Notes: a model not told the origin generated them from the letters alone. DNA of 32,000 nt from Candidatus Nanosynbacter lyticus (GCF_030253515.1 NZ_CP124549.1:390001-422000); one strand, 5' to 3'; counted from the stretch's first letter, positions 1-32,000 are shown. Made by a program: numbers and translations.

Positions 1-341
1 AGCAAGATCAGCACCACAAAGATCAATGTAAACACCAGCACCGCCGCCGTCATGCTCCAGGTTGCTGAGCGAGTTGGCCAGCGCACCAATTTGAGCTCCT
101 GCCATGCGCCCTTGAAGTAGCCAACGTCGCCTGACTTCTTGGCGGATTTTTTGGCCGTAGTTTTTGGCTGTTTTGGAGAGGTAGTGGCTGCTGCCGCTAC
201 TTTTTTAGTGGTGTTATTGGCAGTTTTTTTGGTGGTTGTGGTTGCTTTTGATGTATGTGGTGACGACTGCTTCGCCCCGTCATCTTTCGCGGTGATGCGG
301 CGAACCTTCGTCTTTGATCCTGCTGCGTTTTTTTGTGCCAT
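1..341 (-). CDS. secE: preprotein translocase subunit SecE, 3-prime end runs off the window
   Basis: Absent from the ORF track because there is no stop in the window. Manual minus-strand translation from the ATG at 341 gives MAQKNAAGSKTKVRRITAKDD...KKSGDVGYFKGAWQELKLVRWPTRSATWSMTAAVLVFTLIFVVLILL. The F-x5-EL-x-x-V-x-WPTR motif followed by one TM helix is the SecE signature. A GGGAGA SD lies just upstream. The N-terminus is a K/T-rich extension. Confidence 0.8.
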   Translation of the reverse strand, partial: MAQKNAAGSKTKVRRITAKDDGAKQSSPHTSKATTTTKKTANNTTKKVAAAATTSPKQPKTTAKKSAKKSGDVGYFKGAWQELKLVRWPTRSATWSMTAAVLVFTLIFVVLIL

Positions 342-359
342 AGTTTCTCCCAATTTAAA

Positions 360-379
360 AGTCTGCTTCTTAGCAGACT
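360..379 (-). terminator. stem-loop between the histidine kinase stop and the secE SD (possible HK terminator or secE leader structure)
   Basis: Minus strand reads AGTCTGC-TAAGAA-GCAGACT, a 7-bp perfect stem, followed by TTTTAAATT. Confidence 0.35.
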
Positions 380-388
380 GTCAAGTCT

Positions 389-417
389 ATTGTAGCGTGT
401 TCGGGCCGTGATTGCAA
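389..417 (-). promoter_or_regulatory. putative sigma70-type promoter for secE
   Basis: Minus strand TTGCAA - 17 nt - TACAAT, about 47 nt upstream of the secE ATG. Confidence 0.4.
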
Positions 418-425
418 GGGCGGTC

Positions 426-1559
426 TCATGTGGACGTGGGCGGGTCGGCCAGCTCAAAGCTAAAGGTTGAACCGTGATTGAGCCGGCTTTTGACAGAGAT
501 AGTGCAGCCGAGTTTGTGCGCCAATTTGCCCGCAACGTACAGTCCCAGTCCGGTGCCGCTGGTCTCGCGGGTTCGATAATCCTCGGCCCGGTAAAATCGC
601 TGGAAAATCTTTTTTTGGTCAGTCTTGCCGATGCCTATCCCGGTATCGATTACCGCAAATTGTACGACGCCGTTACGCCGGTGCATCCGCAGCGTCACCC
701 CGCCATGAGGCGTGTATTTGATGGCGTTGATGATAAAGTTTTGTAATAGCTCGGTCAAGTACAGCCGCGAAACCTTGATCACGCCAATCTGCGCACTCAC
801 GTCGAGGTCAAACCGCAACCCCTTCTCGGCCGCTCGCGGTGCAAACTCACTGTGTAACGTGCTAGCCAGCTCCATCAAATTAATCGTCTCCGTCTCGTCC
901 GCCGCCCCACGTTCAGCGCGCGATAAGGTGCCAAGGTCATTGATCATTTTAGCGAGGAACATCACTTGATCGTGCGCCGCCACTAATGCTTCATGTACCT
1001 TTTGGGTGTAGCCTTTCTCGGCGAGCAGTCGAGCGTTATCGAGCGCCCCCTCGGCAATGGCTACCGGTGTGCGCAGTTCGTGGCTAACGACACTGATAAA
1101 CTCATCACGCTCCTCTTCGAGGCTTTTTATCTTGGTGACGTCGCGCAGAATCAGCACGTAACCGTCAGTGCTGGAGCTGCCGCCTAAAATCGGCGCAAAG
1201 GTCGCCTCCAGTCGCAAATGATCGCCATCGCTGAGCGGCATGATCAGATCGTCACGGGTGCGGATTGACGGCGATTTGCTCAGTTCTTCAAATACATTGA
1301 TTGGCGTTCTACCGAGCGTCTGCAATTGAAATATCTCGTTAATGTGGTGGCCATGGAGTGTGGCGTTGGTGTCCAGCAGGCCGATCATCGCCGCATTATA
1401 AATCGTAATGACACCGTGAGCATCAGTGCTTAGTACCGCATCGGTCAAGCTGTTTACCAACGTCATCATCTGGCTATGTTCTGGCGCGGCATCCATGTTC
1501 TCGTGTGCATGCTGCTGCTGACTGCGCCTCGTGCGCCACCTGCCCATCCCTTGTTTCAT
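426..1559 (-). CDS. soluble PAS-domain sensor histidine kinase (HisKA + HATPase_c)
   Basis: H-box FISVVSHELRTPVAIAEG, N-box LLQNFIINAIKYT, and G-boxes DTGIGI and GTGLGLYV. A PAS-like N-terminal region (LTDAVLSTDAHGVITIYNAAM) and no TM helix. The start is moved to the ATG at 1559 (MKQGMGRW) because the upstream gene stops at 1580. No response regulator is adjacent. Confidence 0.85.
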   Translation of the reverse strand: MKQGMGRWRTRRSQQQHAHENMDAAPEHSQMMTLVNSLTDAVLSTDAHGVITIYNAAMIGLLDTNATLHGHHINEIFQLQTLGRTPINVFEELSKSPSIRTRDDLIMPLSDGDHLRLEATFAPILGGSSSTDGYVLILRDVTKIKSLEEERDEFISVVSHELRTPVAIAEGALDNARLLAEKGYTQKVHEALVAAHDQVMFLAKMINDLGTLSRAERGAADETETINLMELASTLHSEFAPRAAEKGLRFDLDVSAQIGVIKVSRLYLTELLQNFIINAIKYTPHGGVTLRMHRRNGVVQFAVIDTGIGIGKTDQKKIFQRFYRAEDYRTRETSGTGLGLYVAGKLAHKLGCTISVKSRLNHGSTFSFELADPPTST

Positions 1560-1566
1560 ATGATTT

Positions 1567-1575
1567 AGTATAGCA
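1567..1575 (-). promoter_or_regulatory. extended -10 (TGcTATACT) 7 nt upstream of the kinase ATG; leaderless candidate
   Basis: Minus strand TGCTATACT AAATCAT ATG. No SD is possible in a 7-nt gap. Confidence 0.45.
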
Positions 1576-1579
1576 CATG

Positions 1580-2278
1580 CTACACGTGCGGTGTATGGTT
1601 TTTCAGTGCCGCTCGGTGCGTTTTGTAAGCTGGGTCGATGGCTGCAACCTCTCGCCAAAAGGCGTCGGAGTGATTCATCTGGCGGGTGTGAGCCAGCTCG
1701 TGAATCAGCACATAATCAAGCAACTCAAACGGCAGGTTCATCAGCGCGATGTTCAGGCTAATCGTGCCGCGCGACGAGCAGCTACCCCAGCGGCTCGAGG
1801 CGTGCGTCAGCTTGATGGTTTGATAGGAAAAGCCATGTTCCTCAGCCAGGAATTTCAGCCGCCGTGGCAGGTAACTTCTGGCTTCCTTGCGTAGCGCTGT
1901 GATGACGACTTCGCGAATGCGCTGCTGGATGGCTGGAGTAGTAATGTCGGTGCCGGATGGCAGCTTGACGAGGATGCGGGTGCCGGAGCGCTTGATGGTG
2001 GGTTCGGCGAGCGCGGACTGGGTCTCGATAATCAGGTGGTGGCTTTTACCGATTGATTGATCCTGCGTGTAGTAGTGACCTTGTTGATGCTCAGCCAGGA
2101 GCTCGCGAATACGCGGCCGGGATGACTTGATAAGCATTTTTGCTGCGAGCAGCGGTGTATACGCCGGCAGGCTAATCCGCAGCTGCCCGTTTGGCGCGAC
2201 CTTTAGTGATACCTGACGCGCCAAGTGCGAGCGCCTCACCGTGATTTCGCCAAACTCAGCGTCAGTAATCGTTGGCAT
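1580..2278 (-). CDS. YgjP-like (DUF45) zinc metallopeptidase
   Basis: RWGSCSSRGTISLNIALMNLPFELLDYVLIHELAHTRQMNHSDAFW carries the DUF45 WGSC plus HExxH layout. AGGAG SD 7 nt upstream. Confidence 0.75.
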   Translation of the reverse strand: MPTITDAEFGEITVRRSHLARQVSLKVAPNGQLRISLPAYTPLLAAKMLIKSSRPRIRELLAEHQQGHYYTQDQSIGKSHHLIIETQSALAEPTIKRSGTRILVKLPSGTDITTPAIQQRIREVVITALRKEARSYLPRRLKFLAEEHGFSYQTIKLTHASSRWGSCSSRGTISLNIALMNLPFELLDYVLIHELAHTRQMNHSDAFWREVAAIDPAYKTHRAALKNHTPHV

Positions 2279-2287
2279 GTATAGCTC

Positions 2288-2881
2288 CTAGCTAACGCGA
2301 ACGCGGCTGAGTACCGGACGTTGCGGATGGCGCTTGGGAGTATCAGCCTGGGCGGCTTGCGGCTGGGTCGGAGCAGCTGTAGTATTCGGGCGAACGTCGG
2401 CCAGGCGCTTGAGCAAGGTGCGCGCTTGGGTGTTATAAGTGTGACGACCACTGATGACGACGCATGGCTCGCTGGGGTGCGGCGATGAGAATTGTTTGAT
2501 CTTAGCGTCGAATGTTGCCTCGTCGTTATCGTTGGCCTTGAGCCAGCGCATCTTGGCGGTCGCTAGGTCGGTCTGTACCCAGACAAAGAGAATCTTATAA
2601 CCAGCAGCGCGGGCCGTCTTGGCGAGCTCAACCCGCCAGGCTCGCTTCTCCGTTGCCCCTTCAAATACGATGGTTTGATGAGTCTTCATCAGTTCCTTGA
2701 GTAGTGCACCGCTCGCGTAATTAACAGCCGCCTCATCATCAGATAATGCCGCTAAGATACCAGAATCCAAATGCGGCGCATGAAACATCTCAGAAAACTC
2801 AGCCGCGAATTGCGACTTGCCCGCCCCCGGCACGCCCACCATGGCAATGATGTGAGGAGAAGAAAGTTGCAAAGGTTTCAT
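2288..2881 (-). CDS. P-loop NTPase, AAA_33/zeta-toxin-like kinase fold
   Basis: Walker A GVPGAGKS near the N-terminus, and a Walker-B-like hydrophobic strand ILFVWVQTD. Start taken at the ATG at 2881 (MKPLQLSS). Confidence 0.6.
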   Translation of the reverse strand: MKPLQLSSPHIIAMVGVPGAGKSQFAAEFSEMFHAPHLDSGILAALSDDEAAVNYASGALLKELMKTHQTIVFEGATEKRAWRVELAKTARAAGYKILFVWVQTDLATAKMRWLKANDNDEATFDAKIKQFSSPHPSEPCVVISGRHTYNTQARTLLKRLADVRPNTTAAPTQPQAAQADTPKRHPQRPVLSRVRVS

Positions 2882-2888
2882 ATATGTT

Positions 2889-2917
2889 AGTATACACAAA
2901 AAATCCCCCTTATCCAA
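2889..2917 (-). promoter_or_regulatory. putative promoter built into the terminator loop; leaderless candidate for the P-loop gene
   Basis: Minus strand TTGGAT - 17 nt - TATACT - 7 nt - ATG. Confidence 0.4.
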
Positions 2918-2925
2918 GGGGGATT
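2896..2925 (-). terminator. intrinsic terminator after the LPXTG gene
   Basis: Minus strand AATCCCCC-TTGGATAA-GGGGGATT, an 8-bp stem, followed by TTTTTTGTG. Confidence 0.75.
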
Positions 2926-2976
2926 CTCGCCTGAAACCTCGCGCTTCAGAATTAGATTCTCGGAGCGGTCAGTCTC

Positions 2977-4512
2977 TTATAGTTGGCGTCGGCTAGCGAC
3001 GTATGCTAGAGCTGAGGTAACCAGTGCACCGAGGCCCAGACCACCGAGTACCATGTCGGTCATACCAGTTCGTGGCAGTGCGGTTGGTGTTGGTGGAGTT
3101 GGGGTGGTTGGCTTTGGATTACACTCTTCGCTGTCGATACCGACGAACCGCTTAGTGTCTTCAGCTTCTTTCTTGGTAACTTCGCGGATTGTCTTGGTAG
3201 TGACGTCACAGACCTTGATCTTTTCACACTTGCTCAGATCAGTGGTGTATGGTGGCGTGTTCTCTTTGCCCTTTTCGACTTTTTCGATGACGCCAGTTTG
3301 AACGTTGCAGGCCTCGACTTTTTCTGGTACATCGACGGTTGCGTTGTCACAGCCGTCTTTGTCGCCAGGAATCTCTGGGGTATCAACGCAGGCGGTGTTG
3401 ACGACCTTGCCAGTAACTTGTTCTTTGATGGTTGCCGTGATGGTAAAGGTCTTTGATGCGCCCTGCTTGAGTTCAGCAATTGTTGCTTTCCAGGTATTGT
3501 TCTGGAGTGTGCCCTCAGATGCTTTCAGGAAGGTAACACCTTGTGGCGCATTGTCGGTGACAACAGCGTTCTTTAGGTCAACGTTACCGGTGTTAGTGAC
3601 GGTTACCTGGTATGGGAATTCGTTGCCGACTTGGACGGTCTTGTGCTTGATGCCATCAACCTTTTTCTCGATTTTGATGCCAGGGTTAGCCTTTGGCGTT
3701 TCTGGCTGGATGGTGAACTGCTTGACACAGTCGTTGCTGGTGCGATCACCAAGGCTGGTTGTGACCTTGACGCGAGCGGTGTAAGTGCCCGCTTCCTTGA
3801 TGGTGGCGCTAGTCTCGCTGGTCAGCGCTGAAGTAGTGTTACTGCGTGAGAAGACTTCCTTGCCTGAAGCATCGGTGATGCTAAAGGTGTATGACTTGAC
3901 AGTTGCGCCATTCTCGACTGTTGCGTGAGCCTTCAGGGCGACCGTGTTAGTCTGACGATTAATGACTGGCTGGTCAAGTGCTTTACAAGTAGCCACTGGC
4001 TGTGGTTTCGGTTTTGGTGGCACAACAACGTTGGTGGCGACAACTGGGTTACCGCACGGTGTCATGATGGCGAACTTAAAGCGGCCCTGCTCATCAAGTC
4101 GGATAAATGCCTGCTGTGCGCTACCCATGCGGCTGGCTGGGACGACCTTAGCGTTGGTGCCTGAGATCGGTGTGCCGCCGCTGATGTTGCGGATGGCTGT
4201 CCGAGCGTTAGTGGCGACAACGGTGCCGTTATCGAGGCGAACCTCGCCGTTACGGTAGACTGCGCCATTAGCGTAGTTGCCGCTCAGCATCTCGTAGGAA
4301 ATACCGAACGCGCCATAAATTGTTGATACGCCTTTGTTGAAATATCGTTCGCGCATCTCTTGTACCGACATGGTACCACAATACACCACGGCGTACTTGT
4401 CACAGTCGCGGGTATTGTCAATTGTTTCTGCGTTGGCGTAGTAGACTAGTCCTGCTCCGAAAGCAGCGACCAGCGACAGCGCCACGATCTTAAGCTTTGT
4501 ACTTAATTTCAT
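2977..4512 (-). CDS. LPXTG-anchored surface protein with DUF11/CARDB-like Ig-fold repeats
   Basis: Signal peptide MKLSTKLKIVALSLVAAFGAGLVYYANA. Repeat signature YQVTVTNTGNVDLKNAVVTDNAPQGVTFL. P/T-rich stalk, then LPRTGM plus a hydrophobic helix plus RRQL at the C-terminus. GAGGAGG SD before the ATG at 4512. Confidence 0.8.
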   Translation of the reverse strand: MKLSTKLKIVALSLVAAFGAGLVYYANAETIDNTRDCDKYAVVYCGTMSVQEMRERYFNKGVSTIYGAFGISYEMLSGNYANGAVYRNGEVRLDNGTVVATNARTAIRNISGGTPISGTNAKVVPASRMGSAQQAFIRLDEQGRFKFAIMTPCGNPVVATNVVVPPKPKPQPVATCKALDQPVINRQTNTVALKAHATVENGATVKSYTFSITDASGKEVFSRSNTTSALTSETSATIKEAGTYTARVKVTTSLGDRTSNDCVKQFTIQPETPKANPGIKIEKKVDGIKHKTVQVGNEFPYQVTVTNTGNVDLKNAVVTDNAPQGVTFLKASEGTLQNNTWKATIAELKQGASKTFTITATIKEQVTGKVVNTACVDTPEIPGDKDGCDNATVDVPEKVEACNVQTGVIEKVEKGKENTPPYTTDLSKCEKIKVCDVTTKTIREVTKKEAEDTKRFVGIDSEECNPKPTTPTPPTPTALPRTGMTDMVLGGLGLGALVTSALAYVASRRQL

Positions 4513-4540
4513 AACATCCTCCTCACTGGTTGTTTCTCCA

Positions 4541-4569
4541 ATATTATCACACAAGCATTATTTTGTCAA
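4541..4569 (-). promoter_or_regulatory. putative promoter of the LPXTG gene
   Basis: Minus strand TTGACA - 17 nt - (TGa)TAATAT, followed by a 28-nt leader containing the SD. Confidence 0.55.
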
Positions 4570-4601
4570 TAACTTATATCATATTTTTTCAAAATGGTTA
4601 G

Positions 4602-4629
4602 TTTGCAGAATATTTTTTTCTGTTATAAT
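4602..4629 (+). promoter_or_regulatory. putative promoter of tRNA-Trp
   Basis: TTTGCA - 16 nt - (TGt)TATAAT, about 28 nt upstream of the tRNA 5-prime end. Confidence 0.5.
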
Positions 4630-4657
4630 AGATGAGCTAACCCGTTAGCGGGACGAT

Positions 4658-4732
4658 AGGGGCATAGTTCATCGGCTAGAATGGCGGTCTCCAAAACCGC
4701 AGAGGTAGGTTCGACTCCTACTGCCCCTGCCA
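4658..4732 (+). tRNA. tRNA-Trp (anticodon CCA), CCA 3-prime end encoded
   Basis: Hand-folded cloverleaf. Acceptor AGGGGCA/TGCCCCT, anticodon stem GCGGT/ACCGC, loop CTCCAAA, T-arm GTAGG-TTCGACT-CCTAC, discriminator G, then CCA. Confidence 0.9.
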
Positions 4733-4746
4733 CAATTTATGGCGTG

Positions 4747-4771
4747 ACGACTTGATGAAAGTCGTTTTTTA
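4747..4771 (+). terminator. intrinsic terminator after tRNA-Trp
   Basis: ACGACTT-GATGA-AAGTCGT followed by TTTTTT. Confidence 0.7.
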
Positions 4772-4856
4772 ATGGCTTGCTGTAGAATTGACGGCGCATA
4801 TCAATTCGTCTCTTGTGAAAATAGCGCCTTGATTGTGAAAAAATCATCAGATGCGC

Positions 4857-4885
4857 TTGAAAAAGCATAAGCGGCAGTCTATACT
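4857..4885 (+). promoter_or_regulatory. putative promoter of the glycogen-type operon; near-leaderless
   Basis: TTGAAA - 17 nt - TATACT, only 9 nt before the ATG at 4895, with no SD in between. Confidence 0.5.
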
Positions 4886-4894
4886 GTAAATAAG

Positions 4895-6106
4895 ATGAGA
4901 ATTTTGATGCTAGGGTGGGAGCTTCCTCCGCACAATTGTGGCGGCCTCGGTGTGGCGTGTTACCAGATGTCAAAGGCGCTGGCAGCGCATGGTATTGCTA
5001 TTGATTTTGTTGTGCCCTACACGGCCGAGCATCCGAATATTACCCATATGAACATTCATGCGGCCTCGCCGCTGCCGCCGGGCTATCATGACCTTGGGGC
5101 GTACGATCATGGTGTCACGCCAGATACTGAGGATAGCGATGAGCACGGACTTGAACCGATGCGCCGACTGCAGCGTCGCTATGGTACGTTTGTCAGGCAG
5201 TTTGCTCAGTCACGTCCACCAGATGCCATCCACGCTCATGACTGGTTGACGATGGAGGCTGGCGTGATCGCTAAGGAAGTGTCGGGTGCACCGCTGATTG
5301 TTCACGTGCATGCCACTGAGTTTGACCGCTCGGGCGAACATTCGGGTAATCCGTTGGTGCATGAGATTGAACAGCAGGGTCTGATGATGGCGGATCGAAT
5401 TATTGCGGTTAGCCGTATTACCAAGGATATGATTGTCAAGAATTATCACATTCCACCGGATAAAATTGAGGTAGTATATAATGCGATTGACCTGGCTGAT
5501 CTGCCACCGCATGAGTATGATACGACAACATACAAATACCTCGAGGATCTCAAGACTGATGGCTATACCATCGTCGGTGCGTTGACACGGCTGACGGTAC
5601 AGAAAGGGCTGACCTACTTTGTGCGGGCGGCAGCTAGAGCGTTAGAGCGCTACGACAAGATCGCCTTTTTGCTATCGGGCGACGGCGAGCAGCGGGATGA
5701 ATTGGTGGCCTTAGCCGCGCGACTGGGTGTGAGCGACCGGGTGATTTTCACTGGTTTTGTTCGTGGTAAGCAGTGGCGCGATGCCTACTATTTGATTGAT
5801 ATATTTATCATGAGTTCGGTATCAGAGCCGTTTGGGCTGACGGCGCTGGAGGCGGCGCATCATGATACGGCGCTGCTCATCAGTAAGCAGTCGGGTGTTG
5901 GCGAGGTACTTCATAACATCATGCGGTTTGACTACTGGGATGTTGATAAGCTGGCGGATGAGATCGTCAATATTGCGCGCTCGCCGGGCCTTCAGTCGGC
6001 ACTAAAGCGTAATGTCAAGGATGAATATACTCGGCTGTCGTGGCGGGATGCTGCGGAACGGTGTGTCGCGCTGTATCAAGCGTCGGCCGAAAGGAGGTGG
6101 GCATGA
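4895..6106 (+). CDS. GT4/GT5-type glycosyltransferase, glycogen-synthase-like
   Basis: N-terminus MRILMLGWELPPHNCGGLGVACYQMSKAL. C-terminal nucleotide-sugar motif SVSEPFGLTALEAAHHDTALLISKQSGVGEVL (E-x7-E). It sits first in an operon with GH57 and GH15 genes. Confidence 0.75.
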   Translation: MRILMLGWELPPHNCGGLGVACYQMSKALAAHGIAIDFVVPYTAEHPNITHMNIHAASPLPPGYHDLGAYDHGVTPDTEDSDEHGLEPMRRLQRRYGTFVRQFAQSRPPDAIHAHDWLTMEAGVIAKEVSGAPLIVHVHATEFDRSGEHSGNPLVHEIEQQGLMMADRIIAVSRITKDMIVKNYHIPPDKIEVVYNAIDLADLPPHEYDTTTYKYLEDLKTDGYTIVGALTRLTVQKGLTYFVRAAARALERYDKIAFLLSGDGEQRDELVALAARLGVSDRVIFTGFVRGKQWRDAYYLIDIFIMSSVSEPFGLTALEAAHHDTALLISKQSGVGEVLHNIMRFDYWDVDKLADEIVNIARSPGLQSALKRNVKDEYTRLSWRDAAERCVALYQASAERRWA

Positions 6107-7314
6107 GCCGAGGCATCACCCTCTATCTCCACGTGCATCAGCCGTGGCGGGTGCGACGATACAATATTTTTGACGTGGCGGCGCGGCACGATTATTTCGA
6201 GACCAATGATCCAGCCCAAAACAACGAGTTAATTTTTCACAAAGTTGCCGAGAAGTCATATCTGCGGATGAATGCCCTGCTAGAAGAACTGCTCAGGCGG
6301 CATCATGATTTCAAGCTGTCGCTGAGCATCAGCGGTGTATTCCTTGAACAAGCGGAGTGCTTTAACCCAGCGGTGATTGAGAGCTTTAAGCGACTGGTTG
6401 CCACTGGCAAGGTCGAATTGGTATCAAGCCCATATCATCACAGCCTGGCGTTCTTTTATTCGCGCTCAGAGTTCGAGGAGCAGATCCGCCGCCACCGCCA
6501 GAAGCTGCGCCAGCTGTTTGGCGTCGAGACCACGGTGCTCGCAAATACCGAACTGGCGTATAACGATGACCTCGCCAAGTGGGCGGAGAACGCTGGCTTT
6601 AGTGGCGTGCTGGCCGAGGGTTGGGATGAGGTGCTGGATTGGCGCAGTCCGAATTATGTGTATCGGCCGGTTGGCACGGATAGGATTGGGCTGCTGCTCA
6701 AGAATTATCGCCTGAGTGACGATATCGCCTTTCGGTTTAGCAATCGGTCGTGGGCGGGCTGGCCGCTGACGGCAGAAAAATATCGGACGTGGCTGATGGA
6801 GGCGACAGCCGAGGCGCCGCTGGTCAATTTGTTCATGGATTATGAAACCTTTGGCGAGCACCAGTGGTCGGATAGCGGTATTTTTAGCTTTTTTGATCAG
6901 TTTGTTGCCTCATGGCTTGGGGTTAGTGGTAATACATTTTATACGGTGTCGGAAGCGCTGGCGGCGCATCAGCCGGTTGGTGAGATCAGCATGCCAGAGA
7001 CGGTGACCTGGGCGGATAGCGAGCGCGATTTGACAGCGTGGAATGGCAATGATTTACAGAAGGAGGCGCTGCGGTATCTGTACGAGTTGGAGGCCGACGT
7101 ACTGAGGAGTGGTGATGAGCAGCTGATCGCTGACTGGCGGCGACTGCAGTCGTCTGATCATTTCTACTATATGTGCACCAAGTGGTTTACTGACGGCGAC
7201 GTCCATGCTTATTTCAGCCCGTATGACTCGCCGTACGAGGCCTTCCTCTATTATGTTAACGCAATTCGCGATGTGCGCTGGCGGCTGAGCGCGCATCGGT
7301 ACGAGAGGTTTTGA
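6103..7314 (+). CDS. glycoside hydrolase family 57 (alpha-amylase / alpha-glucan-active enzyme)
   Basis: N-terminus GITLYLHVHQPWR, plus NTELAYND and FMDYETFGEHQW, which are GH57-type motifs. The ATG at 6103 overlaps the upstream TGA (ATGA). The ORF-track start at 6040 is rejected. Confidence 0.8.
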   Translation: MSRGITLYLHVHQPWRVRRYNIFDVAARHDYFETNDPAQNNELIFHKVAEKSYLRMNALLEELLRRHHDFKLSLSISGVFLEQAECFNPAVIESFKRLVATGKVELVSSPYHHSLAFFYSRSEFEEQIRRHRQKLRQLFGVETTVLANTELAYNDDLAKWAENAGFSGVLAEGWDEVLDWRSPNYVYRPVGTDRIGLLLKNYRLSDDIAFRFSNRSWAGWPLTAEKYRTWLMEATAEAPLVNLFMDYETFGEHQWSDSGIFSFFDQFVASWLGVSGNTFYTVSEALAAHQPVGEISMPETVTWADSERDLTAWNGNDLQKEALRYLYELEADVLRSGDEQLIADWRRLQSSDHFYYMCTKWFTDGDVHAYFSPYDSPYEAFLYYVNAIRDVRWRLSAHRYERF

Positions 7315-9035
7315 TGGTGCTTCTCGCAAATGGCAGGTTGGCGGTTGAGCTTGATCAATTTGGTCGAGTAAGCTCCCTGTCGTTCCCGCACGTTGGCCGC
7401 GAAGTCCAGAACCATCAAGCCGTGCATCGTCTCGGTGTATGGGTGGACGGTGAGTTTTCGTGGATTGATGATGGATCCTGGCGGCTGACGATGCGGCTGC
7501 CACAGGGAGCGCTGGTGGCGCACACGGTGCTGAAGCATGAGCGGCTGGGGTTGGTGCTGGAGTGCGATGATTTTGTCGATAGCAAGGTCAATGTATTTGG
7601 TCGTAATATTCACGTGGTCAATCTGCGGACTGAGACGCGCCAGGTGAGGTTGTTTTTGCATCAGGCGTTCCGGCTATACGATGATGGTCAAGCGATTGAC
7701 AGTGCGCAGTATGTCGAGGCTTCGCGGGCGCTGCTACATTATCGTGGGCAGCGGGCGTTTGCCGCTGGCCTACGGACATTTGCTGGGCGTGATTTTGATC
7801 GGTGGACGGTCGGGCGATTTGGCGCTGGGCTCGATGGATCGTGGTGTGACGCGGAGGATGGCGAACTGGCGGGCTGTCCGCATGAGTATGGCATGACCGA
7901 CTCGGTGCTGGGCTGCTCGCTGCGGCTGGCGGCGCTAGCGTCGGATCGCTGCACTTACTGGCTCACGGCCGGGACGTCGATCAAGGAAGCGCTGGGGCTG
8001 CACGAAAAGACGCGCAGTGTCGGCCTGGTGCGGAGCTTGGCACGAACAACGGATTTTTGGCACAAGTGGCTGAGTCCCGGTTTTCGCGCAGCGCAGAAAT
8101 TGCCGCCAGCCCACCGCCAGACTTTCGTTAATTCCCTGCTGACACTGCGAGCCCACGTGGATGAATCCGGGCTGGTACTGACTGATGACTCGGCGGGCAG
8201 TTGTCGTCTGCACGACGCAGCGTTCGCGCTGTGGCCGCTGATTCGGCTGGGGTATGGCAATGAGGCGGCGATGTTCTTCGAAGCTTGCTGGCGGATATTT
8301 GAGACCGATGGTTACTTCGCGCCAGCGTATTATACGGATGGCGAGCCGGTGGCGACTGATACCGCGTGGCGTCAAGATCGGCCGCCAATGCGCTTGAGGG
8401 ACGCGGCGGCGGTGCTATTTATCTTCTGTCAATTTGCCACGTCACGAGTTGGCATGGAGCGCTCGCGGCAGCTATATCAGTCGGTGGCCGCCAAGGTAGC
8501 GACGTTTGTGACGGATAATTGGGATAATCCAGCGGCGGACGACAACGCGGCGTTCGTTTGGCAGTTGTCGCGCGCGGCGCTGGAGCAAGCGAGCGAACTC
8601 GCGCAGCAGCACGACGACCCAGCCAATGCGGTGCAGTGGCGAACCTGCGCTGATGATATCAGCGCGCAGCTAGCGGGACGTGGTGCTGACGAGGTGACGA
8701 TGGATGCGGTGTATGCCGCCTATATGTTCGGTGTTGAGGGCGAGGCCGAGCGAACCAAGCAGCTGGTTGACGAGGCGACACAAACACTGGCGGCAGTTGA
8801 TGGTCTGTTCAAGCGACGGGTGGAGGATTCAGATAGTAGCGTGGTTGCTAGTTTGTGGCTGGCGCAATACTATATCGAGACAGGAGAGATGGTGCGAGCA
8901 GAGCGAATCGTTGACTTGATCCGCGAGCGGTGCATTACCAAAACTGGCGCGGTAAGTGAGCATAACGCGTCGTCGGTGGTAGCTTCGGCTGAATATGTCA
9001 ATACCCTGCTTGATATGATCGTGGCGCAGCGGTAG
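7314..9035 (+). CDS. glycoside hydrolase family 15-like (glucoamylase/glucodextranase-like)
   Basis: (alpha/alpha)6-barrel-type motifs: AAFALWPLIRLGY, YYTDGEP...WRQDRPPMRLRDAAAVLF, SLWLAQYYIETGEMVRAERIVDLI and GAVSEH. The ATG at 7314 overlaps the upstream TGA by 1 nt. A TTG at 7311 is an alternative start. Confidence 0.7.
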   Translation: MVLLANGRLAVELDQFGRVSSLSFPHVGREVQNHQAVHRLGVWVDGEFSWIDDGSWRLTMRLPQGALVAHTVLKHERLGLVLECDDFVDSKVNVFGRNIHVVNLRTETRQVRLFLHQAFRLYDDGQAIDSAQYVEASRALLHYRGQRAFAAGLRTFAGRDFDRWTVGRFGAGLDGSWCDAEDGELAGCPHEYGMTDSVLGCSLRLAALASDRCTYWLTAGTSIKEALGLHEKTRSVGLVRSLARTTDFWHKWLSPGFRAAQKLPPAHRQTFVNSLLTLRAHVDESGLVLTDDSAGSCRLHDAAFALWPLIRLGYGNEAAMFFEACWRIFETDGYFAPAYYTDGEPVATDTAWRQDRPPMRLRDAAAVLFIFCQFATSRVGMERSRQLYQSVAAKVATFVTDNWDNPAADDNAAFVWQLSRAALEQASELAQQHDDPANAVQWRTCADDISAQLAGRGADEVTMDAVYAAYMFGVEGEAERTKQLVDEATQTLAAVDGLFKRRVEDSDSSVVASLWLAQYYIETGEMVRAERIVDLIRERCITKTGAVSEHNASSVVASAEYVNTLLDMIVAQR

Positions 9036-9083
9036 ATTAGCGCATGGGAATTACACCGGCCTACTGATTTGGTCGTTTGTCGC

Positions 9084-9118
9084 AAATAAAAAATCACCCC
9101 TATCCTAGGGGGGTGATT
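9084..9118 (-). terminator. intrinsic terminator after rpmG; may also stop the convergent GH15 operon
   Basis: Minus strand AATCACCCC-loop-GGGGTGATT, a 9-bp stem, followed by TTTTTTATTT. Confidence 0.75.
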
Positions 9119-9132
9119 CTCGCTTGATGTCA

Positions 9133-9351
9133 TTAGCCCTTGCGTGGCTTGACTTCGTTGCGACCAAGGTTTTTCTTGGTCTCAGTGTAGGTTGCGTGCT
9201 GGCGGGCCACTGGGTCGTATTTTCGGAGCGTCAACTTGCCCTGCCCTTTAGTGGTGCGGTTTTGGGTATTGACCGTGGTGTAGTACGTGCGGTGACCGCT
9301 CAAATTACTGACCAAACCAATCAACTTTCGCTTCGTATTCTTCTTTGCCAT
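9133..9351 (-). CDS. rpmG: 50S ribosomal protein L33 (Cys-less form, C-terminally extended)
   Basis: MAKKNTKRKLIGLVSNLSGHRTYYTTVNTQN...KLTLRKYDPVARQHATYTETKK matches the L33 core (…GH.YTT.KN…L.KYDP..R.H..Y.E.K). Confidence 0.85.
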   Translation of the reverse strand: MAKKNTKRKLIGLVSNLSGHRTYYTTVNTQNRTTKGQGKLTLRKYDPVARQHATYTETKKNLGRNEVKPRKG

Positions 9352-9387
9352 CTCTTTACTCGTTACGTTTATTTACAATCTTGACCG

Positions 9388-9396
9388 ATTATAGCA
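9388..9396 (-). promoter_or_regulatory. extended -10 (TGcTATAAT) upstream of rpmG
   Basis: Minus strand TGCTATAAT, 36 nt upstream of the rpmG ATG. Confidence 0.4.
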
Positions 9397-9452
9397 CAGA
9401 TAATCCCGAAACGCTAGGGCGCTTGTTAAGGAAAATTGCTCTTGCCCTCGGG

Positions 9453-10124
9453 CTAATACCAACGCACCATCTCATCAAGTGGCCGGCGGCTGCGCAGGTG
9501 CGGCTGGTCGCTACGACTGGCGTACCCGAGCGCCAGCATGAGAACCGGCAGGTCTTTGGCTGGGTCGATGAGCTGGTGGGTTGTCAGTACCTCTGTCGCC
9601 TGATCAATCGAAAATCCCTCAATCGGACACGAGTCAATCCCCCGCTCCGCTGCCACCAGCATGGCAAAGCCGAGGGCGATGTACGCCTGGTGCGCTGACC
9701 ACTGGTGCAGCCCGTCAGGCGTGTCCATTAGCTTAAAATCGTTCTTCGCCCACTGCTTCCAGAAGGTCTTGTAGGCGGCGCGCTCGACCAGATTCATGCG
9801 CTTTACATCACGGAGTATGTGATCGATGTGGTCGCTAAGCGCGTCGGCCGTCTTGGCGGTAAAAATCAGGAAATGACTGGCATCAAAGCGCGGCTTATTA
9901 ATCGGTGCGCATTTTTTCAGACCCTGGCGTAGCTGCTGATCTTGGGCGACGATGACGTCGAATTGCTCAAAACCGTACGAGGTTGGCGTGAGGCGAATTG
10001 CCTCAAGGATCAGCTCCATATCTTGGTCAGAGATCTTTTTATTAGCATCAAATTTCTTGCAGGCATGGCGAAAATCCAGCGCTTTGGTAATTTCCGCTGC
10101 TGAAATGGTTGGTTTGCTGGTCAT
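9453..10124 (-). CDS. nitroreductase-family NAD(P)H oxidoreductase
   Basis: FRHACKKFD...ISDQDMELILEAIRLTPTSYGFEQFDVIVAQD together with the C-terminal GIDSCPIEGF is typical of the nitroreductase fold. The start overlaps the upstream stop (ATGA). Confidence 0.75.
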   Translation of the reverse strand: MTSKPTISAAEITKALDFRHACKKFDANKKISDQDMELILEAIRLTPTSYGFEQFDVIVAQDQQLRQGLKKCAPINKPRFDASHFLIFTAKTADALSDHIDHILRDVKRMNLVERAAYKTFWKQWAKNDFKLMDTPDGLHQWSAHQAYIALGFAMLVAAERGIDSCPIEGFSIDQATEVLTTHQLIDPAKDLPVLMLALGYASRSDQPHLRSRRPLDEMVRWY

Positions 10125-10819
10125 TGGCGTCCTCCTTTTTGTTGCCTAATGATACGTTGCTCTTCGGGTGTGAATCGCCGTGATTCGCGCATTTTTTGAT
10201 AGGCTTTGTTGCGCGTCCAAGCGTCGATGTGTCCGCTTTCTAGTTCAGCCAACGTCAGCTCAAAAAAGTTCACCGCCGCCGTTGCATACAGCCAAGCCAG
10301 CCCCATCTTGACATAATAGCCATCGTGCCTGACGTTTCGCAGCGCCGCGAAAACCCGATCGATGCGTGCTTTATCCAGGAAATTAGTCATCAAAGAAATT
10401 ACGCCGTAGCGCACTGTAAATTCAGCTTCGCCTTGTAGGCATTCTAGTGCAAAATCCCACCACAGTTCGCCGGCAAAGCGCCGCTTTTTTTCGATGAACA
10501 CATCAATGTGCGCCCACGAATCAACGAGTGGCAAATATTGTTTAGTCAAATCAATCGCCGTCTGCTCATCGAGCCGAGCGTGCGTGATCAGCAGCCCGCA
10601 TAGCAGCACGTAGTCAAATGACTTGTTCTTGGCTGTTAGTAATCTGCTAATGTCCGCTGCGCTTATGTTAGGCGCTAATTCCCTCGCCAATCGCCGTAAA
10701 TCCGGCACACGCACACCGATGACCGGCATCTTGGTATTGACGATGCGCTTATTAAAGGCGGCGTAGGTTTCATTGCCTTGAGCAAGCGTTTCGAGTTGGC
10801 GCGTGAGGTTGTGAAGCAT
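10121..10819 (-). CDS. DNA alkylation repair protein-like (AlkD/HEAT-repeat family)
   Basis: Length and helical-repeat pattern fit (…VIGVRVPDLRRLARELA…, …WAHIDVF…, …YYVKMGLAWLYATAAV…). The call is by eye only. Confidence 0.5.
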   Translation of the reverse strand: MLHNLTRQLETLAQGNETYAAFNKRIVNTKMPVIGVRVPDLRRLARELAPNISAADISRLLTAKNKSFDYVLLCGLLITHARLDEQTAIDLTKQYLPLVDSWAHIDVFIEKKRRFAGELWWDFALECLQGEAEFTVRYGVISLMTNFLDKARIDRVFAALRNVRHDGYYVKMGLAWLYATAAVNFFELTLAELESGHIDAWTRNKAYQKMRESRRFTPEEQRIIRQQKGGRQ

Positions 10820-10825
10820 ATGTTT

Positions 10826-10854
10826 ATTATAACCTATAAGTGGCGCATTGCTAA
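10826..10854 (-). promoter_or_regulatory. putative promoter; leaderless candidate for the AlkD-like/nitroreductase operon
   Basis: Minus strand TTAGCA - 17 nt - TATAAT - 6 nt (AAACAT) - ATG. Confidence 0.45.
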
Positions 10855-11352
10855 CGCTGCTTCCACCGTTTCGGCGAAACCCGGCATGAGCTTCATCTTG
10901 GGAACTTCTTTGAGATTAAACCAGGCAGCGGATTTATTTTCCCAATTAAGCCGGGGCGTAACGGTACTTGCCAGTTCAACGAGGATAGCAACAACGTGCC
11001 ATTCACGATCTAGTTGCTGGTCAATCTGTACAAATGGCTGGCTGAGCTTCATATTGATAATATGTTGCCTTGAAATGCCGATCTCTTCGGCTAGTTCACC
11101 ATACGCGATGTCTTTGATACTAAGATTGGGGTTGTCGATAAAACCGGATATGCCGTTAATCAGCTCCGGATAGGCGATAACTTCACTGCTACGTTTAGTC
11201 AGTAAGACCTGATCGCCCGAGGCAACGACACAATTTAACACAAAACACACACGTTCATCAGTATAGTTAACTCGTCCATCTTCAAAGCGTGGATAATTAG
11301 CCGTAAGGTCGCGAATGTGTTGCATGTAGGCGGCAGACGATTGCTTATCCAT
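10834..11352 (-). CDS. Nudix-fold hydrolase-like protein (degenerate Nudix box)
   Basis: GFIDNPNLSIKDIAYGELAEEIGI resembles Gx5Ex7REUxEExGU but lacks several invariant residues. Start moved to the ATG at 11352, because the ORF-track extension runs through a tRNA gene. Confidence 0.45.
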   Translation of the reverse strand: MDKQSSAAYMQHIRDLTANYPRFEDGRVNYTDERVCFVLNCVVASGDQVLLTKRSSEVIAYPELINGISGFIDNPNLSIKDIAYGELAEEIGISRQHIINMKLSQPFVQIDQQLDREWHVVAILVELASTVTPRLNWENKSAAWFNLKEVPKMKLMPGFAETVEAALAMRHL

Positions 11353-11381
11353 GTTTAGTACAAATAATCTAAAAATCAAAA

Positions 11382-11456
11382 TGGAGCCACGATCGGGGCT
11401 TGAACCCGAGACCTCATCCTTACCATGGATGCGCTCTACCAACTGAGCTATCGCGG
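11382..11456 (-). tRNA. tRNA-Thr (anticodon GGT), CCA encoded
   Basis: Minus strand GCCGCGA TA GCTC AGTTGGTA GAGC G CATCC ATGGTAA GGATG AGGTC TCGGG TTCAAGC CCCGA TCGTGGC T CCA. Confidence 0.9.
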
Positions 11457-11495
11457 CATATTACTACGTCTAAAAACGGCGCAGTAACAGTTGTT

Positions 11496-11523
11496 ATTGT
11501 ATCATACTCGCATGGTCGTGCAA
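11496..11523 (-). promoter_or_regulatory. putative promoter of tRNA-Thr(GGT)
   Basis: Minus strand TTGCAC - 16 nt - (TGa)TACAAT, about 40 nt upstream of the tRNA. Confidence 0.5.
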
Positions 11524-11542
11524 AGATGATGGCGAGTCGAGA

Positions 11543-12118
11543 CTATTTCTTAGCCTTTGCCTTGGCTTCCGTTTTAGCCTGGTCTGGTGTATCAGTAGCT
11601 TTAGGGGTTGTTGGCTTATCTGCTTTGGCTGAGTCAAGCTCAGATTCGATTTCGCTAAGCACGTAGCCCATAGCGGCGACCAGGGCGATGGCGACAACTC
11701 CGCTCGCAACGTCGTAGTAATGAGTGAAGAAGCTGAGAATAAAGGTGACAACGGTGGCAAGGAACGTAACGACAATGCCAGCGGTAGTAAAGAGCCAGCC
11801 TCGGGTTTGCTTGCGTCGTAGCGGTGAGATGGCCAGTCCGAAGAGGACAATTTCGGTGATCGCAAAGATCAGCGTGATGATCTGCTGCAAGCGGATGATG
11901 GCGATATTTGGTACAAATATGGCGACGCCAAAGAGGGAGATATGATCAGCTTGTGACAGTAATGACAGGGCTGAGGTTAGCGACAAGGCAGCCACCACTG
12001 CCAGCAGTGCGGCGACAATCCAGAGGTTGTCGGCGACCGCTTGGCGCGATTGCTTGGACATGCGTGGTAATGGTTTATAGAGTGCTTTGAGTGTTTTGGC
12101 AAATGGAAATCGTTTCAT
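11543..12118 (-). CDS. hypothetical multi-pass membrane protein with K/A/T-rich C-terminal tail
   Basis: About four hydrophobic helices (e.g. WIVAALLAVVAALSLTSALSLL, GIVVTFLATVVTFILSFF). Tail KADKPTTPKATDTPDQAKTEAKAKAKK. No recognisable family. Confidence 0.55.
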   Translation of the reverse strand: MKRFPFAKTLKALYKPLPRMSKQSRQAVADNLWIVAALLAVVAALSLTSALSLLSQADHISLFGVAIFVPNIAIIRLQQIITLIFAITEIVLFGLAISPLRRKQTRGWLFTTAGIVVTFLATVVTFILSFFTHYYDVASGVVAIALVAAMGYVLSEIESELDSAKADKPTTPKATDTPDQAKTEAKAKAKK

Positions 12119-12124
12119 GATTTG

Positions 12125-12133
12125 ATAATAGCA
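12125..12133 (-). promoter_or_regulatory. extended -10 (TGcTATTAT) 6 nt upstream of ATG; leaderless candidate
   Basis: Minus strand TGCTATTAT CAAATC ATG. Confidence 0.45.
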
Positions 12134-12154
12134 TGTCGGGCGGCGGCGAGCAAC

Positions 12155-12454
12155 TCAGCGTGAAGTACGGGTAGATTTTGTGGTGCGCGCTCGGGTTGGC
12201 TTGGCTGGCCGTGGCAAGCGCGGTGCAATGATGGCGTCCAGTACCGTCCAGGCGACGCTATTGACCAAGAAGACCACGCCGACGATACCGGCGATTGAGG
12301 CGGCCAGATGTGCAGCTGAATTACTGATCAGGATTAGCCCGCCGCCGATCGTTAAGCTGATGATGGCTAGGGCGACGTAGGCCTGCTGTAACTTGAGGCG
12401 CTGATTTTTCTGCTCGTTCCAGGTGATCAGCCCTCGCTTGATAAGCTCTAACAT
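12155..12454 (-). CDS. hypothetical small 2-TM membrane protein
   Basis: Helices AYVALAIISLTIGGGLILI and IAGIVGVVFLVNSVAWTVL, with a basic tail. Start set at the ATG at 12454, because the TTG at 12490 coincides with a consensus -35 box. Confidence 0.55.
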   Translation of the reverse strand: MLELIKRGLITWNEQKNQRLKLQQAYVALAIISLTIGGGLILISNSAAHLAASIAGIVGVVFLVNSVAWTVLDAIIAPRLPRPAKPTRARTTKSTRTSR

Positions 12455-12461
12455 GCTCGAA

Positions 12462-12490
12462 ATTATAGCATTGTTTATGAGTAAAGTCAA
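12462..12490 (-). promoter_or_regulatory. near-consensus promoter; leaderless candidate
   Basis: Minus strand TTGACT - 17 nt - (TGc)TATAAT - 7 nt (TTCGAGC) - ATG. Confidence 0.6.
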
Positions 12491-12505
12491 CGTTACCTAT
12501 AGTCG

Positions 12506-12889
12506 CTAGTTAGTCACTAGGCAAAACCTATTTCCATCGGGGTCTTGCACAACTACCCAGCGCCAGTTGCCTTCCGACTTTTCTTCTACGAGCTTTCCAC
12601 CGAGGTCGATTATTTGTTGAATAGCCTCGTCAATATCATCGACAACAATATCGATATGCATCCCGAGAGATTCTTGATCGGGAACCTGTTGGATACTAAT
12701 CGTTACCTCACCTTCATCACCAGTTGACGGTAGATCAGTGTATGGCGGTGAGACATCGCCAGGCTCTCTGCCAGTCACGGTGCTCCAGAACTTTGCCGAT
12801 CTTTCACTATCTGTTGCATTTATAATAACGTATTCAACCCTACCGATAGGCGTTTTTCTTCCCTCTGGCGTTACCCTTTTCTTTGCCAT
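12506..12889 (-). CDS. VOC (glyoxalase/bleomycin-resistance/dioxygenase) family protein
   Basis: VEYVIINATDSERSAKFWSTVTG ... MHIDIVVDDIDEAIQQIIDLGGKLVEE ... WRWVVVQDPDGNRFCLV shows the paired beta-alpha-beta-beta-beta modules of the VOC fold. Confidence 0.7.
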   Translation of the reverse strand: MAKKRVTPEGRKTPIGRVEYVIINATDSERSAKFWSTVTGREPGDVSPPYTDLPSTGDEGEVTISIQQVPDQESLGMHIDIVVDDIDEAIQQIIDLGGKLVEEKSEGNWRWVVVQDPDGNRFCLVTN

Positions 12890-12895
12890 AATTTC

Positions 12896-12904
12896 ATTAT
12901 ATCA
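12896..12904 (-). promoter_or_regulatory. extended -10 (TGaTATAAT) 6 nt upstream of ATG; leaderless candidate
   Basis: Minus strand TGATATAAT GAAATT ATG. Confidence 0.45.
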
Positions 12905-12936
12905 AAAAGACCTATATTGCTCACATGATTCAACTT

Positions 12937-12959
12937 AAAAAGAGCGCCAGTGGACGCTC
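12937..12959 (-). terminator. intrinsic terminator after the tRNA-Thr/tRNA-Tyr pair
   Basis: Minus strand GAGCG-TCCACTGG-CGCTC followed by TTTTT. Confidence 0.6.
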
Positions 12960-12978
12960 CTTGGGTGAAATAACGATT

Positions 12979-13062
12979 TGGTGCCGGAAGTAGGACTCGA
13001 ACCTACGAAGCCTGACGGCGGGAGATTTACAGTCTCCTGTGATTGCCACTACACGATTCCGG
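12979..13062 (-). tRNA. tRNA-Tyr (anticodon GTA), long variable arm, CCA encoded
   Basis: Minus strand acceptor GCCGGAA/TTCCGGC, anticodon arm GGAGA-CTGTAAA-TCTCC, long extra arm CGCCGTCAGGCTTCG, T-arm GTAGG-TTCGAGT-CCTAC, then A-CCA. Confidence 0.9.
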
Positions 13063-13126
13063 CATGGAACTTGCTACATCGCGGCGCCCGCACGTTTTTA
13101 CATGCTTGGTGCGAGGGCGATGCAAA

Positions 13127-13203
13127 TGGAGCCGATTCAGGGATTCGAACCCAGGACCTGCTGTTTACAAAACAGCTGCTCTAACCAGCTGAGCTAAATC
13201 GGC
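13127..13203 (-). tRNA. tRNA-Thr (anticodon TGT), CCA encoded
   Basis: Minus strand GCCGATT TA GCTC AGCTGGTTA GAGC A GCTGT TTTGTAA ACAGC AGGTC CTGGG TTCGAAT CCCTG AATCGGC T CCA. There is one U-U mismatch in the T stem. Confidence 0.85.
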
Positions 13204-13213
13204 ATCTTGAATG

Positions 13214-13242
13214 ATTGTAGCAAGTTTTGCAGCCCAAGACAA
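13214..13242 (-). promoter_or_regulatory. putative promoter of the tRNA-Thr/tRNA-Tyr unit
   Basis: Minus strand TTGTCT - 17 nt - (TGc)TACAAT, 10 nt before the tRNA 5-prime end. Confidence 0.5.
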
Positions 13243-13245
13243 GGT

Positions 13246-13947
13246 CTACATAATTACTTTTCGTGGTTGCCGCGGCTGGCGTGGCTGCTGAGGGTGGGCT
13301 GGGTGCTGCGAACGGCGCGGGGCGGCGGCTGGCTTGTCGGGTGTGAGCATGGCCGTGGCGCGCTCGCGAAGTTTGGCGGCTTGTTCGGGCTGCTTGGCAC
13401 TGTCGTAGGCTTGGGCAAGCGTGTTCAATGTGTGCGGCGTCGGTTCGAGCTCAGCGGCCTTCTCCAGCGCCGCCAGCATTTTCTTCGTATTACCTAATTT
13501 CTCCTGAACCTTGGCGTAGGCGATGTGCCGGGCGGCGTGACTGGCCTCCATATCAAGCGCCTGCTCAAACGCCAGCGCTGCCTTGACATAATCTTGTGTC
13601 TCGTAGTAAATGAGGCCGACATTGTGCAGGCTCGAAGCGCTCGGCTCGAGGCTCTGGGCGATTTCAAAGCACTCGATGGCGTCCTTGTAGGCACGCTGCT
13701 TGGCGTATAAAATCCCCAGGCGGTTGTAAGCCGTGGCATTTTTCTCATCGACGCGCAGGATGGTTAGGAGTGCCTTTTCGGCGCGTAGATACTTGTTTTC
13801 GCGCAGCGACTCTTGAGCGATAGCCCAGAGCTTGTCGAGTTTCTCCGACAATTTAACTGGTAAGTTTTGCGCTTCGCCGACTGACGGCTGATACCAAACT
13901 GCCCACACCATAACTAGCAGGATAACTAATAATCCAGACATATGCAT
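13246..13947 (-). CDS. membrane-anchored tetratricopeptide-repeat protein
   Basis: N-terminal TM helix LLVILLVMVWAVW, then about 4-5 TPR-like 34-aa units (AYNRLGILYAKQRAYKDAIECFEIAQSLEP, HNVGLIYYETQDYVKAALAFEQALDME, ...). P/Q/R-rich tail. Confidence 0.7.
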   Translation of the reverse strand: MHMSGLLVILLVMVWAVWYQPSVGEAQNLPVKLSEKLDKLWAIAQESLRENKYLRAEKALLTILRVDEKNATAYNRLGILYAKQRAYKDAIECFEIAQSLEPSASSLHNVGLIYYETQDYVKAALAFEQALDMEASHAARHIAYAKVQEKLGNTKKMLAALEKAAELEPTPHTLNTLAQAYDSAKQPEQAAKLRERATAMLTPDKPAAAPRRSQHPAHPQQPRQPRQPRKVIM

Positions 13948-13950
13948 CCA

Positions 13951-14781
13951 TTATACCACAATATTGATCAGCGCCAGTCGCACATTGCCATTATGCCTCA
14001 GCCGCGTTTCGGCGGTGATGATCCAATCAAGGAGGGGTTGGTGTGCGGGGCTCGGCTGAGTTTTCATCTGAAATGCTACCATGGTGAGCAGGATGTCGAT
14101 CAGCTGGAGGGCTTTGGTGCGATTGGTGAAATAGGGCGGCAGCGTGCGCAGTGCTTCATACGAGCCTGGTGCGGCGAGGATGCATTTGGCGTCAGCGGCG
14201 ATGGCTTGATATTCGGACAGTAGTTTCGGCGTGCGTGCTAATTGGCGGATAAGCAGCGGCCGACCGGCGGCTAGGAACAGGATTTGGCGACGCTCGCTGG
14301 CGGTGAGCGAGGTGGCGTCAAGTAGCGTTTCGTCCTGCGCCTGCGAAGTGCGGTGCAAGGTTAGCACTTGACAGCGCGAACGAATGGTGGCCAGCAGCTG
14401 CTGTTCGTTCTCGGTCACGAGCAAAAAATGTGTGTTGGCGTTTGGCTCCTCTAGGGATTTGAGAAGTGCATTCTGTGCTGCCTCGCTCATCTGGTCGGCT
14501 GGATCGATAACGATAACGCGGCGAACCGTGGCGTGCGTGCGCAGCATGGTAATCATGGTGCGAATCTGCTCAGTCGTAATTGTGGTTTTTGCCTCCAGTG
14601 GCTGCAGCCGGAGCACCTCCGATGGCGTAAGTGTTGCTAGGTATTCAGCGGCGCCCGTGCCGTCCAGCCCACGCTCGGCGTTGATGATCACCGCCTGTGG
14701 CAGTCGCTCAGCAAGTTGGCGTAGTGTAGCGCGGTCGCGATGCGCCACCACTGGTGTGCGCGGCGAGCGGGTGCTAGTCAT
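13951..14781 (-). CDS. holB: DNA polymerase III delta-prime-like clamp-loader subunit (degenerate Walker A)
   Basis: VIVIDPADQMSEAAQNALLKSLEEPNANTHFLLVT and IRSRCQVLTL (SRC motif) are clamp-loader delta-prime signatures. Start set at the ATG at 14781, overlapping the upstream stop by 8 nt. Confidence 0.6.
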   Translation of the reverse strand: MTSTRSPRTPVVAHRDRATLRQLAERLPQAVIINAERGLDGTGAAEYLATLTPSEVLRLQPLEAKTTITTEQIRTMITMLRTHATVRRVIVIDPADQMSEAAQNALLKSLEEPNANTHFLLVTENEQQLLATIRSRCQVLTLHRTSQAQDETLLDATSLTASERRQILFLAAGRPLLIRQLARTPKLLSEYQAIAADAKCILAAPGSYEALRTLPPYFTNRTKALQLIDILLTMVAFQMKTQPSPAHQPLLDWIITAETRLRHNGNVRLALINIVV

Positions 14782-15955
14782 GAGTGGCCTCGCCGGGCTC
14801 ATTCGGGGCTGCGGCAATTTTTGGGAATAATTGTCGAAACTCCTCTGGGATAGCCGCCTCAAACGTCTTTCGTTCACCTGACGGTAGCGTGATTTCTAAC
14901 TGATGGGCGTGGAGCATCAGACGGCTGGCGTTTGGCTTGCCGTAGACGCGGTCGCCGAGAATTGGTGTGTTTAGGTGCGCCATATGGACGCGGAGTTGAT
15001 GGGTGCGGCCAGTGGTGGGCTTCAGTTCAATCAGCGCTTGGGCGTCAGTCGCCGCCAGTACGCGGTAGGTTGTCTGAGCGGGCTTACCGTTCGGGTCGAC
15101 GCGGAAGGTGCTGGGCGCGGCTGGGTTGCGACCAATCGGTAGGTCAATCTTTGCGGCGGCTAATTTCGGTACGCCGTCGGTCACTGCGAGGTAGGTTTTT
15201 TTGGCGGTGCGCTGGGCGAATTGTCGCTGTAAGTGGGTCGCAGCGTCAGCAGTTTTAGCGATAATCAGCACGCCTGAGGTGTCGCGGTCAAGCCGATGTA
15301 CGATGCCCGGCCGGTCGGTGTCCGAGGCAAACGAAGTCTTGGGGCGAATAATCTCTGCCACCGTCGACTCGGTCGATAGTCCACCTTTGGCGTGAGTCAG
15401 GAGCCCGCTTGGCTTATTGACCACCATCACGTCATCGTCTTCGTATAGAACCGGCAGCTCTGCACTGGCCTGCTCCTGCTCCGGTAATTTGACAGCGATT
15501 TCGTCGGCCTCGTCAACCTCAAATTTCGGCGTCGTCACTACGCGGTGATTGACTGAGATGTAGCCGGCTTTGATGTATTTTTGCCAGAGACTGCGCGAAA
15601 TTAACGGGTCAAATGACGTGGATAGGTGGACGTCCAGGCGTTGCTTGGTCGGCATGATGTGGAGCATGGTGACGAACTTGCCTTGAAATGGCGTCTCAAT
15701 GCAGATCGGATCAAGCGGGTTTGGCAACATCTCAGCGTTGGCCGGTTTGTCAGTCCACAATTCGTCAATTGATTCTTCGTCGATGATCGAACCGTAAAGC
15801 ACGGCGAAATGTTGCTTATTCAAGATAAACTCCGCCACGATGTGTGATTCGTCCGTCTGGATTTTTAGATGGCGTAATGCTTTGACGGGCGTGTTGTCGT
15901 CCGCCAGGTGATATAGCCTGGCGATCTTGAGGACGGTGCGCGGCGAGATTTTCAC
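14774..15955 (-). CDS. RluA-family pseudouridine synthase (RluD-like: S4 domain plus catalytic domain) with an N-terminal extension of about 95 aa
   Basis: S4-like QRLDVHLSTSF...SLWQKYIKAGYISVNHRVV. Catalytic motif HRLDRDTSGVLIIAKT. RTHQLRVH near the C-terminus. GTG start at 15955 preceded by a GAGGA SD. Confidence 0.8.
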   Translation of the reverse strand: MKISPRTVLKIARLYHLADDNTPVKALRHLKIQTDESHIVAEFILNKQHFAVLYGSIIDEESIDELWTDKPANAEMLPNPLDPICIETPFQGKFVTMLHIMPTKQRLDVHLSTSFDPLISRSLWQKYIKAGYISVNHRVVTTPKFEVDEADEIAVKLPEQEQASAELPVLYEDDDVMVVNKPSGLLTHAKGGLSTESTVAEIIRPKTSFASDTDRPGIVHRLDRDTSGVLIIAKTADAATHLQRQFAQRTAKKTYLAVTDGVPKLAAAKIDLPIGRNPAAPSTFRVDPNGKPAQTTYRVLAATDAQALIELKPTTGRTHQLRVHMAHLNTPILGDRVYGKPNASRLMLHAHQLEITLPSGERKTFEAAIPEEFRQLFPKIAAAPNEPGEATHD

Positions 15956-16048
15956 GCGGCGCGTCCTCTGCGGTTTGGGCGGCTAGACATTTGCGGCGCT
16001 TGATTTGGCAGTGTTCCTGGCTCAGTGAGGCAACTTGCTATCACCATA

Positions 16049-17218
16049 CTATCTCCGTAGCCCCACGGCCGTTTGGACGCGGTGCAAGGTTTCGTTAGCG
16101 ACGACGTTCATGTCGCGCTCGCTGGATTCCAGCTTACTTTCGATTGCCTGCTCATCAACTGCCGCCAGACGCGCCTGGAAATTCGCTAAGAATTCGGACA
16201 CTTCGTCAGCCACGATTCGTTTGAAGTCGCCGTAGCGTTCCATGCCGGCGTACTGGCTGATGGTCTGCTTCAAGCTGACGTCTCGTCCAGCGTCTTGGCG
16301 CACCAGCGTCAAAATCTCCAGCAGATTGGAAATGCCCGGCTGGTTGTCGTGGTCGTACTGTACCCTGCCTAGTGAGTCGGTAGTGGCGCTCATGATTTTT
16401 TTGTGCGCTATCTGCGGGTCGTCGCCGAGGAAGATGACACCTTTGCCGCTGTCGTCGGATTTGCTCATTTTTTTGGTCGGGTTCGCCAAGTCCTTGATGC
16501 GCAGACCTTGGTCTTTACCGAAGAATCGGTGTTGCTCAGCCACTGGCTTGGGCACGGTGAACAATTCGCCAAATTTACGGTTCATCCGCTCGGCGATGTC
16601 GCGCGTAAATTCTAAGTGCTGCGTCTGGTCGTCGCCAACCGGCACATAAGTGGCGCCGTAGAGCAAGATGTCGGCAGCCATCAGGACTGGATAGTTGAAG
16701 AGACCGACGGAGACTTCTTTTTCAAAAGCCAGCTCGTTGTATAGCTGCATAAGTTCCATTCTTCCCGAAATGTTATCATCGTTTTTTTGCGCATCAAGAG
16801 CTTTTTTGATTCTCTCGGCGACACTGCGAATGTCTACCTTACCACCCTTATCCTTAAACTGCGTCATCCGGCTCATCTCGCCAAACCCGGTAAAGCAATC
16901 CAAGATCCACGCCAGCTCGCTGTGGGCTGGGACGCGGCTTTGACGGTACAGATGAATCGCCTGGTTGTCCAGCGGCAGTCCGGCAGCCGTATAAATCCGG
17001 GCGTTGTTGAGGATACTGTCGTACAACTTACTATGATCAATCGGCGTGGTGAAGCTGTGAAGATCGGGGATGAACAGATTGATATCATAATCGGCCGAAC
17101 GGTGCTTTGCCATATCGACAATCGGCAAAATGGCACCAAAATAATTGCCAATGTGAATATCGTTGTTGGCGCGTACGCCGGTGAGAATGACGGGTTTGGA
17201 TGGTTTCATTGTATTCAT
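16049..17218 (-). CDS. trpS: tryptophan--tRNA ligase
   Basis: HIGH motif (DIHIGNYFGA), KMSKS motif, and RMTQFKDK ... NYPVLMAADILLY. AAGGAG SD upstream. Confidence 0.92.
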   Translation of the reverse strand: MNTMKPSKPVILTGVRANNDIHIGNYFGAILPIVDMAKHRSADYDINLFIPDLHSFTTPIDHSKLYDSILNNARIYTAAGLPLDNQAIHLYRQSRVPAHSELAWILDCFTGFGEMSRMTQFKDKGGKVDIRSVAERIKKALDAQKNDDNISGRMELMQLYNELAFEKEVSVGLFNYPVLMAADILLYGATYVPVGDDQTQHLEFTRDIAERMNRKFGELFTVPKPVAEQHRFFGKDQGLRIKDLANPTKKMSKSDDSGKGVIFLGDDPQIAHKKIMSATTDSLGRVQYDHDNQPGISNLLEILTLVRQDAGRDVSLKQTISQYAGMERYGDFKRIVADEVSEFLANFQARLAAVDEQAIESKLESSERDMNVVANETLHRVQTAVGLRR

Positions 17219-17248
17219 TATAACACTCCTTTGGTTGTTAGATGATAT

Positions 17249-17270
17249 AAAAAAGACCGCGCGCGGCCTC
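17249..17270 (-). terminator. GC hairpin plus U6 inside the trpS 5-prime leader (attenuator candidate)
   Basis: Minus strand GAGGCCG-CGCG-CGGTCTTTTTT. It lies downstream of the promoter at 17384-17412 and upstream of the trpS SD. Confidence 0.55.
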
Positions 17271-17299
17271 TATTCATGGTTGGTATTTTCAGAAGAATT

Positions 17300-17377
17300 T
17301 TACGAACAATTCAACAAGCCGCGGCGAACACGCGTGCTTTGCCAGGCGGTGCTGATGAATTGCTGGTTTATAGTCAT
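17300..17377 (-). CDS. candidate leaderless leader peptide (25 codons, one Trp codon)
   Basis: ATG 6 nt downstream of the -10 box. Translation MTINQQFISTAWQSTRVRRGLLNCS*. Speculative. Confidence 0.3.
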   Translation of the reverse strand: MTINQQFISTAWQSTRVRRGLLNCS

Positions 17378-17383
17378 GGGGTG

Positions 17384-17412
17384 ATTATAGCGCTGGCGGG
17401 CGAAATGTGCAA
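17384..17412 (-). promoter_or_regulatory. putative trpS promoter
   Basis: Minus strand TTGCAC - 17 nt - TATAAT. Confidence 0.6.
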
Positions 17413-17454
17413 ATATTTATTATTGCGGTATGGCCGACGGAGAAAGGCGAGAGA

Positions 17455-18930
17455 TTAAGTAGCTTCTGATGTATTATTCTCTTGACTCAGGTTCCGTTTA
17501 TGTTGCATGTCAGTGATACTTATTAGGCTCTCTCTAATGAACTCAATCGGTGCCGAGGCAATTTGTAAATTTGTTGAGAAATTGAACTCATCACGATCTA
17601 GCATGGATGATCTTGTACCCCTATCTGTCAAGTCGATAGCTGTGTAGTTGCTCAACTCCTCAGGTGTAAACCCCTTACAAAGAAGCCGCTTCCAATCAAT
17701 AGTACCCGGATATGGACGGAATTCAAATGTCGAGGCCCTGAAGTTGCCCTTGAGGCTATCGGCGAAGCTCCATAACTCATGGATAAGACTGAGAGTGTCC
17801 CTTATCTCGTCCTCAGTTTCATCTACATGCCCAAGAATAAAATAACCCTTGACATCAATGCCGCGCTCCAAGAGTTTAGAGACAACGCGCCTCGTCATCT
17901 CGGTATCTATTCGCTTGTCAATCCTCTTTAGTACATGCTCATTCCCCGACTCTATTCCAAAAGCAATTTCTTTCAAGCCACTCTCGTGCATAAGATTTAT
18001 CTGATTATTGCTAAGTCGATCAAATACATTTATTCTTCCCGTACCGCTCCATTGAGCCCACTCGCCGATATTTGCAGCAGCGAATGCGCTGGTCATATCA
18101 GCTATCATGCGGCGATTGCCCAAAAATAAATCATCCACAAAACGAAAGCTTGTCACGCCATATTTTTTATTAAGCATGTTCATCTCATACACCACGCTCT
18201 CTGGACTTCTTGATCTAATCTTGATATCTGGGTTAACAGAGGCTGCGCCTCCGCAAAATGAGCAATTGTACGGACACCCTCTTGCGGAAACAATATTTGC
18301 ATGCACTACACCGCTCTCGTCTGTGTATGGGTCTTGTGGCAGGAATTTCCTATCTAGCAGCGGTAACGTATCTATATCTGGCGCAGTATAATATTCACTG
18401 TCCCCTTTTGCCTCACCCATCATAATGTTTCGATTATCTGCAAGCCACATTACCCCGGGGAGTCGTGTTCTATTGTCTATATTTCGTAAAAGCTCAACCG
18501 TTCGCGTCTCACCCTCTCCTATGACAAGTGCTTTACAATTACGCATCCTAGGATCTATCAGGATTTCTCTAGCCACTGCCTTTGCCTGATGACCTCCTAG
18601 CAGAATATTGATATCAGAATTTAGGCTATTACAAATATTAGCGCTTGCTTCATAGGTGGGGGCAAGCAGACCAAAGCCAGCCCAGCGAGGCTTTAGTCTG
18701 TTAATAATCTCTTTCGTCTGCTCATAAGCCAGCCCTTCCGACTCGGCGTCTAAAACACCAACATTGAAACCCTCTACCGCCGCCAAAGTTGCGATATAGC
18801 CCATGCCCAACACGGGCAGCGTGTAGTTGTTAGTCCTTGGTCGCTCCTGATAATCTCTCAAAGGGGTGTTGACGAGCAGCAGGTCAAGATCCTCCTCTGG
18901 TCGAGCTCCCGCCACAAACTCACGTGTCAT
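17455..18930 (-). CDS. B12-binding-domain-containing radical SAM protein (class B-like)
   Basis: N-terminal Rossmann-like cobalamin-binding-type domain (LLLVNTPL...LPVLGMGYIATLAAVEGFNVGVLDAE...ILLGGHQA). Radical SAM cluster motif SARGCPYNCSFCGG. No C-terminal Cys-rich SPASM region. The ATG overlaps the upstream stop (ATGA). Confidence 0.8.
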   Translation of the reverse strand: MTREFVAGARPEEDLDLLLVNTPLRDYQERPRTNNYTLPVLGMGYIATLAAVEGFNVGVLDAESEGLAYEQTKEIINRLKPRWAGFGLLAPTYEASANICNSLNSDINILLGGHQAKAVAREILIDPRMRNCKALVIGEGETRTVELLRNIDNRTRLPGVMWLADNRNIMMGEAKGDSEYYTAPDIDTLPLLDRKFLPQDPYTDESGVVHANIVSARGCPYNCSFCGGAASVNPDIKIRSRSPESVVYEMNMLNKKYGVTSFRFVDDLFLGNRRMIADMTSAFAAANIGEWAQWSGTGRINVFDRLSNNQINLMHESGLKEIAFGIESGNEHVLKRIDKRIDTEMTRRVVSKLLERGIDVKGYFILGHVDETEDEIRDTLSLIHELWSFADSLKGNFRASTFEFRPYPGTIDWKRLLCKGFTPEELSNYTAIDLTDRGTRSSMLDRDEFNFSTNLQIASAPIEFIRESLISITDMQHKRNLSQENNTSEAT

Positions 18931-19697
18931 TGGTCTCTTCTCGTTTCATGAATCATTATCAGCGTAGCAATTGAACTGCTCATATTCTCTGCTCCTGCCA
19001 CTTTGTGCAGCTCCTGGATAAACGCTGCCTCTTCCTTGGGCCACTCGTGGCGAGGCAAGGCCTCCCTTGCGTAGAGGCGTATTGCTGCATCACCATAGGG
19101 ATATGTTGCAAGTTCGTTTGTATAATCTGCAACAGTTGCCCGTGCAGTCCAGCTTCCGATTCTACGTATTTTCATAAGCTCGTCCAATAGATCCGGCGCT
19201 TGAATCTTCTCCAGTCTATCGGCGTGTTCTAAGATAAATCGTGCTGCATTTCTAAGTGCGTCTTTCTTGAAACTCATTCCCATCCGCTGATACGCACTGT
19301 CAGAGACTTCCAAAACCCGCTGCAGACTAGGAAATAGATAATAGTGTACGTTGCCGGTCAGACTAACCTTTTCCCCTATAGATTTTGAAAAAGTGCGATA
19401 CATATTTTTTGCTTGATTAGCTCGTATCACTTGGCGAATAATATTGGTGCCAATGCAGTCCCATAAATTTGGGCACTGCATACGATAGATATGCGCCGCA
19501 GAAGGGCTATCTACAAGCTTGTCATTCTTTTTAAATTCCGTGTAGGGTGCGTTACCCTCTAGCAAGGTATGCTGATCTTGAGATAGAACGGAGTACACTA
19601 ATCCATCAGCGGTTTTATGTGCACACGCAAACGTTCCAGTTTCTGTCTTTACCCATGAGTAGTGGTCGGCTAGATAGTATTTGCTATTGTCTTTCAT
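18927..19697 (-). CDS. AlkA-like HhH-GPD superfamily protein (putative DNA glycosylase)
   Basis: By-eye match to the AlkA/HhH-GPD layout: NLWDCIGTNIIRQVIRANQAKNMY; FPSLQRVLEVSDSAYQRMGMSFKKDALRNAARFI; the helix-hairpin-helix LMKIRRIGSWTARATVADY; then YPYGDAAIRLY with an Asp at the catalytic position. Confidence 0.6.
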   Translation of the reverse strand: MKDNSKYYLADHYSWVKTETGTFACAHKTADGLVYSVLSQDQHTLLEGNAPYTEFKKNDKLVDSPSAAHIYRMQCPNLWDCIGTNIIRQVIRANQAKNMYRTFSKSIGEKVSLTGNVHYYLFPSLQRVLEVSDSAYQRMGMSFKKDALRNAARFILEHADRLEKIQAPDLLDELMKIRRIGSWTARATVADYTNELATYPYGDAAIRLYAREALPRHEWPKEEAAFIQELHKVAGAENMSSSIATLIMIHETRRDQ

Positions 19698-19844
19698 GTT
19701 GAGATTTGATAATTTATTTTATTGCATTTTTCAGTGATCTCCTGCACTGGTCTGGTGTAGTAAGTATTGTTGGTTGCGGTTCAAACGGTTATCGTTCAAT
19801 GTTTTCGGGGTTACTTTACAGACCAAAGAACCGCCTCGCGGTGT

Positions 19845-19873
19845 ATTATAGCAGACGATCAGAATTTTGTGAA
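19845..19873 (-). promoter_or_regulatory. near-consensus promoter of the AlkA-like/radical-SAM operon
   Basis: Minus strand TTCACA - 17 nt - (TGc)TATAAT, about 140 nt upstream of the ATG at 19697. Confidence 0.6.
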
Positions 19874-19911
19874 CGAGGTTTATTCCGTCACTGGCTTCAA
19901 GGCGGGTTTTA

Positions 19912-20790
19912 TCAACGTTCATGATTTTTTTTCGTATGGGTACGAACAGTGGTGCGGCGAGGTGACCTGGTGGTAAGATAATCGCCAGACAGATGCTGCT
20001 TGATTAGTCCGGACAAACGCTCAGCGTATTTATCCGTTATTTCGTGCCTCTGCATGGTCATCGAGCGATGGACGATATTCTCATGCTCTTTGGCTAGTTT
20101 CTTCAAATTCCGCTCGACAATTAGCGGATCAAGTTTGCCCGACAGAATAGTGATCGGGAGTTTCAATTGTGATATATCAGCCATCGTGGTTTGATTGATT
20201 ATTGCAGTATTTAGAGCGGTCAGGAAGGATTTAGCAGTAATTTTATCAGCCTTAAATCCCGCGTCGGGCCATATATTATGTCGGTCAGCGAACTGCAATA
20301 GACGCTTTGAGCTCCTCGGATGCTTGTTGATAAGGCTGTATAGGGCGCGTAATATTTTTTCTGGATGATGGATTTTCTCATCAATCTTAGGGTGATATAT
20401 TGGTGGGCTGCATAGGATTAGCGACTGAGCTAATTTTGGATATTTTTTAGCGAGTTCTACGGCAGCTAGCGACCCCATAGAGTGGCCAATGACGACATCC
20501 AGGCGAGTTATTGATTCGTGACGTAGCGTAGCGGCGATGCTGGTGGCCTGATCGTGGGCGTTGTATGATTTCCAGTCGGGTTTTGGTGAATTGCCAAATC
20601 CTAGCATGTCTATGGCAATGACGCGAGCACTTTTTGGTAAATATTGCTCCAGCGGTTTCCAGGTGCGCCACGATGTGCCCAGCCCATGGATAAGTAGAAT
20701 GGTAGATTCTGGGTTTTCTGGGCGACAAAAATAATGCACATTTAAGGTATACGGGACACGCAGCCAGCGATGGATTAATCGATCAAACAT
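19912..20790 (-). CDS. alpha/beta-fold hydrolase
   Basis: TILLIHGLGTSWRTW (oxyanion region), nucleophile elbow GHSMGS, and a C-terminal His region. Confidence 0.8.
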   Translation of the reverse strand: MFDRLIHRWLRVPYTLNVHYFCRPENPESTILLIHGLGTSWRTWKPLEQYLPKSARVIAIDMLGFGNSPKPDWKSYNAHDQATSIAATLRHESITRLDVVIGHSMGSLAAVELAKKYPKLAQSLILCSPPIYHPKIDEKIHHPEKILRALYSLINKHPRSSKRLLQFADRHNIWPDAGFKADKITAKSFLTALNTAIINQTTMADISQLKLPITILSGKLDPLIVERNLKKLAKEHENIVHRSMTMQRHEITDKYAERLSGLIKQHLSGDYLTTRSPRRTTVRTHTKKNHER

Positions 20791-20796
20791 TGTATT

Positions 20797-20802
20797 AGTA
20801 TA
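20797..20802 (-). promoter_or_regulatory. -10 box (TATACT) 6 nt upstream of the hydrolase ATG; leaderless candidate
   Basis: Minus strand TATACT AATACA ATG. The -35 is weak. Confidence 0.35.
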
Positions 20803-20809
20803 CTATGAA

Positions 20810-20838
20810 AATACCCCGCCTGTACATGACGGAGTATT
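20810..20838 (-). terminator. probable terminator after rpsI
   Basis: Minus-strand RNA AAUACUCCGUC-AUGUACA-GGCGGGGUAUU, 11 bp including two G-U pairs, followed by UUC. Confidence 0.5.
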
Positions 20839-20863
20839 TTCGAGAATCGGTTTCTCCTCTGTT

Positions 20864-21262
20864 TTAACGCTTGGAGAATTGTTCGCGCTTGCGGGCAGAA
20901 CGCAGACCGTATTTCTTGCGCTCTTTCTCGCGTGGGTCGCGCTTGAGCAGCTCAGCCTTCTTTAGGACTGGACGCAAGTCAGCGTGAGCAGCCGTCAATG
21001 CTTTGGCGATGCCAAGCTTGATGGCGTCAACTTGACCAGCGAGACCACCACCTTTGACCAAGATGGTAACATCGTATTCCTTTTGCTTGCTGACGACAGC
21101 TAGTGGATCAGTTACTTCGGCGAGCAAGGTTTTGTTGCCATCCAAGTACTCAGCGGCTGCTTTGCCGTTGATGGTGATGGTACCTTTGCCAGGAAGCAAG
21201 CGAACACTTGCTGAAGCGCTTTTGCGTCGTCCCAAGCCGTAGAAATAGGTATCAGTAGCCAT
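20864..21262 (-). CDS. rpsI: 30S ribosomal protein S9
   Basis: GLGRRKSASASVRLLPGKGTITINGK ... RKKYGLRSARKREQFSKR. Confidence 0.95.
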   Translation of the reverse strand: MATDTYFYGLGRRKSASASVRLLPGKGTITINGKAAAEYLDGNKTLLAEVTDPLAVVSKQKEYDVTILVKGGGLAGQVDAIKLGIAKALTAAHADLRPVLKKAELLKRDPREKERKKYGLRSARKREQFSKR

Positions 21263-21263
21263 A

Positions 21264-21695
21264 TTACTTTACCTCAACTTTCTCTGGGGTTTGTGCTGTG
21301 TGAGCATGCTCGCTGCCGGCAAATACGCGCAGGCGCTTGAGGCGCTCTGCTTGCAATTTGTTCTTTGGCAACATGCCTTTAACAGCTTCTTCAATAATTC
21401 GTTCTGGGTGGCGTTCGCGCATTTCTTTGAACTGCGTTTCCTTGATGCCGCCTGGAAAACCACTGTGACGGTAGTAGTACTTGTCAGTTTCCTTGTAGCC
21501 AGTAACGACGGTGTTTGCAGCGTTGATAACCACGACGTAGTCGCCGCCGTCAACATGCGGCGTGTAAGTTGGCTTGTATTTACCAGTCAAGTGCTTGGCA
21601 ATTTCAGTTGCCAAACGACCGAGTGGTAATTCGCTCGCGTCAAACAATACCCAGCGGCGAGAAACTTCAGATGGTTTTTGTGAATAAGTCTTCAT
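21264..21695 (-). CDS. rplM: 50S ribosomal protein L13
   Basis: MKTYSQKPSEVSRRWVLFDASELPLGRLATEIAKHLTGKYKPTYTPHVDGGDYVVVINA. Start moved to the ATG at 21695, 1 nt after the rplQ stop. Confidence 0.93.
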   Translation of the reverse strand: MKTYSQKPSEVSRRWVLFDASELPLGRLATEIAKHLTGKYKPTYTPHVDGGDYVVVINAANTVVTGYKETDKYYYRHSGFPGGIKETQFKEMRERHPERIIEEAVKGMLPKNKLQAERLKRLRVFAGSEHAHTAQTPEKVEVK

Positions 21696-21696
21696 C

Positions 21697-22083
21697 TTAT
21701 TTCTCCTTCTTTGGCATTGGTTTGATGTCGTCGACAAACTCGATGATTGCCATTTGCGCGCCGTCGCCAACACGTAGGCGGGTGCGCTCAACGCGAACAT
21801 GTCCGCTGGTGCGACCGCTCAGCTGTGGGGCAATTTCATCAACTAGTTTGTAGGCAGCAGCGCGAGTGCTGAGTGCTGCGATCACCTGGCGGCGGCTGGC
21901 TAGATCGCCCTTCTTCGCCTTGGTGATGATTTTTTCAATGTGGCGCTTCAGCTCTTTGGCTTTCGGCAAGGTGGTCTCGATTTTGCCGTGCTCGACCAGG
22001 CTGGTTGCCAGGCCCCTCAGCAAGGCTCGTCGTTGATCACGCTCACGGCCGAACTTGCGCCCTTGATATCCGTGTCTATGCAT
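21697..22083 (-). CDS. rplQ: 50S ribosomal protein L17
   Basis: MHRHGYQGRKFGRERDQRRALLRGLATSLVEHGKIETTLPKAKELKRHIEKIIT. Confidence 0.95.
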   Translation of the reverse strand: MHRHGYQGRKFGRERDQRRALLRGLATSLVEHGKIETTLPKAKELKRHIEKIITKAKKGDLASRRQVIAALSTRAAAYKLVDEIAPQLSGRTSGHVRVERTRLRVGDGAQMAIIEFVDDIKPMPKKEK

Positions 22084-22085
22084 AG

Positions 22086-23003
22086 TTAAAACTCCAACTC
22101 CGCCATCTTGTCACGTACTTCATCCAGCGCCTTTGAGCCAAAGCCTTTCAATTCTCGCAAATCTTGCTCGGTCAACGTCACCAGGTCGCGAATGGTGCGG
22201 ATTTCATTGTTAATCAGCGCGTTTGTCGTGCGGGCGCTGAGGTTTAATTCTTCAATTGACATGTCAAGTTCCGAATCATCTGCCTCGTCGTTACCCAGCG
22301 CTGGCGCACCAGTTACCACAGTCGAGCCTGCCAGCGCGCTATATTGGCTGACGAGGATAGCCGCTGCTTCCTCAAAGGCTTCGCGCGGTGTCAATGTGCC
22401 GTCGGTCTCCACCGTCAGGGCGAGCTTCTCGAGGTTGGTCTCGTCGCCAACGCGTGTCGAGTCAACCTTGTAGCGAACGCGCAGCACCGGTGTAAAGATA
22501 GCGTCGAGCGCGATCATGTCGGAGTGCAACCGATTGGCACTCGACTCTTCAATCGTCTGATAGCCACGGCCAGCTTCTGCCACCAAGTCCATAATGACGG
22601 TCTTGTTCGGATCATCGATGGTAGCGATGATGTGGTCTGGGTTAACAACTTCTACTTCGCCGTTTGCTTGGATGTCGCCAGCGGTGATAACACCACCAGT
22701 TTTTTCCAGACGCAGCTCAACTGGCTCGTCAGTGTGAACGCGGAGTCGCACACCCTTTAGGTTCAGCATGATGTCGACGACATCTTCTTTGACGCCCTCG
22801 ACAGTGGTGAACTCGTGTGTCGCACCCTCGATACGAAAGGCAACGATCGCGCCACCGCGAATGCTCGAGAGTAGTACGCGGCGCATTGAGTTACCCAGTG
22901 TATTGCCATAGCCAGCGTGCATCGGCTCGATCAGAAAGGTCGCACTGGTCGCAGAGGTGTCATCAACGCTCGCGAGTGCTGGATTGTAAATTGCTTTTGC
23001 CAT
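22086..23003 (-). CDS. rpoA: DNA-directed RNA polymerase subunit alpha
   Basis: FLIEPMHAGYGNTLGNSMRRVLLSSIRGGA, and a C-terminal domain ELNLSARTTNALINNEIRTIRDLV. Confidence 0.95.
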   Translation of the reverse strand: MAKAIYNPALASVDDTSATSATFLIEPMHAGYGNTLGNSMRRVLLSSIRGGAIVAFRIEGATHEFTTVEGVKEDVVDIMLNLKGVRLRVHTDEPVELRLEKTGGVITAGDIQANGEVEVVNPDHIIATIDDPNKTVIMDLVAEAGRGYQTIEESSANRLHSDMIALDAIFTPVLRVRYKVDSTRVGDETNLEKLALTVETDGTLTPREAFEEAAAILVSQYSALAGSTVVTGAPALGNDEADDSELDMSIEELNLSARTTNALINNEIRTIRDLVTLTEQDLRELKGFGSKALDEVRDKMAELEF

Positions 23004-23024
23004 AATTCTTCCCTAACCCTTCTT

Positions 23025-23645
23025 TTATCGTGAGTAATACTCAACAATTAATTGCTCGTTGATGTCAGCTTCTGCTTCCTCGCGCTTCGGCAGTCCAGTC
23101 ACTTCAATCTTTAGCTTCTTGCTGTCACTCTTTAGCCAGCTCAGTGGGCCTTGGATTGAATTGTTGATCACGTCGTCAATGTGCGTAAAGTACTCAGATT
23201 TGGTGCTCTTTGGGCGAACGGTGATGACGTCACCAGCCTTGACACGAATCGATGGGATATCGACGCGGCGGCCATTTAATTCAAAGTGGCCGTGGCTGAC
23301 CAACTGGCGAGCAGCGCGGCGGCTAACAGCGAACCCAGAACGATAAACGACATTGTCCAGGCGGCGTTCCAACAATTTCAACAGGTTCTCACCCGCCAAG
23401 CCTTCCTGAGCGCGAGTTGCCTCGTTCATCAGCCGAGCAAATTGCTTTTCCACCAAACCGTACAGGCGGCGAACTTTTTGCTTTTCGCGCAGCTGTGTAG
23501 CGTACAGGCTTGGCTTACTTTGGCGGCCGTGCGCGTGCTGGCCTGGAATGCCAGATTTTCGCGCCAAAACTTTATGTGCTTTTGGATGAAGCGCATAACC
23601 TTCGCGGCGGCTTTGCTTGACAATCGGTGAATTATCTCGTGCCAT
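23025..23645 (-). CDS. rpsD: 30S ribosomal protein S4
   Basis: YATQLREKQKVRRLYGLVEKQF...LERRLDNVVYRSGFAVSRRAARQLVSHGHFELNGRRVDIPS. Confidence 0.95.
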   Translation of the reverse strand: MARDNSPIVKQSRREGYALHPKAHKVLARKSGIPGQHAHGRQSKPSLYATQLREKQKVRRLYGLVEKQFARLMNEATRAQEGLAGENLLKLLERRLDNVVYRSGFAVSRRAARQLVSHGHFELNGRRVDIPSIRVKAGDVITVRPKSTKSEYFTHIDDVINNSIQGPLSWLKSDSKKLKIEVTGLPKREEAEADINEQLIVEYYSR

Positions 23646-23647
23646 AA

Positions 23648-24037
23648 TTATGCCCTCCGTGCCTTTCGTGGACGAACGCCGCCGTGAGGCACGCCAGTTA
23701 CGTCCTTAATGCTTTCTACTGAGATGTCGAACGCGCCAACCGCGCGAATAGCGGCATCACGGCCCAAGCCGACACCTTTGACGAAAACGTCAACTGATTT
23801 CAAACCATATTGAGTCTTCGCAGCTTCAGCAGCTTTTTCAGCAGCAACCTGTGAAGCATAGGCAGTACCTTTTTTGCTGCCGCGGAAGCCGCATGCCCCA
23901 GCTGATGAAGCGGTCAATACGTTACCCTTCTTGTCAGAAAAGGTAACAATGGTGTTGTTAAATGTTGCTTGAATATGCAGCTGACCAGCTGGGACTGATC
24001 GGCGCTGCTTCTTCTTGGTAGATTTTGCGTCTGCCAT
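23648..24037 (-). CDS. rpsK: 30S ribosomal protein S11
   Basis: LHIQATFNNTIVTFSDKKGNVLTASSAGACGFRGSKKGTAYASQ...GVRPRKARR. Confidence 0.95.
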   Translation of the reverse strand: MADAKSTKKKQRRSVPAGQLHIQATFNNTIVTFSDKKGNVLTASSAGACGFRGSKKGTAYASQVAAEKAAEAAKTQYGLKSVDVFVKGVGLGRDAAIRAVGAFDISVESIKDVTGVPHGGVRPRKARRA

Positions 24038-24052
24038 TTCTTAGTCCTTTCT

Positions 24053-24439
24053 TTAGGTCTTACTTGCTGCTTTTGGTTGTGTACCGCCCACGGCGATGGC
24101 GCGACCCTTGCGAGTTCGTGCATTCGTACGAGTCCGCTGTCCGCGTGTCGGCAGTCCTGCTTTGTGGCGAAGACCGCGATAGGCGTTGATATCCTTCAAG
24201 CGCTTAATGTTGTTAGTTACCAAGCGCTGGAGATCACCTTCGACGGTGTATTCGCTGTCGATAATTTCGCGAATCTTGTTTTCTTCAGCCTCGGTGAGAT
24301 CTTTCACCCGAGTGGTCGGCTCAATCTTAGCCGCCGCAAGGATGCTCGAAGCGTGCTTCGGCCCAATCCCATAAATATAGGTGAGCGCAATTTGCACCTG
24401 CTTCTCTGTTGGGATAACTACCCCAGCAATTCGAGCCAT
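24053..24439 (-). CDS. rpsM: 30S ribosomal protein S13
   Basis: [30 protein letters not shown]...[23 protein letters not shown]. Confidence 0.95.
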
Positions 24440-24441
24440 GC

Positions 24442-24570
24442 TTAACCCTGCCTTTGCTTGTTCTTAGGTTTTCTTTTGTTGATGACGTACAGGCGGCCTT
24501 TGCGGCGGACTAGCTTGTCACCTTTCTTGGGATCTTTGTCGATCTTCTTGACACTTGCACGAACTTTCAT
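24442..24570 (-). CDS. rpmJ: 50S ribosomal protein L36, Cys-less (non-zinc) variant with an internal insertion
   Basis: Below the ORF-track size cut-off. Manual translation [42 protein letters not shown]. Canonical position between infA and rpsM. Confidence 0.85.
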
Positions 24571-24621
24571 AAAGTGCTCTGAAATCTCCCTTCCCGAGTA
24601 AACCCGAGATTATCGTTAGTA

Positions 24622-24888
24622 TTATGACGAGCGCCGCGTGTTTCTCGCCACGTGCGCTGGTCGCTCCTCCTTGAGGCGAAAGACGATGCGACCCTTTGTG
24701 AGATCGTAAGGAGTCATCTCGACTTCCACCCTATCACCAGGCACCAGGCGGATGTAATTCTTGCGCATCCGTCCCGAAATGTGCGCGATGATACTATGGC
24801 CATTCTCCAGTTCCACCCGAAATTGAGTATTAGGCAGTGCTTCCACCACCTTACCAATCATCTTGATGACTTCCTTTTGACTCGCCAT
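24622..24888 (-). CDS. infA: translation initiation factor IF-1 (C-terminally extended)
   Basis: [64 protein letters not shown]. Confidence 0.95.
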
Positions 24889-24926
24889 AAGTTACAGTTG
24901 TCAATTATACCGTATCGTCTCGGCGA

Positions 24927-26390
24927 TTACAAGAGGGACGAGCGTCGTTTTTTCGACTTTTTCTTGGTCAGTTCGTCTGGGTCAAAGTCGTCATAGGTAA
25001 CCATCAGAGCGCGCGAGTTGAGCTGGCGTAGTGACTCCAGGCCGACTGAGACCACGATGAGCAGCCCGGTACCGCCGATCGACAAGCGTGAGCCGCGGAT
25101 TGCCGCTAGGTGATACATTAAATATTCAGCGACAAACGGCAAGATGGCGATGATACCGAGGACGATTGAACCGAACAAGATCAAGCGATTGACGGTGCGC
25201 ATCAGATATTTCTCGGTTTGCTCGCCCGGCCGAATACCCTCGATGAAGCCGCCCTGCTTTTGCAGATTCTCGGCGATTTCGTTGGCGTTAAAGACGATCC
25301 CGGTGTAGAAATAGGTAAAGGCAATGACCAGGAGGAAATACAGCGTCGGATAAATGAATGCCTCCCACGTACTGCCGGTAAAGGAGCCTGGGTTGGGTGC
25401 CTGGAACCACGTGATCAGGGTGTTGGCGGTGTTTTGCAGATCTGGATTGCCCGAGGCCTTCATGACTTGGCCGATGAATTGCGGTAAGCTGAGGAAGGCA
25501 ACGGCAAAGATGACCGGGATGACGCCGGCGGCGATCAGCTTGACCGGCAGGATGCTCTTGATGCCGCCGTAGCTGGAGTTGCCATGAACGCGCTTGGCGT
25601 AGTTGATGGTGATGACGCGCTGGGCTTCGTTAATTTTCACCAGGAAGTAGAGAACGATGAGTGAGGCGATAGCCATGATCACCACCAGCCAAAAGACGGT
25701 TGGATTCACTGGCAAGGTAAACCAGTTAAAGACATTCAGGCCACCAGCCGAAGTGTTGCCGAGCGACGAAATGAGCGAACCAAGCATCTGCGGAATCTGG
25801 CTGATGATACCAGCGAAAATCAAGATAGAGATACCATTACCGATACCTTGCTCGGTGATCAATTCACCCAGCCACATGAGCAGGACTGATCCGGCTGTCA
25901 TTGCCGTCACGCCAACTGTCCACTCGAGCATCGTCGGATCGCTCAGCGTGGTCGTACCACCAGCCAGCACCGTCTGGCGCAAGAGGAAGATAAAGGCGAT
26001 CGACTGGACGATGGCCAGCGGAATAGTCAGCCGCCGCGTCCACTGCTGGATCTTGCGCCTGCCTGATTCGCCGTCCTTATGTAGCTCTTCAAGCTTTGGG
26101 ATGGCCTTGGTGAGCAGCTGGGTGATGATGCTGGCGGTAATGAATGGGCTGAGTCCAACCAGTACGAGTGAAAAGCTCGCTAGCGCGCCGCCCGAGAGCA
26201 AGTTCAAGAACCCGCCGAGGTCAGTCTGCCCCAGCGCCGCTGCCAGTGCCGTCTTCATCTGTGTCGGATTCGCCAGCGGCACCGGAATATGCGCCAGCAT
26301 TCGATACACCACAATAATCCCCACCACAATGGCCAGGCGTTTCTGCATATCTTTATTTTTCAGCGACCGGAAAATTATTCTCCAATTCAT
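24927..26390 (-). CDS. secY: preprotein translocase subunit SecY
   Basis: Ten predicted TM segments. IPVP...LSGGALASFSLVLVGLSPFITASIITQLL and GFIEGIRPGEQTEKYL motifs. Basic C-terminal tail. Confidence 0.95.
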   Translation of the reverse strand: MNWRIIFRSLKNKDMQKRLAIVVGIIVVYRMLAHIPVPLANPTQMKTALAAALGQTDLGGFLNLLSGGALASFSLVLVGLSPFITASIITQLLTKAIPKLEELHKDGESGRRKIQQWTRRLTIPLAIVQSIAFIFLLRQTVLAGGTTTLSDPTMLEWTVGVTAMTAGSVLLMWLGELITEQGIGNGISILIFAGIISQIPQMLGSLISSLGNTSAGGLNVFNWFTLPVNPTVFWLVVIMAIASLIVLYFLVKINEAQRVITINYAKRVHGNSSYGGIKSILPVKLIAAGVIPVIFAVAFLSLPQFIGQVMKASGNPDLQNTANTLITWFQAPNPGSFTGSTWEAFIYPTLYFLLVIAFTYFYTGIVFNANEIAENLQKQGGFIEGIRPGEQTEKYLMRTVNRLILFGSIVLGIIAILPFVAEYLMYHLAAIRGSRLSIGGTGLLIVVSVGLESLRQLNSRALMVTYDDFDPDELTKKKSKKRRSSLL

Positions 26391-26528
26391 GTTTTAGCCC
26401 CTCATAGTCACTAACAATTCTTAACTCTGTTAATTATACATGACCGCGGCCAATATTTCCATACTAAAAACATAAAGCACATGCGCTATAATTGAAATAA
26501 TTAACATAACGCAAGATTGAGGTGTCAT

Positions 26529-27236
26529 ATGCAACAGCAGCCCGAAACTCCAGTAACTCCATCGTCAATGCCGCAGCTAAACCCAGAATTACCGCCACAT
26601 CGTCCGCCAAAGAAAAGTAAGTTATGGCTATGGATTACACTGGCGATTGTCGGCGTGTTGGTGATAGTCGGGGTCATCGTAACAATTATTATTGTGTCGA
26701 ATAGCTCCACTTCTTCAGCTGATACAACAACTTCACGTCAGCGAGCAACCAAGCCTGATAAGAAGAATAATGATAATGAGGAGGATGGAGACAATTGGCA
26801 AGGCTCAACTACGAAGGCCACAAAATGCCTAACGTCTGCAGATTTTCGAAGATCTGGCTATACGCACGTAAAGGATGGCTATTTTGTGTTAGAGAACGGC
26901 AAATTTAACTTTCGTAGCATTCTCTTTAAGCCAGATTCAACGCAGTACCAACGTGGAACTTCCAACGTTGAAATGGCTAAGCTAGGAATGCTTTACAAAT
27001 TTAATACTGACAAGCAATTTTCGATTGAACTGGTCCCCAATGAGACGAGCGAGAAGTCGAAGCTGGCTTTGGAGCGTGCCGATAAGATTAAGCACGATTT
27101 GGTATCTAATGGAATTCCAGAGCGTAAGATTACTGTTTCTGAGCCAACGGTCGCCGATCATGACAATAGCGACGATACGGCCGACGGGCGTGTAACGATT
27201 TATTTCGTTGCACCGCAGAAATGTAGCGAAAAGTAA
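26529..27236 (+). CDS. membrane-anchored protein with a degenerate OmpA/MotB-like C-terminal domain
   Basis: Pro-rich N-terminus and a single TM (LWLWITLAIVGVLVIVGVIVTIIIV). C-terminus SIELVPNETSEKSKLALERADKIKHDLVSNGIPERKITVSEP...DGRVTIYFV resembles the OmpA_C pattern (…LS..RA..V...L...G…NRRVEI). GAGGTG SD before the ATG at 26529. Confidence 0.45.
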   Translation: MQQQPETPVTPSSMPQLNPELPPHRPPKKSKLWLWITLAIVGVLVIVGVIVTIIIVSNSSTSSADTTTSRQRATKPDKKNNDNEEDGDNWQGSTTKATKCLTSADFRRSGYTHVKDGYFVLENGKFNFRSILFKPDSTQYQRGTSNVEMAKLGMLYKFNTDKQFSIELVPNETSEKSKLALERADKIKHDLVSNGIPERKITVSEPTVADHDNSDDTADGRVTIYFVAPQKCSEK

Positions 27237-27256
27237 TCCGACTCACCAAGATAAAA

Positions 27257-27288
27257 GAAAATCCCCTTCTTTTACGAAGGGGATTTTC
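27257..27288. terminator. bidirectional intrinsic terminator between convergent rplO and the OmpA-like gene
   Basis: Perfect 13-bp inverted repeat GAAAATCCCCTTC-TTTTAC-GAAGGGGATTTTC. A/T runs on both sides are part of the arms. Confidence 0.8.
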
Positions 27289-27305
27289 TAGTTACTAAAG
27301 GAAGA

Positions 27306-27779
27306 TTATTTTTCTTCGGCTTCTTTCATGCTTTTACGCAAGGGCGTAGCGACTTTCTCAAATGAGCCGCCAGCTTTTTCAATCGCTTCGACGACTGAAG
27401 CGGAAGCAGCTTGCACCTTCAAGTCAACCTTGGCTTTCAATTCACCGCGGGCGATCACCTTGACCGTGTGGAACGGCGTCGCGATGTAGCCTTCGGTAAA
27501 TAGCAGTGCGTTGTCAACGGTTTTACCGTCAAATACATTCAAGTGGTCGAGGTAGACTACCTGAGCTGGTGTGCGCAGACTCTTGAAACCGCGAGCTTTT
27601 GGCACAGCCTGAGCCAGTGGACGCTGGCCGCCCTGGAACATGGCGCGAAGCTTTTTACCAGTGCGGGCGTTCTGACCCTTAGTACCACGGCCAGCGGTTT
27701 TACCCTGGCCAGCGGCGATACCGCGGCCAACACGCTTTTTATTCTTGTTTGCTGAAACTTGGAGATCGTTGTATTTCAT
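27306..27779 (-). CDS. rplO: 50S ribosomal protein L15
   Basis: KKRVGRGIAAGQGKTAGRGTKGQNARTG. The start overlaps the rpsE stop (TAATG). Confidence 0.95.
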   Translation of the reverse strand: MKYNDLQVSANKNKKRVGRGIAAGQGKTAGRGTKGQNARTGKKLRAMFQGGQRPLAQAVPKARGFKSLRTPAQVVYLDHLNVFDGKTVDNALLFTEGYIATPFHTVKVIARGELKAKVDLKVQAASASVVEAIEKAGGSFEKVATPLRKSMKEAEEK

Positions 27780-28366
27780 TACTTAGCCTCCTTTTTAGCA
27801 GCTTTTTTGACTGGCTGAACGCCCAGCCACTCTTCGCGTGGAACCAGTGATTTCAAGGCTTCAATGGTTGCGTAAGCGATGTTCACCTTGTTGGTTGAAC
27901 CAAGTGACTTGGTCAATAGGTTACGAACACCAGTCACACCGATGATCTGTCGCACCACACCACCAGCGATGATACCAGTACCAGGAGCGGCTGGCTTGAT
28001 CAGCACGCGGGCACCCGAGAACTTGACTTCGCTGTCGTGTGGAATGGTTTCGCCGCTCAGTGGCAAAGTGATCAAATGCTTCTTAGCAACTGAGGTCGCC
28101 TTAGCGACAGCAGCTTGTACGTCGGCACCCTTAGCCACACCAACACCGACCTTGTCTTTGCGGTTGCCGACAACCACCAACGCCTTAAAGCGGAAGCGGC
28201 GGCCACCTTTCACCACGCGGGACACGCGGTCAATGTTGATTACCAATTCTTCAAACTCTTTTGGTGCGTCATCGCGCACATTTCGCCGGTCATCGCGGCG
28301 ACCACCACGCGGACTGCGAGGCCGACGGCCTTCTGCGCGTGGGGTAGTATTTGCAGTGTCTGCCAT
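27779..28366 (-). CDS. rpsE: 30S ribosomal protein S5 (Arg-rich N-terminal extension)
   Basis: VINIDRVSRVVKGGRRFRFKALVVVGNRKDKVGVGVAKGADVQAAVAKA...GTGIIAGG. Start set at the ATG at 28366 (AGAGGA SD). Confidence 0.95.
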   Translation of the reverse strand: MADTANTTPRAEGRRPRSPRGGRRDDRRNVRDDAPKEFEELVINIDRVSRVVKGGRRFRFKALVVVGNRKDKVGVGVAKGADVQAAVAKATSVAKKHLITLPLSGETIPHDSEVKFSGARVLIKPAAPGTGIIAGGVVRQIIGVTGVRNLLTKSLGSTNKVNIAYATIEALKSLVPREEWLGVQPVKKAAKKEAK

Positions 28367-28367
28367 A

Positions 28368-28586
28368 CTAATCCTCTTTCTCTCCTTCTTCAATTCTAAC
28401 CTTCAACTCATGCAAAGCACTTCTAGGATCAATCGCCGCTGCAGCCATGGTGTGCAAGAGACCATCAATCTCACGTTCGACGACCTCACTTGGAGATATG
28501 CAGAGGCCTTTAAAGTTCTCTGGGTCCCCCTTGCGCGGGCCAGTGTAATAACGACGCTCAGTTTCTTTTGGTACATCCTTTACCAT
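28368..28586 (-). CDS. orphan 72-aa ORF exactly filling the rplR-rpsE spacer
   Basis: The ATG lies 1 nt after the rplR TAG, and its own TAG lies 1 nt before the rpsE ATG. The GGATTGGAG SD is inside the rplR 3-prime end. Translation MVKDVPKETERRYYTGPRKGDPENFKGLCISPSEVVEREIDGLLHTMAAAAIDPRSALHELKVRIEEGEKED. Composition matches the flanking genes. Confidence 0.5.
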   Translation of the reverse strand: MVKDVPKETERRYYTGPRKGDPENFKGLCISPSEVVEREIDGLLHTMAAAAIDPRSALHELKVRIEEGEKED

Positions 28587-28587
28587 A

Positions 28588-28938
28588 CTAGAACTCCAAT
28601 CCTTCTTGGCGCGCAGCATCAGCCAATGCTTTCAAGCGACCAGCGTACTGGCGGCCGTTGCGATCAAAGACTACTGCGCTAATTTTACTTTTCTTTGCTT
28701 TCTTGGCAATTTCAGTACCAATGGTGGCACATTTTTCGCTCATCGTACCTTTTGCTTTGGTGCCAACGGTGGTTGCGGCAGCTAATGTCTTACCAGCGAC
28801 GTCGTCGATCAGCTGAGCACTAACGTGCATGTTGCTGATGGTGACTGTCAGGCGTGGGTGCTCTGCAGTGCCTGAAACTTTGGCGCGAACGCGGTTTTTG
28901 CGAAGAGCGCGGTTGAGTAATTTCTTGTTTTCAGCCAT
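28588..28938 (-). CDS. rplR: 50S ribosomal protein L18
   Basis: RKNRVRAKVSGTAEHPRLTVTISNMHVSAQLIDD...VVFDRNGRQYAGRLKALADAARQEGLEF. Confidence 0.95.
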   Translation of the reverse strand: MAENKKLLNRALRKNRVRAKVSGTAEHPRLTVTISNMHVSAQLIDDVAGKTLAAATTVGTKAKGTMSEKCATIGTEIAKKAKKSKISAVVFDRNGRQYAGRLKALADAARQEGLEF

Positions 28939-28940
28939 GA

Positions 28941-29480
28941 TTACTTACCTGTCTTTCCTGCTTTGCGCAAAATCTGCTCGTCAGCGTACTTGATACCCTT
29001 ACCCTTGTATGGTTCAGGCTTCTTCAGTGCGCGGATTTCCGCAGCGACTTGGCCGACTTGCTGTTTATTGATACCGCTGACGATGATGGTCATCTTTTCG
29101 TTGGTAACGGTGATGCCCTCTGGGGCTTTGTATTTGACTGGGTGTGAAAACCCGAGCGCCATTTCCAGCTCGTTGTTGCTGGAGCTGACGCGGAAACCGA
29201 CACCATTGACCTCGAGACGCTTCTCGTAGCCCTTGGTAACGCCGATTACCATATTGTTGATCAGCGCGCGTATCAGACCGTGCTGGGCGCGAGCAGTTTT
29301 AGACTCATCCTTCGGATGAACCGTGACGTGTCCGTCTTCGACTTTCACCTCAACCGCTGGCGTGATGAATTGTGTCAATTCACCTTTCGGGCCTTTTACG
29401 ACCACGTCACCAGAGTCAACCGTGATTGTCACACCGGCCGGAATAATCACCGGCAGTTTTCCGATTCGACTCAGACTCAT
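28941..29480 (-). CDS. rplF: 50S ribosomal protein L6
   Basis: MSLSRIGKLPVIIPAGVTITVDSGDVVVKGPKGEL...GYEKRLEVNGVGFRV...PEPYKGKGIKY. Confidence 0.95.
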   Translation of the reverse strand: MSLSRIGKLPVIIPAGVTITVDSGDVVVKGPKGELTQFITPAVEVKVEDGHVTVHPKDESKTARAQHGLIRALINNMVIGVTKGYEKRLEVNGVGFRVSSSNNELEMALGFSHPVKYKAPEGITVTNEKMTIIVSGINKQQVGQVAAEIRALKKPEPYKGKGIKYADEQILRKAGKTGK

Positions 29481-29516
29481 TACTCACCTTTCATGTGATT
29501 TGATATTAACCCTGGT

Positions 29517-29546
29517 ATTTTAGCATGGATTAGGGGTAAAATGCAA
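29517..29546 (-). promoter_or_regulatory. putative promoter directly upstream of rplF
   Basis: Minus strand TTGCAT - 18 nt - (TGc)TAAAAT, then a 36-nt leader with an AAGGTGA SD. Confidence 0.5.
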
Positions 29547-29587
29547 GGCAGACTCTCACCGACCGTGTGCTACATAAATCGCGTTAA

Positions 29588-30079
29588 TTATATACCGTAA
29601 CGTTCTTTTGCGATATTCAGTAGGAGTTCGTATGCCCAACCAACTATCTTTTTCTCGCTTAGCTCCGATAATCTCTTATCGCCATGGAATAGGTTACAGC
29701 GTATAGTATATATAATATCCGCAAGATTTTCTAAATCTAAATCTTCTTCATTCCTAAGATACTTTTTCTTTTCATTTTTCATATTTTTAACACTTAATCT
29801 CTCTTCGGGCTTTGTACTCTTGAAATCCCTGATTATACACTCTCTGTTCGTACTCACATATTCTCCCGCTATGCTTTTGAAATATTCTTTGAATCTATCT
29901 GGCTCTAGATGTTTTTCCGAATACATATTGTAACTACGATTATATGCAGTCCAAAGTATCATGAAACGAATAATCGATCTGTCATCATCATTGAATGTAT
30001 AATTAATAGCATTCTCTAAGCTATTTATATATTCTATGTTTTCCTTTATATTCTTTGCACTTTCTCTTTCTATAGTCAT
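29588..30079 (-). CDS. hypothetical all-helical protein with an Rx4H (HEPN-like) motif; very AT-rich
   Basis: 163 aa. LADIIYTIRCNLFHGDK contains R-x4-H followed by G, as in HEPN RNase families. Helical periodicity throughout. Hand-counted GC is about 25% (29701-29760), against about 57% in rplF (29281-29340). Confidence 0.4.
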   Translation of the reverse strand: MTIERESAKNIKENIEYINSLENAINYTFNDDDRSIIRFMILWTAYNRSYNMYSEKHLEPDRFKEYFKSIAGEYVSTNRECIIRDFKSTKPEERLSVKNMKNEKKKYLRNEEDLDLENLADIIYTIRCNLFHGDKRLSELSEKKIVGWAYELLLNIAKERYGI

Positions 30080-30275
30080 ATCATTTCATTCCTTATATCC
30101 ATAATATAGTGTTTACTCAAGCGTCATACCGCTTCGTATTCATCATTGTAACAGAATAGCAAGCAACCGGTCGGTCAGGCACTAAGCATCAACCCTACTG
30201 ACTAACCGCAAATTATTTTGATAGTTTACTTACCTATAGACATGTATCCTGAGACCATCGTAAGTATGCTAACAT

Positions 30276-30821
30276 ATGCTTATGATCTCAAAATGCCTCA
30301 TCGCAAAAATAAGCTTTGTCGTCTTTTCCGCATCCACGGTGCTACTATATATTTTGGCGCGCAATGGAACGATGACTGCGGTTTTTGGGCCGATGCTAGC
30401 TTATGTTGTATATCTACTCAATTTTGCGCTGCTCATCGCGTCCACACTTTTCTACATCTGGCAGCGCGCTCACAAAGACACGCCGCAGAAGGATCGCTTG
30501 GAGGCGCTCGAGACATATGCGCGACTAGATAATGACGGCCTATTGACCAGTGGCGCGGTAACTATTATCGAGATCGAGGCGGACAGTTTTTGGCGGCTCA
30601 AGGAATATGGCGAGACGATTACTGTGCCTATCAACGCCATGAATCCGCTGCGCCTGCCACCGGTGGGCACGCGGGCAACATTCGCGCCGATTGGTAATAA
30701 GGATAATCGAGCCATCGGCGTGATTACCGAGATAACGAACGGAAGGATGACGGTCGCACCGGCACCGACAACCAAGCCCAGTAGGCCGCAACTCACCACC
30801 AAAACCACGACGTCCAATTGA
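30276..30821 (+). CDS. hypothetical 2-TM membrane protein with a soluble C-terminal domain and T/P-rich tail
   Basis: Helices ISFVVFSASTVLLYILA and AVFGPMLAYVVYLLNFALLIASTLFYIW. No recognisable family. Confidence 0.45.
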   Translation: MLMISKCLIAKISFVVFSASTVLLYILARNGTMTAVFGPMLAYVVYLLNFALLIASTLFYIWQRAHKDTPQKDRLEALETYARLDNDGLLTSGAVTIIEIEADSFWRLKEYGETITVPINAMNPLRLPPVGTRATFAPIGNKDNRAIGVITEITNGRMTVAPAPTTKPSRPQLTTKTTTSN

Positions 30822-31341
30822 GCGGTATCAGCATGAGCAAGGACGCTATCGCTAGCGTGATGTACGCCCCCAGTGCCGGCCGCGTCAGCTGCGGCGCATC
30901 ATAATGATACACCCGCCGCAGCTCATAATAATCCCACAAACGCCACGCACAAATCGTTAATAAAACGGCAGAAATGAGCGACAGCATCCCACTAAGCTCA
31001 AAATGATATGTTTGATTACTAAAGTTAACAACAAACATGAACTCCGCCGCCGCCAAACACGACCACCACCGCTCATCCCGTTTCAATCCCATTACCGCTA
31101 TACAAAATCCCAACGGAATGATCAATCGCACCACCGGTGTGTAGTCAAAAAACAGCTGTGTGTAATATTCAATCGGATATTTATTATTGCCTGCGGCCGC
31201 CACCAGCGTACCTACGCCATAAAACACCGTCAATAACACGACGCCAAACACAAACAGCCGCAATATATCGTTATACAACACGTCTCGCAGTGTGATGACG
31301 TCGGTTTTAGAGGTAGCGGGAAGCTTCAGAAACGGAATCAT
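30793..31341 (-). CDS. hypothetical multi-pass membrane protein
   Basis: About five hydrophobic helices (e.g. LFVFGVVLLTVFYGVGTLVAAA, MLSLISAVLLTICAW, ALGAYITLAIASLLMLIPL). Its 3-prime end overlaps the convergent ORF by 29 nt. Confidence 0.5.
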   Translation of the reverse strand: MIPFLKLPATSKTDVITLRDVLYNDILRLFVFGVVLLTVFYGVGTLVAAAGNNKYPIEYYTQLFFDYTPVVRLIIPLGFCIAVMGLKRDERWWSCLAAAEFMFVVNFSNQTYHFELSGMLSLISAVLLTICAWRLWDYYELRRVYHYDAPQLTRPALGAYITLAIASLLMLIPLNWTSWFWW

Positions 31342-31370
31342 TTTTAGCTACCGTTAGTCCGTGAACACGT

Positions 31371-31390
31371 CCTTATGATTTTTCATAAGG
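31371..31390. other. perfect 8-bp AT-rich hairpin between two minus-strand genes
   Basis: CCTTATGA-TTTT-TCATAAGG. No clear U-tract on the minus strand. Confidence 0.3.
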
Positions 31391-31447
31391 ATATCGTAGT
31401 TTGCGAGGAGGGTATGTGTCAAGGCAACGGAGCGTTTAGCCGAGAGA

Positions 31448-31981
31448 CTACTTCTCTTTCACCTCGCACCAGCCGTTGTTACTGTTAGGGTAGCAGGTGA
31501 TATCAAGATCCTTGCCGGTAAATTTTGTAAAGCCAGAATAGCTTGCTGTACCCCAATCCTTCTTCGTTCCACCACAGCCGACAGAGAATTTAATCTTGTC
31601 GCCTATGACAACAGGTAGATTTTTAATATCAACGACTGACCGGTTGCTAGTTGGAGTAGTTTTCACCCAATCAGATTTTAGTGTTTCCTCATTCGCTCGT
31701 TCTACCCACGCACCGACAAACTCCTCGTCGTTGGCGCAGGTAAATTGCCCGTCAATAGTAACGATGTCCCCCTCTTTAGGTGTAGTCTTTGTCGGACGCG
31801 AGGTTGGTTCTGACGGGGACGGCGTCACGGTTTCAGTGACGCGTACGGTTTGCGTCGCCCGTGGCGTCTCGGTCGTTTGCGGATGCCTGTTCGTCGTGGT
31901 CACGGTAACAGTCGCTGGGGCTGGCTTGGCGTCCAATCCTGACAGACCGCAACCAGAGGCAAACAACGCCACTACGCCCAT
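31448..31981 (-). CDS. putative lipoprotein (T/P-rich linker plus Cys-containing C-terminal domain); N-terminus may lie beyond the window
   Basis: Lipobox-like LFASGC. Linker PAPATVTVTTT...PSPSEPTSRPTKTTPK. The frame stays open upstream of the ATG at 31981 to the window edge (…RPLASF-MGVV…), so the true start may be off-window. Confidence 0.5.
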   Translation of the reverse strand: MGVVALFASGCGLSGLDAKPAPATVTVTTTNRHPQTTETPRATQTVRVTETVTPSPSEPTSRPTKTTPKEGDIVTIDGQFTCANDEEFVGAWVERANEETLKSDWVKTTPTSNRSVVDIKNLPVVIGDKIKFSVGCGGTKKDWGTASYSGFTKFTGKDLDITCYPNSNNGWCEVKEK

Positions 31982-32000
31982 AAAGCTAGCTAGCGGTCGG

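Follow-up and report, generated by a model that had tools for sequence, protein, structure and literature searches.

The window analysed here, a 32,000-nucleotide stretch that an exact protein match assigns to Nanosynbacter lyticus (TM7x type), in agreement with the Patescibacteria named in the sequence-only reading, contains two overlapping open reading frames on the minus strand, which encode proteins of 256 and 491 amino acids exactly where the sequence-only reading had placed them. The upstream frame (18927..19697, minus strand; 256 aa) encodes an AlkA/Ogg-like HhH-GPD protein and the downstream frame (17455..18930, minus strand; 491 aa) a radical SAM protein of predicted class-B type. The stop codon of the glycosylase gene falls within the start codon of the radical SAM gene in a 4-nt ATGA (18927-18930, minus strand; ...ccaATGAcacg by direct reading of the sequence). 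A sigma-70-type promoter-like site, TTCACA-17 nt-(TGc)TATAAT, lies at 19873..19845 on the same strand, ~148 nt upstream of the glycosylase start codon. It had been described as near-consensus, and its score agrees: with the TG included it reaches 11/12 and is the top site across positions 16900-21000. Sites matching TTGACA-N17-TATAAT with at most one mismatch number two in the 32-kb window, against 0.08 ± 0.31 expected from shuffles. The TM7x operon would have a near-consensus promoter that is probably constitutive. An Rfam search of the 5′ UTR gave no match, and its predicted folding is nothing unusual (z = −0.11). In TM7x the cassette consists of this two-gene core only, with neither a kinase nor a hydrolase gene. 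An AlkD-like glycosylase gene adjoining a NUDIX gene lies 7 kb from the pair.

Standard annotation is blind to the 256-aa protein, which has no Pfam or NCBIfam match even at E<1, and its relationship was for this reason established with a family profile and a structure model. For PF00730 (gathering score 26.2 bits), the window protein gives no match at E<1, actinomycete homologues score 16.9-18.3 bits and a few family members exceed the cut-off (P0220 at 29.1 bits and, by precomputed annotation, P0289). The AlkA equivalog of NCBIfam (PRK10308, cut-off 229 bits) does not match the window protein and gives 20.7 bits with the L001 homologue. The family profile matches the A. fulgidus AlkA (AfAlkA) at 1.9e-14 and E. 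coli AlkA at 1.4e-12, with IGxWTA...YPyGD aligned against GIGRWTA...PADD of AfAlkA. D203 (in YPYGDAAIR) is aligned with the catalytic Asp240 of the A. fulgidus enzyme, and W183 (in the hairpin IGSWTA) with the AlkA hairpin Trp. Across the 45 sequences of the family alignment A1, W183 never varies and conservation of the catalytic Asp is 90% or higher; in a wider alignment (A3) the Asp drops just under this threshold.

The AF2 model of the protein (pLDDT 94.2) has strands over 6-73 followed by helices, i.e. an N-terminal beta domain and an HhH-GPD domain. Its Foldseek matches in the PDB are MBOgg1, hOGG1 and AfAlkA (E 1.6e-9 to 1e-7, probability 1.00, TMq 0.60-0.66), with full-length alignments of 275-300 columns. 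The HhH-GPD hallmarks (the hairpin, the Gly/Pro-rich loop and an Asp ~20 residues downstream) are present, as is the two-lobe helical fold. By profile and model, the protein thus belongs to the HhH-GPD/AlkA-Ogg fold, with the conserved Asp and the layout that had been read from its sequence by eye. D203 is the putative catalytic residue, and the protein, a predicted DNA N-glycosylase, looks like a monofunctional type, its hairpin carrying Trp rather than Lys. An aGPT-Pplase/amino-acid:DNA transferase identity was considered and rejected (no Pfam match; BFVD Pplase1 at E 1.8, probability 0.13). The family, which comprises 228 representatives at 50% clustering, has its own invariant acidic residues, D191 and D195, and a near-invariant N-terminal DHPxW motif. 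The dN/dS of the window gene relative to the 87%-identical L096 copy is 0.19.

The 491-aa protein matches the radical SAM family PF04055 at 68 bits and carries the cluster motif CPYNCSFC at residues 219-226, of which C219, C223 and C226 are invariant in the radical SAM alignment (A4; mean column identity 74%). Its N-terminal match to the B12-binding PF02310 is marginal, at 33.2 bits against a cut-off of 32.1. The protein has neither a SPASM nor a twitch domain: no SPASM match was found, and a single Cys lies after residue 390. All three elements claimed earlier (a B12-type Rossmann domain, CPYNCSFC and no SPASM) were recovered. More than 100 homologues, nearly all actinomycete, share 54-59% identity with the protein. 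The nearest folds to its AF2 model (pLDDT 83.4) are AprD4, MgmA, TsrM and OxsB, with CysS also matched, and AprD4 is the nearest solved relative. No NCBIfam equivalog was reached: the best score was that of ApyD (119 bits against a cut-off of 750), and BchE and AprD4 gave 90 against 481 and 61 against 500. The SplB-like family is absent among the NCBIfam matches listed, and OxsB was not recovered by sequence search at E<=0.01. By these scores the protein is outside the characterised class-B families (ApyD, BchE, HpnJ, PhpK, MgmA, AprD4 and others tested). Its B12-binding-type Rossmann domain and modelled fold suggest the class-B type. Since AprD4 has a B12-type domain but is not known to contain cobalamin, cobalamin binding by the window enzyme cannot be assumed.

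The two genes are also adjacent in other genomes. The radical SAM gene lies directly downstream of the glycosylase gene, almost always overlapping it, in 68 of the 80 genome loci found via the glycosylase, and the glycosylase gene lies upstream in about 50 of the 60 metagenome loci found via the radical SAM gene. The overlapping pair spans many actinomycete genera, several low-GC metagenome contigs and phage SF3. The sequence-only reading had proposed coupling through ATGA, and this holds in part: the ATGA is present in TM7x and a gene overlap is kept in 63 of the 67 measurable loci, but the actinomycete overlap is 11-68 nt rather than ATGA. Its broader view of the pair as a candidate module is supported. 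None of the three outcomes that it had set against itself beforehand occurred, as the 256-aa protein lies inside the HhH-GPD superfamily, the genes are neighbours whichever of the two is used to find them, and the radical SAM protein lies outside well-characterised clades.

The pair is usually part of a longer cassette, in the order glycosylase, radical SAM enzyme, dTMP-kinase paralogue and then a MutT-like NUDIX or a CYTH hydrolase. Architectures were counted in 87 loci with a complete radical SAM gene and at least 2.2 kb downstream. Glycosylase, radical SAM and kinase genes were followed by a NUDIX gene in 52/87 loci and by a CYTH gene in 10/87, and formed the whole cassette in 7/87; glycosylase and radical SAM genes alone were found in 6/87, and no HhH-GPD glycosylase in 7/87. 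Of the latter seven, the loci that were checked either contain a UDG-superfamily gene or are short loci or fragments, and the radical SAM gene is without a partner gene of any kind in only 2/87. The kinase is a dTMP-kinase relative: it scores 108 bits with TIGR00041, above the cut-off of 83, and matches Tmk structures in the PDB at 1e-18. NUDIX and CYTH take the same place at one end of the cassette, with hardly any locus carrying both, and this exchange argues that nucleoside-phosphate hydrolase activity is a required part. In a divergent low-GC radical SAM clade (L137, L141 and L171, with a more distant copy in L151), a UDG-superfamily protein accompanied by a Tmk-like gene replaces the HhH-GPD protein. 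This exchange speaks for a required glycosylase activity, directed at a pyrimidine-type base.

In L095, which has the closest radical SAM relative (69% identity), the gene is flanked by the glycosylase gene upstream and by a Tmk-like gene downstream. The Saccharibacteria glycosylases nearest to that of TM7x (87% identity) are paired with CYTH and lack the radical SAM gene; nucleotide homology between these loci and TM7x covers the glycosylase gene and ends precisely at its borders. Glycosylase genes without the radical SAM gene occur both in Saccharibacteria (L096) and in Actinosynnema/Saccharothrix. Because the glycosylase is kept in the absence of its partner, it cannot attack a canonical base. 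Such asymmetry is typical of a producer plus protector.

The cassette is carried by a Streptomyces phage and by actinomycete genomes that number well above one hundred, and a scan of 185,579 species genomes returned only 130 relatives. The cassette is mobile: its contexts vary, and it occurs in the L004/L005 prophage, in 9 IMG/VR prophage contigs and in the temperate phage SF3, where it lies beside the integrase, between that gene and the lysis genes and outside the replication module. No thymidylate synthase is annotated within the 14-61 kb of SF3 examined. No other neighbour is conserved across the cassette loci, including any transporter or tailoring gene. IrrE/LexA-type regulators and a ThiF-JAB system lie close by in some loci, and LexA-like and IrrE-type regulators adjoin the radical SAM gene of the low-GC clade. 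In PADLOC-DB v2, no cassette protein matches a validated system and the glycosylase has no match at all; candidate models were matched by the radical SAM enzyme (PDC-M51A, 23-31 bits), the kinase (PDC-M51B, 35-40 bits) and the NUDIX protein (PDC-S07, 36.6 bits). We found no published description of a glycosylase/radical SAM cassette.

The usual kinase and nucleotide hydrolase partners point to chemistry on DNA building blocks, and a true dTMP-kinase relative, the hydrolases and the UDG substitute point more specifically to thymidylate-type nucleotides. We tentatively favour, with rather less than even confidence, the explanation that the mobile cassette, with the two genes as its minimal core, serves to handle a pyrimidine deoxynucleotide of non-canonical type. 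The radical SAM enzyme and kinase would make this nucleotide, and the glycosylase and hydrolase would police DNA and the nucleotide pool. The substrate and reaction of the cassette, the base that the glycosylase removes and the biological role we infer as follows. The NUDIX or CYTH hydrolase would take a (d)NTP to a lower phosphate form, and the B12-type radical SAM enzyme would alter the monophosphate, C-methylation of a dUMP/dTMP-type molecule being the likeliest reaction. The dTMP-kinase paralogue would then re-phosphorylate the product and so give it access to DNA, and the AlkA-like monofunctional glycosylase would cut the non-canonical base out of the duplex. Base excision repair might in this way keep the producer chromosome clean, and a fast-replicating invader would gather both the base and abasic sites. 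The net effect would be a module for conflict or lysogenic conversion that works by ‘poison nucleotide plus excision’, with the glycosylase as its immunity-like partner. In TM7x, a housekeeping kinase and hydrolase would supply the missing steps.

Individual parts of this scheme have precedents. Phage base-replacement pathways (T4, SPO1) rely on a dNTPase, on an enzyme that modifies the dNMP and on a dNMP kinase; nucleotide kinases are frequent partners of prokaryotic viperins; and the B12 radical SAM enzyme OxsB works on deoxyadenosine phosphates in concert with a phosphohydrolase. The conserved overlapping pair, the accessory genes, the producer/protector asymmetry and the phage and prophage context all speak for it. 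Against it, the near-consensus, probably constitutive promoter in TM7x fits poorly with a product that harms DNA, and TM7x lacks the kinase and hydrolase. If the hydrolase breaks down the product triphosphate while the kinase raises it, the cycle looks futile unless the two roles are separated by time or substrate. No validated PADLOC defence system was matched, only candidate models, weakly, and the AlkA-like fold is classically tied to alkylated purines, not pyrimidines. The nearest solved relative, AprD4, is a dehydratase and not a methylase, so C-methylation is proposed as the commonest reaction of the class. Moreover, the tightest gene link is that between the glycosylase and the radical SAM enzyme, not that between the latter and the kinase, an arrangement that a physical complex on DNA would explain better.

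Such a complex is the core of a rather unlikely alternative, in which the HhH-GPD protein would flip a base in duplex DNA for the radical SAM enzyme to C-methylate or otherwise alter after replication, the kinase and NUDIX/CYTH handling only the modified nucleotides that DNA turnover releases. This would suit the gene overlap in 63/67 loci, the retention of just these two genes in TM7x and, as an epigenetic-type mark, the constitutive-looking promoter; the near-invariant, family-specific DHPxW at the N-terminus could be the interface, and polymeric DNA is a known substrate both for a radical SAM enzyme and for an HhH glycosylase-like transferase (PMC8989533). A pure base-flipper, however, would not need a catalytic Asp conserved at 90% or more (A1; just below in A3), the aGPT-Pplase likeness is missing as described above, and the glycosylase survives alone under purifying selection. 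In addition, a genuine-scoring dTMP kinase follows the radical SAM gene even in the clade without the HhH-GPD protein, which points to a free-nucleotide substrate. If the cassette instead controlled damage, as a MutT/MutM/MutY analogue for a thymine/uracil-type lesion, NUDIX or CYTH would clear the damaged dNTP from the pool, the glycosylase would excise the lesion from DNA, the radical SAM enzyme would reverse it in nucleotides or in DNA and the kinase would bring the repaired dTMP back into the pool. Every part would be harmless under constitutive expression, as the TM7x promoter implies; the NUDIX is MutT-like, glycosylase plus CYTH in other Saccharibacteria reads as a ‘sanitise plus excise’ pair, LexA-like/IrrE-type regulators accompany the low-GC clade, and spore photoproduct lyase sets a precedent for radical SAM repair (cited in PMC8989533). 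We consider this unlikely, given that repairing rather than discarding a damaged mononucleotide has little obvious value, that core repair functions are not usually so sporadic and mobile or placed at prophage and moron positions, and that TM7x already has an AlkD-like glycosylase and a NUDIX 7 kb away. Nor do we know of any lesion reversal by a class-B radical SAM enzyme.

Folate-independent thymidylate supply would give all four activities one familiar theme: NUDIX/CYTH as a dUTPase analogue, conversion of dUMP to dTMP by the radical SAM enzyme, of dTMP to dTDP by the Tmk paralogue and removal of uracil by the glycosylase, as an auxiliary for phages and reduced genomes. It agrees with the UDG-superfamily protein beside Tmk in the divergent clade, the prevalence of methylases among class-B enzymes (NCBIfam neighbours), the lack of an annotated thymidylate synthase in the SF3 region and the 74% mean column identity, which suits a small invariant substrate; a non-toxic module would also explain the constitutive promoter and the glycosylase plus CYTH variants. 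We nevertheless regard it as improbable. An ordinary SAM methyltransferase or ThyA/ThyX would be far cheaper, aerobic actinomycete hosts are assumed to own ThyA/ThyX-type enzymes already, 130 relatives in 185,579 species genomes are fewer than a useful metabolic gene should have, uracil glycosylases do not usually have an AlkA-like fold, and the tight glycosylase/radical SAM coupling is left unexplained. It is very unlikely that the cassette is an exported nucleoside-analogue antibiotic cluster, in which the radical SAM enzyme, kinase and hydrolase would build and release the analogue and the glycosylase would confer self-resistance, as in genotoxin clusters, because no transporter or further tailoring gene is conserved beside it and a phage or prophage location and a tiny epibiont genome better suit an intracellular role. 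Actinomycetes are nonetheless rich in nucleoside antibiotics, the orphan glycosylase copies behave like resistance genes, and OxsB/OxsA and AlsB/AlsA provide a precedent for a B12 radical SAM enzyme plus phosphohydrolase on deoxynucleotides; OxsB is among the structural neighbours of the window enzyme, but at the level of the class fold only (no sequence match, E<=0.01). Finally, the end of homology at the glycosylase borders, with no radical SAM gene in the closest Saccharibacteria copies, could reflect a recent rearrangement that left an ordinary alkylation-repair glycosylase with no functional link to its neighbour in TM7x. This is scarcely credible and is contradicted by the co-occurrence data: the pair, almost always overlapping, recurs in 68/80 genome loci, in several low-GC metagenome contigs and in SF3, and the L095 relative (69% radical SAM identity) has both the upstream glycosylase and the downstream Tmk-like gene.

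It is possible, if somewhat doubtful, that the B12-type radical SAM enzyme gives rise, inside bacterial cells, to a new pyrimidine deoxynucleotide alkylated at carbon and that a dedicated AlkA-like glycosylase, the product of the overlapping gene, decides the fate of DNA carrying it. If so, the pair would represent a previously unknown immunity or DNA-marking system that writes through the nucleotide pool and erases by base excision, present in actinomycetes and their temperate phages as well as in an epibiont among the oral Saccharibacteria, and its radical SAM enzyme would be the first of the cobalamin type shown to take part in DNA base chemistry.

Several known systems resemble the cassette in part. 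Prokaryotic viperins with adjacent nucleotide kinases and the PADLOC candidate system PDC-M51 likewise join a radical SAM enzyme to a nucleotide kinase in a defence context, and PDC-M51A and PDC-M51B are the only PADLOC models matched by the cassette radical SAM enzyme and kinase; these matches are weak (23-40 bits), so the cassette proteins are not members. Viperins lack a B12 domain, and neither they nor PDC-M51 are described with a DNA glycosylase, unlike the cassette. The oxetanocin A (OxsB/OxsA) and albucidin (AlsB/AlsA) enzymes are B12 radical SAM and phosphohydrolase pairs that act on deoxyadenosine phosphates, and they share with the cassette a class-B radical SAM enzyme and a nucleotide phosphohydrolase in a very small cluster. 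The cassette differs from OxsB/OxsA in having no sequence relationship past the class fold, a NUDIX/CYTH rather than an HD hydrolase, and an added Tmk paralogue and DNA glycosylase. The glycosylase shares with E. coli AlkA, A. fulgidus AlkA and Ogg a two-domain fold, an HhH hairpin with Trp and a catalytic Asp in register, but its identity to them is only 11-17% and an actinomycete member scores far below the AlkA equivalog cut-off (20.7 vs 229 bits). The alignment suggests Ala or Gly in place of AlkA Tyr222, and the family has D191, D195 and DHPxW and a gene fixed in an operon with a radical SAM enzyme.

SplB-like ‘DNA modification/repair radical SAM’ proteins occur with UDG-family/DUF4130 proteins (PMC3765255; bioRxiv 10.64898/2026.08.19.745780). 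This system, like the cassette, is a conserved pair of a radical SAM and a glycosylase-family protein with predicted action on nucleic acids, possibly on thymines, and is an uncharacterised bioinformatic precedent. The SplB-like radical SAM/UDG pair is presumably TIGR03915/TIGR03916. It combines an SPL-like radical SAM enzyme carrying HhH_3 with UDG/DUF4130, whereas the cassette combines a B12-domain radical SAM enzyme with HhH-GPD, and it is not reported with the kinase or NUDIX partner that the cassette has. The phage thymidine hypermodification clusters encode a P-loop kinase (5-HMUDK), an HhH glycosylase-like transferase (aGPT-Pplase/AADT) and a radical SAM isomerase, and the radical SAM protein gp53 of phage M6 and the HhH-fold AADT/aGPT-Pplase act on DNA (PMC8989533). 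The cassette differs from these clusters in that its kinase is a dTMP-kinase paralogue above the TIGR00041 cut-off rather than a 5-hmdU DNA kinase, its HhH protein resembles AlkA/Ogg and conserves the catalytic Asp, with no similarity to aGPT-Pplase, and its radical SAM enzyme is of the B12-binding class-B type rather than SPL-like. It also lacks a dUMP hydroxymethylase and a PLP enzyme and resides mostly in bacterial chromosomes and prophage moron positions. Nevertheless, the cassette and the hypermodification clusters alike bring together a P-loop kinase, an HhH DNA-glycosylase-fold protein and a radical SAM enzyme in a thymine-centred, mobile or viral setting.

Both genes of the core pair lie on the minus strand, and the stop codon of the 256-aa glycosylase ORF (18927..19697) overlaps the start codon of the 491-aa radical SAM ORF (17455..18930) in the sequence ATGA. 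An exact protein match identifies the organism as the Saccharibacteria/Patescibacteria species Nanosynbacter lyticus. Of the promoter-like sites in the region, the best is TTCACA-17-TATAAT, extended by TG (19873..19845, minus strand). In the 32 kb it is one of two sites that have a 17-nt spacer and differ from consensus at no more than one base, whereas shuffled sequences would give 0.08. The ORFs, the four-base overlap and the promoter described in the sequence-only reading are thus all present in the window. We considered and rejected control of the operon by a riboswitch or leader, because the 5' UTR of the core pair matches nothing in Rfam at E ≤ 1 and its folding is not unusual. Directly after the -10 element, where the transcript is predicted to begin, lies a short GC-rich hairpin, ACCGCGAGGCGGT, and then TCTTTGG (19830-19842, minus strand); the UTR as a whole is not unusually structured.

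Together with an upstream alpha/beta-hydrolase gene (19912..20790), the two genes form a segment in which G+C is about 45%, compared with 51.5% for the window. This segment (17000-20800, about 0.44-0.47 G+C, with flanks at 0.52-0.60) is bordered on one side by housekeeping genes for TrpRS, a pseudouridine synthase and the DNA polymerase III delta' subunit, and on the other by ribosomal protein genes and rpoA-like ORFs. An inverted pair of 17 nt (17303-17319 and 20869-20885, 88% complementary) encloses the segment, but we rejected it as an island border because a rough estimate puts such a pair at about chance level.

Some other features of the window were observed alongside the core pair. Between the radical SAM stop codon and trpS (start at 17218) lie a promoter-like site (17413..17384, minus strand), then a 25-aa ORF with one Trp, MTINQQFISTAWQSTRVRRGLLNCS, and then a hairpin that resembles a terminator and has a T-run (17271..17252, minus strand). 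These features (17252-17413, minus strand) may constitute a leader of the attenuator type for the gene of Trp-tRNA synthetase; neither the T-box nor any other Rfam family matched this putative leader. Elsewhere, an AlkC/AlkD-type DNA_alkylation repair gene (PF08713, 10121..10819) adjoins a NUDIX gene (10834..11442, minus strand), forming a second glycosylase-plus-NUDIX pairing within the window (10121-11442, minus strand), and also adjoins a nitroreductase gene (9453..10124).

The 256-aa protein has no match in Pfam or NCBIfam, PHROGs and PADLOC returned nothing useful, and its matches to 3-methyladenine glycosylases in the PDB are weak, though consistent. Its relationship to AlkA is detectable by sequence only with a profile built from distant homologues. 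An exhaustive search recovered 228 representatives of its family after clustering at 50%, and a 45-member profile matches A. fulgidus AlkA at 1.9e-14, E. coli AlkA at 1.4e-12 and Ogg at 3e-7. In the profile alignment the hairpin residue W183 is in register and D203 corresponds to Asp240, the catalytic Asp of the A. fulgidus enzyme. Chains of Ogg and AlkA align with the AlphaFold model (pLDDT 94.2) along the whole length of the model, its N-terminal beta domain included. The AlkA/HhH-GPD layout that had been recognized by eye is therefore borne out by both profile and structure, and routine annotation would miss it. The hairpin residue is Trp rather than Lys, a substitution that marks monofunctional enzymes in this superfamily.

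The 491-aa protein matches Radical_SAM at 68 bits and the B12-binding domain at 33.2 bits, the latter barely above the cut-off; it carries the CPYNCSFC motif, and no SPASM domain was found in it, all as proposed from the sequence. It reaches no NCBIfam equivalog cut-off, and the top family, ApyD, scores 119 against a required 750 bits, which leaves the protein outside the characterized clades, again in agreement with the earlier proposal. Its AlphaFold model (pLDDT 83) resembles AprD4, MgmA, TsrM, OxsB and CysS, a predicted fold that is generic for class B enzymes, and sequence search returned AprD4 and MgmA as its sole solved relatives. More than 100 homologues share 54-59% identity with it, almost all of them from actinomycetes. 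Conservation is unusually high in this family (mean column identity 74%) and lower in the glycosylase (31-42%).

We examined the pairing from both sides. In the first loci looked up, every radical SAM start was overlapped by a gene of 265-272 aa without a Pfam match, and these genes proved to be homologues of the window glycosylase (35-38% identity). When species-representative genomes were scanned for the glycosylase family, 130 relatives emerged, from which 80 loci were kept; a full radical SAM gene lies directly downstream in 68 of them, and the remainder are mostly contig ends or decayed copies. The reciprocal radical SAM scan of metagenomes gave 479 relatives. Among the 60 metagenome loci with sufficient upstream sequence, about 50 have a glycosylase-like gene directly upstream (45 under a strict rule, plus five flagged merely for overlap or split matches). 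The two genes thus lie side by side in other genomes too, and the pairing is real and old. Coupling by overlap is also conserved (63 of the 67 measurable cases), although the four-base form seen in the window is not, as the glycosylase 3' end elsewhere overlaps the radical SAM start by 11-68 nt. Fusion proteins were set aside as Rosetta-stone evidence because the 391-aa relative P0175, in which a glycosylase part is followed by a B12-binding part, may be either a true fusion or a frameshift artefact. Another relative, P0161 (706 aa), has a glycosylase-like domain at residues 503-686, and its N-terminal 500 residues have no Pfam match.

In most loci the pair belongs to a larger cassette. A paralogue of dTMP kinase usually lies downstream of the radical SAM gene (108 bits against a TIGR00041 cut-off of 83; Tmk structures in the PDB match at 1e-18), and a MutT-like NUDIX gene comes next. 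Loci lacking the NUDIX gene have a CYTH (triphosphate tunnel) gene at the same end of the cassette, on the opposite strand. We counted architectures in the 87 loci where the radical SAM gene is complete and at least 2.2 kb of sequence follows it. Glycosylase, radical SAM, kinase and NUDIX genes were present together in 52 loci, the same set with CYTH in place of NUDIX in 10, and both hydrolases with the first three genes in two. The pair was accompanied by the kinase without either hydrolase in seven loci, by NUDIX alone in two and by CYTH alone in one; it stood by itself in six, and seven loci had no HhH-GPD glycosylase. When about 1,150 flanking ORFs were clustered, no conserved neighbours emerged beyond the four cassette genes; the ORF caller was crude and GC3-filtered, so that small genes may escape the clustering.

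Of the seven loci without an HhH-GPD partner, at least L137, L141 and L171 fall within a divergent clade of low-GC radical SAM genes (L137 2723-7503, L141 459-6207, L171 and L175). In these three the radical SAM gene has a Tmk-like gene and a gene for a UDG-superfamily protein nearby, and in a further locus (L151) they are more distant. The UDG-superfamily protein has an unusual motif A, GISGKPG. The clade also carries a divergent trio comprising an IrrE/M78 peptidase, a 144-aa protein and a 218-aa HTH protein, and L141 additionally has a LexA-like repressor and a 323-aa protein. Two cassette components have therefore been swapped for non-homologues of like activity, a glycosylase by a glycosylase and a nucleotide hydrolase by a nucleotide hydrolase. 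Such replacement suggests that these activities themselves, rather than some moonlighting role, are needed, and it is the strongest computational argument that the cassette would require both.

The surroundings of the cassette vary and include WhiJ-like HTH_31/DUF5753 and DUF397 pairs, integrases, an NB-ARC-TPR protein and a ThiF-JAB/DUF6527 system. In two loci (L004 and L005) it lies inside a prophage, with lysogeny genes on one side and lysis and tail genes on the other, and nine prophage contigs in IMG/VR carry it. The isolated temperate Streptomyces phage SF3 encodes all four components as overlapping genes (gp35-gp38: HhH-GPD-like, B12 radical SAM, thymidylate kinase and NUDIX) between its lysis genes and integrase, away from the replication genes; the SF3 genome paper tabulates their domains without comment. 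PADLOC has no glycosylase model, and the radical SAM and Tmk-like models of its candidate system PDC-M51 are both weakly matched by cassette proteins. A full-text literature search found no description of the cassette. At one locus (L146 4015-7440) a divergent radical SAM gene (47% identity) directly follows genes for a ThiF-JAB fusion and a DUF6527 protein, a ubiquitin-like conjugation module of the type seen in defence islands. Cassettes closely resembling those of actinomycetes also occur on contigs (L023, L062 and L082) from MAGs labelled Melainabacteria, Gemmatimonadaceae and Planctomycetota, reflecting either horizontal transfer or binning contamination. Overall, the candidate first seen as two genes in one genome is supported and widens into a conserved mobile cassette.

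No cassette-type kinase, NUDIX or CYTH homologue, and no kinase or NUDIX remnant, was found within the window, so TM7x has the core pair only. The closest radical SAM relative (L095, 69% identity, 43% G+C) is preceded by a glycosylase gene and followed by a Tmk-like gene. The glycosylase also occurs on other contigs from oral Saccharibacteria, with 87% identity in protein and 89% in nucleotide sequence, but without the radical SAM gene; there it follows a CYTH gene (L096 3742-5137; L097), and nucleotide homology to the window ends at the glycosylase gene borders. This copy falls in a cluster of 682 member sequences, and its comparison with the TM7x copy indicates purifying selection (dN/dS 0.19). 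In three related loci (L098-L100) the glycosylase-like gene is split into ORFs of 123 and 117 aa. Genes for an OLD-like TOPRIM/AAA_15 nuclease, a NUDIX protein and a Ham1-like protein also lie nearby in these Saccharibacteria contigs. Similarly, six loci from Actinosynnema, Saccharothrix and Acrocarpospora (L010, L012, L020, L037, L079 and L081, about 10000-11700) keep the glycosylase-like gene, have the radical SAM gene cut to its first ~100 residues or absent, and lack kinase and NUDIX; in at least L012 the radical SAM gene is replaced by ORFs of 176 and 113 aa without Pfam matches. There is thus a clear asymmetry: the glycosylase is able to stand alone, and the radical SAM gene almost never occurs without a glycosylase. 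The hosts of Saccharibacteria are actinomycetes, and the cassette shows a link of gene flow between the two groups.

We think it likely that the two genes form one functional unit whose substrates are deoxynucleotides or DNA bases. Since the glycosylase is maintained in genomes lacking the radical SAM enzyme, we infer that its target cannot be a canonical base and should be a non-canonical one. Because the dTMP-kinase paralogue follows the radical SAM gene across clades and a UDG-type enzyme can replace the HhH-GPD one, the substrate is probably a uracil- or thymine-type pyrimidine in the form of a free deoxynucleotide. A hydrolase, a modifying enzyme and a kinase make up the classical base-replacement scheme of phages such as T4 and SPO1. 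We therefore favour a model of pool modification over a complex that writes on DNA directly, a MutT/MutY-like module for damage control, a folate-independent route to thymidylate with exclusion of uracil, or an exported nucleoside analogue with self-resistance.

Under pool modification, the radical SAM enzyme would alter a dUMP/dTMP-type nucleotide, perhaps by C-methylation, the commonest class B reaction; the kinase would drive the product towards DNA, the glycosylase would remove it and the hydrolase would act on the pool. The asymmetry between producer and protector and the prophage moron position suggest a role in conflict, in which replicating invader DNA might be poisoned while excision protects the host and breaks the invader. 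We regard this specific mechanism, conflict role included, as a tentative proposal that we doubt somewhat more than we trust. Its main difficulty lies in TM7x itself, where the promoter looks constitutive and the kinase and hydrolase are absent. Being conserved, mobile and compact (two to four genes), the cassette is open to direct heterologous expression and nucleoside mass spectrometry, and the outcome would point to one of three things: a new non-canonical DNA base with its own eraser, a new mechanism of anti-phage defence or lysogenic conversion, or a new route in thymidylate metabolism.

We know of no class B radical SAM enzyme in DNA base metabolism, except for the sugar ring contraction by OxsB, and of no HhH-GPD glycosylase hard-wired to a radical SAM partner. 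In OxsB/OxsA a B12 radical SAM enzyme acts on deoxynucleotides together with a phosphohydrolase, but the likeness to the cassette is at the level of fold only. Among defence systems, HhH-GPD Ogg-like accessory genes of CBASS are given in the DefensePredictor supplement. In its parts the cassette most resembles the thymidine hypermodification cluster of phages, with its P-loop kinase, HhH-fold transferase and radical SAM enzyme (PMC8989533), although all of its families differ from those of the cassette; this parallel prompted us to consider membership in aGPT-Pplase, which we rejected on Pfam and fold evidence. The nearest analogue in concept is the pairing of an SplB-like radical SAM enzyme with UDG/DUF4130, itself uncharacterized (PMC3765255; bioRxiv 10.64898/2026.08.19.745780). 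The cassette is a new combination of known families, which we place among nucleotide-modifying modules for conflict or repair.
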